Part shown: positions 1-64,000 of the stretch, in pieces
Layout of the letters: each line of letters opens with the position of its first letter
How positions within the stretch are numbered: the first letter of the stretch is position 1
From: an uncultured Flaviramulus sp.
Lineage (GTDB): Bacteria > Bacteroidota > Bacteroidia > Flavobacteriales > Flavobacteriaceae
Direction: 5' to 3'
DNA: 64,000 nucleotides
NCBI GenBank assembly: GCA_947501105.1
Contig: CANMUP010000007.1
Span: 15,003-79,002, forward strand
The notes under the pieces: model-generated
Told to the model about the DNA's origin: nothing
Seen by the model: only the letters and a program-made list of their open reading frames with translations
Database searches by the model: none
Program-made: the position numbers and the translations under genes

Positions 1-1160
1 GAAAAGTAAAAGAGAATTTTTCTGTTTATGCTACTGTATCTGGTACGGTATCTAAAAAATTAGTAGAGCAAGGTGCTTCAATAAAGCAGGGACAGCCTTT
101 GTTAAAAATCACGAATTTAAATACGGTTTGGGCGAATTTTGATGTCTATGAAAATCAAATAGATATGTTTAGGGTAGGACAGGAAGTTTCTATTAAGACA
201 AATGCATACCCTGATAAAATATTTAAAGCTAAAGTTTCTTTTATAGACCCTATACTTGATGTAAGAACAAGGACAATGAAATTGAGAGCTGTTTTAAACA
301 ATGGAAAAGATTTGTTTAAACCAGGTATGTTTATAGAAGGTAATATAAAGCCTGTTAACGTAATTAAAGGACAAATATCTGTTATACCTTCAAGTGCTGT
401 TTTATGGACAGGAAAACGCTCCGTAGTGTACCTAAAGAAGAATGCTAACGAGCCTGTATTTGAATTACGAGAAGTAGTATTAGGTAATAGGATTGGAGAA
501 AATTATGAAGTATTAGAAGGGGTTGATAATGGAGATGAAATTGTAACTAACGGCACGTTTACTGTAGATGCTGCTGCCCAATTACAAGGTAAAAAATCCA
601 TGATGAATAAAGAAGGAGCTAAGGTGATGACTGGTCATGAAGGACATCTTGGTGTGGATTCAAAACCATCAAGCACAAATGAAAATCATTCTAATATGAA
701 TGAAAGAATAGAAGTGTCTGCAGATTTTCAAAATCAATTGAAAACAGTTTTTTATGATTATATCAAATTAAAAGAAGCTTTGGTAAAGGAGGATTCTAAA
801 AAAGCGAATGAATATGCAAAAGCATTAGTATCGAATTTAGGGAAAGTAGATATGAAATTATTAACTGATAATGCGCATAGCCATTGGATGACTTTAGAAA
901 AAAAATTAAAAGCTTCAACAAATTCAATTTCAAACACATCAAATATTAAAGAGCAGAGAAATCATTTTAAACATCTGTCTTCACATTTAGCAAAGGTTCT
1001 TCAGTTATTTGGTGTAAACGAAAAGGTTTATTATCAATTTTGTCCGATGGCAGATAGTAATAAAGGAGCATATTGGTTGAGTAAGGAAGAAAAAGTAATC
1101 AATCCATATTTTGGGGAAGCCATGCTTACCTGTGGAGAAGTAAAACAAGTAATAGAATAA
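1..1160 (+). CDS. CusB/CzcB-like efflux RND periplasmic adaptor with C-terminal DUF3347-like metal-binding domain (5'-truncated by window edge)
   Basis: Frame is open from base 3 (KVKENFSVYATVSGTVSKK...). MFP motifs FIDPILD..TRT.K.R and LFKPGMF; C-terminal His/Met-rich linker, QFCPMA..NKGAYWLS and NPYFGEAMLTCG typical of DUF3347. Confidence 0.85.
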   Translation, partial: KVKENFSVYATVSGTVSKKLVEQGASIKQGQPLLKITNLNTVWANFDVYENQIDMFRVGQEVSIKTNAYPDKIFKAKVSFIDPILDVRTRTMKLRAVLNNGKDLFKPGMFIEGNIKPVNVIKGQISVIPSSAVLWTGKRSVVYLKKNANEPVFELREVVLGNRIGENYEVLEGVDNGDEIVTNGTFTVDAAAQLQGKKSMMNKEGAKVMTGHEGHLGVDSKPSSTNENHSNMNERIEVSADFQNQLKTVFYDYIKLKEALVKEDSKKANEYAKALVSNLGKVDMKLLTDNAHSHWMTLEKKLKASTNSISNTSNIKEQRNHFKHLSSHLAKVLQLFGVNEKVYYQFCPMADSNKGAYWLSKEEKVINPYFGEAMLTCGEVKQVIE

Positions 1161-1194
1161 TCAATTATAAATAATAACAATTAAATTTTTAAAG

Positions 1195-1617
1195 ATGAAA
1201 AAAGTAATTTTAAGTGTAGCGATAATTGCAGCTATTGGTTTAGTGAGCTGTAAAAATGATTCAAAACAGAAAACAGAGACAACTACCGAAGTTTCTCGTG
1301 AAATGGCGATGACAGATTTGTCCTTTGGTGTTAGAGGGAATTGTGGTATGTGCAAAAAGACTATTGAAAAAGCAGCCAATAGTGTAGATGGTGTTGCTAA
1401 AGCAACTTGGGATGTAGATAAGAAGAAAATTGATGTAACTTTTGACGATTCTAAAACTGATGTCACAGCTATTCATAATGCTATAGCTGCTTCTGGCTAT
1501 GATACTGAAAAAGTATCTGGTAGCGAAGAAGCTTATAAGGGTTTACCAGGTTGTTGTCAGTATGACCATGAAATGGCAATGAGCCAGTCTGGAGAAGCTA
1601 AAGAAGGAGAGCATTAA
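1195..1617 (+). CDS. Heavy-metal-associated (HMA/CopZ-like) lipoprotein
   Basis: Lipobox LVSC; GNCGMCK metal-binding motif; LPGCCQY tail. Confidence 0.85.
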   Translation: MKKVILSVAIIAAIGLVSCKNDSKQKTETTTEVSREMAMTDLSFGVRGNCGMCKKTIEKAANSVDGVAKATWDVDKKKIDVTFDDSKTDVTAIHNAIAASGYDTEKVSGSEEAYKGLPGCCQYDHEMAMSQSGEAKEGEH

Positions 1618-1828
1618 CTAAGAATATAAAACTTTTGAAGAATAGACCTTCTAAGCACTAATTAAATTGTAAACAAGAACCTCTTTCTTAGACAAGTTAA
1701 GAGGTTTGCTTTAATTTGTAGTATTAATAAAAATAGTTTGATTAATAATAATGGGAAAATTTTGAACTGAGACGTATAATTTTAAATGTAAGACTTTATA
1801 AAATAGATCATATTTTAGAGCAGCAACT

Positions 1829-1857
1829 AAAAAACCCTTGATTTCTAAGGGTTTTTT
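1829..1857. terminator. Bidirectional hairpin with A/T runs
   Basis: AAAAAACCCTT-gatttct-AAGGGTTTTTT. Confidence 0.75.
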
Positions 1858-1866
1858 AAGTTTAAA

Positions 1867-1879
1867 GTGGTACCTCCAG
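1867..1879 (-). mobile_element. att-like remnant matching the 3' end of a flavobacterial tRNA-Phe
   Basis: Minus strand CTGGAGGTACCAC matches my recollection of the acceptor-stem end of Flavobacteriaceae tRNA-Phe (…CCTGGAGGTACCA). The T-arm is absent, so this is not a full tRNA. Confidence 0.5.
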
Positions 1880-2295
1880 TGGCTTGCCATAATGTATTCA
1901 TATATACCTGTATGTATCTATGTACGTCTTTTTAGTATTCTTTTAATTAGTAAATGTATTTGTGTGGTTTGTTATGCAATTGAGTATTCGAGAGCATATT
2001 TTAGACTGACATTATTTTTTGATAATCCAGTTCTATTAGAAATTTACAGATCTTGTATGTTACAACCGATACAAGTATCAAGGAATTCTTAGGATTAAAA
2101 CTTCAATTTTTAGATGATTAGTTTCTTTTTATTTGAAATTTATTAATGATTTTCATAAGACATTTTGTTATTTCTTTTTTAGAGTTGATAAATACAAATT
2201 TAGCTAAATTCAATGAGGAGTTTCTGAACGAAATTATTTAGATGATGAACAATACTCCATAGTATTGCATATATAAACCATTAAAACAAAATATT

Positions 2296-2718
2296 ATGAC
2301 TTTATTCGAAAATGCTCAAAAATTCTTTCACAATTGTGAATCTGCAAAAGGTTGGGAAGCCTGTGCAGCATATGTAGACGGTAATGGTAAATTTGATTGT
2401 CAATCTCAAGCATTAGCCAATGTTAATGACATTAAAAGTTATGTGGATTGGGTATATGGTTTGAGTAATGTGACAATGCCTGGAAGTAGATATGAAGTTC
2501 ACGCTTCTGCTTTTGATGAAGAAACCAATACTGCTATTTTTTTCTCAACATTTATTGGAACACATACTGGAGAGGGTGGACCTATTCCACCAACTCAAAA
2601 AACTACAAATACCGATTATGTTTATGCCATAAAAATGAATAACAATGGCAAAGTATCGAGTATGACCAAAATTTGGAATGCACCATGGGCATTACGTGAA
2701 TTGGGTTGGATGGACTAA
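2296..2718 (+). CDS. SnoaL-like / NTF2-fold ester cyclase family protein
   Basis: 140 aa; F.GTHTGEGGP.PPT.K and terminal KIWN..WAL.ELGW pattern. Confidence 0.7.
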   Translation: MTLFENAQKFFHNCESAKGWEACAAYVDGNGKFDCQSQALANVNDIKSYVDWVYGLSNVTMPGSRYEVHASAFDEETNTAIFFSTFIGTHTGEGGPIPPTQKTTNTDYVYAIKMNNNGKVSSMTKIWNAPWALRELGWMD

Positions 2719-2741
2719 ACCCTGAAGTGTTAAAACAATAG

Positions 2742-2773
2742 AAAAGCAGGGTCCTACAAAGCCTGCTTTTTTT
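2742..2773. terminator. Bidirectional intrinsic terminator between convergent genes
   Basis: AAAAGCAGG-11 nt-CCTGCTTTT followed by T run. Confidence 0.75.
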
Positions 2774-2803
2774 GATGTTTTTAACAAAACGTATTTGTCT
2801 TCA

Positions 2804-3370
2804 TTATTCAATAAGATCAAAGAACGAATCAATGTAGACAATAAGTTCACTACTCTGTTTATAATGTAGAAGTAAGTTTAATCCGAACATCAATCCTACT
2901 AACATTTCTACAAACTCAGGTATTTTGTTGATGTCTTTAATCCCTCCAGCTTTATAAGTGTTATGCAGTGCAGCACTATATGAGTTTCTCATGTTTTTAA
3001 GAAATTGGTCATACACAGGACTGAGGGTTTTCAGCTCTTGTTTTAGCTCTAATGCAATATTCATGAGCATGCAAGTACAAGGGTCGTCATTAAAATTTGA
3101 ATTTGCTACTTCGTGATAAACTTCTCTAATAGCTTCAACCCCTTTTTTACTATGTTCAATAAAGTGAAATACAGGATCAATATTTTCGGACAAGTAACTG
3201 TCAATACTATCCAATAAAAGTTGTTCTTTTCCCCATTGATTGTATAAGAAAGATTTGCTTATTCCCATCCCTTCGGCAAGTTCCTGATATGAAACTGCCC
3301 TATAGCCATTTTCCCAGAATATAGGAACAGCTTTTTTAATCAGTTGATCCAGGTCTATACGTTTATACAT
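2804..3370 (-). CDS. TetR/AcrR family regulator (paralog 2)
   Basis: N-terminal HTH: FWENGYRAVSYQELAEGMGISKSFLYNQWG-KEQL. Confidence 0.85.
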   Translation of the reverse strand: MYKRIDLDQLIKKAVPIFWENGYRAVSYQELAEGMGISKSFLYNQWGKEQLLLDSIDSYLSENIDPVFHFIEHSKKGVEAIREVYHEVANSNFNDDPCTCMLMNIALELKQELKTLSPVYDQFLKNMRNSYSAALHNTYKAGGIKDINKIPEFVEMLVGLMFGLNLLLHYKQSSELIVYIDSFFDLIE

Positions 3371-3924
3371 TTGGTGATTAAGTTTAAATTATTTTGAATA
3401 TATTTCTCTGCTTCTTTATGCGAAAAAATCACATACATACCCATACTTGTACAATAGAAAGTGGTTAGTTGCTGTGGCGTTATCTTTAACGTATCAATAC
3501 TTAGTGTTAATTTTTCTTTGAGCAGTTGCTCGAATCTGTCTTTTAGAAAATCCAAGTACGTATTAAAAAACGCTTGCATTTCATGAGTTTCTCTGAGTTC
3601 CATAGCCATAGAGGAAATATAGCACCCTATGGGATGATTATTGTTCTTGGATGGGTTAAAAAAACTCATGTAAAATTGAAATAATCTCTTCTCAATTGAT
3701 ATAGGTTGAGACAATAACTTCCAGTCAATATGCCTCTTTTTATATAATTCTAGAGAAGCAAGTAATATGCCTTCTTTGTTTCCGAATTCTTCATAAAGTG
3801 AATATCTATTCACATTGGTTCGGTCAACTATTTCTTGAATACCAGTTCCATTATACCCTTCCTCCCAAAAGAGGGTTAAGCACTTTTCTAAAACATTGTT
3901 TCTATTAAATTCTTTAGGTCTCAT
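3355..3924 (-). CDS. TetR/AcrR family regulator (paralog 1, NemR/ComR-like)
   Basis: MRPKEFNR…LFWEEGYNGTGIQEIVDRTNVNRYSLYEEFGNKEG; GCY motif in ligand domain. Confidence 0.9.
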   Translation of the reverse strand: MRPKEFNRNNVLEKCLTLFWEEGYNGTGIQEIVDRTNVNRYSLYEEFGNKEGILLASLELYKKRHIDWKLLSQPISIEKRLFQFYMSFFNPSKNNNHPIGCYISSMAMELRETHEMQAFFNTYLDFLKDRFEQLLKEKLTLSIDTLKITPQQLTTFYCTSMGMYVIFSHKEAEKYIQNNLNLITKCINV

Positions 3925-4051
3925 ATATATAACAAACTCCTGTTATCTTTTTTAAGTTCGAATAATGGGTGCAATATCCACCCAAAAATACAACTACAAG
4001 TTAAGCATTGTTTTTATGCTGATAATTGGCTATTTGAAAGTTTTGATATTT

Positions 4052-4360
4052 TTATTCTCTTAGTTCAAACATGATGTCAACTATTTCAACTGAAGGTGGT
4101 TCGATAGCTTTATAAGCCTTTGGGATTGTAGCTGCCAAATCAGATTCTTTAAACTTTTTCAATGATTCCATAGAATCCCAAATATATACACCTCCATAAT
4201 AGCCAGATTCGTGCATTTTTACATAATATTTCTGTATGATGCCATGAATTGCTTTAAACTCTGGCTCACGCTCTTTTGCAATTTTGAACATGTCATCTTC
4301 AGATAGCTTTGTTTTAATTTTTACAATCTGCATTATTGAACCTTTAGTTTTTTTATCCAT
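4052..4360 (-). CDS. YdhR-like putative monooxygenase (dimeric alpha+beta barrel)
   Basis: 102 aa; GIIQKYY…YGGVYIWDS.ES pattern. Confidence 0.7.
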   Translation of the reverse strand: MDKKTKGSIMQIVKIKTKLSEDDMFKIAKEREPEFKAIHGIIQKYYVKMHESGYYGGVYIWDSMESLKKFKESDLAATIPKAYKAIEPPSVEIVDIMFELRE

Positions 4361-4363
4361 ATG

Positions 4364-5326
4364 CTAAAATTTTATATTTTCTCCTAATCCGGCAAATACA
4401 TAATCTTCTCCAAAATAATCTTGTAAGATTTTAAAAGCTAAATGACCTGTACAATGCGTAGGAGCTACCTTATTAACTTTCAAATTATTTTTTAATCTTT
4501 TGGCTAAATCTAATAGTGCAATTTTATCATAAGGAAGAAGGTGGTAACCACCATAAACCATTTCAATATTGTTTTTAGTAAACTTTTTTGATTCAGAAAT
4601 AATTTTTTCAACAGTACTATGAGAGCAACCTACAAACAATATTTCACCCTCATCAGACTTTAGAGACAGAGAAATTTCTTTAAGACCATTAAATTTAGCA
4701 TTATGAGATTCACAATTTTCACATGCATCAAGACTAGGGTATTTGTTAAAATATCCCATATATTCAGAAGACGTAGTAATTAACCTTATGCCTGGCTCAA
4801 TTTCTGTATTCTCTTTAATAAATTCAATATTAGCATTCCAAAACCGTCCTGTTTGGTTGAAATGATAATCTTTGTAATCTCCTCCAAAATATTGCATTCT
4901 TTTATCTAGGGAATCTGTTGCCGTGGAATCTGTACCAGAAATATCAAAAGGAATATTGGCTCCCCAAAATAAGTCAAACGGAAAATAGATTTTAACATTA
5001 GGGTTAATTTTTAGGAGGTAATCAAAACCGTTAATGTGATCAAAATGTGCATGTGAAGCTATAGCAAAATCAATTTGCGACAAATCGATATTCAAAGCTT
5101 CCACATTACCTTTAAAAATATTTGCATTTGTCCCACCATCAAACAATATTGTTTTGCCTTTATATTTAACTATGCATGAAAACCCAAAGTCCTTAATTAT
5201 GCCCTCTTTATCATCTCCAAATGCGTCATAGAGATTAATAATAGTGTTCTGCTCCATTTTTTTATAGCTGTTTTGCGAACACCCTATAAGTGTAAAAACA
5301 ATACAGATTAATAAAATCTTAGACAT
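4364..5326 (-). CDS. MBL-fold metallo-hydrolase, predicted lipoprotein
   Basis: Lipobox LIGC; ILFDGG, SHAHFDH (HxHxDH), GCSH, GGYHL, PTHCTG. Confidence 0.85.
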   Translation of the reverse strand: MSKILLICIVFTLIGCSQNSYKKMEQNTIINLYDAFGDDKEGIIKDFGFSCIVKYKGKTILFDGGTNANIFKGNVEALNIDLSQIDFAIASHAHFDHINGFDYLLKINPNVKIYFPFDLFWGANIPFDISGTDSTATDSLDKRMQYFGGDYKDYHFNQTGRFWNANIEFIKENTEIEPGIRLITTSSEYMGYFNKYPSLDACENCESHNAKFNGLKEISLSLKSDEGEILFVGCSHSTVEKIISESKKFTKNNIEMVYGGYHLLPYDKIALLDLAKRLKNNLKVNKVAPTHCTGHLAFKILQDYFGEDYVFAGLGENIKF

Positions 5327-5580
5327 AGAATTTTTAATAATTTCATGTGTGGTTTGTTACTAAGATAGTAAAAAGGAAGTAATATGTTGTTTTTAATAAT
5401 CTAATTGTTAATGGATGTTTTTAGTAATAGAGAGGTTGAAAACTACTACTATTAAATAGATTAAGCTCATTTAAACGATTAGATAAGAGGTTTATAGAAA
5501 ATTCTATTTTAATTGATAGAACTTATTTATGTTTGAATCACCATAACATAAGTAGGTTAAGTTCATGGTAGATTTGGGGC

Positions 5581-5610
5581 AAAAAAGGTGAACGTATGTT
5601 CGCCTTTTTT
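5581..5610. terminator. Orphan terminator-like hairpin
   Basis: AAAAAAGGTGAAC-gtat-GTTCGCCTTTTTT, not directly downstream of any ORF. Confidence 0.6.
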
Positions 5611-5782
5611 ATTAAATATACTCATCTAATTAAAGAAGGAATTAACATATGTTTAGCTAATTATACTAAATAGTATGTATCTTGTATATGCCCAACATTT
5701 TTGGTGTTTCTCTTAATTGATAGGATTAATAGCTATATCCCTAACAAATTAATGTTAGACTTATTCTTTAAAGAGAATATAT

Positions 5783-5810
5783 AAGGAGGTATTTTAGCCT
5801 CCTTTTTTTT
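5783..5810 (+). terminator. Orphan terminator-like hairpin
   Basis: AAGGAGG-tattttag-CCTCCTT followed by T run, ~70 nt upstream of the next ORF. Confidence 0.6.
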
Positions 5811-5878
5811 ATGAAAAAAAGTGACCAAAATTAAAATAAGGTGTCTTAAAATTATTGATAACTAAAATTTTATACATC

Positions 5879-6088
5879 ATGTTAAAAAAAAGTATTATTA
5901 TTTTATTGGTACTATTAGCTATAAGTTGTGGAGGTAAGAAAGAAAAAAATAATCAAGCAGAGAATACAGTATTAGAACAAGAAATAGAATCTATAGAAGC
6001 AGTTACTGAAGAGCTTAAAAATACAGAAAAAAGTATAGAAGCATCCATTAAAAAATTGGATACTATGTTAAACGAAATAGAAGACTAA
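5879..6088 (+). CDS. Small acidic coiled-coil lipoprotein
   Basis: ATG at 5879 preferred over TTG 5855; lipobox AISC; E-rich heptads. Confidence 0.7.
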   Translation: MLKKSIIILLVLLAISCGGKKEKNNQAENTVLEQEIESIEAVTEELKNTEKSIEASIKKLDTMLNEIED

Positions 6089-6093
6089 ATATT

Positions 6094-6651
6094 ATGAAAA
6101 AATCACTTAAAACTATATTTACAGTTATATTACTAGTTGGGTTTGTAGCTGTTGGATTTGCTCAAAAACCTGAGCATGCTGGTAAAAAGGAAAAAACAGT
6201 AAAGAAAATTAAGAAAGAGAAAAAAAATGTACAAGAAGAAATTCAGGAAAATAAACAAAAGAAGGATAAGGTAGAAAAAAAGCTAAAAAAGGAGAAGAAA
6301 GAAAAAATTGAAGAGTTTGAAGAAAAGGGTAATTCTTATGGAAAGGAAAAATTTGGGTTAGAAGGAAAAGCTTATGGACAGGAACGTGCAAGACAAGCTA
6401 AGTTACAGAAAGAAGAGAAAACAAAACAATTAGAAAACACCGTGAAAAAAGGTGAATCCAAAGCCAATGATGCAAGGGAAAGGGTTAAAGTTGCCAAGGA
6501 GAAGCTTAAAGTTAAAAAGAAGCAAGGCAAAATAACAGATGAAGACTATAGCGAAAAAATGGAAAAGTTAGAAGCTATTGAAAAAGAAGCTGATATATTG
6601 GAAAAGAAAGTTAAAAAAGGTAAAAGGTTAAAAAAATCTGAAGCTAACTAA
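6094..6651 (+). CDS. Secreted Lys/Glu-rich coiled-coil hypothetical protein
   Basis: Signal peptide ending GFA|Q; low-complexity K/E with central GNSYGKEKFGLEGKAYGQ. Confidence 0.7.
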   Translation: MKKSLKTIFTVILLVGFVAVGFAQKPEHAGKKEKTVKKIKKEKKNVQEEIQENKQKKDKVEKKLKKEKKEKIEEFEEKGNSYGKEKFGLEGKAYGQERARQAKLQKEEKTKQLENTVKKGESKANDARERVKVAKEKLKVKKKQGKITDEDYSEKMEKLEAIEKEADILEKKVKKGKRLKKSEAN

Positions 6652-6809
6652 TAGATCTAGAACTAGGTTTTATAAAAGGTCAATCCAATTAAGGGTTAGC
6701 TTTTTTCTTTGCTTAATAAAAACAGTGCATTTTAACGAAAAGATTGTAAAGAATTAGACTTTTTTTAAAGCAGGTCTTATTTTTGTAAACATCTATAAAA
6801 AAGGAAGTT

Positions 6810-7646
6810 ATGAGTATGAGGTATTTAGAAAGTGTTTTAGGAACTGTAGTAACTATTATGGCACTATTATTAATGGTTAATTGTGATAGTGATAACAGCA
6901 GTAAAAAAGAAACGGCTAGAGTTCAATTAAAATTAGTTGATGAACCAGGGGATTATTTAGAAGTTAATATTGAAATTATAGACATACAATACAAATCTTC
7001 TGATGAAGAAGAAAGTTGGGAAAGTTTTACTCCTGAAGGTGGATATCCAATAAATGTTGATATTACCGAGCTTATAGCTGGAAATAGCTTGTTATTAACA
7101 AATGAAGTAGTGCCAGTTGGTATATTAAAACAAGTAAGATTGGTTTTAAGTGATAATAATACGCTTAAAATAGAAGGGGGAGATGAGCTAGTCTCCTTAG
7201 ATACTCCAAGTGCAGAACAATCAGGTTTAAAACTCAATTTAGATGAAGAGTTAGAAGCTGGATTTGTGTATTCATTCATATTAGATTGGAATGTTCAGAA
7301 GTCTATTGTTAAAGCAGGTAATTCGGGGAAATATATTTTAAAACCTGTCATTAAAGTTAATGCAGAAGTTAGTTCTGGTTCTATAAGTGGAAAAGTAGTT
7401 GAAAATATTGAAGAAGTTGAAACAGCAATTTCTAATCTAGTAGTAGAAGTTTATACTACAGATGGCATACTAGTTAAAGACACATTAACTAATGAAAACG
7501 GAGATTTTGTAGTTCAAGGTCTTGAAGCTGGAAATTATATTTTAAAGATTTCTAGAGAAGGTTATGTTGATTATACTTCGGCTGAAGTAAGTGTTGAAGT
7601 TGGTAATATAGAGTCAGCTGGAACAATAGTATTAGAGTTGGAATGA
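6810..7646 (+). CDS. DUF4382-domain lipoprotein with carboxypeptidase-regulatory-like C-terminal domain
   Basis: Lipobox MVNC; L.D.PGDY..VNIEI.DIQ, L.TPSA.QSGLKL, SIVKAGNSGKYILKPVI; TNENGDF…L.AG.Y.L.IS. Confidence 0.8.
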   Translation: MSMRYLESVLGTVVTIMALLLMVNCDSDNSSKKETARVQLKLVDEPGDYLEVNIEIIDIQYKSSDEEESWESFTPEGGYPINVDITELIAGNSLLLTNEVVPVGILKQVRLVLSDNNTLKIEGGDELVSLDTPSAEQSGLKLNLDEELEAGFVYSFILDWNVQKSIVKAGNSGKYILKPVIKVNAEVSSGSISGKVVENIEEVETAISNLVVEVYTTDGILVKDTLTNENGDFVVQGLEAGNYILKISREGYVDYTSAEVSVEVGNIESAGTIVLELE

Positions 7647-7671
7647 AATTCTGATAAAAATAACTATCAAG

Positions 7672-7704
7672 AACCCATTCTTTTCTTTTAGAATGGGTTT
7701 TTTT
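7672..7704 (+). terminator. Intrinsic terminator
   Basis: AACCCATTCT-8 nt-AGAATGGGTT then T run. Confidence 0.75.
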
Positions 7705-7872
7705 AGTAGGTTTAACTTTTTAACAAAATTAAGTAGGCAGGTTAGTGTTAAACATTATTACTTGTAATACTAAACCTTCTTTTTTGTATAATTCATGCGT
7801 TTCGACGAAAATATTATGCTTTCATCTTGCCTCTGGCTATATTTGATGTGTTAACCTATTTAAGAAAATGTT

Positions 7873-8475
7873 ATGAAAAGTATAGCTCGAATGTCTCTTT
7901 TGAGTCTAGGATTGTTGTTTTTTGGGTGTAATCTGGAAAGTATAGAACAATCTAACAATCAAGTTTTAGCTGAGAAAAAATCATCCAAAAAAGAAAAGAG
8001 TTTTGATGTTGTAGAAAGTGATAGTTCAATAGATGATACTTCAGATGAACACTGTCATACAGTTAATTTAATAGCTGGACAACATCATGAAATTGGAACA
8101 GTAACTATAGATATTGAAGGAGATAATTTAATAGTAACATATATAACAAATGGTGATTGGGTTTTAGATGCCACACATTTACATATTACCAATTGTGAAG
8201 AAGATGGTTTCCCAACTACAGGATCAAATAATCCAAAAATTGGTCATTTTGATTATACAAGTGTACATGAAGATGGAACAACTCAAGTTACTTATACAAT
8301 AGATATAGGTGAAATTACAGGAGAATTGTGTTTTGCAGCACTTGCAGAAGTAGATGGTCCATCTGAAGAAACAGCTTGGGCAGAGGGAAATGACTTTGGA
8401 GGTAATAGTTGGGCAATGTATTTTGAAGCTGATTTGACAGATTGTGATGATGACGATACACTGCCAGCTTTTTAA
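7873..8475 (+). CDS. Acidic hypothetical lipoprotein
   Basis: Lipobox FFGC; LIAGQH..IGTV, ATHLHI, NPKIGHF, ETAWAEG..F.G..WAMYF. Confidence 0.7.
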   Translation: MKSIARMSLLSLGLLFFGCNLESIEQSNNQVLAEKKSSKKEKSFDVVESDSSIDDTSDEHCHTVNLIAGQHHEIGTVTIDIEGDNLIVTYITNGDWVLDATHLHITNCEEDGFPTTGSNNPKIGHFDYTSVHEDGTTQVTYTIDIGEITGELCFAALAEVDGPSEETAWAEGNDFGGNSWAMYFEADLTDCDDDDTLPAF

Positions 8476-8511
8476 AATAAAGACTCAAAATAATAATACA
8501 ATAAATTTAAG

Positions 8512-8536
8512 AGACTGTCTGAATAGGCAGTCTTTA
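8512..8536 (+). terminator. Intrinsic terminator
   Basis: AGACTGTCT-gaat-AGGCAGTCT-TTA. Confidence 0.6.
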
Positions 8537-8742
8537 TTAGTTTAATAACACTTTCACATCACTTACATAATTAGTAACGGGAAAAGATCCATTTGTTATA
8601 ATATACTGCATTTCCATTTTACCATCATCAGCAAAATTTAATATTTCATTAATTTTTGCACCATTTGGCATGACACAGGTTCTGGTTGCTCCCTTGCCCT
8701 CTCTAGAAGTTGTAGAGCTTGCATTGGTGAATAATTTTCTAC
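8537..8742 (-). pseudogene. SRPBCC / polyketide cyclase (MxaD-like) fragment with frameshift
   Basis: Manual translation: VENYSP-[2 nt]-ASSTTSREGKGATRTCVMPNGAKINEILNFADDGKMEMQYIITNGSFPVTNYVSDVKVLLN*. Truncated at both ends; absent from the ORF track. Confidence 0.6.
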
Positions 8743-8777
8743 TTATCTAAATGAAGGCATACATGTCCAATACTAGT

Positions 8778-9194
8778 TTAATTATTTGAAAAAACAGATT
8801 CCGATTCTTTAAAACTTTTAAACTCCAACATATAGTCATTTGGGTCTTTTACAAAGAATGACAAATGTTCTCCTGATTTGTTTTTCAAAAAAGTAGCTTC
8901 TGTTACTATTTCTATATTCAGTTTATTAAGTTTAGAATACATAGTACCCCAGGTATCTACATTTAATATTATTCCATAATGAAAGGAAGGTAAAGTTTTC
9001 CCCTCGAATACATAATTAGGGCTATTAAAATTAAATTTACCTGCTTGGGTAAAAGTTATTTGATGTCCAAATAAATTAATATCTACCCAATTATTAGAAT
9101 ACCTTCCTAAAGAAGCTCCTACTGTATCTACATAAAACATTTTGGTTTCTACCAAGTTTATACAAGGTAATGAAAGATGAAATAAATTGTCCAT
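8778..9194 (-). CDS. VOC/glyoxalase family protein
   Basis: FHLSLPC..L.ETK.FY…LGA..GR…WVD.NLFGHQ; PSFHYG; F.KDP…LEFK. Confidence 0.85.
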   Translation of the reverse strand: MDNLFHLSLPCINLVETKMFYVDTVGASLGRYSNNWVDINLFGHQITFTQAGKFNFNSPNYVFEGKTLPSFHYGIILNVDTWGTMYSKLNKLNIEIVTEATFLKNKSGEHLSFFVKDPNDYMLEFKSFKESESVFSNN

Positions 9195-9195
9195 A

Positions 9196-9447
9196 TTAAT
9201 TTGAGTTAATTAGTTCTAAATATTCTATCCTATAAATAATAAGGTCATCTTCATCATCAACAATACTTTCAGAATATGCTAAATGAAATACTTTATTTAT
9301 CAAACTTTTATCATTCTTTAAATCAAACCTCATTAATATTTGAGGGTGTATTTCTTCAAAAACCATATCTACATCATTATCTATAGTAAATGTGTAAAAT
9401 CCATTTTTATGAGATTTAAATACTACTGTTTCGTATCTCGGCTTCAT
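9196..9447 (-). CDS. Hypothetical protein (83 aa)
   Basis: Clean ORF in operon context (1-19 nt gaps). Confidence 0.6.
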   Translation of the reverse strand: MKPRYETVVFKSHKNGFYTFTIDNDVDMVFEEIHPQILMRFDLKNDKSLINKVFHLAYSESIVDDEDDLIIYRIEYLELINSN

Positions 9448-9466
9448 AACAAGTCATTTTATAATT

Positions 9467-9874
9467 TTAATCAATACTATTAAATAAACGTTCTATTGTA
9501 TTTTTATCAGAAGGGTTGATGAACTTTAAAGCTTTTGTCCATTTAACCCATTTCAATGATTTAAACTTATTAGGCTCTCTATTTTCAAACTTTTGTCCAT
9601 TGGTTACAAGTAAAAAATAATGCCTTGTTAAAGCTCTTTTTTCACTATCAATTACTGTATTTGAAGCATAATACTTAAAATTCTTTTTAATTAAACGCAC
9701 TCCTGTTTCTTCATAAACTTCTCTAATAAGTCCTTCTTCTGGAGATTCGCCTTTTTTGAGAAAACCACCTGCAAGTACAAACCTTTTCTTATCCTCCTTT
9801 TTTTGAAGAACTAAAATTGAAGCGTCTTCTACTATTAATAGTTTAGACTTATATTTATGGTTTTTAATTTTCAT
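9467..9874 (-). CDS. NUDIX hydrolase
   Basis: Nudix box GGFLKKGESPEEGLIREVYEETG. Confidence 0.9.
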   Translation of the reverse strand: MKIKNHKYKSKLLIVEDASILVLQKKEDKKRFVLAGGFLKKGESPEEGLIREVYEETGVRLIKKNFKYYASNTVIDSEKRALTRHYFLLVTNGQKFENREPNKFKSLKWVKWTKALKFINPSDKNTIERLFNSID

Positions 9875-9877
9875 AAA

Positions 9878-10153
9878 TCATTCTAAATCGTCTTCGTTTA
9901 AAGCATCAATATTTACATTATCATTAGTAGAATCATCATCTTCATGTTCTTCCATAGCTTGAACTAATCGTTTTCCAACTTTTACTAAATAGACTGTATC
10001 TTCAGTTCTTACTTCAACGGCTTCAATGTATTCATTTTGTGCATTTCTGAATGCAATTATATCCTTATCAGAATATCCATCAGGGAATTTTTCTACCAGA
10101 AGATTTAAAATGTCTTCATTCAACTTTTGATAATCTACAATTTTACGTATCAT
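9878..10153 (-). CDS. Small conserved Bacteroidota hypothetical protein with acidic tail
   Basis: IVDY.KL..DIL.LLVEKFPDGY…EAVEVRTEDT.YLVK; D/E-rich C-terminus. Confidence 0.7.
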   Translation of the reverse strand: MIRKIVDYQKLNEDILNLLVEKFPDGYSDKDIIAFRNAQNEYIEAVEVRTEDTVYLVKVGKRLVQAMEEHEDDDSTNDNVNIDALNEDDLE

Positions 10154-10164
10154 TTTATTTTGTG

Positions 10165-11139
10165 TTACATGCCTAACAAATAGGCAAAGATTAACGGAGC
10201 AACAATCGTAGCATCACTCTCTATTATAAATTTTGGTGTATTAATATCTAATTTTCCCCAAGTTATTTTTTCATTAGGAACAGCTCCTGAATATGAACCA
10301 TAACTTGTTGTGGAATCACTTATTTGACAGAAATAACTCCAAAAGGGTGTGTCTGTACGCTCCATATCCTGATATAACATCGGAACAACACATATTGGAA
10401 AATCTCCTGCTATTCCTCCGCCAATTTGAAAGAAACCAATACCATTTTCAGAGTTATCTGTGTACCAATCTGCAAGAAAGGTCATATACTCGATTCCAGA
10501 TTTCATCGTACTGGCTTTAAGCTCTCCTTTAAGGACATAACTTGCAAAGATATTCCCCATAGTACTATCTTCCCAACCCGGGCAAATAATGGGTAAATTC
10601 TTTTCTGCTGCTGCGTACATCCAAGAATCTTTTAAATCAATTTCATAATGAGCTTCCAATACTCCGGATAAAAGCAACTTATACATATATTCATGCGGCA
10701 AGTAACGTTCGCCTTTATCATTAGCTTCTTTCCAGATGGCATAAATGTGTATTTGCAATCTTCTAAAAGCTTCTTCTTCTGGAATGCATGTATCTGTAAC
10801 GCGATTAAGGCCTTGTTCTAATAAATCCCATTCTTCTTCCGGGGTTAAGTCTCTATAATCAGGAATACGTTTATAATGAGAATGTGCCACTAAGTTCATA
10901 ATATCTTCCTCTAAATTTGCTCCTGTACAAGAAATAATTTGCACCTTATCTTGTCGTATCATTTCAGCAAAAATCTTTCCTATTTCTGCTGTACTCATTG
11001 CACCTGCCAAAGACACTAACATCTTTGAGCCTCTATTTAATTGCTCTTCATATGATTTTGCTGCATCAACTACAGTAGCAGCATTGAAATGCAAATAATA
11101 TGTTTCTATAAAGTTTGAAATTGCGCCTTTAGTAGTCAT
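10165..11139 (-). CDS. Deoxyhypusine synthase-like protein (probable homospermidine-pathway enzyme)
   Basis: LAGAMSTAE, TGANLEED, IGGG, SYSGA.PNEKITWGK (catalytic Lys position), SDATIVAPL. Confidence 0.9.
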   Translation of the reverse strand: MTTKGAISNFIETYYLHFNAATVVDAAKSYEEQLNRGSKMLVSLAGAMSTAEIGKIFAEMIRQDKVQIISCTGANLEEDIMNLVAHSHYKRIPDYRDLTPEEEWDLLEQGLNRVTDTCIPEEEAFRRLQIHIYAIWKEANDKGERYLPHEYMYKLLLSGVLEAHYEIDLKDSWMYAAAEKNLPIICPGWEDSTMGNIFASYVLKGELKASTMKSGIEYMTFLADWYTDNSENGIGFFQIGGGIAGDFPICVVPMLYQDMERTDTPFWSYFCQISDSTTSYGSYSGAVPNEKITWGKLDINTPKFIIESDATIVAPLIFAYLLGM

Positions 11140-12067
11140 CTTTCTCCTTGTATTTTGATAAATTATTAGTTAGTGGTTTATTATTATAAGCATTGTCATA
11201 ATCGTCTTCTGTTATATCCTTTTGGAACTTATAACTTAACATTTTGTAATACAATTTAGCCGCAAGAAAATCTGAAGATTTATCTATTTCATTAGGACAT
11301 AATTCAACAATATCAAAGCCAACAACATTTTTTTCTGCAAATACTTGCTTTAAAAAATCTATGGTTTCATACCAAAATAATCCTCCTGGTTCTGGTGTAC
11401 CCGTGCTTGGTAATATTGAAGGGTCAAAAGCATCTAAATCAAATGTTATAAACACATTCTCTGTCATCTGGTCAATAGCAGAATCCATCCAAGAATCATC
11501 TATTGCCATATCGTGAGCAAAATAAGTTTTATCTAAATTCATAATAGATTTCTCTTTTATGTCCAAAGAACGAATACCCACTTGAATTAAATTGGTATTT
11601 TGACTGGCTTCATAAACGGCACAAGCATGATTACAAGAACTACCATTATAACGTTGTCGTAAATCAGCATGGGCATCTATATGTAATACTGTTAAGCTTG
11701 GAAACATCTCATTAAATGCTCTAATAGTACCAATCGATATAGAATGTTCTCCTCCAAAAATAGTTACAAACTTATTTTTCTTGATGTATTTTTTTGTGAC
11801 ATCATGTACTGCATCCACCATATTTTCTGGAGAGGTATTTTCAGTAACTGCATCCGTTAAGTAAACACCTTGTTTATAAACTTCTGAATCTGTCTCAATA
11901 TCGTAGAGTTCCATGTTTTCAGAAGCTTCTAAAAAAGCTTTTGGTCCTTTATCTGCTCCTTTTTGCCATGTACTTGTTCCATCATAGGGAACAGGAATTA
12001 ATACAATGTTTGCATGCTCCAATTTTGCATACTCTTCTGATATTCCAGCGTAAGTTTTGGTTTCCAT
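11129..12067 (-). CDS. speB: Agmatinase / ureohydrolase
   Basis: GGEHS, DAHAD, FDLDAFDP..PSTGTPEPGG. Confidence 0.9.
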   Translation of the reverse strand: METKTYAGISEEYAKLEHANIVLIPVPYDGTSTWQKGADKGPKAFLEASENMELYDIETDSEVYKQGVYLTDAVTENTSPENMVDAVHDVTKKYIKKNKFVTIFGGEHSISIGTIRAFNEMFPSLTVLHIDAHADLRQRYNGSSCNHACAVYEASQNTNLIQVGIRSLDIKEKSIMNLDKTYFAHDMAIDDSWMDSAIDQMTENVFITFDLDAFDPSILPSTGTPEPGGLFWYETIDFLKQVFAEKNVVGFDIVELCPNEIDKSSDFLAAKLYYKMLSYKFQKDITEDDYDNAYNNKPLTNNLSKYKEKDDY

Positions 12068-12069
12068 TT

Positions 12070-13524
12070 TTATTTGTCTGCTAATTGCAATTCAGTATTT
12101 AAATTTTGCATCGTATTAGTTTCAGGTTTTTTATCATAGCCTAAAATTTCAAGTAATTCTTCACTTTTTTGTTGTTCTCTAAATAATTGTGTTGTGATAT
12201 TTCCATGAGCATCTTTATCTATTAAAATATGCTTTGGTGCAGGGATTAAACAATGCTGTAAACCTCCATAACCACCTATTGATTCTTGATAAGCTCCAAT
12301 GTTGAAAAACCCTATGTATAATGGTTTATCTTTATGATATTTTGGTAAATAGATAGCATTCATGTGTTGTTCGCTATTATAATAATCATCACTATCACAA
12401 GTTAATCCTCCAAGAAGAACACGTTCATAAGTATCATTCCAACGATTTATTGGTAACATAATAAAGCGTTTATTAATCGCCCAAGTATCTGGAAGTGTAG
12501 TTATAAAGGAAGAGTTTATCATATTCCATTTTTCCCTATCGTTTTGTTGTTTTTGATACAACACTTCATAAATTGCTCCGCCACTCTCTCCAACAGTAAA
12601 ACTTCCAAACTCTGTAAAAATATTTGGTACATCTACGTCTTCCTCTTCACAGGTTAATTTAATTTGATTAATAATTTCATCTATGATGTATTCATAATCA
12701 AAATCAAATGCTAATGAGTTTTTAATAGGAAATCCTCCTCCAATATTTAAACTATCAAGGGTAGGACATATCTTTTTTAAACTTGTATAAACTTTAAGAC
12801 ATTTTAAAAGTTCATTCCAATAGTATGCATTATCTCTAATACCTGTGTTAATAAAGAAATGAAGCATTTTTAGCTGCACTTTCTGATTGTCTTTAATCTG
12901 CTTGTTATAGAATGGCACAATGTTTTTATAACCTATGCCTAATCTCGACGTATAAAATTCAAATTTTGGTTCTTCTTCTGAAGCTATACGAATGCCTATA
13001 TTATAGTTATCATGTATTTCATTTGAAAGCAAATCAATCTCTTCATAGTTGTCAATAATTGGAATGCAATTTTGATGACCGTTATTAATTAGCCTCGCAA
13101 TATTTGTGATGTATTGAGCACGCTTGAAACCATTACTTATAACAAACATATTGTCATTTATTTTTCCTTCTTCTTTTAAAGTTTCAATAATATCAATATC
13201 AAAAGCCGAAGAGGTTTCAATATGTATATCATTCTTCAAAGCTTCATTTAAAACATGCTTAAAATGTGAGCTTTTTGTACAATAGCAATAGTTATAGTTC
13301 CCATTATAACTATGCTTTTTAATGGCATTCTCAAACCATACCTTTGATTTATTTATATTATCGGATATTTTAGGTAAGTATGTAAATTTTAAAGGTGCTC
13401 CATAAGTTTCAACCAATTTATTTAGGTCTATATCATGAAAGCGTAAGTGGTCTTTGTCAAGAAGAAATTCTTCTTGGGGGAAATCAAAAGTTTGATTTAC
13501 TAAATCAATATATTTTGTGTTCAT
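12070..13524 (-). CDS. speA: Arginine decarboxylase (alanine-racemase fold, PLP)
   Basis: YCTKSSH (PLP Lys), HFF, NIGGG, TEFGSF, GGLTCDSDD, GAYQ; adjacent to speB. Confidence 0.85.
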   Translation of the reverse strand: MNTKYIDLVNQTFDFPQEEFLLDKDHLRFHDIDLNKLVETYGAPLKFTYLPKISDNINKSKVWFENAIKKHSYNGNYNYCYCTKSSHFKHVLNEALKNDIHIETSSAFDIDIIETLKEEGKINDNMFVISNGFKRAQYITNIARLINNGHQNCIPIIDNYEEIDLLSNEIHDNYNIGIRIASEEEPKFEFYTSRLGIGYKNIVPFYNKQIKDNQKVQLKMLHFFINTGIRDNAYYWNELLKCLKVYTSLKKICPTLDSLNIGGGFPIKNSLAFDFDYEYIIDEIINQIKLTCEEEDVDVPNIFTEFGSFTVGESGGAIYEVLYQKQQNDREKWNMINSSFITTLPDTWAINKRFIMLPINRWNDTYERVLLGGLTCDSDDYYNSEQHMNAIYLPKYHKDKPLYIGFFNIGAYQESIGGYGGLQHCLIPAPKHILIDKDAHGNITTQLFREQQKSEELLEILGYDKKPETNTMQNLNTELQLADK

Positions 13525-14371
13525 TATAAATATGATAAAAGTTATTAGAATACGAAAGCATGTAGCCCTCCTAAAAAGAATTAATAACTAAAATCAAATC
13601 ATAATTTGATATTGTATTTTGGGGACAAAACACAATTTATACTGCGTAGATATGCTTTTTATAGCGGAAGTTAGCTTTAAATTTCGGTTACTCAATCCGC
13701 AAGCTTCTTTTGAATATGACTTCCTAATTTTCAAAAGACCGAACTTATAAACATTTTTCAATTTGTTCAGCTAAAAGCTCCTATGGTTAAAGCCTTAGTA
13801 TAACAAATTAAGTACAAAAGATTGAATAATCAAAGTAGTATGAGGATTTTTAGTTGAAATTTGGATTAAGAGTTTTGATTGCACACATAGACTTGTAGGG
13901 ATCACAAATTCTCTAATTTTTGTTGGTTCTTAATATAGCCTTACAATAAAAAATGAGCCGATTAAAACCCTTAATTCGCTCAAAAGATTAAAATTTGTTG
14001 TTTTCAATTAGTTAATCGCCCTTTATTTATTACAATTGTAAATGAAGAAAATATTACCGAACTAATAAAATGAGGATGAAAATTTTGTGTCATATTTACA
14101 CCTCGAAACACGTAAACACCTATAAATGTTGAAAAGTTACATATTGTATTGGCAAATAGATCAAAGTAATTGTTTCGTTTTATACCATTTTCATTGAAAT
14201 CCTTATGAATAGGGCAGGAGTGGAATGTGGGTAGAATGGAAATTAAGACGTTTGCTACAAGGAAGTGTTAATGTTGATATTAGTTAACAGAGCTACTGAG
14301 CAAGTTCACAGAATAAAATTCCTATTCTAGAATAAGAGCATCACATTTGAGTATTGAAAAACTCAATAATA

Positions 14372-16684
14372 ATGCGATTAGTACTTTCATTACTACTTAT
14401 TTTAATATGTGTTGCACCTGTCTTCTCTCAAAAAAATCTTCTTTATAAAGGGGTTGTAAAGGATGCGAATACTCAGGAAAATATTCCTTATGCCACTGTT
14501 GTTATTTATAATAGCACAAATCTCATTGATGGTATTTCGACCAATGATGATGGTGAATTTCAATTGAAGAACAATAAAGATGCAACACATATTGAGGTAA
14601 GTTTTATTGGATACAAAACTTATATGTTGCCGATTTCCAAGATTAGTGATTCCAATGCTATTGTCATCAATTTACAACCGGACAATGAATTGGAAGAAGT
14701 CGTTATACAAGCAAAAAAAAACACCACACAACTTAAAATTGATCGTAAAACAATAAATCTTGGAGCAGATTTACAACAATCAGGAAGCACAGCTTTAGAA
14801 GCCTTTGATCAAATTCCTGAAATACAAACTGATTTAGGAACGGGAACAATTTCACTGCGTGGAAGTGGTAATGTTCGAGTATTAGTGAATGGGAAACCAT
14901 CACCATTAAATACAACAGAGCTTTTGCAGCAAATTGCTGCTTCATCAGTAGATAAAATAGAAATTATTACGTCTCCATCTGCCAAAAATCAAGCAGATGG
15001 AATCTCTGGAATCATTGATATAATTCTAAAAAAGAATGCGAATTATGGATTGAATCTCACATTAAATTCATCTGTGGGTACAAAACGCCATCAATATGGC
15101 TTTGATGCGAATTATAATCTTTCTTCTGTAAATATTCGATTGAATGCATCAAATAGCAGAAGAAGCATGGATAGTAAGCAATGGATTTATCAAGAGTATA
15201 CTAACGGAAATACACGTAATTTTTTTGCACCACATGATTTTAATGGGAAAATTAATAACATTTCATCAGGAATAGATTTTTTCTTAAATGAAAGCAACGA
15301 ATTATCCTTTCAGGTCGATTATACAGATGATTCACATAGCTTCCATAACAACACTTTTTATTCCAATGTAACCGGTCGCCCAGACTATGTGTACACAAGA
15401 AATTCATCACATATGCACAAAACGACAGTTTATAATGCCAATTACAGGAAGAAGTTTACTTCAAAGGGGCATTACTTAGAATTGGATTACAATCTAACGA
15501 ATAATGAAAATATTTTGCCTGCATCTGATATTGAAGAAGGCGTTTTTTTATTCGATGAATTACAAAACAATCGAAATGATTTACATGCATTAGCTTTTGA
15601 TTATACATTGCCAATAAAGAAAATAACACTGGAGGCTGGTTTTTCTTGGAATTATAGAAAGTTAAGAAGCTTTAGAGAATTTACACCAAATGCAAGTATT
15701 GATACTCAAGATGCTTTTGATTATAAAGAAAACTTGATTGGAATTTATGGATTAACAAGATTTAAAACAGAAAATTTCAATTGGCAAACCGGTCTTCGCT
15801 ATGAGCACTTTACATCAGACTCTAATAACACAGCAAACAATCAGGTTAGTGATCTACAATTTTCAAACCTCTTCCCATCAGTCCATGTATCCTATACCTC
15901 AAATGATAAGAATACCTTTAGTACAGGTTATAGTAGACGAATTTCACGTCCTAATTTTCGTCATATCAATCCGTTTCAAGTTGGGAATCAATATTTTCAA
16001 TGGAATTCCAATCCGAATTTACAACCAGAGTTTGCCGATAATTTTGAATTAAATTATCAATACAATGGAAAAAAATTAAATATTTCAGCATCAACTTTCT
16101 ACCGATATCGTACAGATGTCATTCAATGGGTAGAAACTATTGATGCAGATGGAGTTCGTTTTATAAATTTTGATAATGTTGGAAAAAGAAATTCTTTCGG
16201 AATAGAAAATACAATTCAATATAAAATTGCTAGCTATTGGAATTCAGAACTTTCTGCGAACTATTATTATACCAAGGCAAATCAGCCAGATATAACTTGG
16301 AATAGCTTATACAGTTCTAATATCATATTGAAAAACATTTTTAAAATAACAAAAAATATCAGTACAGACATCACCTATCGTCATACACCAAGAAACCAAA
16401 ACGTGTATAGTATTACCGAACCTAGAAACCGCATCGATTTTGCAATTAGGGCTTCGTTTTTGGATAATAGACTAACAACAAGCTTCCGAATAGTAGATGC
16501 ACTAGATGCTAATTTGCGCAGGAGTATGATAGTATTACCTGAAATAACCCAAAATGAAACTTGGAAATTCCAATCGCAAACTTTCGCATGGATGCTTAAT
16601 CTAAACTATAGAATATTTCAGAACAAAGGAAAAATTAGAAGTAGGAAATCACGAAACTATAACTACGGAGGAACTACCGATTAA
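14372..16684 (+). CDS. TonB-dependent receptor / outer-membrane beta-barrel with N-terminal CarboxypepD_reg-like domain
   Basis: Signal peptide (VFS|Q); G.VKDA.T.E.IPYATV; plug motif ISLRGS…VLVNGKP…KIEIITSPSAK..ADG..GIIDIILKK; GNPxLQPEF-like. ATG 14372 preferred. Confidence 0.85.
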   Translation: MRLVLSLLLILICVAPVFSQKNLLYKGVVKDANTQENIPYATVVIYNSTNLIDGISTNDDGEFQLKNNKDATHIEVSFIGYKTYMLPISKISDSNAIVINLQPDNELEEVVIQAKKNTTQLKIDRKTINLGADLQQSGSTALEAFDQIPEIQTDLGTGTISLRGSGNVRVLVNGKPSPLNTTELLQQIAASSVDKIEIITSPSAKNQADGISGIIDIILKKNANYGLNLTLNSSVGTKRHQYGFDANYNLSSVNIRLNASNSRRSMDSKQWIYQEYTNGNTRNFFAPHDFNGKINNISSGIDFFLNESNELSFQVDYTDDSHSFHNNTFYSNVTGRPDYVYTRNSSHMHKTTVYNANYRKKFTSKGHYLELDYNLTNNENILPASDIEEGVFLFDELQNNRNDLHALAFDYTLPIKKITLEAGFSWNYRKLRSFREFTPNASIDTQDAFDYKENLIGIYGLTRFKTENFNWQTGLRYEHFTSDSNNTANNQVSDLQFSNLFPSVHVSYTSNDKNTFSTGYSRRISRPNFRHINPFQVGNQYFQWNSNPNLQPEFADNFELNYQYNGKKLNISASTFYRYRTDVIQWVETIDADGVRFINFDNVGKRNSFGIENTIQYKIASYWNSELSANYYYTKANQPDITWNSLYSSNIILKNIFKITKNISTDITYRHTPRNQNVYSITEPRNRIDFAIRASFLDNRLTTSFRIVDALDANLRRSMIVLPEITQNETWKFQSQTFAWMLNLNYRIFQNKGKIRSRKSRNYNYGGTTD

Positions 16685-16703
16685 TCTATTTAAAACCATT
16701 ATA

Positions 16704-17396
16704 ATGAAAACAATTGTATCAAGAACTATCCTTTTTTGTTTGCTTGTATTGCTAGTAAACTGCTCAGAAACAACATTAAATAAAGAAATTATTACTGCAC
16801 AAGAGCTCTCTACATGGAGAACACTAGATAACGGAAAGTCAACAGTAGTAGGAGAGGAGCTCATTATTGAGGAAACTGAAGGAGCTGACGGCTATTTTTT
16901 AGTGAGCCCTAAAAGTTACAAAGGAGACATTATTCTAAATTATAAAGTAAAAGCTTTGTCTGATTCTGCTGTTTTAATAGCTCTTTTTTCTGCCTCAGAT
17001 GCTGGTGAGTCTCAAGGAATCACACTTCCACCAGAAGATACCAAAGGCATGGGGTTTTGGACATGGAGAACTCACTTAGAACATTATAACTTAACATTTA
17101 ATAATGTTTCTCATAACTATAAACCATTCTTTTTTAAAAATATATCGCCACGTTCTAAAGGTTTTCATCTTACAAAAGCAGAAAACATTATGGGTATCCA
17201 TGAATGGTACGATGTTGAAATCGGAAAACAAGGCAACCGTTTATGGTTTAAACTCAATGATAAAATGATTTTTGAACAAGAAGATTGCAATCCATTGTCT
17301 GGTGGACATTTGATATTTCGTATTAGTGGTACTACAGGTGAAAAAGTAATTTTTGCCAAAGCTGTTCTAAAAAATTTGATCATTTCACATGAATAA
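16704..17396 (+). CDS. Hypothetical lipoprotein, probable ConA/lectin-like beta-sandwich
   Basis: Lipobox LVNC; WYDVEIGK.G..LWFKLNDK.IF…GGHLIFR pattern. Confidence 0.55.
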   Translation: MKTIVSRTILFCLLVLLVNCSETTLNKEIITAQELSTWRTLDNGKSTVVGEELIIEETEGADGYFLVSPKSYKGDIILNYKVKALSDSAVLIALFSASDAGESQGITLPPEDTKGMGFWTWRTHLEHYNLTFNNVSHNYKPFFFKNISPRSKGFHLTKAENIMGIHEWYDVEIGKQGNRLWFKLNDKMIFEQEDCNPLSGGHLIFRISGTTGEKVIFAKAVLKNLIISHE

Positions 17397-17453
17397 AATT
17401 GTAACTTGCTAATCTTGGAAAAAAAGAAAAGTAGATATCATAAATTTTTAAAA

Positions 17454-18437
17454 ATGGAACCAATACTTCATATTTTTATATGGAGTATTGTGTTGTTTTA
17501 TCCCTATATAAAGTACTTAGGAAGGGAAGGTGGTTATATGATGACGTTTGCACACGAACTGAATTCATTGCTGTTTAAAATAACTATTTCTTATTTTTTA
17601 TATCTATGGTTTTTCCCAAAGAAGAACCTACTGAAATACATTCCTTTTGTAATTATTGCCTTTGTGCTAAATGCCGTTATCTATGAATTCTCTGATCGAG
17701 TTTTTCATAAAGAAAATGCTCATTTCTGGAAACACTTTATAGCAAACATGTTGACGTATATCAGCTTCGGAATTGTTTTCTTTGCCATATACTCAGTAAA
17801 GGATTTGTACAAGAAGCAGTTAGTGATTGATTCATTATCAAAAGAGAAAAGAGAAGCAGAGTTAAAAGCACTAAAAGCTCAAGTAGATCCGCATTTTTTG
17901 TTTAATACGCTTAATACAATCTATGCGAACGCTTTGAAGAAAGATGAGAAAACACCTGAGCTGATTCTAAAATTGTCCGATAGCTTCAGGTATTTATTAC
18001 ACGAAGGGCAAAAGGCACAAGTACTCGTTCAGCAAGAAATTCAGCATGTAAAAGATTATATTAATTTGCAACAGGAGCGTTTGTTACGTAAAGTAAAAGT
18101 TGACTTCATATCAAAAATTGATTCCGAAGAAAAGCACATTTCCCCATTGTTATTTATTGGTTTTATAGAAAATGCATTTAAATATGCGAGTATTTTAAAA
18201 GGAGAAAATCATTTGATTAAAATCAATATACAATTGCAGAATAATGAATTGATATTTCAATGCCAAAATCCATTTCTAGCAAATGCCGAAGAATCACTAG
18301 AATTGGGCTGGAAAAAAAGCGGAGTAGGAATAAAAAACACTCAAAATCGTTTACAATTGTTATACCCAGAGAAACATCAACTTGAGATTAAAAAAGAAAA
18401 TAATCTATTTAACGTACTATTGAAAATTGAATTATGA
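17454..18437 (+). CDS. LytS/YehU-family sensor histidine kinase
   Basis: N-terminal TM helices; ELKALKAQVDPHFLFNTLN; FIENAFKY; SGVGIKN..NRL.LLYP. Confidence 0.9.
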   Translation: MEPILHIFIWSIVLFYPYIKYLGREGGYMMTFAHELNSLLFKITISYFLYLWFFPKKNLLKYIPFVIIAFVLNAVIYEFSDRVFHKENAHFWKHFIANMLTYISFGIVFFAIYSVKDLYKKQLVIDSLSKEKREAELKALKAQVDPHFLFNTLNTIYANALKKDEKTPELILKLSDSFRYLLHEGQKAQVLVQQEIQHVKDYINLQQERLLRKVKVDFISKIDSEEKHISPLLFIGFIENAFKYASILKGENHLIKINIQLQNNELIFQCQNPFLANAEESLELGWKKSGVGIKNTQNRLQLLYPEKHQLEIKKENNLFNVLLKIEL

Positions 18438-19111
18438 TGCACTGTTTAATTTTAGAGGATGAACAATCAGCACGAGAGATTTTGCAAGGGTATATAGACA
18501 AAACGCCTTTTATAAATTGTATCGGAATGTACGAAAGCGGATTAGACATTCCTCTAGAGAAGTTAAAGCGAGCAGACGTTCTATTTTTAGACATTCAACT
18601 GCCAGAACTAAACGGCTTGTCTTTTCTAAAAACTGTTACCCATCCACCAAAAGTAATCGTAACAACTGCGTATTCTAATCATGCAATTGAAGCTTTTGAG
18701 GAAGCTGTCTTAGATTATTTAGTAAAACCATTTTCTTATGAGCGATTCTTTAAAGCAGTCACACGGGCTAGGAATCAGTTTTTAATGCAACAGAAAGAAA
18801 AAACCGAACAGCTCTTTTTATATGCTGATAAAACAATCTATAAAGTAGAAATTGATGACATTTTATACTTAAAAGCCGAAGTAGATTATGTAAATGTTAT
18901 TACCAAGGATAGAGAAATCTTGATATCAGATAGTTTGCGAAATTGGAAAGATAAATTAGCGAATTTTTCTTTTATACAAGTGCATCGATCATACATTATC
19001 AATATTGATAAAATTGAAAAAGTTTACGGTAGTCAGATTTTTATCAATGATAAGTCGATTCCAATTGGTAAAACCTATAAAGAGCTATTCTTAAAGCGAC
19101 TAGATTATTAG
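18434..19111 (+). CDS. LytTR-family response regulator
   Basis: ILEDE, FLDIQLP, DYLVKPF; LytTR FIQVHRSYIINIDKI; ATGA overlap with kinase. Confidence 0.92.
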   Translation: MMHCLILEDEQSAREILQGYIDKTPFINCIGMYESGLDIPLEKLKRADVLFLDIQLPELNGLSFLKTVTHPPKVIVTTAYSNHAIEAFEEAVLDYLVKPFSYERFFKAVTRARNQFLMQQKEKTEQLFLYADKTIYKVEIDDILYLKAEVDYVNVITKDREILISDSLRNWKDKLANFSFIQVHRSYIINIDKIEKVYGSQIFINDKSIPIGKTYKELFLKRLDY

Positions 19112-19154
19112 ATATCGTTAAATTTTGTTAAGATTCTCTATAGGTGAAAAGGAG

Positions 19155-19175
19155 ATTATACACGTTGCTATGTGC
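19155..19175 (-). repeat. Decayed half-copy of the attC-like site family seen at 52305-52402
   Basis: ATTATACACGTTGCTA vs ATTATCCCCGTTGTTA (52382-52397): 13/16 identical. Confidence 0.55.
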
Positions 19176-19652
19176 TGGCCTTTTAATTCAACAGCGTTAG
19201 TTATAAAGGATTTCCAAGTGTTTTGTTTTTCTCATTTAAAGTTTTATTGCTAAACGTACAAAACCTCAAACGATTCTTTTGAAATTTTGAATAAAAGTTA
19301 GAACTTTTTGAGCTCATTTTAAATATATATTAGTTTTGTGTAAATTATATAGTATTTTGATTTGCTTTTAATTATTTAGATAATTTTTTATATCAAATTT
19401 GTGCCGCCTACAGATTAGGGTTTATGAATACTAGTTAATCACTTTCTGTATTAGGAAGTAATATTAATTCTAAGATACCGCTACTACCTATTTGATAACC
19501 ACATATAATATAGTCAGAAAACCATACTTTTTGGGTGAAAAAGTTTTTTTTAAAAATGATAAAACTAAATAAATTTATAAAAAAATCGATGAAACGCTTG
19601 TTTTTTACGATTAATTACATAAATTTGCTTTTTAAACCCTTAAATCTTCGAC

Positions 19653-20099
19653 ATGAAAGTAAGAATTATTTTAATAAGTTTTAGTTTCTTTTTTGTGACA
19701 GGCATTGGTTTTGCTCAAAAAAAGAAAGTTGCAAAAAGTATTATTAGCGAAAAAGTTTCTATAAGGAAATATCATACTAAAGAAGATCTAGATCGAATGC
19801 AAAAAGGGCAGTTGCTTGATTTGTATGTTGAGCGAATAGAAAGCCTTGTTAAATTGTTGCCATATATAGCATTTGCTACTAAACCTGGGGTTACAATGAC
19901 TACTTTAGGAATTCCAAACGATAAAGATAATAGAACAGCACTTGATGACCAATTTGATGCTACCAATAGCTTTTTGGAAACAAATAATGAGTTTCAAAGG
20001 CGAATTTTACCTTATTCTGATACTAGTAATTTAATTGCTGCTATTCTATTTTATGAAGAAACCATGAAATCATTACATGAATATAGTGAGTTTCATTGA
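19653..20099 (+). CDS. Secreted hypothetical protein
   Basis: Signal peptide GFA|Q; helical domain ending LPYSD..NLIAAILFYE. Confidence 0.75.
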   Translation: MKVRIILISFSFFFVTGIGFAQKKKVAKSIISEKVSIRKYHTKEDLDRMQKGQLLDLYVERIESLVKLLPYIAFATKPGVTMTTLGIPNDKDNRTALDDQFDATNSFLETNNEFQRRILPYSDTSNLIAAILFYEETMKSLHEYSEFH

Positions 20100-20158
20100 T
20101 AATTATTAATTAGATAATAGATTTAGTTTTTCTATTATTATTTATAAACCTAGAATTA

Positions 20159-20207
20159 GGAATAAAAGAAATATAATATCTATATATTTCTTTTATTCCT
20201 TTTTTTT
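20159..20207 (+). terminator. Intrinsic terminator, 17-bp perfect stem
   Basis: GGAATAAAAGAAATATA-7 nt-TATATTTCTTTTATTCC then T run. Confidence 0.8.
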
Positions 20208-20221
20208 GTCTTATTAATATG

Positions 20222-20236
20222 CATTTCATCGATAAA
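20222..20236 (+). promoter_or_regulatory. Candidate transcription-factor box CATTTCATCGATAAA
   Basis: Exact 15-mer repeated at 25831-25845; degenerate copies at 20265 and 20285 precede TATATTTG (20306-20313). Confidence 0.55.
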
Positions 20237-20364
20237 ATTAAATACAAAATTTAATCATTTTAAGCATTTTATCGAAATAATTGGTATTTCATAGATTTTT
20301 TGTTATATATTTGAGCTTAATATAATTGATAAATTTATTTGCTATTTAACATAAAAAATTACTC

Positions 20365-21696
20365 ATGAAAAATTTTACTCAAATACTATGTATATTTCTT
20401 CTAGTTGCGGGAAACATTTTTGGGCAACAAGAAAAAGGGATAATTGGTACTGATAATTGGTTACACAATTGGACGGAGTTTAAACCTAAACTTGTTGACC
20501 ATGGTGAACCAACACAAATACTAGCAGGTAATATAACTGAAGACACAAAACTCTCAAAGCGATATGTATACCTGTTGTCAGGTAGTGTTTTTGTAACCGA
20601 TAGCACGACTCTCACAATAGAACCAGGAACGGTAATAATAGGTGATTACGCTACAAAAGGATCACTTACTATTTCTAAAGGGGCAAAAATAATTGCCGAT
20701 GGTTTAGAAACAGACCCTATTATTTTCACATCAAATAGAAGTGTTAAAAGAGCAGGAGATTGGGGTGGATTAATTATTCTTGGTGATGCACCTACAACAA
20801 AATTTGGAAGCGGATCTGTAGCATCATATTACACACAACTTAATGCTACTATCTATGCAAACTCTAACTATGGAGGTGAAAACCCAGCAAGTAATTCTGG
20901 AATATTGCGATATGTAAGAATTGAGTATGCTGGCAAAAGAATTAAAAATGCTGGATACTTTAATGGGCTCTTGTTAGCTAGTGTAGGGAATGAAACCGTA
21001 TTAGAGAATATAATGGTTAGCCATTGTGCTGGTAATTCATTTGAAGTATTAGGAGGTGAAGTTAATTTAAACAAAGCCGTTTCGTATAAATCAAATAGTA
21101 ACGATTTTAAATTTAATTATGGAACGCAATGTAATTTATCCAACTCTTTAGCAATTCGTTCACCATATGTTTCAAATAGTTCTGGAGCTAGATGTTTACA
21201 GATTAATTCTTATGATAATAAAGAGGAAGTAGATTTTACAAAAAAAGGAACTTTAGTAGTTGCAAAAAATATAACCTTAATAACTGATAGTGATGATTTA
21301 AAATCAGATATAAGACAAGGTTTAGTAAAAGAAGCAGTTTATGTTGGCCATAATGCTTCACTTAAAATGGTTAAAAGTGTTATTTCTGGTTTTAATCCAG
21401 CTGTTCTACTTGAAGATAAAATTAGAGTAAATCAGGAAAACTTAGAAAAAATCAAGTTTACTGATATGTATTTTAACAATTGCAATGGTAATATTTTTGT
21501 TGAAAACAATATGAATAATGAAGATTTAGAAAATTGGTATGGTAACACCGCCTTTTTTAATGTATACTCTAAGAGTAATGATTCTGAAACGTTTATTGAT
21601 TTAAAAAACCAAAGACGACCAGATTATAGGTTAAGAATTAATAAAATAATAGCTTCAAATGAAGTTGATCCAGATTTAAAGCGAATAGACGATTAG
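20365..21696 (+). CDS. Secreted right-handed beta-helix (pectin-lyase-like) protein
   Basis: Signal peptide (IFG|Q); LTIEPGT, DPIIFTS, AGDWGGLIILG, YGG.N..SNSG.LRYVRIEYAG. Confidence 0.75.
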   Translation: MKNFTQILCIFLLVAGNIFGQQEKGIIGTDNWLHNWTEFKPKLVDHGEPTQILAGNITEDTKLSKRYVYLLSGSVFVTDSTTLTIEPGTVIIGDYATKGSLTISKGAKIIADGLETDPIIFTSNRSVKRAGDWGGLIILGDAPTTKFGSGSVASYYTQLNATIYANSNYGGENPASNSGILRYVRIEYAGKRIKNAGYFNGLLLASVGNETVLENIMVSHCAGNSFEVLGGEVNLNKAVSYKSNSNDFKFNYGTQCNLSNSLAIRSPYVSNSSGARCLQINSYDNKEEVDFTKKGTLVVAKNITLITDSDDLKSDIRQGLVKEAVYVGHNASLKMVKSVISGFNPAVLLEDKIRVNQENLEKIKFTDMYFNNCNGNIFVENNMNNEDLENWYGNTAFFNVYSKSNDSETFIDLKNQRRPDYRLRINKIIASNEVDPDLKRIDD

Positions 21697-21855
21697 AAGT
21701 GAATCTAGTTATTATTAGTTTGATAGAACTTTTCGATTTCCTGTTTATTTTAAACATTGGAATTTATTATGATTAACCCAGTAATATTGAAACAGGTAAT
21801 GAAAATTCTATAATAAGAACGATAAGAGTTTCTCTTCTAAAGAAAATAATATCGA

Positions 21856-23295
21856 ATGAAGAATTTTTACATTACTTGTGTTGTTGCGCTTTTTACACTT
21901 TTTGCACCTAGAATTATAGGTGCACAAGTGGTTATTAGTACACCAAGCTTAGGCTTTAGTCAAGCTTGTGCAAGTCCTTCTTTCAACACTTATAATGTTA
22001 CGTTTTCTTTTTCTCCCGAAGGAAATTTAAGTTCTACCAACCAATTTATAATCGAACTTTCAGATGAAACAGGTGCTTTTTCAAATGCAACCGTGGTATA
22101 TACTTCTGCTCAAGGAGCAGTTATAACATCTCCAGCAACTTTAAGCATTTCTTTACCAGTTGATACTGCTGGCGAATCTTATAAGGTTAGAGTAAAAAGT
22201 ACAGCCCCAGTTGCTACAAGTACGGGTTCGGTAGCTTTTCCTGCATATTATAAAATTCAAGATACACCGTTCTCAATAAACAATTTGATTGATACAGGTG
22301 TGTATTGTTCTGGAGGTAGTTATTTGTTAACTATAGATAACCCTGGAACAGGCGATAACGATTCACCTCTACAATATCCATCACTTACTTTTAATTGGTA
22401 CAAAGTAACTAGCCCAACTACATCTGTTTTTGTAGCATTAGGAAATACTCTGTCTGTAAATCAACCAGGTACTTATTTTGCTGAAACTAACTATGGTACA
22501 TGTACATCAAATTCATTTTCAAATCGAGTTACAGTAAGTGAATCTACTACAAACGGAACATCATCTATTAGTTCTAGTCTTGGTAATCCGTATTGTGCAA
22601 GCCAAGGATCAACAACTTTAAGTGCAATAAACGGTGTTAGTTATCAATGGTATAAAGATGGTACAGAAATTACAGGAGCAACAAATCAAATGTTTGTTAC
22701 TAATGAGTCTGGAGAGTTTTCTGTAGATATCAATTTAGGAGATTGTGCCACTAGTGCAACAATAGATTTAAATGGTGTTGGATTTACTAGTGAAATTGAT
22801 GTTCCAGAGATTAATATGATTGAAGATAATGAAACTTTAGTAGCTACAGTAACAACAACAGCCAGTAGTCCTGAATTTAAATGGTATTTAAATGACACAT
22901 TAATTAATGGTGCTACAGGAAACAGTTATGAAGCAACTCAAACGGGTAGCTATAAGGTCGTTATTAAACAAACTGTTGGGTGTATATCCACAAGCGAATT
23001 TCTATTTAAGGTAAGCACAGCTTTTCCAAATGTTTCTAGTATTCCAAACTTAATAAGTCCTAATGGTGATGGAATAAATGATACATGGATAATTCCTCAA
23101 GAGTATGTAAACGGAGCAAATGCATCTGTAACCATACTTAGTGCGCAAGGTAAAGTAATGCTTCAAACGGATAACTATCTAAATAATTGGCCAGAAAATC
23201 AATTAGCTTTTAAAGCTATAAACCCTGTTTATTACTATATCATAACAACTCAAGATAATAAAACCAAAAAAGGCTCTATAACAGTCATTAAATAG
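21856..23295 (+). CDS. T9SS type-B CTD (gliding-motility-associated C-terminal domain) protein with Ig-like repeats
   Basis: Signal peptide; YQWYKDG.EI.GAT; IPNLISPNGDGINDTW…YYYII…KKGSITVIK. Confidence 0.88.
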   Translation: MKNFYITCVVALFTLFAPRIIGAQVVISTPSLGFSQACASPSFNTYNVTFSFSPEGNLSSTNQFIIELSDETGAFSNATVVYTSAQGAVITSPATLSISLPVDTAGESYKVRVKSTAPVATSTGSVAFPAYYKIQDTPFSINNLIDTGVYCSGGSYLLTIDNPGTGDNDSPLQYPSLTFNWYKVTSPTTSVFVALGNTLSVNQPGTYFAETNYGTCTSNSFSNRVTVSESTTNGTSSISSSLGNPYCASQGSTTLSAINGVSYQWYKDGTEITGATNQMFVTNESGEFSVDINLGDCATSATIDLNGVGFTSEIDVPEINMIEDNETLVATVTTTASSPEFKWYLNDTLINGATGNSYEATQTGSYKVVIKQTVGCISTSEFLFKVSTAFPNVSSIPNLISPNGDGINDTWIIPQEYVNGANASVTILSAQGKVMLQTDNYLNNWPENQLAFKAINPVYYYIITTQDNKTKKGSITVIK

Positions 23296-23296
23296 A

Positions 23297-25645
23297 ATGA
23301 AAAAATTGCTATTACATATAGTTTTATTTTTCTGTATTACACAGCAATTCTATTCTCAAGAGGATGGAATTGTTGCTTTTGACATACCTACAAGAAATTC
23401 TTTAAAGTTTAATAAATACACTATTAATCCAACATTTAGTTTTGTAAGAGAGCAAAATAAGTATATAAGTTTTTATAATAAAAGGCAATGGGTTCAGTTT
23501 GATGATGCTCCGTTAACATATTTAGCAAGTTATGCAGGTAGGTTTAGAGAAAATATGGGTATTGGTGTTGGAGTATTTCAACAAGATTATGGAGTATTAA
23601 CAACTTTTGGAGGTGTTTTAAATTTTGCATACAACGCTGTTCTAAATACCGATAGTAATTTAACGTTTGGGCTTAACCTTGGATTTTACAAGAGTGGTAT
23701 AAATGAAGGCAGAGTAAACACAAACTTTCCAGACCCATCTTTAGAAAACTTTCCTTCAAATTCTATAATTACAGTAAATCCTGGTATAAATTATGGTACA
23801 GATTTCTTCGATTTTGGAGTATCTATAAATAATGCAGTTTCTTATAATTTACTCACTTCAGAACTTATTGAAGATAATCCAGAACAGAGCGTTCAAGGAC
23901 ATATAATGTATACAGGTTATGTAAATAGTCGTGGTTTTTTTGACGAAAGTAAGTTTTCAGGATTATTACGATCAGAATTTAAAAAAGATCAAACTGTTCT
24001 TTCAGGACTGGTTATGCTAAGTGTTCCTAAAGGTATTTGGGCACAAGCAGGATATAATAGCTTATATGGTGTTTCAGGAGGATTAGGATTAAATATTAGT
24101 ACTCAAATTGCCATAGAATACAATTATGAGAAGTCTATAGGTGATTTTTCAAATTTTGGAAACTCTCATGAAATTACTTTAGCATATAAATTCAAAAATA
24201 AAGAGCGATATAGTTATAGTGGTGATGATGATGAACAAGCACTTTTAACTAGCAAAAAGAAAAGAAAGGTGCTCGCTAAAAGCACTACAACACCAAAGTT
24301 AAGCGCTGAAGAAAGACGAATTGCTAAGGAAGAAGCTGATGCCAGAATTGAAGAAAGACGATTAGCAGCAATAGCAAAAGCTGAAGAAAGAAAACAGGCT
24401 TCGCAACAAAATAAAGTAAAAACTGAGCAAGAAGATTTAGTTAAAGTAACTGATAGTTCTAGCGTTAAGTCAGAGCAAGAGCTGAAAAATATAGCCTTAG
24501 TAGAAGAAAAGGCTAAAGCTGATGAGGCGGTTAGAATTAAGCTAGAGGAGCAGGCTAAAGCTGATGCTAAGAAGAAAGCTGATGAAGCAGCAGCAGTTAA
24601 ACTTAAAGTAGCAGAAGAAGCAAAAATTAAATTAGCTCAAGAAAAAGCGGATGAGCAAGCCAGAATTAAGTTAGCTGAGGAAAAAGCGAAAGCTGAAGCA
24701 CAGAAGAAGGCTGAAGAGGATGAAAAAATTAAGATGATAGAATTGGACGGTGTAATTGTTCCTGCACCAACTGATGAAACCACTAGATACTTATACGATC
24801 TTACTAAGTTGTCTACGGATTCTAAAATAGAACAACAAGAATTATTAACAAAATTAAGTGAAACAGTTGCAGAAAGAGACCAAGACCTTAAAGATTTAAA
24901 AGAAGAAAATGATTTAAGTGAAAGAGGTATATATAAAGCTCCAAAACCATTTAAAAGCGTAACAGCAGAAAATGCAAAGTTAGAATCTTTAAAAGTTGAG
25001 ATTGATAATATAATTAATTCTCAAAATGAAAAGATATCGCAATTGGAGAACCTATATAACGAAAGACTTAAAGAAGTTAGTGATGTGAATGATCCATCCA
25101 ATGCATTTTATTCTAAAGCAATTCAAGATTTAAAAACGGAGCAAATACAAGCCTTAAGAACAAAAGACAACTTGTTATCTACTTTAGAAACTATTAAAGT
25201 AGCAACCGAGGTAGAAAGAAAACGAAGAATTAAGCGTGCAGCTTACGATAATGAAGAAGACAGATACCAAAAAGACAGAGCGGCTTTAAACCAAATAAAA
25301 CAATTTACGACTGTAGCATCCCAACCTTTAACACCAGAAGATTTTGATTCTGGAGAAGCGCAGAGTACTAGCATACAGATTGTTAAAGATGTAAAAAATA
25401 CCGAAAGTGGATTTTATGCTGTAATTGGCGTACATAGTGATGTAGTTAAAAGAGACGAGTTTTTAAGAAAAGCTGTAGCTGCAGGACAATCTGATATAGA
25501 TTTCTTCTTTGATGTAACTACAAGTAAATATTATATCTATTACCAAAAATTTGATAATATTCAATCTGCGAGAAGCGCAATGGAATTAAAAGGAAGTAAA
25601 CCATATAATGGTAACATGTCTCTGGTTAAAATAGAAAACGAATAA
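23297..25645 (+). CDS. PorP/SprF-family T9SS protein fused to Ala/Glu/Lys-rich coiled coil and C-terminal SPOR-like domain
   Basis: N-terminal ~300 aa PorP pattern (YNKRQWVQFDDAP.TY…YNYEKS…NSHEITLAYKF); AEEKAKA repeats; terminal FYAVIGV.S…YYIY..KFD. Confidence 0.8.
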   Translation: MKKLLLHIVLFFCITQQFYSQEDGIVAFDIPTRNSLKFNKYTINPTFSFVREQNKYISFYNKRQWVQFDDAPLTYLASYAGRFRENMGIGVGVFQQDYGVLTTFGGVLNFAYNAVLNTDSNLTFGLNLGFYKSGINEGRVNTNFPDPSLENFPSNSIITVNPGINYGTDFFDFGVSINNAVSYNLLTSELIEDNPEQSVQGHIMYTGYVNSRGFFDESKFSGLLRSEFKKDQTVLSGLVMLSVPKGIWAQAGYNSLYGVSGGLGLNISTQIAIEYNYEKSIGDFSNFGNSHEITLAYKFKNKERYSYSGDDDEQALLTSKKKRKVLAKSTTTPKLSAEERRIAKEEADARIEERRLAAIAKAEERKQASQQNKVKTEQEDLVKVTDSSSVKSEQELKNIALVEEKAKADEAVRIKLEEQAKADAKKKADEAAAVKLKVAEEAKIKLAQEKADEQARIKLAEEKAKAEAQKKAEEDEKIKMIELDGVIVPAPTDETTRYLYDLTKLSTDSKIEQQELLTKLSETVAERDQDLKDLKEENDLSERGIYKAPKPFKSVTAENAKLESLKVEIDNIINSQNEKISQLENLYNERLKEVSDVNDPSNAFYSKAIQDLKTEQIQALRTKDNLLSTLETIKVATEVERKRRIKRAAYDNEEDRYQKDRAALNQIKQFTTVASQPLTPEDFDSGEAQSTSIQIVKDVKNTESGFYAVIGVHSDVVKRDEFLRKAVAAGQSDIDFFFDVTTSKYYIYYQKFDNIQSARSAMELKGSKPYNGNMSLVKIENE

Positions 25646-25830
25646 TTAGTTTGGTCGCACTCTTGTGTCATTTTTTCACAATATCTGATTGTGTTTTAAG
25701 CATGATTGTATACTTCTATGGCCGCTTTTATCTATTTCTAGAAATTTTAGAAAATTAAAAATAATTGAGCAAATATTAATTTTTGCATTAAAAAGACTAC
25801 AAATTAAATATTTTTTAAAGCTTAATGTAT

Positions 25831-25845
25831 CATTTCATCGATAAA
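25831..25845 (+). promoter_or_regulatory. Candidate transcription-factor box CATTTCATCGATAAA upstream of the large adhesin
   Basis: Identical to 20222-20236; inverted near-copy ATAGATGAAATG at 25922-25933. Confidence 0.55.
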
Positions 25846-26032
25846 CTGCTCAATTTATTGCTAGTCTTCCTCTTTGTTACAAAAAAAATTACGATATTTA
25901 TACCGTTTAAAATCATTAAATATAGATGAAATGCTTTTAAAGTAGATATAAGCTTACTTTATTGATTTTAAATAGCTAGAACATTTCTTTTTTAATGCCC
26001 CCAAGAAAAAAGAAAAGCTAAACTAATCGACT

Positions 26033-29000
26033 ATGAAAAAAACTACTTATGTAAACATTGGACTTGTTGTTTTATTTCTCTTGGTGAGCCTACAAGCTTT
26101 TTCTCAAAACTTTGTGCCTTTTACTCCTAGGTTTAATCAGGATTTAAAAGGTGATATAGTTTTAATTGGTAATAATATTCTAGGGCCAGACAATAATGCC
26201 TTTAATGATAATACTGTTTATAACCATAATGTTGATATGCAGTATATTGATATAGATGGAGATGCGTCAACATTTAGCTCATCTAGCGCAGACTTAGTTA
26301 TTCCAGATCCTAATTGCTATAGAATTATTCATGCAGGATTATATTGGGGAGCAGTAACAAATGGACCAGAGCCTATTACAAATGTTAAGTTTAGAGGACC
26401 AACCGGTGGCTATAATGATATTACAGGAACTGTTGTATTTGATGCTAACGGAACTTCTGTTGATGGTGGCGATAGTTTTCCTTATGCTTGTTACGCAGAT
26501 GTTACAAGTATTGTTACAAGTTTAGGAACAGATTTAGGAACTTACACCGTTGCTAATGTTTCTAGTGCGGAGGGACAGACTGATTCTTATAGCCCTTATA
26601 ATGGCACTGGGCATTCAGCTGGATGGTCTTTGTTTATTGTTTATGAGAACCCTACATTACCTGGAAAGTCAATTACTAGTTTTGATGGTTTTAGTGCTAT
26701 AAGTTTAGCAGGAGGAAACCCTGCACTAGATATTCCAGTTTCTGGATTCAGAACAGTTCCAGCTCCAGCACCAGTTAGAGCAAACTTTGCTTTTGCAACT
26801 TTAGAAGGTGATAGTCCAATTTTGGGCGACCAGTTATTACTTAATGGCGTAAACCTTTCTACTGCAGATAGACCAGCAACTAACTTTTTTAATAGTTCAG
26901 TTACACAATTAAGTGCAACCCCTGTAAACAATAGAAACCCAAATAGTACCAATACTTTAGGATTTGATACAGGTGTAATGGTTGTTCCTAACCCAGGAAA
27001 TACAGTTATTGCTAATGATGCAACATCTGGGACAGTCCGATTAGAAACAAGCGGAGATACTTATTTTCCTTATTTCTATGCTTTAGCTGTTGATATTATT
27101 GAACCAAATATTGTACTTACTAAAATTGTTGAAGATGCTTTAGGAAATGATATTGGAGGTCAACTAGTAGCTCTCGGAGATGAATTAAATTACGTTATTG
27201 GTTTTCAAAATACAGGAAATGATGATGCTACAAATCTTACTATTAGAGATATACTTCCTATAAATATAGTTTTTAATTATCCTGCAGATTTAGGTGTTTT
27301 ACCTCCAGGTGTATCAGTGCAAAGTTACAATCCTGTTACAAGAGAAATAATTTTTAGTATTGATAATTCTGTTGTTGAAGAAAATGATCCTGTACAAGAA
27401 ATTCGCATTAAGGTAACCGTTGTTCAAACTTGTAGTTTGCTAAATGATGCTTGTGATAATATTATTAGTAATCAAGCATTTGCAACATATAACGGAACAT
27501 TAAATCCAACATTTACAATATCTGATGATCCAAGTTTTAATACTAATGCAGGTTGTTTATTAAACCCGTCTGCTACTAATTTTTTAGCAGATATTGACTG
27601 TACATTTACTGAAGATGTTATCCTTTGTGGAGCAAGTACGGTGCTAACAGCAGGAGACGGATATGATTCTTATTCGTGGTCTACAAGTCCTACAGGAACT
27701 CCAGTAATAGGAACAACACAATCCATAACTGTAACTAATGTAGGTACTTACTATGTTCGTAATACGGCTACAGCACCTTGTCAGTCAATAAATCAAGAGT
27801 TTAATGTTGTTACTTTTGGTGCAGGAGTTACAAACCCATTAATCCCTTTTGCAGATCAAGTAGTTATTTGTCCAAACGATGGTAAAGAATTGCCCAATTT
27901 TTTCTTATGCGGAGGAGGAGATACAAGATATATTCAAACTAATATAACAGATACGTCCTCTATAATTTGGGAAAAACTTGATGAAACAAGTTGTGCCGCT
28001 GTTGTAGACCAAGATTGTGCTAATGAAGATCCAGGGTGTACTTGGAATCAAGTAGAAACTGGACCTAATTATTTAATAGATACAGCTGGTCAATATAGGT
28101 TAACCTTAAATTATACTGGAGGTTGTTTTAATCAATTCTATTTTAATGTTTATACTAATTTACTTGTCCCTACAGTTACGTCTAGAGATATTTACTGTAC
28201 TACTCCAGGTGAAATTGTTGTAGGCGGTGTGCCTAGCGGGTATGAGTATAGTATTGATGGTACAAACTATCAAGCGAGTAATGTATTTTCAATTACTACT
28301 CCTAATATTTATAGTGTATATGTAAGACAAATTGGTGTTACTCCAAACCCTTGTATATTTTCAGTGCCAGATGTTCAAATACGAGAACGAGATTTTACAG
28401 TTTCAACAATTATTACTCAGCCATATTGTAATGGTGAATTAGGTAGTGTGGTATTAGCTGCAAATGATGTTCGCCCTCAATACTTCTTTTCAATTTATGA
28501 TGGGGCTACTTTAGTAAATAGTGTAGGACCTATAAATGATAATAATTATACATTTTCAAATTTAAACCCAGGAACTTACACAGTAAATGTATCTACTGAA
28601 GACGGCTGTATTTATTCTGGAAATATTGATATTATTAACCCTCCTTTATTAGAAGCTACTTCGGCATTAACAAAACCGTTAACTTGTACAGATGGAGAAA
28701 TTACTGTTTATCCAGTAGGAGGTACGCCGCCATACTTCTATTTTGTTAACAGTACTACAGTTTTTCAAACGACACCAATAATAAACGTTCCAAATGCAGG
28801 AGTATATAATATTACTGTTGTAGATTCTAATAACTGTTCAGCAGATACATCAATAACAGTTGATGCAACTCCAGCTCCAGATTTTAATGTTACTAAAACA
28901 GATATCTTATGTTCAGATGATGGCAACGTAGGAGCAATAAATGTTAATGTAACTAATCCTAATGGGAATAGTTTGCAGTACAGTATTGATAATGGTGTAA

Positions 29001-32000
29001 CATTTTTTAGCTCACCTGCATTTACTGGACTTGCTGCGGGAGATTATGATGTGGTCGTTCAATATACTTTTGGAACAGATGTGTGTGTAACACCACCACA
29101 ACTTGTATCTATTGTTGCTACAACTGCAATTTCAGGAACAGCAACATTAACTACGCCTTATACTTGTATAACTAACGGTGTTATAACAGTTTCTGGGGTT
29201 TCTGGTGGAAACCCACCGTATACTTATAGTCTTGATGGCTTTACTTTTCAACCAGGAACAACATTTTCTGGACTAACAGATGGTACTTATACAGTAACTA
29301 TTAGAGATGCAAATAATTGTACTTTTATTACTGCCCCAATAACTATTGATCCACTAAATCCGCCAACAGATTTAGCGTTTAGCAATACACCTTTAAGTTG
29401 TCCTACAATTACAACAGATGTTACAATTACTGGAACTACTGGTGGTACATTACCATTAGAGTACCAAATAATTGCTCCGGCTGCTTCGGTAACGGCATAT
29501 CAATCTTCTAATGTGTTTTTAGGATTATCACCCGATACCTATACATTTCAAGTAAGAGATGCAAATAATTGTGTATACAGTGAATCGTACACTATTGCTC
29601 CATTGCCACCAATTGCAGTAAGCACTGTTTTAACTAAAGATTTAGACTGTACGGTATCACCAGATGCTTCAATTGCAGGAACAATTTCTGGAGGTGTTTC
29701 ACCATTTACTTATGCTGTTTCATTTAATGGAGGAGCTTATACTTCTTTAGGAGCAACAGGCACTCCATTTACTTATACAACGTCTACAGATGGGACATAT
29801 CAATTTGAAGTAACTGATGCCAATGGATGTACTGCCATATCTAATGTACAAACTATAAATGCTATTACATTACCAGAAATTATTTCGGTAGTGCAAACAC
29901 AACCTATTTTATGTAGTGGAGATTCTAATGCGGCTATTCAAATAACCATTAATAATGCAGTAGGAACACCGCCTTTTGTAATTAATGTTAATAATGATAC
30001 AACAAGTACAGATTACGGTACACAAACAAGTGGTTTACCAGCAGGAACATACACAATTACATTAACAGATTCTAAATCTTGTACAGATACTGAAACCATT
30101 ACAATTACAGAACCTAACCCGATTACTTTTGATTTAACCAAGGTAGATATTACTTGTAATAATCCTGGAGGTTCAAGTTTAGGTTCAATTACTGTTGAAA
30201 ATGTTGTAGGAGGAACTGCTCCTTTTACATATTATATTACTAATAACTTTAATGATGTTATTCCTGGTAATCCATATTCAGCTGTATCAAATGAAAATCA
30301 TACATTCAATATTATCAATTTTGGTACCTACACTATAAATGTAGTTGATGATAATGGTTGTAGTCTTTCTCAGCAAATAGTTATCGCATCACCACCATCA
30401 GATTTACTTATTGATGTTACTACAGTAGTACCAGATTGTACTTCTGGAGGTACAGCAACTGTAGAAGCCATATCTGCTGTGGGTAGTGGCAGTTATGAGT
30501 TTGGTATTTTAGAATTTAATTTTGCTCCTTATACGTCAACATTTTTCCCTTCAGATGTAGGGTTCCCAAATAGAAGAACATTTACAAATCTAATACCAGG
30601 AGTTGTTTATACTTTTGTTGTACATGATCTTGTAACGGATTGTTATTATGTTAAATCTGCTGATGCACCAATAGCTCCAGCTTCAACTTTAACATCATCA
30701 GTGGTTCCTAATAATGTGGTATGTATTGGAGAAAGCAATGGTAGCGTAACTTTTACTATTGATAACTTTGATAGTACAACGACTTCAGTAGATTATACAA
30801 TTTATACCGCATTTACGAATGTATTAGTAGATGGACCAACAAATTTACCGGTTACTTTTGGAACGCCAGAAACGGTAACAACACCATCACCTGGAACACT
30901 AGCTGTAGGACAATATTATATTGTTTTTACTGAAAACGGAACAGGTTCATTTAATGGATGTCAATCTGCAACCGCAATTTTTGAAATTACCGAATCTGCA
31001 ATAGATTTAGATATAACTGCTACAGTTGACAAAAACGCAAATTGTAATCCTAATTCAGGGTTAATTAGTGCTATAGCTACAAACGGTACTGCACCATATT
31101 TATATCAAATTACAACATCGGCAGTTCCGCCATTGGCTACAGATCTTTCATGGGCATCTGCTAGTACTTTTAATGTTGATGCCAATAGTTATTATGTACA
31201 TGTTATAGATGCTAATGGCTGTATTAAGTCAACTCCAGTTATAGTTTTACCAGCAGACCCAGAACCAGTTATAACAGCTATAGTTACTAATCAATGTACG
31301 GTAACCGAAGGTAACTTTGAAATAGATGTTGTATTAACAACAGCAGGTATTGCACCATATAGTTATAGTATAGATGGTGGTGCATTTCAAACAGGTATAA
31401 CACCATTTACCGTATCAAATTTAGCATCTGGCACACACACTATCGAAGTTCAAGATGCTAATGGTTGCGGAAATTTAGTAACGGTAACTATAGAAGCACC
31501 AATAAATTTAATCCCAACGTTAACAGCATTAGCAACTTGTAATGATGATGATGGTGAAATTACTGTTGCAGGCTCAGGTGGGACAGGAATATATACATAT
31601 GCTATTAGCCCAAACCCTGCATCAATTAGTTTAAGTAGTAATGTGTTTTCGGGTGTGCCATCTGGTACATATACCGTAACAATAACAGATGCTACTACAT
31701 TATGTTCTGAAGATGCAACTATAGTTGTACCTACAGCAACGCTTCCAACAATAACCACAACACCAACTGCAGTAACGTGTTTTGGTGATAATAATGGTTC
31801 GATTGAATTGAATGTGAGTGGTTATTCAGGGTCATATAATTATGAAATATTTGATAGTTCTAGTGCCTCAGTTTTTGGTATTGTAGCTGCTAATACATCT
31901 ACAAATCCACAAATAGTAACAGGTCTTTTAGCAGGTAGTTACTCTGTTGTTATTACAGAAACTGCTAGCCCGTTTTGTTCTAATACAGCGAATGTAATTA

Positions 32001-34261
32001 TTGCATCACCAGCTGATGCTTTGTCTGTAGTAGCTACTGAAACCTCAAATGTAACTTGTGATGATAATAATGGAACAATTACTGCTGTTGGAAGCGGTGG
32101 TTGGGGAACTTATGAGTATGAGTTAACAGGAGCAGCAACAGTTGCATACTCGCCAAACGGAACATTTACTAATTTATCAGCAGGTATTTATACGGTTAAC
32201 GTTAGAGATGCCGGTGGTTGTATAGCATCCGATGGAGTAACATTAGTTATTCCACCTCCAATTACGGCTACAGCAACTGCAAATACTACGTTATTGTCTT
32301 GTTTTGGAGATACTAATGCATCAATAACAGTAAATGCTGTGAGTGGTGGACAAGGGAGCAACTACTCATATACATTAAATATGACCTCTCCAACAACCAG
32401 TACATCTGGCCCTCAGTCATCAAATGTGTTTAATGGATTAGGAGCAGGAACTTATAATATAGTGGTTACTGATGGATATAATTGTGTATTCACTTCAGCT
32501 GATGTTGTTATTGCTGAACCAACTCAAATACTAGCAAGTTTAGTTGTAGCAACAACGCCAACTTGTACTACAGATGCTACACTTACTTTAAGTGCAACTG
32601 GTGGAACAGGAACTTATGAGTACAGCAACTCTGCTACTTTTGCAACCGTTTTAGGTTCTTTTGCTTCATCTACAACAATTACTGGTGTAACACCAGGAAC
32701 CTATATGTATTATGTTAGAGATGCTAACGGTTGTATATCCATTGTTTCTAACGAAATAACAATAGATCCGCTACCAACATTATTAGTTAGCCTAGATACC
32801 ACTAATGCCTCAATTAATTGTGCTGGTGATAGTACAGGTGTAATTATAGCATCTGCTGAAGGTGGTTTAGGTAGTTATGTTTATACATTGCAAGATGGCT
32901 CAGGTACAGATATTGCCCCAGCACCAATACAAAGTAGTCCAGGAGTATTTACTGATTTACCAATTGGTACCTATCAAGTACAGGTAGATAGCGGAGACTG
33001 TTTATCTACAAGTGCACAAACAATAATTACAGAACCAGCAGCACCATTAATTGCAAACTTTACGGTAACAGATGTTACTTGTACAGGAAGTAATAATGGC
33101 GTGATGGAAATTACTGCTTCTGGCGGAACAGGAGTTATAAAATATGCTATTTCACCTCAATTAAATCAATTTTTTGACGCTCCTCTTTTTGAAGATTTAG
33201 CTCCAGGAACTTATCAAGCTATTGCTCAAGATGAATTAGGTTGTTTTGTTATTTTAGATTTCACTATTAACGAACCTATTCAAGTAACACTTAGTATTGT
33301 TCCAAACTCAATTATTCCAGAAGTTTGTAATGGCGATTTAGATGGCGAATTTAGTATTGAAATTTCTGGAGGAAACCTACCGTACAGTGTTAGTTTAGAC
33401 GATATTAATGGTACATATACAACAGGAACTTTAACACAAACCCAATTCGATTTTATAGGATTAGCTGGTGGCGACCATGTAGTATACGTACGTGATGCAC
33501 AAGGTTGTGAATCTGAATGGAATATCACATTTCCACCATCAGTATTAATAGATCCTATGGTTGTAGTTGATTATGGTTGTACAAATAATTTATCAACCAA
33601 CACAGTTACTGTTACGGTTGATGCTAGTGTAAACCCATCAGATTTAGACTATTCGTTAAACGGAGGGGCATATCAAGCGAGTAATGTATTTATAGATGTG
33701 CCACCAGGATTAAATCATTTTATAGATGTAAGACATACAAATGGGTGTATTGTTAGAACCGATACTTTCGATATTATTGCTTATGAGCCTTTATTATTGG
33801 TTTTAGAAGACGGTGCACTAAACGAAATTGTAGCTGTAGCTTCAGGAGGATCAGGAGATTATGAGTATACACTAAATGGTGTGTCCTATGGAAGTACTAA
33901 TACCTTCCTTATTTATGCGTCTGGTGATTATACAGTTACGGTAACAGATAGTAATGGTTGTGTTGCCATTGCTACTAGATATTTTGAATATGTTGATGTG
34001 TGTATCCCTAATTATTTTACACCTAATAATGATGGTGTTCTAGATGGATGGGGTCCAGGTTGTACAGATCAGTATAGAGATATGACGTTTGATATTTTTG
34101 ATAGATATGGTCGTAAAATAGCAACTTTACGCGTGGGACAAAAATGGGATGGAAAATACAATGGCAAAGAGCTTCCTACTGGCGATTACTGGTATGTAGT
34201 AAAATTAAATGATAATCTGGACGACCGTGAGTTTGTTGGACATTTTACACTGTACAGATAA
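26033..34261 (+). CDS. Large SprB-repeat adhesin with DUF11-like domain and T9SS type-B CTD (2742 aa)
   Basis: Signal peptide (AFS|Q); many C…G.I.V…SGG..PY.Y…G.Y.V.V.DANGC units; IPNYFTPNNDGVLDGW…IFDRYG…WDG.YNG..LPTGDYWY…GHFTLYR. Confidence 0.9.
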   Translation: MKKTTYVNIGLVVLFLLVSLQAFSQNFVPFTPRFNQDLKGDIVLIGNNILGPDNNAFNDNTVYNHNVDMQYIDIDGDASTFSSSSADLVIPDPNCYRIIHAGLYWGAVTNGPEPITNVKFRGPTGGYNDITGTVVFDANGTSVDGGDSFPYACYADVTSIVTSLGTDLGTYTVANVSSAEGQTDSYSPYNGTGHSAGWSLFIVYENPTLPGKSITSFDGFSAISLAGGNPALDIPVSGFRTVPAPAPVRANFAFATLEGDSPILGDQLLLNGVNLSTADRPATNFFNSSVTQLSATPVNNRNPNSTNTLGFDTGVMVVPNPGNTVIANDATSGTVRLETSGDTYFPYFYALAVDIIEPNIVLTKIVEDALGNDIGGQLVALGDELNYVIGFQNTGNDDATNLTIRDILPINIVFNYPADLGVLPPGVSVQSYNPVTREIIFSIDNSVVEENDPVQEIRIKVTVVQTCSLLNDACDNIISNQAFATYNGTLNPTFTISDDPSFNTNAGCLLNPSATNFLADIDCTFTEDVILCGASTVLTAGDGYDSYSWSTSPTGTPVIGTTQSITVTNVGTYYVRNTATAPCQSINQEFNVVTFGAGVTNPLIPFADQVVICPNDGKELPNFFLCGGGDTRYIQTNITDTSSIIWEKLDETSCAAVVDQDCANEDPGCTWNQVETGPNYLIDTAGQYRLTLNYTGGCFNQFYFNVYTNLLVPTVTSRDIYCTTPGEIVVGGVPSGYEYSIDGTNYQASNVFSITTPNIYSVYVRQIGVTPNPCIFSVPDVQIRERDFTVSTIITQPYCNGELGSVVLAANDVRPQYFFSIYDGATLVNSVGPINDNNYTFSNLNPGTYTVNVSTEDGCIYSGNIDIINPPLLEATSALTKPLTCTDGEITVYPVGGTPPYFYFVNSTTVFQTTPIINVPNAGVYNITVVDSNNCSADTSITVDATPAPDFNVTKTDILCSDDGNVGAINVNVTNPNGNSLQYSIDNGVTFFSSPAFTGLAAGDYDVVVQYTFGTDVCVTPPQLVSIVATTAISGTATLTTPYTCITNGVITVSGVSGGNPPYTYSLDGFTFQPGTTFSGLTDGTYTVTIRDANNCTFITAPITIDPLNPPTDLAFSNTPLSCPTITTDVTITGTTGGTLPLEYQIIAPAASVTAYQSSNVFLGLSPDTYTFQVRDANNCVYSESYTIAPLPPIAVSTVLTKDLDCTVSPDASIAGTISGGVSPFTYAVSFNGGAYTSLGATGTPFTYTTSTDGTYQFEVTDANGCTAISNVQTINAITLPEIISVVQTQPILCSGDSNAAIQITINNAVGTPPFVINVNNDTTSTDYGTQTSGLPAGTYTITLTDSKSCTDTETITITEPNPITFDLTKVDITCNNPGGSSLGSITVENVVGGTAPFTYYITNNFNDVIPGNPYSAVSNENHTFNIINFGTYTINVVDDNGCSLSQQIVIASPPSDLLIDVTTVVPDCTSGGTATVEAISAVGSGSYEFGILEFNFAPYTSTFFPSDVGFPNRRTFTNLIPGVVYTFVVHDLVTDCYYVKSADAPIAPASTLTSSVVPNNVVCIGESNGSVTFTIDNFDSTTTSVDYTIYTAFTNVLVDGPTNLPVTFGTPETVTTPSPGTLAVGQYYIVFTENGTGSFNGCQSATAIFEITESAIDLDITATVDKNANCNPNSGLISAIATNGTAPYLYQITTSAVPPLATDLSWASASTFNVDANSYYVHVIDANGCIKSTPVIVLPADPEPVITAIVTNQCTVTEGNFEIDVVLTTAGIAPYSYSIDGGAFQTGITPFTVSNLASGTHTIEVQDANGCGNLVTVTIEAPINLIPTLTALATCNDDDGEITVAGSGGTGIYTYAISPNPASISLSSNVFSGVPSGTYTVTITDATTLCSEDATIVVPTATLPTITTTPTAVTCFGDNNGSIELNVSGYSGSYNYEIFDSSSASVFGIVAANTSTNPQIVTGLLAGSYSVVITETASPFCSNTANVIIASPADALSVVATETSNVTCDDNNGTITAVGSGGWGTYEYELTGAATVAYSPNGTFTNLSAGIYTVNVRDAGGCIASDGVTLVIPPPITATATANTTLLSCFGDTNASITVNAVSGGQGSNYSYTLNMTSPTTSTSGPQSSNVFNGLGAGTYNIVVTDGYNCVFTSADVVIAEPTQILASLVVATTPTCTTDATLTLSATGGTGTYEYSNSATFATVLGSFASSTTITGVTPGTYMYYVRDANGCISIVSNEITIDPLPTLLVSLDTTNASINCAGDSTGVIIASAEGGLGSYVYTLQDGSGTDIAPAPIQSSPGVFTDLPIGTYQVQVDSGDCLSTSAQTIITEPAAPLIANFTVTDVTCTGSNNGVMEITASGGTGVIKYAISPQLNQFFDAPLFEDLAPGTYQAIAQDELGCFVILDFTINEPIQVTLSIVPNSIIPEVCNGDLDGEFSIEISGGNLPYSVSLDDINGTYTTGTLTQTQFDFIGLAGGDHVVYVRDAQGCESEWNITFPPSVLIDPMVVVDYGCTNNLSTNTVTVTVDASVNPSDLDYSLNGGAYQASNVFIDVPPGLNHFIDVRHTNGCIVRTDTFDIIAYEPLLLVLEDGALNEIVAVASGGSGDYEYTLNGVSYGSTNTFLIYASGDYTVTVTDSNGCVAIATRYFEYVDVCIPNYFTPNNDGVLDGWGPGCTDQYRDMTFDIFDRYGRKIATLRVGQKWDGKYNGKELPTGDYWYVVKLNDNLDDREFVGHFTLYR

Positions 34262-34281
34262 AACCCTCAAAAAAAATTAAA

Positions 34282-35265
34282 ATGAAAAAACTAATCATAT
34301 ATATTCTTTTTATTACTGTAACGTGTAGTTATAGCCAAGAGTTAAATTTGCCTGTTTTTACACAGTATTTGGCAGATAACGAATTTGTTATATCTCCAGC
34401 TTATGCAGGTATTGGTGATAATTTAAAAATTAGAGCTAACGGATTAACCCAATGGGTTGGTATAAAAGGAGCTCCAGATAATCAATCTATTTATGGTGAT
34501 TTTAGAATTGCAGATCGTTCGGGTATTGGTGTCTCTCTTTATAATGATAGAAACGGAAATACTATCCAAACAGGAGCTAAATTCTCATTTGCGCATCATT
34601 TGGTTTTAGATTATTACACAAAACAATATTTGTCATTTGGTATTTCGTATAACCTAAATAATTTCAGAATAGATATTAATAATTTCAATACAGGTTATGA
34701 AAATCCAATTATAGACCCTTTTGTTACTGATGATAGGCGGACATCAAATCATAATTTTGATGTGAGTGCACTTTACAGATATAAAGGATTCTTTGTTAGT
34801 TTTAATGCTAATAATATATTAGATAAAGACTTTGATAGTTCTTTAAGAAAATTAGAACCTAATTTACTTTCTAACTATCAAGTATATTCTGGTTTTACTT
34901 TTAGAGGTCCGAAAAAGAGTGGTTTAGAATACGAACCTTCTATCTTTTATCAATTATTTAGTAGTGATAAGCGTTCTGCTACCGACTTTAATTTTAAATT
35001 TAGAAAGTATAATAAGAATGATGATTATTATTGGGCAGGTATATCTTACCGTTTTCTAAATGATCAATTTTTTAAACCCCTTAACGTGGGTCCTATGGCT
35101 GGTTTCAAAAAGAGACAGTTCTACTTTGGTTATGCTTACCAAGTAACTATTAATGATTTGTCAAGATTTAATTCAGGTACCCATGTTGTTACCATAGGAA
35201 TAGACTTTCTGCAAGGTATTAGTAATTGTCCATGTACCCAAAGTGCGGTTCGTAAGTCATTTTAA
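34282..35265 (+). CDS. PorP/SprF-family T9SS membrane protein
   Basis: QYLADN.F.ISPAYAG, QWVGIKGAP, GYAYQ…GTH..TIG; directly after type-B CTD gene. Confidence 0.88.
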   Translation: MKKLIIYILFITVTCSYSQELNLPVFTQYLADNEFVISPAYAGIGDNLKIRANGLTQWVGIKGAPDNQSIYGDFRIADRSGIGVSLYNDRNGNTIQTGAKFSFAHHLVLDYYTKQYLSFGISYNLNNFRIDINNFNTGYENPIIDPFVTDDRRTSNHNFDVSALYRYKGFFVSFNANNILDKDFDSSLRKLEPNLLSNYQVYSGFTFRGPKKSGLEYEPSIFYQLFSSDKRSATDFNFKFRKYNKNDDYYWAGISYRFLNDQFFKPLNVGPMAGFKKRQFYFGYAYQVTINDLSRFNSGTHVVTIGIDFLQGISNCPCTQSAVRKSF

Positions 35266-35287
35266 TGTGTTCTATTAAATCTAAGAG

Positions 35288-35872
35288 TTACAATTTAAAA
35301 CCTTCAATTTTTACTGAAGTAATTTCTAAAGTTGCTTTTGCAACAGGATTGTAATTAACAAAATTGAATTTGCATAAATTATTAATGTCTAATAGTTTTC
35401 CATCCGATTTTCCATCTAATCTAAAATCTGTCCATGGTATATTTACAGTAGTAAATTTTTCTGGAGAAGCTTGTAAATCAACTCTTGGGTGCGACCCGCC
35501 ATGTATACAACCAGTACCAGATTTATTTCCTTCTCGTGCCTGTAGCTTTATAAGGTGAGATGATTTGTAGGTAAGCTGTAAAAAAGTAGAATTATTATTA
35601 AGCTTAGTTGTTGGACCATCATTTGAAGAAGATGGCGTAATCATAACATTTAACTCTATTTCACCAGTAGGTAAATTATTTGCTGTTACTTGAACAACAC
35701 CATTTTTTTTTCGAAAATTATTTATTTTATCTTCAGTTTCTATAGTTGGACCAGAAAGGTACCAATCATTCGATAGAACTAAATTTGTAGAGCTATTTAT
35801 ATGCTCTTTGAGAGTAGATTTACAGCTTAACAGAATAAAAGATAAAATAAACAACATTAAGAATGACTTCAT
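35288..35872 (-). CDS. Hypothetical lipoprotein, possible CBM11/CIA30-like galactose-binding fold
   Basis: Lipobox LLSC; FTTVNIPWTDF…LDINNL.KFNF…LEITSVKI. Confidence 0.5.
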   Translation of the reverse strand: MKSFLMLFILSFILLSCKSTLKEHINSSTNLVLSNDWYLSGPTIETEDKINNFRKKNGVVQVTANNLPTGEIELNVMITPSSSNDGPTTKLNNNSTFLQLTYKSSHLIKLQAREGNKSGTGCIHGGSHPRVDLQASPEKFTTVNIPWTDFRLDGKSDGKLLDINNLCKFNFVNYNPVAKATLEITSVKIEGFKL

Positions 35873-35908
35873 AGTCTATAGGTTATTTTTGAAATATAAG
35901 TAGCATAT

Positions 35909-36973
35909 TTATTTCCATGTTCTTTGAAGAAATTTTATAAAGTTTTCACTCATTATGTTTTCTATATCTTCCTTTGAATACCCTTTTTTTGATAGCATTT
36001 CTGGAATTTTTTGAAGGTCAGCTATAGTCTCTAAGTCACTAGGTGACTGTTCTTTTCCAAAAGCGCCATCTAAGTCAGTTCCTATACCAACATGCAACGA
36101 ATTCCCAGAAAGTTGACAAATATGGTCTATATTATCAATCATTTGATTTAAAGTAACACCCATACTTTCGGGAGTAGATTCTCCGCGGATCCAATTTGGA
36201 ACCATCATCCACGCATCTAAAGCTATTCCTATAACAGCATCTCTATTTATTAATTCAATAATTTGTTCATCTGCAAATTGTCTATTATGATTTACAAACT
36301 TTCTACAATTATTATGGCTAGCCCAAATAGGACCATTGTATGACTTCATAGTTTCCCAAAAGCTTACATCGCATAAATGTGTAGCATCGAGAATTAAATT
36401 TAATTCCTCAATTTTTTTAAGCAAAGCTTTTCCTTTAATACCAATACCACCAATCGAATCGGTACCATGTGCATAAGTGCCAGGGCCATAATGTGCAGGC
36501 CCAATAGCTCGAAGCCCTTGTTCATATGATTTTTCTAAATAATCAATATTTACAATAGAATCGGCACCTTCCAAACTTAAAATATATCCAATGGGCTTTT
36601 TAGCTGTATTTTGCTTCCATAAACTTAAATGATTGTTCAATTGTTCTAGATTAGTAATTTGAGCCATTTCACCAATATCTTCCATGGCTTTGTACCAAGC
36701 TAACTGCCCTTGGGTTTGTGCCCATGCTTGTTGAGGTGAGTTCCAACCAGGTAATAAACTTCCTTTTTTTACATATCTAGCAATTTGAGTTGCTACGCAG
36801 AGACCAATATTTCCTTTTCGCATAGCATCTAAAGAAACCGTATTTTTTGCTCTATCTGGCTTATCAGTCATTCCTATTTCACTATGTCTTATGTCTTCAA
36901 CAGTCCAAGTTAAATCCCGATTCCATTCTAAGGCATTCATTGCAAGATCTAAATGAGCGTCTAGTATAAACAT
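35909..36973 (-). CDS. Membrane dipeptidase (peptidase M19)-like amidohydrolase
   Basis: DAHLD, LSLEGAD, LDATH, WASHNN, HVGIGTDLDG. Confidence 0.85.
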   Translation of the reverse strand: MFILDAHLDLAMNALEWNRDLTWTVEDIRHSEIGMTDKPDRAKNTVSLDAMRKGNIGLCVATQIARYVKKGSLLPGWNSPQQAWAQTQGQLAWYKAMEDIGEMAQITNLEQLNNHLSLWKQNTAKKPIGYILSLEGADSIVNIDYLEKSYEQGLRAIGPAHYGPGTYAHGTDSIGGIGIKGKALLKKIEELNLILDATHLCDVSFWETMKSYNGPIWASHNNCRKFVNHNRQFADEQIIELINRDAVIGIALDAWMMVPNWIRGESTPESMGVTLNQMIDNIDHICQLSGNSLHVGIGTDLDGAFGKEQSPSDLETIADLQKIPEMLSKKGYSKEDIENIMSENFIKFLQRTWK

Positions 36974-36986
36974 TCTATGGTTTAAT

Positions 36987-38099
36987 TTATATGGTTATTT
37001 TATAATCTCTAGCAGCTACTTTCCATGAGCCTGCTATTTTATTGTTTGAAACAGTGAAAACTTCACTGTACTTAATTACTGTAGGACATATGTGCATTGG
37101 TACTGCATAACAAACATCTCCTATTTTATACTTGTCTGAAGCATTACACTCTAAAACTAAATGCTCTTCGCTGTGACTCATTTGTTTACAATCATGAATA
37201 TTTAATATTTCCATTCTAGGGAATGTCATTTCAGCAGCAACTGATTTATGACCCAAGTCTAAACAAATGAAATTTTCTTTGGGTTTGCTAATAATACTTC
37301 CCAATAAAACTGCCGCTGGAAGAAAAGGTAAATCTATAAAGGCATTTTTATAACCTTGATCCCATAGCAATGGTGTTCCAGGGCTAACTTCAACATGCTT
37401 TCTTTTTGCATGAATAGGGAAACATGGTGTGCCGCCAGCTACAATAAAGGGAACTTTAAGCTCAGAGTCTTCTATATCGTTTTTTAGATCTGAAATAATT
37501 TTGAAAGCATTATTGCATGTTTTTTCGCGTAAGCTTAAATCTGAGTCTTTAATATGCCCGTCGTAAACATGTAAACCTTTAGCTGTTAAGTTAGAATTTG
37601 TAGCAATGCTTTTGTATAGTTTTAAAGCCATTACTTTATCAGAAACTCCCGTTCTGTTCATACCATTATTAACATCTAGCCATAACGGAATAGTCATATT
37701 CTTTTCTGAAGCTATTTTTGAAATTTCTTCTATTGTTTCATAGCTATCTATAATGGTTGAAAATTCAGAGTTTGGATACTTTTTAATCAACTGAAAAAAT
37801 CTGTGAATATTAACCCCAACAGGCTGTAGCGCTAAAAGAATATCCTTGGCTTTGCATATGGCTAAAAGTTCTGCTTCGGCAATGGTAGCACACTTAAACT
37901 TAGTAATACCATATTTTAATTGCAGCTTTATGATTTCAGCAATTTTATGGGTTTTTATATGTGGACGCAAATTTTCAGTACCACCAGCAATTTTAATCAT
38001 GGTTTGAATATTCTTTTCAATCCTTTCTGGATAAACCAAAAGGGAAGGCGTAATCAAATCTTCTGCATTGCTAATTTTATACCAATCTGGGTTTTGCAT
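36987..38099 (-). CDS. D-threonine aldolase / D-serine dehydratase-family PLP enzyme
   Basis: LRPHIKTHK (PLP Lys), GLHVYDGH, AGGTP, EVSPGT, DLGHKS, SEEH, PMHICPT. Confidence 0.88.
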   Translation of the reverse strand: MQNPDWYKISNAEDLITPSLLVYPERIEKNIQTMIKIAGGTENLRPHIKTHKIAEIIKLQLKYGITKFKCATIAEAELLAICKAKDILLALQPVGVNIHRFFQLIKKYPNSEFSTIIDSYETIEEISKIASEKNMTIPLWLDVNNGMNRTGVSDKVMALKLYKSIATNSNLTAKGLHVYDGHIKDSDLSLREKTCNNAFKIISDLKNDIEDSELKVPFIVAGGTPCFPIHAKRKHVEVSPGTPLLWDQGYKNAFIDLPFLPAAVLLGSIISKPKENFICLDLGHKSVAAEMTFPRMEILNIHDCKQMSHSEEHLVLECNASDKYKIGDVCYAVPMHICPTVIKYSEVFTVSNNKIAGSWKVAARDYKITI

Positions 38100-38102
38100 A
38101 GT

Positions 38103-38561
38103 TTAATATAATTCAAACATAACTTCAACTTCTACAGGAATACCATCAGGAAGCATCATGCCCACTGCGCTTCTTACACCAATTCCATGCTCTTCTCCAA
38201 AAACATCAGCCATAAGCTCACTAAATCCATTTATAACATAGGGATGATTGATGAAATCTGGTGTACAATTTACCATACCAAAAACTTTAACTACTCTTTT
38301 AATTTTATTTAAACTTCCAAAATGAGTAATTATAGATGAAAGCACTGTTAAACCAACTTGTCTAGCAGCCACTTTTGCTTCTTCATCGCTAATATTATCT
38401 CCTGCTCGACCTTGCATAAGGCTACCATCAATATTTACAGGGCCATGGCCAGAAATATATAGAAATTTATCTACAACTAACAACGGTTTGTATACTCCTG
38501 CTGGTTTGGGGGCTGGTGGAAATTTTAATCCTAATGCTTTTACTTTTTCTGATGGTAACAT
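38103..38561 (-). CDS. RidA/YjgF-family protein
   Basis: P.PAGVY.P…LYISGHGP…VINGFS.L..DVFG…RSAVG…VEVE. Confidence 0.88.
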   Translation of the reverse strand: MLPSEKVKALGLKFPPAPKPAGVYKPLLVVDKFLYISGHGPVNIDGSLMQGRAGDNISDEEAKVAARQVGLTVLSSIITHFGSLNKIKRVVKVFGMVNCTPDFINHPYVINGFSELMADVFGEEHGIGVRSAVGMMLPDGIPVEVEVMFELY

Positions 38562-38564
38562 ATT

Positions 38565-39878
38565 TTATATAAATGTATTTAATATTAAAACGCCAATTAA
38601 TCCCATTATACCAACGGTAGTTTCCATAACACTCCATGTGGAAAGCGTTTCTTTTACTGTAAGATTAAAGTACTCTTTAAACATCCAAAATCCGCCATCG
38701 TTTACATGAGATAGCATTAAACTTCCGGAGCCTATGGCTAGCACCATTAATTCTGGGCTAACACCTGTACTTGAGATTAATGGGAGTACAATACCAGCAG
38801 CAGTTAATCCTGCTACAGTAGCAGAACCAACACAAACTCGAATTGCTGTAGCGATTAGCCAACCAAGTATTAAAGGCGATAAGTTTGAATCTTTTAATAA
38901 AAGAGCAATATAATCGCTTACACCACTGTCTGTTAAAATTTGCTTTAAAGCACCAGCGCCAGCTATAATTAAAAGCACCATAGTAATACTAGAGACTGCA
39001 TTTGAGACAGAGCTCATTAACTCAGGCATTTTTTTGCCTCGGGCAATACCTAAAGTATAAATGGCTACTAAAACCGATAAAAGCATTGCAATGGCAGGAT
39101 TACCAATAAAATTAACTATAGTTTTCAATAATCCCTCGGTTAAAAATTGATTAAAAATTGTAGAAAGTGCAATTAAAATGACAGGAAGTAGTGCTGTAAA
39201 GATGCTAATTCCAATTCCTGGCATTTCTTCATCTTTTAAAATAACAGGATTGTAAAATTCTTTTAAAGGAGTGGCTTCTATATTTTTTATTGTTCTAGAA
39301 AATAATGGTCCAGCAATAATTATGGCAGGTATTGCAATTATAATTCCATAGAGCAAGGTTTTGCCAATATCGGCTTTAAACATTACCGAAATAGCAGTAG
39401 GAGCAGGGTGAGGAGGAAGAAACCCATGGGTTACAGATAAAGAAGCAAGCATAGGTAAGCCTACATAAATTAATGGTAAACCAGTAGCTGCAGCTACTGT
39501 AAATACCAAGGGAATTAATATTACAAATCCAACAGAATAAAACATAGGAATACCTACAATAAATCCTGCTAAAACAACGGCCCACTGAATATATTTTACC
39601 CCAAATGAAGCTACAAGTTTTGATGTAATTCTTTGCGCTGCACCACTATCTGCAACCAGTTTGCCTAACATAGCGCCTAAACCTAGAATCATGACTAAAA
39701 ACCCTAGAGTATTTCCAATTCCTGTTTGGATGGATTGAGTGATTTGCTCTAAGCCCATGCCTTGTAGAATACCAACAAAAAGACAGACTATAATGAATGA
39801 AATGAATGCATTAAGTTTGGATACGGCTATTAGAAAAAACAATAAAACTATTCCAAGAATAACTATGGTTAAAGGCAT
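38565..39878 (-). CDS. GntP-family gluconate:H+ symporter
   Basis: LGAMLGKL..DSGAA..I; HGFLPPHPAP; GSATVA; SHVND.GFWMFKEYF.L. Confidence 0.9.
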   Translation of the reverse strand: MPLTIVILGIVLLFFLIAVSKLNAFISFIIVCLFVGILQGMGLEQITQSIQTGIGNTLGFLVMILGLGAMLGKLVADSGAAQRITSKLVASFGVKYIQWAVVLAGFIVGIPMFYSVGFVILIPLVFTVAAATGLPLIYVGLPMLASLSVTHGFLPPHPAPTAISVMFKADIGKTLLYGIIIAIPAIIIAGPLFSRTIKNIEATPLKEFYNPVILKDEEMPGIGISIFTALLPVILIALSTIFNQFLTEGLLKTIVNFIGNPAIAMLLSVLVAIYTLGIARGKKMPELMSSVSNAVSSITMVLLIIAGAGALKQILTDSGVSDYIALLLKDSNLSPLILGWLIATAIRVCVGSATVAGLTAAGIVLPLISSTGVSPELMVLAIGSGSLMLSHVNDGGFWMFKEYFNLTVKETLSTWSVMETTVGIMGLIGVLILNTFI

Positions 39879-39991
39879 ATATAAGAATTTGTTTCTTTAA
39901 TTAGTGTAAATAATTATTGCTGATATTTTGTTGAAATGTTCTTTTAGCTATAATCATTAACCTGACTATGCAAGCATTAAAACAAAACATG

Positions 39992-40029
39992 CTTTATTAT
40001 ATCACATAGATCTATATGATATAGTAAAG
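39992..40029. promoter_or_regulatory. 38-bp near-perfect palindrome upstream of gntP
   Basis: CTTTATTATATCACATAGA|TCTATATGATATAGTAAAG, 17 of 19 pairs complementary. Confidence 0.5.
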
Positions 40030-40116
40030 TAATAAATTTAATGTTATTAGTAATAAATTATTTCTACAGTCAGCAAGAAACTATAGCTAAACAGAAGATT
40101 TTTGATAAGATGAGTA

Positions 40117-41151
40117 TTATTTTTCAACAATCTCAACTTCAAATAATTTATCCCAGCGTTTACCAGTTACAAATATGGTTTTCGTTTTTGGGTTGTAAGC
40201 AATACCATTTAAAACATCTAGTTTTTCGTGTTGAGTTACTTTTTCTTTTAATGAAGAAAAATCAATAACACCAATTACAGCACCATTTTTAGGATTAATA
40301 ATGGCTACACCATTTTTTTGGTAAATGTTCGCATAAATTTGTCCGTTAATCCATTCCAATTCATTAATCCGTCCAATTTTACCTTTATTAGTAAACACTT
40401 GAATATAGTCTTGTTCAACTAAAGTTTCAGGGTTTAAAAGCCATATTCTTTCAGTACCATCACTTTTATAAATAGTATTTGCATCATTGCATAATCCCCA
40501 ACCTTCTTTACTATTACCGTAACTAAAACTGCTTAACTTATCAAAGGTGTTTACATCATAAACAAATCCAACATCCATTTGCCATGTGAGTTGATAAATT
40601 TTATCATTTAAAATTGTTAACCCTTCTCCAAAATATTCGTTAGCTAAATTTATATTTTTTATAACCTCACCAGTTTTATAATTAAGTTTTCTGAGTTTTG
40701 ATTCTTTATATTGCCCCGTGCTTTCATAAATAGTATCGTTAAAAAACTCGATCCCTTGTGTATAAGAAGTAATATCGTGTGGATATTCATTAATAATGTT
40801 AAACTTATAAATTTTAGGTGTTTCGCTATTCAAAATAGTTATGCTTGTATTTGTGGTTTGCTTTTCATTATTAAAATAAACGGTAGCCTCTAGAGTATGT
40901 TTTCCTAATTTATAGTTATTTAGTGCTTGTTTTTCGTCAATTTTTTCACCATTTAAAGTATATGAAACAGAATCTATAATGTGGCTCTTTTTGTTTTCTA
41001 AAGAAAGGTTTAAGGTTTCGGATATAGAAATATTTCCTTTTTCGGCATTTGTTTTAATAGAGAAATCACTTTTCTTCTGACCAGAATTTGAACCGCAAGA
41101 AATAAAAAGTAAGCCTAAAAATATGATTGTGAGAGCTTTGTATGTATTCAT
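40117..41151 (-). CDS. Glutaminyl-peptide cyclotransferase (lipoprotein)
   Basis: Lipobox FISC; YPHD..SYTQG, YESTG.Y, YFGEGLT, EGWGL, NELE, VLNGIAY, TGK.W. Confidence 0.92.
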   Translation of the reverse strand: MNTYKALTIIFLGLLFISCGSNSGQKKSDFSIKTNAEKGNISISETLNLSLENKKSHIIDSVSYTLNGEKIDEKQALNNYKLGKHTLEATVYFNNEKQTTNTSITILNSETPKIYKFNIINEYPHDITSYTQGIEFFNDTIYESTGQYKESKLRKLNYKTGEVIKNINLANEYFGEGLTILNDKIYQLTWQMDVGFVYDVNTFDKLSSFSYGNSKEGWGLCNDANTIYKSDGTERIWLLNPETLVEQDYIQVFTNKGKIGRINELEWINGQIYANIYQKNGVAIINPKNGAVIGVIDFSSLKEKVTQHEKLDVLNGIAYNPKTKTIFVTGKRWDKLFEVEIVEK

Positions 41152-41227
41152 TTTGTACTATAAATTTGGAGCAAGATATTTATTTAAAAACAGTTTAAAA
41201 AATTATTGTGAAAATTTTAAAAGGTTG

Positions 41228-41235
41228 TATCTTTG
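41228..41235 (+). promoter_or_regulatory. Bacteroidota -7 promoter element for ffs
   Basis: TATCTTTG (TAnnTTTG) 5 nt before the SRP RNA stem. Confidence 0.75.
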
Positions 41236-41240
41236 CAGCC

Positions 41241-41334
41241 GGCAAGTCCTACACAACCAGCTCCTGTTGAATCCTCCAGGGCGGGAACGCAGCAAAGGTA
41301 AATGGTCGTAGCGGTGTGATGTAGGTAGCTTGCC
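41241..41334 (+). ncRNA. ffs: Signal recognition particle RNA (small bacterial SRP)
   Basis: Terminal helix GGCAAG/CTTGCC and CCTACA/TGTAGG; helix-8 CAGG-GCG-GGAA-CGC-AGCA with GNRA loop; T run follows. Confidence 0.92.
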
Positions 41335-41398
41335 TTTTTTTGTGCCTTTTAGTTTGGTAAATCTTCATATCTTTAAGTTTTTAATTTTTATATAAATA

Positions 41399-42202
41399 AT
41401 GTCTAAAGTTGTTTTAATTACAGGCGGTTCTTCTGGAATAGGAAAATCTGTTGGCGAGTATCTAACCCAAAAAGGTTTTGTAGTTTACGGAACCAGCAGA
41501 AATCCAGATAATTATAAAAACAGTAAATTCTCTATACTACAATTAGACGTTAAAAATATTGATACTATTAATAAAACGGTAAATACGATTATTAATACCG
41601 AAGGTAAAATAGATATACTTATTAATAATGCAGGAGCTGGAATTACTGGGCCTATAGAAGAAACGCCAGAAGCAGAAATTAAAGCCAATTTTGAAACCAA
41701 TTTTTTTGGTCCCATAAGCGTAATTAAAGCTATTTTACCGCAAATGCGTAAACAACAATCGGGTTTAATAATAAATGTAACATCTCTTGCTGGTTACATG
41801 GGGTTGCCTTATCGTGGTGTTTACAGTGCAAGTAAAGGTGCATTAGAACTTTTAACCGAAGCGTTTAGAATGGAGTTAAAGGCGTTTAATATTAATATGA
41901 CTAATGTGGCACCAGGAGATTTTGCTACTAACATTGCGGCTGGCCGATATCACGCTCCATTATTAGAAGACTCTCCATACAAAACTTCTTACGGAAACAC
42001 TTTAGAATTAATGAACGAGCACGTCGATTCTGGTAGTAATCCAAATATGATGGCCAAAGCAATTTATAAAATTATAAATGTAAAAAAACCAAAAGGACAT
42101 TATAAAGTAGGGGAGTTTATGCAAAAGTTTTCTATTGTTCTTAAAAGGATACTTCCGGATAAAGTTTATGAAAAGTTATTGATGAACCATTATAAGCTTT
42201 AA
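41399..42202 (+). CDS. Short-chain dehydrogenase/reductase
   Basis: TGGSSGIG, NNAG, YSASK. Confidence 0.92.
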   Translation: MSKVVLITGGSSGIGKSVGEYLTQKGFVVYGTSRNPDNYKNSKFSILQLDVKNIDTINKTVNTIINTEGKIDILINNAGAGITGPIEETPEAEIKANFETNFFGPISVIKAILPQMRKQQSGLIINVTSLAGYMGLPYRGVYSASKGALELLTEAFRMELKAFNINMTNVAPGDFATNIAAGRYHAPLLEDSPYKTSYGNTLELMNEHVDSGSNPNMMAKAIYKIINVKKPKGHYKVGEFMQKFSIVLKRILPDKVYEKLLMNHYKL

Positions 42203-42251
42203 TATTTTTGGCATATTAGTTGATACAGATTGTTTTAAAAAATCTTTCATC

Positions 42252-42677
42252 ATGAAACAATCAATACTTATCATTCTTTTATTTTCTTTTTTTTCATTTA
42301 ATAGCTGCGAAAATGTAGTGGACTGCATTATTAATGTTCGCCCAGTGCTATCTGATAAAAAACTCGCTATTGGCGGTGTAAATCAATATTATTCTGAAAT
42401 AATTTCTGCACAAATTAAAAACGAACCCCAAGATAATGCTTACGACTACTATTTTGATGTACGTGGTAAGATTCCAGATGGTTTGGAAGTGATTATAGAT
42501 TACAGAGATGTTTATATTGAAGGTATGCCTACCAAGGCTGGTAGATATACATTTACCGTGTATTTGGATGTCGATCCACTTAATGAATATTATTATGATG
42601 AATACGGTAACCAGAGGTATGATGATTCGTTATGTACAGATAGTACTTCAAAAACTTATACAATAGCCATTAAATAA
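42252..42677 (+). CDS. Hypothetical lipoprotein with single Ig-like domain
   Basis: Lipobox FNSC; G.IPDGL…IEG.PT.AG.YTFTV. Confidence 0.65.
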   Translation: MKQSILIILLFSFFSFNSCENVVDCIINVRPVLSDKKLAIGGVNQYYSEIISAQIKNEPQDNAYDYYFDVRGKIPDGLEVIIDYRDVYIEGMPTKAGRYTFTVYLDVDPLNEYYYDEYGNQRYDDSLCTDSTSKTYTIAIK

Positions 42678-42759
42678 CTGAGTATATATATATTAAATTG
42701 TTAATATTTTTTAATTAAAAAACAATTTTAAAAGGTATATAAAGTTGTAGATTTGCAAC

Positions 42760-42858
42760 GCGTTAAGGATAGTAGCGGCATCCTTTTTTACTTTTTTTGT
42801 AAAAAAGATATAGCGAATAGCCTGATTTGAGCAACTTTTTTAGTTGCGAGAGTAACGC
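42760..42858 (+). ncRNA. Structured element in the transaldolase leader; resembles the Flavo-1 RNA motif as I recall it
   Basis: Outer stem GCGTTA/TAACGC; GATAGTAGCGGCATCCTTTTTT…AAAAAAGATATAGCGAATAG core; GCAACT/AGTTGC hairpin; TAGATTTG promoter at 42748-42755. Confidence 0.5.
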
Positions 42859-42890
42859 CCAAAATGTAAAACACAACTAAATATATACGA

Positions 42891-43544
42891 ATGAAATTTT
42901 TTATTGATACTGCAAATCTTGATCAGATAAAAGAGGCTCAAGACCTTGGTGTACTTGATGGCGTTACCACAAACCCATCGTTAATGGCTAAAGAAGGCAT
43001 TACAGGGCATGATAATATTTTAAAGCATTATGTTGATATTTGTAATATTGTTGATGGTGATGTGAGTGCTGAGGTTATTTCGACTGATTTTGAAGGTATG
43101 GTTAGAGAAGGCGAAGCTTTAGCAGAATTGCATGACCAAATTGTTGTAAAATTACCGATGATTAAAGATGGTGTTAAAGCTTGCAAATATTTTTCAGAAA
43201 AAGGCATTAAAACTAATGTTACACTAGTGTTTTCTGTTGGTCAAGCCTTATTGGCAGCAAAAGCTGGAGCTACTTATGTATCGCCTTTTATTGGTCGTTT
43301 AGATGATATTTCTACTGATGGATTAAATTTGATTGCTGAAATTAGACATATTTATGATAATTATGCTTTTGATACTGAAATTTTAGCTGCATCTGTACGC
43401 CATACTATGCATGTTATTGATTGTGCAAAGTTAGGTGCCGATGTTATGACAGGACCATTAAGTTCTATTGAAGGCTTATTAAAACACCCTTTAACAGACA
43501 TTGGTTTAGCTAAGTTTTTAGCAGACTATAAAAAAGGAAATTAA
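42891..43544 (+). CDS. tal: Transaldolase (small FSA/TalC family)
   Basis: FIDTA, GVTTNPS, VSAEV, VVKLP (Schiff-base Lys), [12 protein letters not shown]. Confidence 0.88.
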
Positions 43545-43564
43545 ACATATTCTTTTTCGACATA

Positions 43565-43601
43565 AAAAAAGCCTCGACTTAATATAAGTCGAGGCTTTTT
43601 T
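43565..43601. terminator. Bidirectional terminator, 17-bp perfect stem
   Basis: AAAAAAGCCTCGACTTA-ata-TAAGTCGAGGCTTTTTT between convergent genes. Confidence 0.85.
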
Positions 43602-43616
43602 ATTTGAGTATATTTT

Positions 43617-45038
43617 TTACCTATTTATTAAACCTAAAAGCTGCTCTTCAAAATTTCTAGCAAAAATATTTGCTTTGCTGTTTACTATTTTTTGGTTTTC
43701 ATCTATAATAAAAGCTTTTGTCATTGGATAAACTGCTAGAACTTCTCTTGATGCATGTGGTTTTTTAAATTTATACTGGCCTTTAAACGGAATTTTGTTT
43801 CTTTTCAATACTTTTAAAGAAGCTTCTAATCCATAATCATCTATATTGATAACAATAAACTTTACTTCTGGGTATTTAGCTTTTAATTTACGAATTTTAT
43901 GATGACTCTCTTTAAAATGCTCGTAATACGTTTGTGACCAAAAACAAATAACTACAGGCGAATCTATAATAGCATTAATACTTGTTTCAGTATTATTAGC
44001 ATCTATTAATTTTACCTCAGGAAATGCTGCACCAGGTTTTAATTTATTTAAAGCATTGGCATAACGTGTAATGTCTTCTTTTCCTTCTTTATTCGAACTT
44101 TTGTTTGTGTAGAATTTTAAAATAGTATTGTTGTTCTTTTCACTATTGCTTTTATTTAAAAAAGTTATTGTGTAATGGTAAAGTAAATCTTCTTTTATTT
44201 GATTATTGCTTACCAAGCTATCTATAAGTACCAGTCTATCTAAATTATAGCAAATATTCGAGCTTTTAAAATGATTGCTTTCTGAGTGCTTATAATGTTC
44301 TTTAAGCGAAATGTTACTAAAATTCCAACGTAAAAAGGTATTATAAACAAAATAGTCCTTTAGGAAAGTATCGTTGTAATTTATATTTTTTCTGTAATTA
44401 TAAAAATCTTTTGGTAGCGAGTTTAAAATGTCACTTTTATTACCTCTGTAATGTACAAACGGATAAATTTCTTTGTTAAAATAGTAGTTGTATTCAATAT
44501 TTGCATGAGCGATTTTATTAAACAAATCAGAAGTATCGTATTTGTTTTTAAACTTCTTAAGTTTTTTTAATTTGATGTTTTTTAAAGAATCAACTTCCTT
44601 TTGATAATCTTCTGCACTTAATTGACAATATTTAAAAACCTTCTTTTCTTCAACTTCGTTTCTTAAAAACTCATTTATTAAGTAGTTATTCTTTTTGGCT
44701 CCTTCACCAGTATACACTAGCGACTCGTCAAATTCCAATGTATTAAGTCTAAACATAATGCTATCATTTGGTTCTAATAAAACCATTTGATATTCGCCAC
44801 CATGTTTAAAGGTATAAAGTCCAGATTTTAAATTATTTACTTTGTAAATAAACCTGTTATTGCCATCTAGTTTGATTGTATCAATAATGTGTTTGGATTT
44901 TGATAGTACAACAAAATTATTATTTGCATTAATAATTTCACCGCCTAAAAAAGCATAATCACCATTATTTTGGGTGTTATCTTTTTTACAACCAGTTAAT
45001 ATAATCGCAACACAAAGTATCCAATAATAATATTTCAT
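43617..45038 (-). CDS. Lipoprotein with C-terminal TlpA/thioredoxin-like fold lacking CxxC
   Basis: Lipobox LTGC; L.PG..FP..KL.D, VVICFWSQTY, VKFIVINID, P..FIIDEN..IV. Confidence 0.7.
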   Translation of the reverse strand: MKYYYWILCVAIILTGCKKDNTQNNGDYAFLGGEIINANNNFVVLSKSKHIIDTIKLDGNNRFIYKVNNLKSGLYTFKHGGEYQMVLLEPNDSIMFRLNTLEFDESLVYTGEGAKKNNYLINEFLRNEVEEKKVFKYCQLSAEDYQKEVDSLKNIKLKKLKKFKNKYDTSDLFNKIAHANIEYNYYFNKEIYPFVHYRGNKSDILNSLPKDFYNYRKNINYNDTFLKDYFVYNTFLRWNFSNISLKEHYKHSESNHFKSSNICYNLDRLVLIDSLVSNNQIKEDLLYHYTITFLNKSNSEKNNNTILKFYTNKSSNKEGKEDITRYANALNKLKPGAAFPEVKLIDANNTETSINAIIDSPVVICFWSQTYYEHFKESHHKIRKLKAKYPEVKFIVINIDDYGLEASLKVLKRNKIPFKGQYKFKKPHASREVLAVYPMTKAFIIDENQKIVNSKANIFARNFEEQLLGLINR

Positions 45039-45243
45039 ATTCCCTCTTCAAAAAATTGTTTTAGCATAATGCTAAGTATAACAAAAATATGGCTTGTATT
45101 TATAAAGTGCTGTTAAGGCGTTGTTAAATGTTATTGTAGGAATAATAGCTAAAAACACTTATAGAACTATGTTTTTCAATTTAAAAATAAGCTAAGTATG
45201 TTTCCACTTACCAATTCATTTTTCTACTTTTGCAAAAAATTAA

Positions 45244-46878
<1,635 letters not shown>

Positions 46879-46894
46879 GAAATAAGCCTTTATT

Positions 46895-47311
46895 ATGGTC
46901 TTATCATTGATATTGACTTTAATTTTTTTTGTTTTAGGAATTATTCATTTGAATTGGGTAATTGGTGGAACTTATGGTTTTGCCGAATCTTTGCCAACAA
47001 ATGAATCTGGAGAGCGCGTATTAAACCCAAAAAAACCAGATAGTGCAATAGTAGGATTGGGCTTATTGTTTTTCGCTACTTTTTATTTAGTAAAATCTGG
47101 TTTGATTAATTTTAGTTTCCCGAATTGGATATTCACCTACGGAGGTTGGTTAATACCAGGAATATTTATTTTTAGAGCTATTGGAGAATTTAAATATATT
47201 GGATTTTTTAAAAAAATAAAACACACAAACTTTGGAAGGTTGGATACAAAGTTTTACTCTCCATTATGTATTATTATTGGCACGATTGGAATCTTAATTC
47301 AGTTATTTTAA
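46895..47311 (+). CDS. DUF3995-like membrane protein
   Basis: IHL.WVIGG..G…LP…GE; RAIGEFKY.GFFK…D…YSPLC. Confidence 0.7.
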   Translation: MVLSLILTLIFFVLGIIHLNWVIGGTYGFAESLPTNESGERVLNPKKPDSAIVGLGLLFFATFYLVKSGLINFSFPNWIFTYGGWLIPGIFIFRAIGEFKYIGFFKKIKHTNFGRLDTKFYSPLCIIIGTIGILIQLF

Positions 47312-47328
47312 TAACTAGACTACTCGTT

Positions 47329-47562
47329 TTAGGCTTCTAAACCAGAAGTAATACCTTCAACAATTAAAACAGCTTTATCAAGTTCGTCTTTGTGTACAAG
47401 AATTTCTTGAAGTAAATGGCCTCCATAAATTTTCGGGTCAAGACCCGACTCATTTTGTTCTTTTACAATGGCATTAATGCCTGAGTCCTTCAAACTATTT
47501 ATTATTCGTTCAGTAATAATTAAATTTCCAGTAAATATTTTTATATAATTTGAATCAGACAT
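47329..47562 (-). CDS. DUF2007-like small protein
   Basis: L.DSGI.AIVK…G…EILVHKDE..KA. Confidence 0.65.
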   Translation of the reverse strand: MSDSNYIKIFTGNLIITERIINSLKDSGINAIVKEQNESGLDPKIYGGHLLQEILVHKDELDKAVLIVEGITSGLEA

Positions 47563-47643
47563 AGCGATAGGTTTTATAGGTTCTTTACTAAAGATACGAA
47601 ATTTTGGTTGGTTTAGATAGAAAGTATTGCATAAATAATTAGC

Positions 47644-48507
47644 TTAAAAAGTTCCAATAAAACCAATTCCTTTTCCGCTAAAAGTAAAATTCCAAGAAAT
47701 TTGCTTTTCTTTCTTAGTATAATTGTATGCTTTTGTTTTAGACAACAACTTATCTATAGAATCTACTACAACAATACTTAAAACCGCGCCAATTCCAATA
47801 TCAGTTAACCAATGTGCACCAGTAAAAAGTCTAGAAATTGGTGCAATTGCACCTAAAGAATACACCCCAACTTTAGACCATGTATTGTCAAACTGTTTTG
47901 CAATAGCGTGTGCCATAGTCACAGATAAAACGGTATGACCAGAAGGAAATGAGTGAAATTTAGCTTTATTAGACCAAAACCTGAATTCATTACTATTGTA
48001 TCCGTTTCCAGGTCGTGCTCGACCAAAGGCAGTCTTGCTTAAACTTTGAATAATACCACTAGTAAAAGACGACGAAATAATTAAAACACTAGTTTTTCTT
48101 AGTTTTTCATTCCTTGTAAATAGTCCTAATCCATAGAGAGAAGCATTAGCAATAAAATATACTTGGGGGCTTCCAAAACGAGTACCAACTTCTTGAAATA
48201 AATTTGGAACATGAGGTTCATTGCGCACAAAAAATGTACTTGATTCATCGTCAATAGTCGACAAAGCATAAGCTCCAATAATTACAGTTCCTAAAGTTGT
48301 GAAATCTTTTTTTTTCCAATGTAAAGGTCTTGTAAACGAATAGCGAACTCCTTTGATGCCCTGCTTTAAATCATAAAGCGCCAATCTTCCGATAGAGATA
48401 GTGTCATTACTCTTATTTGTGCTTATTGTATTTTGCTGTGCATTCAACTTAAAAGCAAAAAAAATTGTAACAATGAAAATAAAGCTACTTCTTAATTTCA
48501 AAATCAC
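47644..48507 (-). CDS. PAP2-family phosphatase
   Basis: K..FGRARP, SFPSGH, SR…HWLTD; GTGA overlap with pheT stop. Confidence 0.85.
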   Translation of the reverse strand: MILKLRSSFIFIVTIFFAFKLNAQQNTISTNKSNDTISIGRLALYDLKQGIKGVRYSFTRPLHWKKKDFTTLGTVIIGAYALSTIDDESSTFFVRNEPHVPNLFQEVGTRFGSPQVYFIANASLYGLGLFTRNEKLRKTSVLIISSSFTSGIIQSLSKTAFGRARPGNGYNSNEFRFWSNKAKFHSFPSGHTVLSVTMAHAIAKQFDNTWSKVGVYSLGAIAPISRLFTGAHWLTDIGIGAVLSIVVVDSIDKLLSKTKAYNYTKKEKQISWNFTFSGKGIGFIGTF

Positions 48508-50930
48508 CTTAATTCTGCTCCTAGCTGTTTTTCAAAATTAGCCTGTAGTTTATTCATTATTTTATCAATCTGCTTATCGGTAAGTGTTTTGTTTTCATCT
48601 TGAATGGTAAAACTAACAGCATAACTCTTTTTGCCTTTTGGTAAATTTTTGCCTTGGTACACATCAAATAGACTTACATTTTTGAGCAATTGCTTTTCAC
48701 TTTGCTTAGCTATTTTATGAATTGATTCAAAAGTAACAGAATCATCTAGTAATAACGCGAAATCACGCTTTACTTCTGGGTATTTTGGAATCGCTTTAAA
48801 ATTAATTTTATTTCTTTTTACAATATCTAAAATCGCATCCCAATTAAAATCTGCAAATAGTACTTCTTGAGAAATATCAAAATGCTTTAGGATAGATTTC
48901 TTTAACAAACCAAAATCTGCCAATTTAGTTTTGCCTAAGCTTAAAGTTAAGCCTTCACTAAATAAATCACTTTTTACTGGTGTCTCATTAAATCTAGAAA
49001 TGCCTAAGCGGTTTAATAACGAAATAATACTTCCTTTTAAGAAAAAGAAGTCACTCTTTTTAGCTGATGTATGCCAGCTTTCTTTATTTTGATTACCAGT
49101 AGCAAAAAGTGTTAAATGCTTAACCTCTTCTCTAGCATCATTATAGTTATGATATGTTTTACCAAACTCAAAGAATTTTAAATCTTGTCGTTTTCTATTA
49201 ATGTTATGCGAAATAGCTTCTAAACCTGAAAATAATAAAGACTGGCGCATAACCGATAAATCATTACTTAAAGGGTTAAGCATGGTAATGTTATGTTCTT
49301 CTTTTAGTTGCTCGCTTAAAGCAATATAATTTGGGTTTGTTAACGAATTAGCAAGAATTTCGTAAAATCCTTGAGCAGCTAATTGATTGCCAACAATATT
49401 CTGAATTTTGTGATCTTCAAAACGTGAGGTACTAGAAATTGAAGCATTTAATTTTTCAGTTGTTTTTATGTTGTTATACCCGTAAACACGCAAAATTTCT
49501 TCAATAATATCAGCTTCACGTTGTACATCATTTCTATAAGCAGGAACAGTTAGTCCTAAACCAGTTTCGGTAACATTGTTTACTTTAATATCTAACGAAG
49601 TTAAGATGCTTTTAATAATTTCACGAGGAATTTCTTCACCAATCAATTTTTTCGCATTATCAAAACTTAAACGTACCTGGAAGTCTTCAATTTTGTTAGG
49701 ATATACATCAATTAAATCGCTAGTAATTTCGCCTCCAGCCAATTCTTGAATCAACAAAGCAGCACGTTTTAGGGCATATTCAGTAATGTTTGGATCAATA
49801 CCGCGCTCAAATCTAAACGAAGCATCAGTATTTAAACCATGGCGTTTTGCCGATTTACGAATACTAATAGGGTTAAAATATGCGCTTTCTAAAAATATAC
49901 TTGTTGTACTATCAGTAACACCAGAATCAATACCACCAAAAACACCAGCAATACACAAAGGTTTTTCTGCATCACAAATCATTAAATCATCTTGGTGTAA
50001 CTCACGTTCTATACCATCTAAAGTTGTGAATTTAGTACCAGATTTTAGTGTTTTAACCTCAATTTTATTACCAGATACTTTTACTGCATCAAAGGCATGG
50101 AGTGGTTGTCCTAACTCATGCAGTACATAATTAGTAGCATCAACAATATTATTAATAGGGCTTAAACCAATAGCTTTTAAACGATGCTGTAACCATGCTG
50201 GGGATTCTGCAACCTTTAGCCCAGAAATTGTTACTCCACAGTAACGCGGTGCTAAATCTTTATTTAATACATCAATATCGATTTTTAGCATACGGTTATC
50301 AATATGAAACGCACTTACAGACGGTGTTATCAGTTCTAAATTAATATCTTTTTGAACTAACCCAGCTTTTAAGTCGCGTGCCGTACCAAGGTGACTCATG
50401 GCATCAGCTCTGTTTGGCGTCAAACCAATTTCAAAAACATAATCGTTTTCAATATCAAAAATATCGGCTGCATGAGTTCCAACTTTAACGGTATCGTCTA
50501 AAACCATAATGCCATCATGAGATTTCCCTAAGCCCAATTCATCTTCAGCGCAGATCATTCCATAACTTTCTTCGCCTCGAATCTTTCCTTTTTTTATAGT
50601 CCAAGCTTCACCTTCTTCAGTATATAAAGTCGTTCCAATTGTAGCAACTGGCACTTTTTGTCCAGCAGCGACATTTGGTGCGCCACAAACTATTTGTAAA
50701 GGTGCATCTCCACCTATATCAACCGTAGTAATTTTAAGTTTATCTGCATTTGGGTGTTTATCACAAGTTAAAACCTTACCAACTATAACACCTTCTAGAC
50801 CGCCTTTTACCGATTGATAACGCTCAACACCTTCAACTTCAAGTCCTAAATCGGTCAGTAGTTCGCTAGTTTGTTCTGGTGCCCAATCTGTCTTTATAAA
50901 TTGTTTTAACCAGTTATATGAAATCTTCAT
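48504..50930 (-). CDS. pheT: Phenylalanyl-tRNA synthetase beta subunit
   Basis: HPNADKL, IVCGAPNV, TPNRAD, RFERG, RDFAL, FDVY.G…KKSYA; CAAAGATA promoter at 50954. Confidence 0.97.
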   Translation of the reverse strand: MKISYNWLKQFIKTDWAPEQTSELLTDLGLEVEGVERYQSVKGGLEGVIVGKVLTCDKHPNADKLKITTVDIGGDAPLQIVCGAPNVAAGQKVPVATIGTTLYTEEGEAWTIKKGKIRGEESYGMICAEDELGLGKSHDGIMVLDDTVKVGTHAADIFDIENDYVFEIGLTPNRADAMSHLGTARDLKAGLVQKDINLELITPSVSAFHIDNRMLKIDIDVLNKDLAPRYCGVTISGLKVAESPAWLQHRLKAIGLSPINNIVDATNYVLHELGQPLHAFDAVKVSGNKIEVKTLKSGTKFTTLDGIERELHQDDLMICDAEKPLCIAGVFGGIDSGVTDSTTSIFLESAYFNPISIRKSAKRHGLNTDASFRFERGIDPNITEYALKRAALLIQELAGGEITSDLIDVYPNKIEDFQVRLSFDNAKKLIGEEIPREIIKSILTSLDIKVNNVTETGLGLTVPAYRNDVQREADIIEEILRVYGYNNIKTTEKLNASISSTSRFEDHKIQNIVGNQLAAQGFYEILANSLTNPNYIALSEQLKEEHNITMLNPLSNDLSVMRQSLLFSGLEAISHNINRKRQDLKFFEFGKTYHNYNDAREEVKHLTLFATGNQNKESWHTSAKKSDFFFLKGSIISLLNRLGISRFNETPVKSDLFSEGLTLSLGKTKLADFGLLKKSILKHFDISQEVLFADFNWDAILDIVKRNKINFKAIPKYPEVKRDFALLLDDSVTFESIHKIAKQSEKQLLKNVSLFDVYQGKNLPKGKKSYAVSFTIQDENKTLTDKQIDKIMNKLQANFEKQLGAELR

Positions 50931-51082
50931 AAATCATTTGCTATTTAAGCGAACAAAGATAAAATAATGGAACTAGTATTCAAACATGCACTATCATTTA
51001 TAAAGGCTAAAAGCGTAAAAATTGGCTTTTTTATGTTAGTATATTGTTGTTATTTCGAATAATCTAATTTAATTCCCTATTT

Positions 51083-52294
51083 ATGAAGCATTTTATAACA
51101 GCTATTGTAATTCTTTTGATGTTTTCTTGTAAGCAAGAAAAAGCAAATAATAAACTAGAATTAGGAACATATCGAGCTGTTTTACAGGTAAGTGAATCTG
51201 AAACATTGCCTTTTAACTTTGAAGTTGTTTCAGAAACAAGTTTAAAAATTTTTAATGCTGAAGAAGTTATAAATGTTGATGATATTGAATATAAAAACGA
51301 TTCGGTTTATATTAAAATGTCAGTTTTTGAAGGCTATATAGCGGCAAAAATTGAAGATTCTAAATTAACAGGAGATTTTATTAAAACGAGTCTTAACAGA
51401 ATTGTACCGTTTGCTGCAGAAAAAAACGAAACTAGATTTGATGTTTCAACTAATCCGAAACACGATGTTTCTGGAAACTGGGAAACTGTTTTTAGTCGAG
51501 ATTCTGAGGATAACAGATATATCGCTAAAGGTATTTTTAAGCAAAATGGAAGCAAAGTTACAGGAACGTTTAGAACCACTACAGGCGATTATCGTTATTT
51601 AGAAGGCGTAGTTGATGGTAATCAATTAAAGCTTTCAACCTTTGATGGTGCTCACGCGTTTTTATTCACTGCAACAGTAACAGATAGTACTTTAAATGGT
51701 AAGTTTTACTCAGGAAACCATTGGGAAGAACCTTTTGTAGCTAAGCGAAATGAAAATTATGAGTTGCCAGATGCTAACGCTCTTACGTTTTTAAAAGAAG
51801 GTTATGATAAGGTTGCGTTTGCATTCCCTAGTGCTAATGGCAATATGATATCTTTGGAAGATGAACGCTTTAAAAACAAAGTGGTTTTGATACAAATTAT
51901 GGGAACTTGGTGTCCAAATTGTTTAGACGAGAGTAAATACTATGCCGATTTTTATAAAAACAATAAAACCAAAGATATTGAAATTGTTGCTTTAGCTTTC
52001 GAGTATGCTAAAACTGAAGCAGGAGCTTTTAACAGTATTAAAAGATTAAAAGAAAGAGTTGGAATTGAATACCCCATTTTATTAGCACAGTATGGTTCTT
52101 CTAGTAAAGTAAAAGCTCAAGAAAAACTACCTATGCTTAACCATGTTTTAAGTTATCCTACTACTATTTTTATTGATAAAAAAGGTGTGGTTAGAAAAAT
52201 ACACACAGGTTTTAATGGACCTGCAACTGGAGAAAAATATATGGAATTTAAAACTGAGTTTGAAGCTTTTGTGGGTGAGTTACTTAATGAGTAA
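51083..52294 (+). CDS. TlpA-family thiol-disulfide oxidoreductase lipoprotein
   Basis: Lipobox MFSC; QIMGTWCPNC; YPTTIFIDKKG.VR.IHTGF. Confidence 0.88.
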   Translation: MKHFITAIVILLMFSCKQEKANNKLELGTYRAVLQVSESETLPFNFEVVSETSLKIFNAEEVINVDDIEYKNDSVYIKMSVFEGYIAAKIEDSKLTGDFIKTSLNRIVPFAAEKNETRFDVSTNPKHDVSGNWETVFSRDSEDNRYIAKGIFKQNGSKVTGTFRTTTGDYRYLEGVVDGNQLKLSTFDGAHAFLFTATVTDSTLNGKFYSGNHWEEPFVAKRNENYELPDANALTFLKEGYDKVAFAFPSANGNMISLEDERFKNKVVLIQIMGTWCPNCLDESKYYADFYKNNKTKDIEIVALAFEYAKTEAGAFNSIKRLKERVGIEYPILLAQYGSSSKVKAQEKLPMLNHVLSYPTTIFIDKKGVVRKIHTGFNGPATGEKYMEFKTEFEAFVGELLNE

Positions 52295-52304
52295 ATTTTT
52301 GAGG

Positions 52305-52402
52305 TTCGTTTAACGTTTTTGTGTATGATTTCGTTCGTGTTTGAGTGCGAGGGTTTTCCGTGTATACAGAAGGAGTAATTAATTATCCCCGTTGTTAGGC
52401 AT
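52305..52402 (-). repeat. attC-like site downstream of the cassette gene
   Basis: Coding strand: GCCTAAC (RYYYAAC) - AACGG - GGATAATT … AATCATAC - ACAAAAAC - GTTAAAC (GTTRRRY) GAA. Confidence 0.65.
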
Positions 52403-53474
52403 TGCTTTTCTTGCTAATTTAATTCCTTCTAGTGTTTCTTCAGCTATCTCTTCATCCCAACCTAATTCTTTCAGGTCATCTATTAAAATGTTTTCAGCTA
52501 AATAAACAACAAGCAGTAGGGCTAAAAATCTTGAATTAGCTACCCATTCTTTATCTTCTGTGTCTCTTAATATTTTGTCATAGATAATGGATGAATGGAT
52601 TATTATTTTTTCTAATAATAGATTTAATTCTTCAATAGAATCAATATTTAAAAAGTACTTTGATATACTTAGTATGTTCGAAGAATCTTTATCATAATCC
52701 TCTTCATCTTCTAAGATTTCAAATCCACTTTTTTCACCAACATTGATTAATTTTTTTGTTAAATCAATATTTTCATTGAAATATTTCTCTATCGTTATTA
52801 AGTTTAGCTCATTGCTGACATTAATTTCATTTATTGGGCTATTAGAGTTGATCGCATCTTCTAGATTTTTGTAATCAACTTTTAGTTCAGAAAACTCTTC
52901 GTCTGCTAATTCAAATAATCCAGCTAACCGAAATAACTTTCTTCTTAATAATTTTGGAACTTCATATGATCTTTTATAATCTAAAGTATGTGAAATTGAA
53001 GCCCATGCGTGTTGTAGAACTGTTCTTACTTGTACTTCAAATTTATAATCTTTGTAGGGTTTCCATTCTGGTAGTTTATTTCTTGATTTATTCAAAGACA
53101 TAACAAGATGGACTGATTGATATCCAAATTCATTTGAATTTAAAGTTTGATTCTTGTCAATAGAATTTTTAGTATCTAATTCAAAATTTTCTTTTAAGAT
53201 ACTTGAGATTATTTCAATGTCTTCTTGGTAATATGTTACTATTCTGATACCTGTTAAGTCAGTAATATTTGTTAACGGATTGGAGTATTTGTTCTTTTTT
53301 GTTTTTGATTTAAAACTATCAAGTGATTTTGTTCTTGATTCTGTGAAATGATATTTAATATTTGAATCTGACAGAAGTTTTTTTATTAAATCTTCAATTC
53401 TGCCTGTGAAAGATTCAATCTGTGGTAATTTTATATTGTATTCTTCGATATGGTTCATAATATTTGTGCCAAAT
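52315..53474 (-). mobile_element. Integron-like single-gene cassette (no integrase in window)
   Basis: Flanked by two related hairpin sites with swapped termini. Removing it restores a site with a perfect 14-bp terminal inverted repeat. Confidence 0.6.
52379..53458 (-). CDS. RelA/SpoT-domain small alarmone synthetase homolog with C-terminal extension
   Basis: SRTKS..S, ITDLTGIRIV, GYQSVH, FEVQVRTVLQHAW..ISH. ATG 53458 preferred because the upstream in-frame ATG lies inside the recombination site. Confidence 0.85.
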   Translation of the reverse strand: MNHIEEYNIKLPQIESFTGRIEDLIKKLLSDSNIKYHFTESRTKSLDSFKSKTKKNKYSNPLTNITDLTGIRIVTYYQEDIEIISSILKENFELDTKNSIDKNQTLNSNEFGYQSVHLVMSLNKSRNKLPEWKPYKDYKFEVQVRTVLQHAWASISHTLDYKRSYEVPKLLRRKLFRLAGLFELADEEFSELKVDYKNLEDAINSNSPINEINVSNELNLITIEKYFNENIDLTKKLINVGEKSGFEILEDEEDYDKDSSNILSISKYFLNIDSIEELNLLLEKIIIHSSIIYDKILRDTEDKEWVANSRFLALLLVVYLAENILIDDLKELGWDEEIAEETLEGIKLARKAMPNNGDN

Positions 53475-53549
53475 GTTTTCAAGTATATGAATCCGTTTTA
53501 ATACTGAAACGAGTTCTGCACAGGTAATTTATATTAAACGTTAAACGAA
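53466..53549 (-). repeat. attC-like site upstream of the cassette gene
   Basis: Coding strand: TTC-GTTTAAC … ATTCATATAC-TTGAAAAC-ATTTGGCAC. Confidence 0.55.
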
Positions 53550-53614
53550 TTTAGTTGAATTTTTTTACAAAATCAACTAAGAATATACCAGTGAGAAACA
53601 AAGTTTTTAACAAT

Positions 53615-54085
53615 CTATAAATCGTCTAACATCAAATTATAATCGTATTGCAAGTCTTCGTGTAATGTTGCAATTATCTTTTTAGCTAAAAGGATTTGTC
53701 GGTTATAGGTGTTTTGCAATTGCGTGCTATATTTTATACTAGGTGAGAAGTCTTTCAGTTTCTGGCAAAAGTAGAGTAGGAGCTCTACTTCAGTTTCCTT
53801 TTTTTGAGAATACCGGACATACTTTTTTATGTTTTTTAAAATTTTGCGTACACTCTTTCTGATGTAAAAATAGCTTTTGATGTTTATGACTTCAAATTCA
53901 TCATCTACATAACCTTTAACAGATTCGATATAACCACTTTCGTTATGAGATTCAAACAATAAATAGGTGAGTAATTCTTTGTTTTCTTTTTTAAACCGCG
54001 ATAAGCGCAAGCAAAGCTCTTGAATTTCGGCAGTTGATAGTGTATTTAGCTCTTGTTTTATTTCTTTAAGCGATACGGCTTTCAT
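53615..54085 (-). CDS. Conserved hypothetical helical protein
   Basis: LCLRL.RFKKENKELLTYLLFE; YFYIRKS.RKIL; ETEVELL.YFC; EDLQYDY. Confidence 0.75.
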   Translation of the reverse strand: MKAVSLKEIKQELNTLSTAEIQELCLRLSRFKKENKELLTYLLFESHNESGYIESVKGYVDDEFEVINIKSYFYIRKSVRKILKNIKKYVRYSQKKETEVELLLYFCQKLKDFSPSIKYSTQLQNTYNRQILLAKKIIATLHEDLQYDYNLMLDDL

Positions 54086-54103
54086 ATAGTTTTCAAATGG
54101 AAA

Positions 54104-55708
54104 TTAGTTTCCTTTTAATAAATTAACACTTACAGTTGCTAACTCGCTATTTGGAAATGTTGTAAAATAATTTGGGTCTGGATGCAAACCAGCTTCAGAG
54201 GCAACTCTATTAAAAACATCTACTTCTAAAATATATTGGTCACTATATCCGTGGGTAGCATCATATGCTGTTGCTGCTGTTTTGCCTAAATTTGATGCAG
54301 TTAGCTTTGGGTTTATAGTATGCAATTCTATAATTAATAAGCCAAACCTTTCTACATAAGGTTTCCATTTTTGTAAGTGCTCAAAAAGAGAATCTTCAAC
54401 TAAATTATTGCTAATATGGCTGCCTTGATATGTGTATGCCCCAGTAGAATTGCTAATTCTATTTGTTTCTGTTTTTGGTTCTTCCCAAATACGATTATGA
54501 TCTAAAAACGTACGGACGTTCAACAAATCTTTTAAATCAATATTGTAATCTGCTTTTAAGTCTTTTGCTAATAAATCAGGCCTGCCAATATCTCCCCAAA
54601 TCACTTTTGCCCAAATATCAGCTTTAATCAAGTTTGCTCGAGTTACTTTTAAAGCGGCTTGATTAAAATCGGCTCCAACTAATAATAATGGATGCTCATC
54701 AAGCATTTTACCGCGCAAGGTTTTATATTCAATAACATCAAAAATATGTTGTATAAAGGCACCATTGCCACAGCCCATATCTAAAATTCCTTTTGGCTGT
54801 TCGTCAATAGGTTTGTTGAATAGTTTAATGATTATTTCGTCTATAATTTTAAAATACGTAGAGTGAGCGCCTCCACTTCCCCAAACATTCATTTCTCTGT
54901 CTACATGCTTTTCGGTGTCGTTTGGTTCTTTAGTTTTTAAAGCTAGTGGGTTTCCAAAAATAAGATCGTCCAACTTAACAAAGGTTGGCAAATATGAGAC
55001 AGTTACACCATATGCGCTTGCACGTTTCGCAAAAAACAATCCTTCGTCTGTAAATTGATAAGTGTCATTCTTTTTTGTAAACCACCCTAAATGAGACAGG
55101 AAATCTAGTATTTTTTTAAAACTTTCTGGATTGCTATGGTACTCCTGAGCTCTAAATGATGCTTCCATAAAATATTTATGGAATAAGCCATTAACACCTA
55201 ATAAAACAATAATAGGAGCCGCAATAACACCTTCTATATGTTTTAGTATTTGATGCTCAATTGAATTGTCGTCGAAGTTTGTAAGCCCAAAATTGTTTTC
55301 AAACTTATTAAATATTTTTTCTAATGCATTAAAAGCATCTGGTCCGATACGTTCAGCTGGAAACTTAACCGAATAATTTAATAGGTTTATAGCATCTTTA
55401 TATAATGGAACAAGTTTAAAAGCCTTTTCACTTTGTGAATTTATTTCAAAACTTATAGTGTTATTTGTGTTGTTAATATGTTGAGTTAACCATCCTTGAG
55501 CACACAAAATGCGCAAGCTAACATTTAGATAGCCTTCGTTAGCATTGAATTGCTTAGCAATAGTTTTAAGAGTCGTTTTTTTATTATCTATCAAATATTG
55601 TAATGTACCTTTTTTATAAAGCGAATAGGCAGTAGGAGCTGTTGCTATACCATCGAGATGTCTAAAAATTGTACTTCGTAATTGTTCTTTATCTTGTTTG
55701 GTAAGCAT
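54104..55708 (-). CDS. Class I SAM-dependent methyltransferase, AprA-MT1-related, with N-terminal winged-helix-like region
   Basis: FRHLDG, NEGYLNV.LR.L..QGW, AYGVTVSYLP.F, HVDR.MNVWGSG, LDMGCGNG, RTFLDH, IELH. Confidence 0.75.
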   Translation of the reverse strand: MLTKQDKEQLRSTIFRHLDGIATAPTAYSLYKKGTLQYLIDNKKTTLKTIAKQFNANEGYLNVSLRILCAQGWLTQHINNTNNTISFEINSQSEKAFKLVPLYKDAINLLNYSVKFPAERIGPDAFNALEKIFNKFENNFGLTNFDDNSIEHQILKHIEGVIAAPIIVLLGVNGLFHKYFMEASFRAQEYHSNPESFKKILDFLSHLGWFTKKNDTYQFTDEGLFFAKRASAYGVTVSYLPTFVKLDDLIFGNPLALKTKEPNDTEKHVDREMNVWGSGGAHSTYFKIIDEIIIKLFNKPIDEQPKGILDMGCGNGAFIQHIFDVIEYKTLRGKMLDEHPLLLVGADFNQAALKVTRANLIKADIWAKVIWGDIGRPDLLAKDLKADYNIDLKDLLNVRTFLDHNRIWEEPKTETNRISNSTGAYTYQGSHISNNLVEDSLFEHLQKWKPYVERFGLLIIELHTINPKLTASNLGKTAATAYDATHGYSDQYILEVDVFNRVASEAGLHPDPNYFTTFPNSELATVSVNLLKGN

Positions 55709-55738
55709 ATTTACAGTTTAGTATAAATATATAAATAA

Positions 55739-55770
55739 AAAACCTTTCGACTGAGATGAAGAAAGGTTTT
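55739..55770 (-). terminator. Terminator-like hairpin after E1 gene
   Basis: AAAACCTTTC-12 nt-GAAAGGTTTT. Confidence 0.65.
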
Positions 55771-55791
55771 GTATAAGTATATATCGTTTAA

Positions 55792-58203
55792 TTATCTCAA
55801 TTTAGGGTAATCTTCAGGGTTTGCTTCATGCATAACATCGTAAACAGCTTCAAAAATATCTTCGGCTGATGGTTTAGAGAAATAATCACCATCGTTACCA
55901 TAAGCTGGCCTGTGTGCCTTTGCAGTTAATGTTTTAGGTTCGCTATCTAAATATTGAAATGCTTTTTGGTTATTTAATATTTCATTTAAAATATAAGCAG
56001 AAGCACCTCCAGGAACATCCTCATCAATAACCATTACACGATTAGTCTTTGCTATACTTTTAACGATATCGTGATTTATATCGAAAGGTAATAGAGATTG
56101 TACATCAATTACTTCAGCATCAATACCAACCGATAAAAGTTCTTTAGCAGTTTGTTCTACAATTCTAAGCGTAGAGCCATAAGACACTAGAGTAATATCC
56201 GAGCCAGTTTTTAAGGTTTCAACAACACCAACTGGTGTTTTTACATCACTTAAATTATTCGGCATTCTTTCTTTTAATCTATATCCGTTAAGGCATTCTA
56301 CGACTAAAGCAGGATTATCACCTTGTAGAAGTGTGTTATAAAAACCGGCAGCTTTGGTCATATTTCTTGGAACCAAAACTTGAACGCCTCGAATTAAGTT
56401 TAAAATACCACCCATTTGCGAACCTGAATGCCAAATCCCTTCTAGTCTATGGCCACGAGTTCGAATAATTAATGGTGCTTTTTGCTTTCCTTTGGTTCTA
56501 TATTGAAGGGTAGCTAAATCGTCACTAATTACCTGTAAAGCATATAAAATATAATCTAAGTATTGTATTTCGGCTATGGGCCTTAAACCACGTAGTGCCA
56601 TACCAATACCTTGTCCAATAATGGTAGCTTCTCTAATACCAGCATCTGCAACACGAAGCTCGCCATACTTTTCTTGTAAGCCTTCTAAACCTTGGTTTAC
56701 ATCACCTATATTACCAGAGTCTTCCCCAAAAACCAAAGCTTCAGGATAGTTTTTAAATATTGCATCAAAGTTATCACGAATTATAATACGACCATCTACT
56801 TGAATGGCATCATTATCATAACTAGGTTTAACTTCATCTACAAGAACAGAAGATTTTTCAGTCTCAGAATATAAATGCGAACTAAATTTTGGCTGTACTT
56901 TATCAAAAAGGTTATTAATCCAATTTGCTAGTTCTTGTTTAGCGTCATTAGTATCTCCTAAAGTATACCTTAGTGCTTTTCTTGCATACGATAGTATGTC
57001 TCTTCTTGTAGGCTCATCTATTGCTGATAATTTTTCCTGAATAGGTTTAATAAAAACACCGTTAGTGCTAGATGCTATTAAGCTATTTAAAATGGAGATT
57101 AATTCTTGTTGTTCGTTTTGTATAGGTTTCAAAAATGTTGTCCATGCATTCTTTTTAGCTTCTCTAACCTCTTTTTTTAAATTGCGTTCTATTTCAGTAA
57201 GCGTTTCATTGGTCGCTATACCGCTTTCAATAATCCATTCACGCATTTTTAAATTACAATCATGCTTATTTTCCCATTCTAAACGCTCTGGACTTTTATA
57301 ACGTTCATGCGATCCAGAAGTTGAATGACCTTGTGGCTGTGTTAACTCATTAACATGAATTAATACCGGCACATGTTCTTCTCTGGCAATAGCAGAAGCT
57401 TCTTGATATGTTTCAATTAAGTTTGCGTAATCCCAGCCTTTTACTCGCAATATTTCGTAACCATTTTGCTCATTATCGCGTTGGAATCCTTTTAATATTT
57501 CTGAAATATTTTCTTTAGTAGTTTGATGCTTAGCATGCACAGAGATACCATAATCATCATCCCATATACTAATAACCATAGGGACTTGTAAAACACCAGC
57601 GGCATTAATGGTTTCAAAAAATAAACCTTCACTTGTACTGGCATTACCAATTGTTCCCCATGCCACTTCGCTTCCATTATTAGAAAAATTGGTGGTATTA
57701 ATGCCTTCTACTTGTTTAAATATTTTTGAAGCTTGAGCTAAGCCCAATAGGCGAGGCATCTGACCAGCAGTAGGAGAGATGTCTGCACTCGAGTTGTATT
57801 GTTTAGTTAAATCTTTCCAATTTCCACTATCATCTAAGCTATGTGTTGTAAAATGACCTCCCATTTGGCGGCCAGCAGACATAGGTTCTAATTCTAAATT
57901 TGTGTTTGCATAAAGGCCTGCAAAAAATTGCTCGATGGTTAGCGCTCCAATTGCCATCATAAACGTTTGATCTCGATAATACCCAGATCTCCAATCGCCT
58001 TTTAAAAATGCTTTTGCAAGAGCCAATTGTGGCACCTCTTTGCCATCGCCAAAAATTCCAAATTTTGCTTTTCCTGTTAAAACTTCACGTCTACCAAGTA
58101 AACTACATTCTCTACTTTTTACAGCTAGGCTATAATCATTTAAAACTTCTGCTTTAAAATCTTCGAAAGATATGTTGTTTTTCAAATCAGGAATTGTTTG
58201 CAT
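55792..58203 (-). CDS. Fused alpha/beta E1 2-oxoacid dehydrogenase (probable branched-chain 2-oxoisovalerate dehydrogenase)
   Basis: GYYRD, GRQMGGHF, HSTSG, FGED.G..G, GIREATI.G, AEIQ..DY, GIWHS, DAEVID; CAAAAGTA promoter at 58225. Confidence 0.85.
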   Translation of the reverse strand: MQTIPDLKNNISFEDFKAEVLNDYSLAVKSRECSLLGRREVLTGKAKFGIFGDGKEVPQLALAKAFLKGDWRSGYYRDQTFMMAIGALTIEQFFAGLYANTNLELEPMSAGRQMGGHFTTHSLDDSGNWKDLTKQYNSSADISPTAGQMPRLLGLAQASKIFKQVEGINTTNFSNNGSEVAWGTIGNASTSEGLFFETINAAGVLQVPMVISIWDDDYGISVHAKHQTTKENISEILKGFQRDNEQNGYEILRVKGWDYANLIETYQEASAIAREEHVPVLIHVNELTQPQGHSTSGSHERYKSPERLEWENKHDCNLKMREWIIESGIATNETLTEIERNLKKEVREAKKNAWTTFLKPIQNEQQELISILNSLIASSTNGVFIKPIQEKLSAIDEPTRRDILSYARKALRYTLGDTNDAKQELANWINNLFDKVQPKFSSHLYSETEKSSVLVDEVKPSYDNDAIQVDGRIIIRDNFDAIFKNYPEALVFGEDSGNIGDVNQGLEGLQEKYGELRVADAGIREATIIGQGIGMALRGLRPIAEIQYLDYILYALQVISDDLATLQYRTKGKQKAPLIIRTRGHRLEGIWHSGSQMGGILNLIRGVQVLVPRNMTKAAGFYNTLLQGDNPALVVECLNGYRLKERMPNNLSDVKTPVGVVETLKTGSDITLVSYGSTLRIVEQTAKELLSVGIDAEVIDVQSLLPFDINHDIVKSIAKTNRVMVIDEDVPGGASAYILNEILNNQKAFQYLDSEPKTLTAKAHRPAYGNDGDYFSKPSAEDIFEAVYDVMHEANPEDYPKLR

Positions 58204-58373
58204 ATGTTAAGAGCTTTACTTTTGCAAAAGTACTTAAAGTTTATTGGTTTTGCAATTATTGCTGGAGCAAAGATTTTGAATTATTCTTAAAAATTTGCTA
58301 AAAAAAACTATTGAATTACGAATAATTAATCAAAAAGGTATAATATTAGATAATTATATAAAAAATTAACACA

Positions 58374-61205
58374 CTAATACCAGCGTCTTCTAAATAGACC
58401 TAATAAAGATTGTGGGTCTACTGTAAACTTAAATCTTATTTTTTGATCGTAATTTGGTTGCCCAATTTCCCATCCTAGATTGGAATATATGGGAAAATAT
58501 ACTTCAAAATAATCAGTTACCAAATTAATTCTAATACCAGAGTCATAAACAAAATTTGCATTATTGAATTTGTTTTTCACAAAGCCTACATCTCCGTATG
58601 CTAACACATATTTCCAAAGTGTTGTACTGGCGTTTATTGTACTAATCCATTGATTAGCAAATGGAGTTTCTAGCTTAGATTTAAATCCGCCCTCGGCAGT
58701 AATATATTGTTGACTAAATATCCCACTAGCTTCAGAACGCCCTAAATAATTATAATCAAATAGATAATCGGTAGGTCTATCTAATGCAAAACTAAAGTAA
58801 TCAGAAGTAATATCTGTTTTGTTGTTTATAAATGCACCAGTGTAAAATCTCAAATTTAATTGTCGATTACTTTCAAATAAACGCCTGTATTCATAATTGA
58901 ATGATACTTTACTAAACGTTTTTGCTATTTGTAAATCTGTAGACCATTTGCTAAAATTTATTAGATTGTCATTAGAGTTTAAATAGTTTATATTGAATAT
59001 GTTATAATTAGGTTCGGTTGTATTTAGGGTATTGCTTAGGTCTTCATCTCGATTAATATCTAAATATCTAAACTTTAATCTTTGACGTTTATTTGACCGA
59101 AAATCACTATCATTTCTAAATAAAAACGTAACCGACGGGATTATTTTTCTAACAAACAAATCACTAGCATAAGATGTGTAGCTGCCTCTAATACCATAAT
59201 TAATAGAATAAAGATTGCTATTTTGTAAATAATGCGTCATAGATATAGAGGCTGCACCAGTAAAAGATTTTGATTTTAATGAGTATCTCGGTTGAAATCT
59301 ATAGTTGAATTGTTTTCTTAACAGTGTTGTGTTATAGGCTTTTATTCCTAATGTAAGGCCATCGTAAATATTATTGAACTCTGCTATTGGCATTAGAAAC
59401 ACTTGGTTGTAATTTGGATCTTCTATGTCTTTAAAAAGTCTAAACTGAAAGGGTTTATTATTAAAGAAAAAACCTTTTAATGATTTCCAATTATCTCTTA
59501 TATTATGCTCTGGAATTAATCTATTATAGTTTAAAACCAACTTGTTAGCATCGTTTCGGGGTATGGTAATGGTTTTATTTTTTGTAACATTTTCAATCCA
59601 AGATTTTGAAACAATGCTATCATTATTTAGAGTATATAAGGAAATAGGGGTGTTACTATTTCTTTTATTCTTAATAGTTAATGTTATTGAATCTTTAGTT
59701 TTTTTAACGTTCTTGATTTTAAAATCAATCTTTTTGCGAGTATTTATATAATCATTAAAAAACCAATCAATGTTTTTTGATGTCTTAGTTTTTAAATAGG
59801 CTTCAAATGCTTCAGGCGATGTTTGTTTTAGTTTTGTCTGTTCTAAAAAAGATTTAACAGCATTTTCTAAAATATTAGAGTTTATAAAATCATCTAAATA
59901 TTTAAGACCAACACCAGCTTTATATTTATTAGCTATACTATTATTAAACTTAAGTAAAGAATCTTTTGACATGGTTAATGGCTGATCTCTATTGGTTCTT
60001 GCCATCGACATAAATGCAAATACATATTTATCATTAAAAGTCATGTCAGCAGCATGAAAAGACCTAACACCCCAAAACTCTGCTAGAGACCCTAAAAACT
60101 TCATATCTGGATAATGCTCTTCTACATAATTCATCAAATAATAAATTTGTAAACCATCAAATAACCATTGCTCTTTTCTTGGGTTTATTAACAGTGTGTT
60201 CTCTAAGTAATTGTGAAGGGCAACCTTAAGTAGTTTTAATTCATATTGAAAGTTATTTGGATAAAGTTTAATAAAACTTGGTAGAAAATTTAAGCCATAA
60301 ATTGGGTCTTTATTATAATCAATATTAGTTAATAATATTTTTTCATGAGGATAATTACCTAGGTTTTTAGATATGAATTCTGTAATCTTTTCTGTAATTA
60401 AAACCCTGTCTAATAGTTCTATTTTCTCACCATTTATATTTGATGTTAATGATAGCCCTTTGGTTTGAATGGTTTCAAAATTAGAAGTTTTGCTTATAAA
60501 TAGCTTGTTACTAACTCTATCTTTTCCTTTCAGTGTAACATTTTGTTTTTTAAATGATTGTGTAGGTTTATTTGAATTTAACTCTGAAGTAATTATATAA
60601 TCTTTTGGATAAGAGATTTCTAAATTTAAATCTGCCTTAGGTATAAATAAATCATCTAAATTTTTATTGCTATAATATTGCCACTTACCATTATAAATTG
60701 CTGGTGTAATGTACCAATATCTTAAACTTAAATCGCCTGACTCAGAAATACCATAATCTGTAAATTTATCCTTTGGGATTTGTACAATATATTCTAAATC
60801 TATAGTATATGATTCGTTTGCTTTTAGTGGTGTTTTTAAATCTACTTTTATAATGTCAACCTGATCTTTTAGCTGATTAAAAATCAAGTTCTCATTATCT
60901 TGTTTTATAGAAGTAATTACCGAATAACCTCTGTCTTCGTTTTTGGCAAGATGGAATTTGTTGTTATACTCTTCAGCAAAACGAGTGGCAAGAGGTGTTT
61001 TTTTTGTTGAATAGCTATTATTCCAATCATTTAAGTAAATAGATTTAAGCTCATCTTTCGATGTATTTTTATATTGAATGGTTTGAGATATAGTAATTTT
61101 CCTGTTTTCAATATCAAAATCGGCTTTTAAGTCAATTTTATTTTGACTAAAATTTGAGATACTTGAGAAGACAAATATAAAACAGAAAAAAAGGCGTAAC
61201 TTCAA
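58374..61205 (-). CDS. Secreted M1-aminopeptidase-like protein with degenerate active site and beta-rich C-terminus
   Basis: Signal peptide (NFS|Q); M1 N-terminal Y.N.S…L..IYL.DW.N; HExxH position reads KVALH, WLDEG position reads WLFDG. Confidence 0.65.
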   Translation of the reverse strand: MKLRLFFCFIFVFSSISNFSQNKIDLKADFDIENRKITISQTIQYKNTSKDELKSIYLNDWNNSYSTKKTPLATRFAEEYNNKFHLAKNEDRGYSVITSIKQDNENLIFNQLKDQVDIIKVDLKTPLKANESYTIDLEYIVQIPKDKFTDYGISESGDLSLRYWYITPAIYNGKWQYYSNKNLDDLFIPKADLNLEISYPKDYIITSELNSNKPTQSFKKQNVTLKGKDRVSNKLFISKTSNFETIQTKGLSLTSNINGEKIELLDRVLITEKITEFISKNLGNYPHEKILLTNIDYNKDPIYGLNFLPSFIKLYPNNFQYELKLLKVALHNYLENTLLINPRKEQWLFDGLQIYYLMNYVEEHYPDMKFLGSLAEFWGVRSFHAADMTFNDKYVFAFMSMARTNRDQPLTMSKDSLLKFNNSIANKYKAGVGLKYLDDFINSNILENAVKSFLEQTKLKQTSPEAFEAYLKTKTSKNIDWFFNDYINTRKKIDFKIKNVKKTKDSITLTIKNKRNSNTPISLYTLNNDSIVSKSWIENVTKNKTITIPRNDANKLVLNYNRLIPEHNIRDNWKSLKGFFFNNKPFQFRLFKDIEDPNYNQVFLMPIAEFNNIYDGLTLGIKAYNTTLLRKQFNYRFQPRYSLKSKSFTGAASISMTHYLQNSNLYSINYGIRGSYTSYASDLFVRKIIPSVTFLFRNDSDFRSNKRQRLKFRYLDINRDEDLSNTLNTTEPNYNIFNINYLNSNDNLINFSKWSTDLQIAKTFSKVSFNYEYRRLFESNRQLNLRFYTGAFINNKTDITSDYFSFALDRPTDYLFDYNYLGRSEASGIFSQQYITAEGGFKSKLETPFANQWISTINASTTLWKYVLAYGDVGFVKNKFNNANFVYDSGIRINLVTDYFEVYFPIYSNLGWEIGQPNYDQKIRFKFTVDPQSLLGLFRRRWY

Positions 61206-61313
61206 TTTATTTTATAACATTAATAAGGTTAATAACAATACAAGGCGTTGCAATATAATAAAATATAGTATTAGGTTAGTCGTAAAGCCTTTTGGTTATA
61301 AAGGATTTGACTG

Positions 61314-62003
61314 TTAAAAATTAGGACTTAAGTCTGATTCTTTATAAAAAGTATCTAAAATTGTGATAACTTCTTCTTCAGTATCTACCAAATTAATCAA
61401 ATCTAAATCTTTTGCAGAAATATTTCCAAATTTACTTAAAAGCGTGGTTTTTACCCAGTCTAAAATACCCTCCCAAAAATCAGTACCAACTAAGATAATA
61501 GGGAACTTTTCAATTTTATGGGTTTGTATAAGTGTAATAGCTTCGAAAAGTTCATCTAAAGTACCAAACCCACCAGGCATAACAACAAAACCTTGAGAGT
61601 ACTTAACAAACATGACTTTGCGCACAAAGAAATAATCAAAATCCAAACTTTTGTCATGGTCAATATAGGGATTGTCATGTTGTTCAAAAGGTAGCTCTAT
61701 ATTTAACCCTACAGATGTTCCTCCACCCAGGTGAGCTCCTTTATTACCAGCTTCCATAATACCTGGTCCGCCACCAGTAATAACACCGTAACCTGATTCT
61801 ACAATGCGTTTGGCAATACTTTCGGCTAATTTATAATATTTATTATCTGGTTTTGTTCTTGCTGAACCAAAAATGGACACACAAGGACCAATTTTGCTAA
61901 GTTTTTCATAACCACTAACAAACTCACCCATGATTTTAAAAATAGCCCATGAATCGTTTGTTTTAATCTCATTCCAACCTTTATGGTGTTGTTCTTTTCT
62001 CAT
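61314..62003 (-). CDS. LOG-family (TIGR00730) protein
   Basis: FGSAR, TGGGPGIMEA.N.GA, YFF.RK, PGGFGTLDE. Confidence 0.92.
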   Translation of the reverse strand: MRKEQHHKGWNEIKTNDSWAIFKIMGEFVSGYEKLSKIGPCVSIFGSARTKPDNKYYKLAESIAKRIVESGYGVITGGGPGIMEAGNKGAHLGGGTSVGLNIELPFEQHDNPYIDHDKSLDFDYFFVRKVMFVKYSQGFVVMPGGFGTLDELFEAITLIQTHKIEKFPIILVGTDFWEGILDWVKTTLLSKFGNISAKDLDLINLVDTEEEVITILDTFYKESDLSPNF

Positions 62004-62033
62004 ATGTTTCAGTATTTTATTTTTGCAAACTTG

Positions 62034-64000
62034 CTAAGTTAGTTCTTTTTTAAGAAATTTTGCAGTATAGCTCTTTTTATGTTTTACAATTTCTTCTGGA
62101 GTACCTACGGTAACTATCTGTCCACCACCTTTTCCGCCTTCATAGCCAATATCAATAATGTAATCAACGGTTTTAATAACATCTAAATTATGCTCAATGA
62201 TTAATACGGTATTACCTTTATCTGCTAATTTATTAAGCACAATCATTAGTACCCTAATATCTTCAAAATGAAGTCCGGTAGTAGGCTCGTCTAAAATATA
62301 AAAAGTATTTCCTGTATCGCGTTTACTTAATTCGGTAGCAAGTTTTATACGTTGGGCTTCACCACCCGATAACGTTGTACTTTGTTGCCCTAAGGTGATA
62401 TAGCCCAGGCCAACATCTTTTATTGTTTTAAGCTTTTTATAAATTTTAGGGATATGTTCAAAAAAGCCTACTGCGTCATTAATAGTCATATTTAGAACAT
62501 CACTAATTGATTTTCCTTTATAGCGAATTTCTAATGTTTCCCTATTAAAGCGTTTACCTTGGCAGGTTTCGCATTCAACATAAACATCTGGTAGAAAGTT
62601 CATTTCTATAACACGTAACCCGCCACCTTTACAGGTTTCACACCTACCGCCAGTTACATTAAAGCTAAACCGACCTGCTTTATAGCCACGAATCATAGCT
62701 TCAGGGATTTTAGCAAACAAGGCTCTAATTTCGCTAAAAGTACCTGTGTAGGTTGCTGGATTACTTCTAGGAGTTCTCCCAATTGGTGATTGGTTAATAT
62801 CTATAACTTTATCAATGTGTTCTAATCCTTTAATACTTTTATAAGGCATTGGTTTTTTTACACCATTAAAATAATGTGCGTTCAAAATGGGGTATAAGGT
62901 TTCGTTTATTAAGGTAGATTTTCCGCTACCAGAAACACCTGTAACGCCTATCATTTTTCCTAAAGGAAACTTTACCGAAACATTTTTTAAGTTATTTCCT
63001 GTACAACCCTTAAGTTCTAAAAACTTACCATTTCCTTTTCTACGAGTTTTTGGGGTTTCAATTTCCTTATTTCCATTTAAATAATCTGCGGTAAGTGTAT
63101 CGTGAGTTTTTAGCTCATCAGGGTTTCCAATGCTAATTATTTCTCCCCCGTGTTTCCCAGCTTTTGGGCCAATATCAATTACATAGTCGGCACGTTCTAT
63201 CATATCTTTATCGTGTTCAACTACTATAACAGAATTTCCAAGATCTCTTAATGATAATAAAGAATTTATAAGTTTTTCGTTGTCTCGCTGATGAAGACCA
63301 ATACTGGGCTCATCTAAAATATAAAGCACACCAACTAGTTGAGATCCAATTTGCGTTGCTAACCGAATACGCTGTGCTTCGCCTCCAGATAAAGATTTAG
63401 AGCTTCGATTTAGCGATAAGTAATTTAGTCCAACATCAAGTAAAAACTGTAATCGTGTTTTAATTTCTTTTAGAACTTCTTCAGCAATTTTGAATTGCTT
63501 TTCTGAAAGGCGCTCGTCTAAGTTGTTAAACCAATCGGCTAGTTCAACAATATCTGTGTTGGCAAGCTCAGCAATATTTTTATTGTTTATTTTAAAATAA
63601 AGCGATTCTTTTTTTAATCGAGAACCTTCACAAACTGGACATTTGATTTTATCCATATAATCTTTAGCCCAACGTTTTAGAGATCTTGACTCAGCAGTTT
63701 TATATTGATTTTCGATAAAATTTGCAACACCTTCAAAATCTATTTTATAATCGCGTGTAACGCCTAAAGTTTTACTTTCAACAGAAAACTTTTCATTACC
63801 GCCATACAAAATCATATGTTTAGCTTCCTTAGGAATACTCTTATAGGCATCGGTTAATTTAAAATTGAAGCGTTGTGCAATGGTTTCAAATTGTTTGAAA
63901 ATCCAAGAATTTTTCTCTGGTCCATGAGGTGCTAATGCACCACCTTTTATTGAAAGAGAATCATCTGGAATAATTTTTTTCTCATTAACTTGGTATAATT
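62034..64000 (-). CDS. uvrA: Excinuclease ABC subunit A (5' part beyond window)
   Basis: Frame open to window end (LYQVNEKKIIPD…); LSGGEAQRIRLA, DEPSIGLH, GVSGSGKST, RTPRSNPATY, FSFN..GGRCE.C, LSGGEAQRIKLA. Confidence 0.97.
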   Translation of the reverse strand, partial: LYQVNEKKIIPDDSLSIKGGALAPHGPEKNSWIFKQFETIAQRFNFKLTDAYKSIPKEAKHMILYGGNEKFSVESKTLGVTRDYKIDFEGVANFIENQYKTAESRSLKRWAKDYMDKIKCPVCEGSRLKKESLYFKINNKNIAELANTDIVELADWFNNLDERLSEKQFKIAEEVLKEIKTRLQFLLDVGLNYLSLNRSSKSLSGGEAQRIRLATQIGSQLVGVLYILDEPSIGLHQRDNEKLINSLLSLRDLGNSVIVVEHDKDMIERADYVIDIGPKAGKHGGEIISIGNPDELKTHDTLTADYLNGNKEIETPKTRRKGNGKFLELKGCTGNNLKNVSVKFPLGKMIGVTGVSGSGKSTLINETLYPILNAHYFNGVKKPMPYKSIKGLEHIDKVIDINQSPIGRTPRSNPATYTGTFSEIRALFAKIPEAMIRGYKAGRFSFNVTGGRCETCKGGGLRVIEMNFLPDVYVECETCQGKRFNRETLEIRYKGKSISDVLNMTINDAVGFFEHIPKIYKKLKTIKDVGLGYITLGQQSTTLSGGEAQRIKLATELSKRDTGNTFYILDEPTTGLHFEDIRVLMIVLNKLADKGNTVLIIEHNLDVIKTVDYIIDIGYEGGKGGGQIVTVGTPEEIVKHKKSYTAKFLKKELT

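Follow-up and report, generated by a model that had tools for sequence, protein, structure and literature searches.

The window analysed here, a 64,000-nt stretch of DNA from an uncultured Flaviramulus sp., holds a single gene enclosed by inverted ends (52305-53549), and the question that it raises is what this unit is and what could have placed it there. An earlier note on this DNA read it as an integron-like gene cassette inserted into a resident attC-like site. We conclude from comparative sequence analysis that 52314-53473 is very probably a single cassette from an integron-like system with which Flavobacteriaceae capture genes. The integron-like reading was thus supported (by genome-wide sites, pairing of ends in cis, and an empty docking site, or platform), with amendments on the recombinase and the platform. 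Features of the locus are as follows.

53574..53576, minus strand: putative -33 element (TTG) of the platform promoter, directed into the cassette
53546..53553, minus strand: putative -7 element TAAATTCG, 20 nt from the TTG and overlapping the platform outer end
53474..53549, minus strand: platform left part, TTC-GTTTAAC (outer R box), stem-loop GTTTAATAT...CATATAC, spacer TTGAAAAC, A
52314..53473, minus strand: putative cassette of 1,160 bp, with 5' end TTTGGCAC..., cargo gene, and attC-like site ending ...AAAAACG
53466..53473, minus strand: cassette 5' end TTTGGCAC, R' half-box, whose expected partner is its own R'' box
52379..53458, minus strand: cargo gene, 359 aa from ATG, with a RelA/SpoT-type nucleotidyltransferase domain and a C-terminal domain of ~160 aa
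52314..52400, minus strand: attC-like site of the cassette (B site), made of R'', L'', a shortened centre, L', spacer AAAAAC, and a final G
52394-52400, minus strand: R'' box GCCTAAC of the B site, within the last codons of the cargo gene
52305..52313, minus strand: platform right part TTAAACGAA, R' half-box, which pairs with the outer GTTTAAC
52296..52304, minus strand: conserved B-side outer flank CCTCAAAAA, beginning 1 base past the stop codon of a redoxin-like gene

Paired ends and the site family

The perfect 14-nt inverted repeat at the outer ends (52305-52318, TTCGTTTAACGTTT; 53536-53549, AAACGTTAAACGAA) was confirmed, as was the 6/9 complementarity of the inner ends (ATTTGGCAC and ATGCCTAAC), and both sites of the minus strand, A and B, read as the earlier note spelled them. 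Shuffling the mononucleotides of the 1.5-kb region 2,000 times also gave a perfect 14-nt inverted repeat in 40 cases, and the repeat taken singly is weak, only suggestive evidence for the unit. It becomes decisive because its core recurs in paired form across the genome: the 11-nt core CGTTTAACG, together with the same two types of neighbour, is present at no fewer than 16 loci as inverted pairs with a spacing of 0.56-2.8 kb, and a core scan combined with end pairing recovered at least 16 units with forward ORFs. HMM profile searches of the genome found 32 A-type (platform) sites and 78 B-type (attC-like) sites of ~132 nt each, and approximately 43 of the latter form one co-oriented array (C5:410773-453020); the other genes flanked by such sites that were expected under the cassette reading are therefore many. 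A dif-like reading of TTCGTTTAACG-TTGTAT-ATAAATCATTA was dropped, its arms being unrelated to each other.

The limits of the window cassette were set by comparison with an empty platform, with array sites, and with two other cassettes from the same locus, and its breakpoints fall at A53473/T53474 and A52313/C52314; the length of 1,160 bp given earlier holds, while the position (52315-53474) was one base off. In arrays and platforms alike, sequence similarity ends inside the 3' box, after its first base and ahead of TT. In the [G/A]TT...AAC boxes of 43 sites of the array and of 16 solo units, the breakpoints lie at the first base of TT. Array sites all end ...ACG/TT, their boxes ending in AAC and beginning with GTT, and unit junctions carry no duplication except the shared TT. 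Solo units and the 43-site array thus agree in placing the breakpoints within AAC/GTT-type boxes, as the earlier note had predicted.

The two ends of a cassette also belong together. The 5' end consists of TT and a further 6-9 bases, and these match, in reverse complement, the beginning of the same cassette's 3' site; the rule also holds along the entire array. In a cis/trans test anchored on the AAC box, own ends paired at a mean of 5.47/7 and foreign ends at 2.50/7, and none of 200,000 permutations was as high; an unanchored version (best 10-mer match anywhere in 140 nt), noisy in AT-rich DNA, gave 7.4 in cis vs 6.8 in trans. The window unit scored 4/7 in the anchored test, below the family mean, and its 5' end paired with GCCTAAC(AT) at 6/9. 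A self-complementary site on the excised circle had been proposed; in the window's own circular junction the R helix is not formed.

In the attC-like sites, the terminal R helix and the inner L helix are kept through compensatory changes. Helix positions were paired in 95.5% of cells, vs 75.4% after shuffling and 22-40% with slid partners, the covariation score was 0.489 vs 0.123 (0/500 shuffles as high), and the R helix showed 3-4 pair types at 7 of its 10 pairs; the consensus has internal loops AA/CC and a 3/6-nt spacer. Single-sequence DNA folds of the window sites showed no significant stability (z 0 to -1.8), so the structure claim rests on covariation. Family-specific site sequence was present in 24 of 25 sampled Flavobacteriaceae genomes.

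A covariance model (R1) located the window B site at 52310-52398 on the minus strand (28.1 bits, E 3.4e-4), with ~38 central model positions absent and the R helix unpaired. Its L'' box, GGGGATAA, includes the stop codon, its L' box is ATCATACAC, and R'' lies 92 nt from the outer end, compared with 130-133 nt in most units. The window copy is an old insertion, with a 3' site that has lost ~40 central bases and with end boxes paired at only 6/9, and because of this shortening and imperfect pairing the cassette may be past excision. Other units have intact sites, for example C2:228691-230357. The further relic reported earlier at 19155 finds no support: the HMM search did not match it, and the nearest match of the covariance model, run with filters off, lay at 19002-19050 (E = 6).

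Platforms and the empty docking site

Platforms are ~100 bp long and present in about 30 copies in the genome, and in each of them a promoter-like motif precedes an imperfect hairpin with GTTTAAC at one end and [A]TTAAAC at the other. The resident attC-like site of the earlier description is hence a hairpin, as stated, but it is also a repeated unit with a promoter motif. In the window, the A-site HMM match (C7:68581-68446, equal to window 53579-53444) aligned with 15 other platforms; stem copies vary by compensatory changes (GTATAT/ATATAC, GGATAT/ATATCC, GATAAAGT/ACTTTATC), and the final A of the left part is the last platform base ahead of the crossover. The motif read from the window sequence is TTG-N20-TAAATTCG, and the block cTTGACTTTGTcAgAAAAAAT...TAnnTTCG is kept in the outer flank of 16 platforms. 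The Bacteroidetes promoter consensus is TTG/TAnnTTTG, and we infer that the platform motif is an inward-facing promoter. Because the platform carries this inward-facing motif, the cassette would be promoter-less only in itself. On the other side, the right part (52305..52313) is the same at the window locus of G000 (the genome of the window), G003, and G004 and in nearly all solo units, and the consensus CCTTCAAAAA follows the B end in most units. BLAST with the platform sequence matched within the genus only; the same architecture was also seen in Hyunsoonleella and Thalassobellus.

The rejoined empty site that had been predicted exists in G000, at C3:190398 on the minus strand, where ...CTTGAAAAACA runs directly into TTAAACAAACCTCTCC, which is the predicted junction; joining window 53474-53549 to 52296-52313 gives the same layout. 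The window locus is occupied in three species (G000, G003, and G004) by three different cargos with identical outer junctions, the two sister species carrying other genes in the platform at the same locus.

These observations bear on whether the units could instead be non-autonomous transposons (MITE or IS200/IS605-like), with ends TTCGTTTAACG that would be acted on by the product of a transposase gene at another locus, such as one of the two of Y1/HUH type. Terminal inverted repeats of 11-14 bp, dispersed copies, and two Y1_Tnp matches in the genome are what such elements would show, but the empty platform still has the inverted ends, which are thus part of the target and not of the mobile part, target-site duplications are absent, the mobile part has complementary ends of its own that are specific to each cassette, and the same 3' sites stand head-to-tail in arrays that have no inverted ends. 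Neither Y1_Tnp gene adjoins an array and one is a 76-aa fragment. Already largely refuted through the empty platform, transposition of this kind appears scarcely credible.

The candidate recombinase

On contig C5, the gene for a 380-aa XerA-like tyrosine recombinase (C5:409163-410305) immediately precedes the ~43-site array, which starts 60 nt past its stop codon in the same orientation. The protein matches Pfam Phage_integrase (2.8e-42) and scores above the cut-off of the XerA model NF040815 (241 vs 220 bits), whereas it falls short of that of the integron-integrase model TIGR02249 (210.7 vs 265 bits). The latter match comes in two pieces (8-179 and 240-313), with positions 180-239 unmatched and 18 aa spanning those 60 model positions. 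Its nearest solved structure is XerA (4A8E), the IntI4 structure 2A3V aligns with it in two stretches only, and it has an N-terminal extension of 110 aa.

Members of this recombinase family stand beside co-oriented arrays at five loci in four related genomes (G001, G002, G004 twice, and G016). The same adjacency recurs in ~32 public loci; of the 84 site matches there, 78 are downstream of the recombinase gene and share its strand. Relatives at 46-60% identity were found in MAGs of Bacteroidales, Paludibacteraceae, Prolixibacteraceae, and Cytophagales. The correlation of site counts with a tyrosine recombinase that had been suggested as a check failed to give a clean pattern of presence and absence, as sites persist in genomes without the enzyme. 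Adjacency rather than co-occurrence therefore makes the XerA-like enzyme a strong candidate for the recombinase of the cassette system. The earlier proposal of mobilisation in trans is in keeping with an enzyme encoded on another contig, and the recombinase that it left unnamed now has a XerA-like candidate beside the ~43-site array.

The recombinase would excise a cassette as a circle, thereby reconstituting a complete hairpin site, and the circle would be inserted through one conservative crossover at the A/TT of a platform or at the first site of an array. A gene inserted at a platform would thus be brought under the platform promoter, and the sites probably function as folded single strands, like attC sites.

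It is also conceivable that no dedicated recombination operates at present, the hairpins being terminator or regulatory repeats shuffled by homologous recombination or gene conversion, with the system possibly extinct in the genus. G003 retains 31 sites and 19 platforms with no recombinase family member found, recombinase copies in G004 are truncated only, and the window site is decayed. Moreover, the platform hairpin at the orthologous locus of G000 is unlike that of G003 and G004, a difference for which a single A/TT crossover cannot account. Homologous exchange, however, gives neither cassette-specific complementarity of a unit's two ends nor a breakpoint that is sharp to one base in 43 array sites, and the 380-aa gene is intact in G000 and G005, with 96% identity between these two species, and 74-97% conserved over many genera. 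On balance, we consider this account quite unlikely and retain the cassette system with a XerA-like recombinase.

Cargo genes and relation to known systems

The nucleotidyltransferase domain of the window cargo resembles those of small alarmone synthetases (Pfam RelA_SpoT, 1.6e-20; PADLOC candidate PDC-S33, 3e-19; solved structures YjbM, 3.5e-14, and CapRel 7ZTB, 2e-5), and its ~160-aa C-terminal domain matched no known family. A RelA/SpoT-type protein with such an extra domain is a candidate toxin-like or defence gene. The gene was absent from 40 related genomes, and the window stretch occurred in none of the public sequencing runs (best share of words 0.12). Homologues of 43-45% identity lie in array cassettes of Winogradskyella and Neotamlana and in platform cassettes of Hyunsoonleella and Thalassobellus, those of Hyunsoonleella with perfect end complementarity; by its position in these four other genera, the cargo family is one that apparently moves as a cassette. 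Most of 28 cargo proteins scanned had no Pfam family. Among the families seen were BLUF, fatty-acid hydroxylase, EEP nuclease/phosphatase, WYL-HTH, RDD, TPR, and RelA_SpoT, and this general family scan recognised no immunity families among them.

Integrons, the textbook example of a device that captures and shuffles genes, are defined by IntI, whose insert is believed to enable recombination of folded single-stranded hairpin sites; they have one attI with one Pc promoter, beside a divergently transcribed intI. Like integrons, the flavobacterial system has promoter-less and mostly one-gene cassettes of diverse cargo, its function mostly unknown, each ending in an imperfect hairpin site with R''/L''/L'/R' boxes (R boxes ...AAC and GTT...) that contains the stop codon. 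The crossover apparently follows the first base of GTT, the 5' end of a cassette complements the beginning of that cassette's own site, and the array adjoins a tyrosine recombinase gene. The paired R''/R' and L''/L' boxes and conserved structure that classically define attC sites are found here as well, and long, uniform sites within one host recall sedentary chromosomal integrons (compare Vibrio repeats). Unlike integrons, the sites have 3/6-nt spacers and a length of ~132 nt, the recombinase is XerA-like, with its 110-aa extension and with the IntI-specific insert missing, its gene lies upstream of and co-oriented with the array instead of divergent from it, and ~30 dispersed docking hairpins with their own promoter motifs hold single cassettes.

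The unit could in principle be a classical integron cassette placed by a true IntI, either out of an integron that is foreign or has since been lost, or at a secondary site of attG type. Genomes often contain solitary cassettes with no integrase (SALIN/attG: Loot et al., bioRxiv 10.1101/2022.09.11.507474), and the end boxes match RYYYAAC/GTTRRRY with a G/TT-type crossover. However, every protein of the genome falls short of the integron-integrase cut-off, and the IntI-specific region is missing from the best candidate; an additional domain around patch III is given as a hallmark of the IntI family (PMC9668308, citing Messier & Roy 2001). Bacteroidetes have been reported to be almost free of integrons, the sites carry a spacing, length, and sequence of their own across the sampled Flavobacteriaceae, and the targets are repeated, structured, promoter-bearing platforms and not loose GTT sites. 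Placement by IntI thus seems highly improbable.

[quoted passage not shown] 2019, bioRxiv 10.1101/471110; PMC12247911). These are defined by a XerD-like recombinase at the 5' end (≥44% identity to B. fragilis BF9343_RS08045) and immunity-gene cargo, with at least two co-directional downstream genes, low G+C, and conserved intergenic motifs, and most of what they hold is orphan immunity genes against contact-dependent toxins. Their authors noted 'repetitive intergenic sequences reminiscent of integrons', and their biogenesis was still termed unclear in 2025. Similarly, and in the same phylum, where rAID-1 has a XerD-family tyrosine recombinase 5' of co-directional, short, low-G+C genes, the flavobacterial recombinase is followed by ~43 co-oriented sites and genes, and the GC content of the window cassette is 0.279 vs 0.317 in both flanking genes. 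Relatives of the flavobacterial enzyme, at the 46-60% identity given above, reach Bacteroidales. Hairpin structure, crossover point, cassette boundaries, and dispersed platforms are not given in the rAID-1 papers (10.1101/471110, PMC12247911).

A literature search found no described flavobacterial system, which does not prove that none exists. We cautiously lean towards the view that Bacteroidota, chiefly marine Flavobacteriaceae, harbour a second, IntI-independent lineage of integron type, with a XerA-like enzyme that lacks the insert, ~132-nt hairpins, and promoter-bearing dispersed docking sites at which cassettes from one silent store would be expressed singly at places all over the chromosome, and that rAID-1 would be the same machine. 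Such a system would combine a complete cassette logic with a Xer-type enzyme (covarying R/L hairpins, GTT crossover, and self-complementary cassette ends) and would add a feature that has no integron counterpart, namely many dispersed single-cassette expression sockets, each with a promoter motif. If confirmed, it would provide a mechanism for rAID-1 arrays and would mean that cassette capture at hairpin sites evolved twice or is older than the IntI insert. It would also give access to a large pool of accessory genes and candidate defence genes of marine bacteria, with limits that are easy to draw, and its small modules of promoter plus docking site might serve as a genetic tool for Bacteroidota.

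A further comparison is with the pdif modules of Acinetobacter plasmids, which, as described in PMC7399989, are small gene modules bounded by inverted sites on which Xer-type recombinases act in trans. Both systems have inverted recombination sites around small gene modules and a Xer-type enzyme encoded elsewhere, but pdif sites are 28-bp double-stranded XerC/XerD sites, whereas the flavobacterial system has hairpin sites 80-140 nt long whose stems covary, units with a different type of site at either end, and head-to-tail arrays beside a dedicated recombinase.

The inverted-repeat unit and its platform family

The arms at 52305-52318 and 53536-53549 form a perfect 14-nt inverted repeat enclosing one minus-strand ORF, which bears out the inverted-repeat observation of the earlier note. 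Because a perfect 14-nt repeat was also seen in 40 of 2,000 shuffles of the 1.5-kb region, the repeat by itself proves little.

Features of the unit and its surroundings (window coordinates)
51083-52294, plus strand: redoxin-like gene, neighbour of the ORF
52379-53458 (from ATG), minus strand: cargo gene, the single ORF between the arms
53546-53553: putative -7 element TAAATTCG, read from sequence
53574-53576: putative -33 TTG, read from sequence
53615-54085, minus strand: conserved 156-aa gene, neighbour of the ORF

A scan of the source genome G000 (4.2 Mb, 32% GC; the window being contig C7:15003-79002) with the core CGTTTAACG recovered two recurrent kinds of ends. The A end, belonging to a platform (a resident promoter-plus-hairpin docking site), comprises an outer flank cTTGACTTTGTCAGAAAAAATcgaTAgc, then TTCGTTTAACG, a stem-loop (GTATATAAATC...GATTCATATAC) and TTGAAAAACA, past which come TT, a variable sequence and the start codon. 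The B end, the attC-like 3' site of the cassette itself, starts near the stop codon on the coding strand as xxxxxxAAC-A.CGTGTATAAttCATTGCT and closes ~130 nt on as ...AACCATACACAAACACG-TTAAACGAA-CCTTCAAAAA. At first count, 16 loci showed A and B ends as inverted pairs separated by 0.56-2.8 kb and enclosing one or two forward ORFs, and profile HMMs raised the totals in G000 to 32 A and 78 B sites, including the window's unit.

Some 30 nt of the outer A-side flank are conserved, reading TTG-N20-TAnnTTCG; this motif points into the cassette, is close to the Bacteroidetes -33/-7 consensus and makes the platform a putative promoter. Its alternative stems are mutually compensating (GTATAT/ATATAC, GGATAT/ATATCC, GATAAAGT/ACTTTATC and GATATAAAA/TTTTTATATC). 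BLAST with the window-type platform sequence found 12-25 copies in each of six genomes of the genus and none in the 35 other genera sampled; in Hyunsoonleella ulvae and Thalassobellus citreus, homologous cassettes lie within the same architecture. At C1:196072, C4:212840, C2:386982, C3:536220 and C3:160682 of G000, platforms with promoter motif and hairpin stand directly before genes of ordinary appearance, downstream of which no B site is recognisable; these may be cassettes that became fixed once the 3' site was lost, or platforms co-opted simply as promoters.

Two observations concern the neighbourhood of the window's platform. A 12-nt inverted repeat (TTAGTTGAATTT/AAAATCAACTAA) at 53551-53580 lies in the gap that separates the 156-aa gene from the platform; it overlaps the putative -33 element's region and may be the terminator of that gene. 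On the minus strand at 54104-55708, a stand-alone 534-aa protein with all three AprA-type domains, AprA_N, WH_AprA and AprA MT2-like methyltransferase (2e-121), is encoded beside a gene resembling 2-oxoacid dehydrogenase E1; no polyketide synthase is seen nearby.

Cassette ends, probable crossover point and empty sites

We compared the 7 bases past the 5' TT, in fixed register, with the reverse complement of the 7 bases preceding the B-site AAC in 15 units (13 from G000 and 2 at the orthologous locus of the sister species). The mean match was 5.47/7 with a unit's own B site and 2.50/7 with the B sites of other units, and none of 200,000 permutations reached the observed cis sum; example end pairs are TTGTAGGTA/TACCTACAA, TTAGCAATT/AATTGCTAA and TTAGCACAA/TTGTGCTAA. 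Such cassette-specific complementarity is expected if a cassette circle carrying a full hairpin site opens through a crossover just past the first base in the GTT box. On the platform this base reads A (…AAAACA|TT); every B site closes with G there (…ACG|TT), and the complement of the B-site start is always G, a pattern that places the crossover between this base and TT. We infer this central mechanism from comparative evidence. The only unit lacking end complementarity (0/7), at C1:785016 of G000, carries five tandem AGAATT in its 5' untranslated part, between crossover point and start codon.

The earlier note had predicted that removing the cassette would leave a rejoined hairpin, and such a site was found at C3:190398(-) of G000, where an A end runs straight into an outer B end (...GGATTCATATACTTGAAAAACA|TTAAACAAACCTCTCCAAAG). 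The inverted 11-14-nt ends are therefore part of the resident site, and the mobile part does not include them. When window 53474-53549 is joined to 52296-52313, the resulting site has the same layout.

At the window's locus in two sister species, G003 and G004, the proteins of the flanking genes are 89-97% identical and the platform has the same position and outer junctions (TTTGAGG|TTCGTTTAACG ... CGTTAAACGAA|TTTAGTTGAATTTTTTTAC). Inside the platform lies an ORF of 189 aa (G003) or 290 aa (G004), neither related to the window's cargo, and each of these units has a complementary end pair of its own (TTGGCA/TGCCAA and TTGTGC/GCACAA). Beside the 156-aa gene, the platform looks degenerate and empty in the related genome G002 and is absent from G001. 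Between G000 and G003/G004 the flanks are identical up to TTCGTTTAACGT; the platform hairpin itself differs, being of a long-loop type (GTTTAATAT..., window 53474-53549) in G000 versus CGGATAT...ATATCCG in G003 and G004 (extracted loci L012 6130-6200 and L013 1255-1315). A single A|TT crossover cannot swap the platform hairpin; the difference may come from a further crossover at CG|TTTAAC, from gene conversion between platforms or from whole-unit replacement.

The window's own unit is among the weakest in end complementarity, at 4/7 (equivalent to the 6/9 counted in the earlier note). Its B site measures 92 nt from AAC box to outer end, against 130-133 nt in most units, and scores 28 bits with R1, our covariance model of attC-like sites, with ~38 central positions absent and the R helix unpaired; in a folding test, the circular junction did not fold into a terminal helix. 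The short, low-scoring site, unpaired helix and unfolded junction thus indicate that the insertion is probably old and perhaps fixed. The cassette's gene is intact.

The cassette store, its candidate recombinase and known systems

About 43 of the 78 B sites lie in a single co-oriented array at C5:410773-453020, the store of cassettes. All array sites close in ...ACGTT, after which come 6-10 bases that match, in reverse complement, the first bases of the following site, so the array follows the same rule as the solo units. For a two-helix structure test, we aligned 30 array sites, each completed with the 5' end of its own cassette: 95.5% of cells were paired, versus 75.4% when shuffled and 22-40% when partners were slid, and the covariation score was 0.489 versus 0.123 for shuffles, none of 500 of which equalled it. 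Seven of the ten R-helix pairs show 3-4 pair types. Several consecutive cassettes in C5:413876-428074 are present twice with identical site ends (413876/419441, 414638/420203, 423889/427075 and 424758/427944), which suggests segmental duplication of 2-3-cassette blocks inside the store.

Recombinase gene beside the store
C5:409163-410305: tyrosine recombinase gene, 380 aa; the array begins 60 nt past its stop codon

The encoded protein hits Phage_integrase at 2.8e-42, contains a SAM-like domain and carries an additional N-terminal region of 110 aa. It passes the NCBI XerA model (241 bits, cut-off 220) and fails the integron-integrase model (211 bits, cut-off 265), of which positions 180-239, the IntI-specific insert region, are covered by just 18 of its residues. 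The nearest solved structure is Pyrococcus XerA (4A8E), and G000 contains no true IntI. The 60 nt between recombinase stop and first cassette (extracted locus L024 4307-4366 = G000 C5:410306-410365; ...AACCGTATTCATACGTATATCCACACG|TT) resemble the platform 3' half (...AACGGATTCATATACTTGAAAAACA|TT), and the array's primary insertion site may be the origin of the dispersed platforms.

Adjacency to the array makes this recombinase the candidate enzyme of the system. Family members of 37-67% identity lie directly upstream of co-oriented arrays in the related genomes G001, G002, G004 (two decayed copies) and G016. A search with the protein gave 80 public loci, in which 78 of 84 site-model matches fall downstream of the recombinase gene on the same strand, with far more upstream than downstream sequence searched. 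Among the sources are Wocania, Cellulophaga, Maribacter, Zobellia, Aquimarina, Leeuwenhoekiella and Marivirga, with identity falling to 46% in Bacteroidales-related MAGs. For a large proportion of the public assemblies (L044-L123), the contig stops within a few hundred bases downstream of the gene, where a repeat array is expected, so draft genomes and MAGs systematically lose the arrays or break them up. Two Y1/HUH transposase matches in G000 are not near arrays.

The site family occurs in 24 of 25 genomes of Flavobacteriaceae versus 3 of 16 outside. Co-occurrence with the recombinase is not clean, as some genomes keep sites without the enzyme: the whole G003 genome contains no family member despite 31 attC-like sites and 19 platforms, and all copies in G004 are truncated. 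Site-bearing genomes without the recombinase, such as G003, look like stranded relics, and the recombinase is repeatedly lost while sites persist.

The earlier note's reading of an integron-like cassette is supported, with corrections to parts of it. In its working the system resembles an integron, yet it lacks two defining integron features, IntI and the divergent intI-attI-Pc layout. [quoted passage not shown] 2019, bioRxiv 10.1101/471110; PMC12247911), whose biogenesis mechanism was still called unclear in 2025. A literature search found no paper on the flavobacterial system, its hairpin sites, crossover point or dispersed platforms.

Cargo genes

The 359-aa product of the window's cassette has a small-alarmone-synthetase-like RelA_SpoT domain (Pfam 1.6e-20, YjbM 3.5e-14), which also resembles, more weakly, the fused toxin-antitoxin CapRel (7ZTB, 2e-5); ~160 C-terminal residues of unknown kind follow it. 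PADLOC lists the protein as candidate PDC-S33. The gene itself was found in none of the 40 related genomes searched. Homologues of 36-52% identity are scattered across Flavobacteriaceae, Bacillales and Vibrio, often on contigs of ~1.2 kb. The homologues of Winogradskyella undariae and Neotamlana laminarinivorans are array cassettes, each immediately flanked on both sides by strong R1 sites, and the Hyunsoonleella one occupies a platform, its ends being perfectly complementary over 9 nt (TTAGCTGTA/TACAGCTAA), which shows that this gene family travels as a cassette. The remaining solo cargos of G000 are a diverse set, most of them without annotation.
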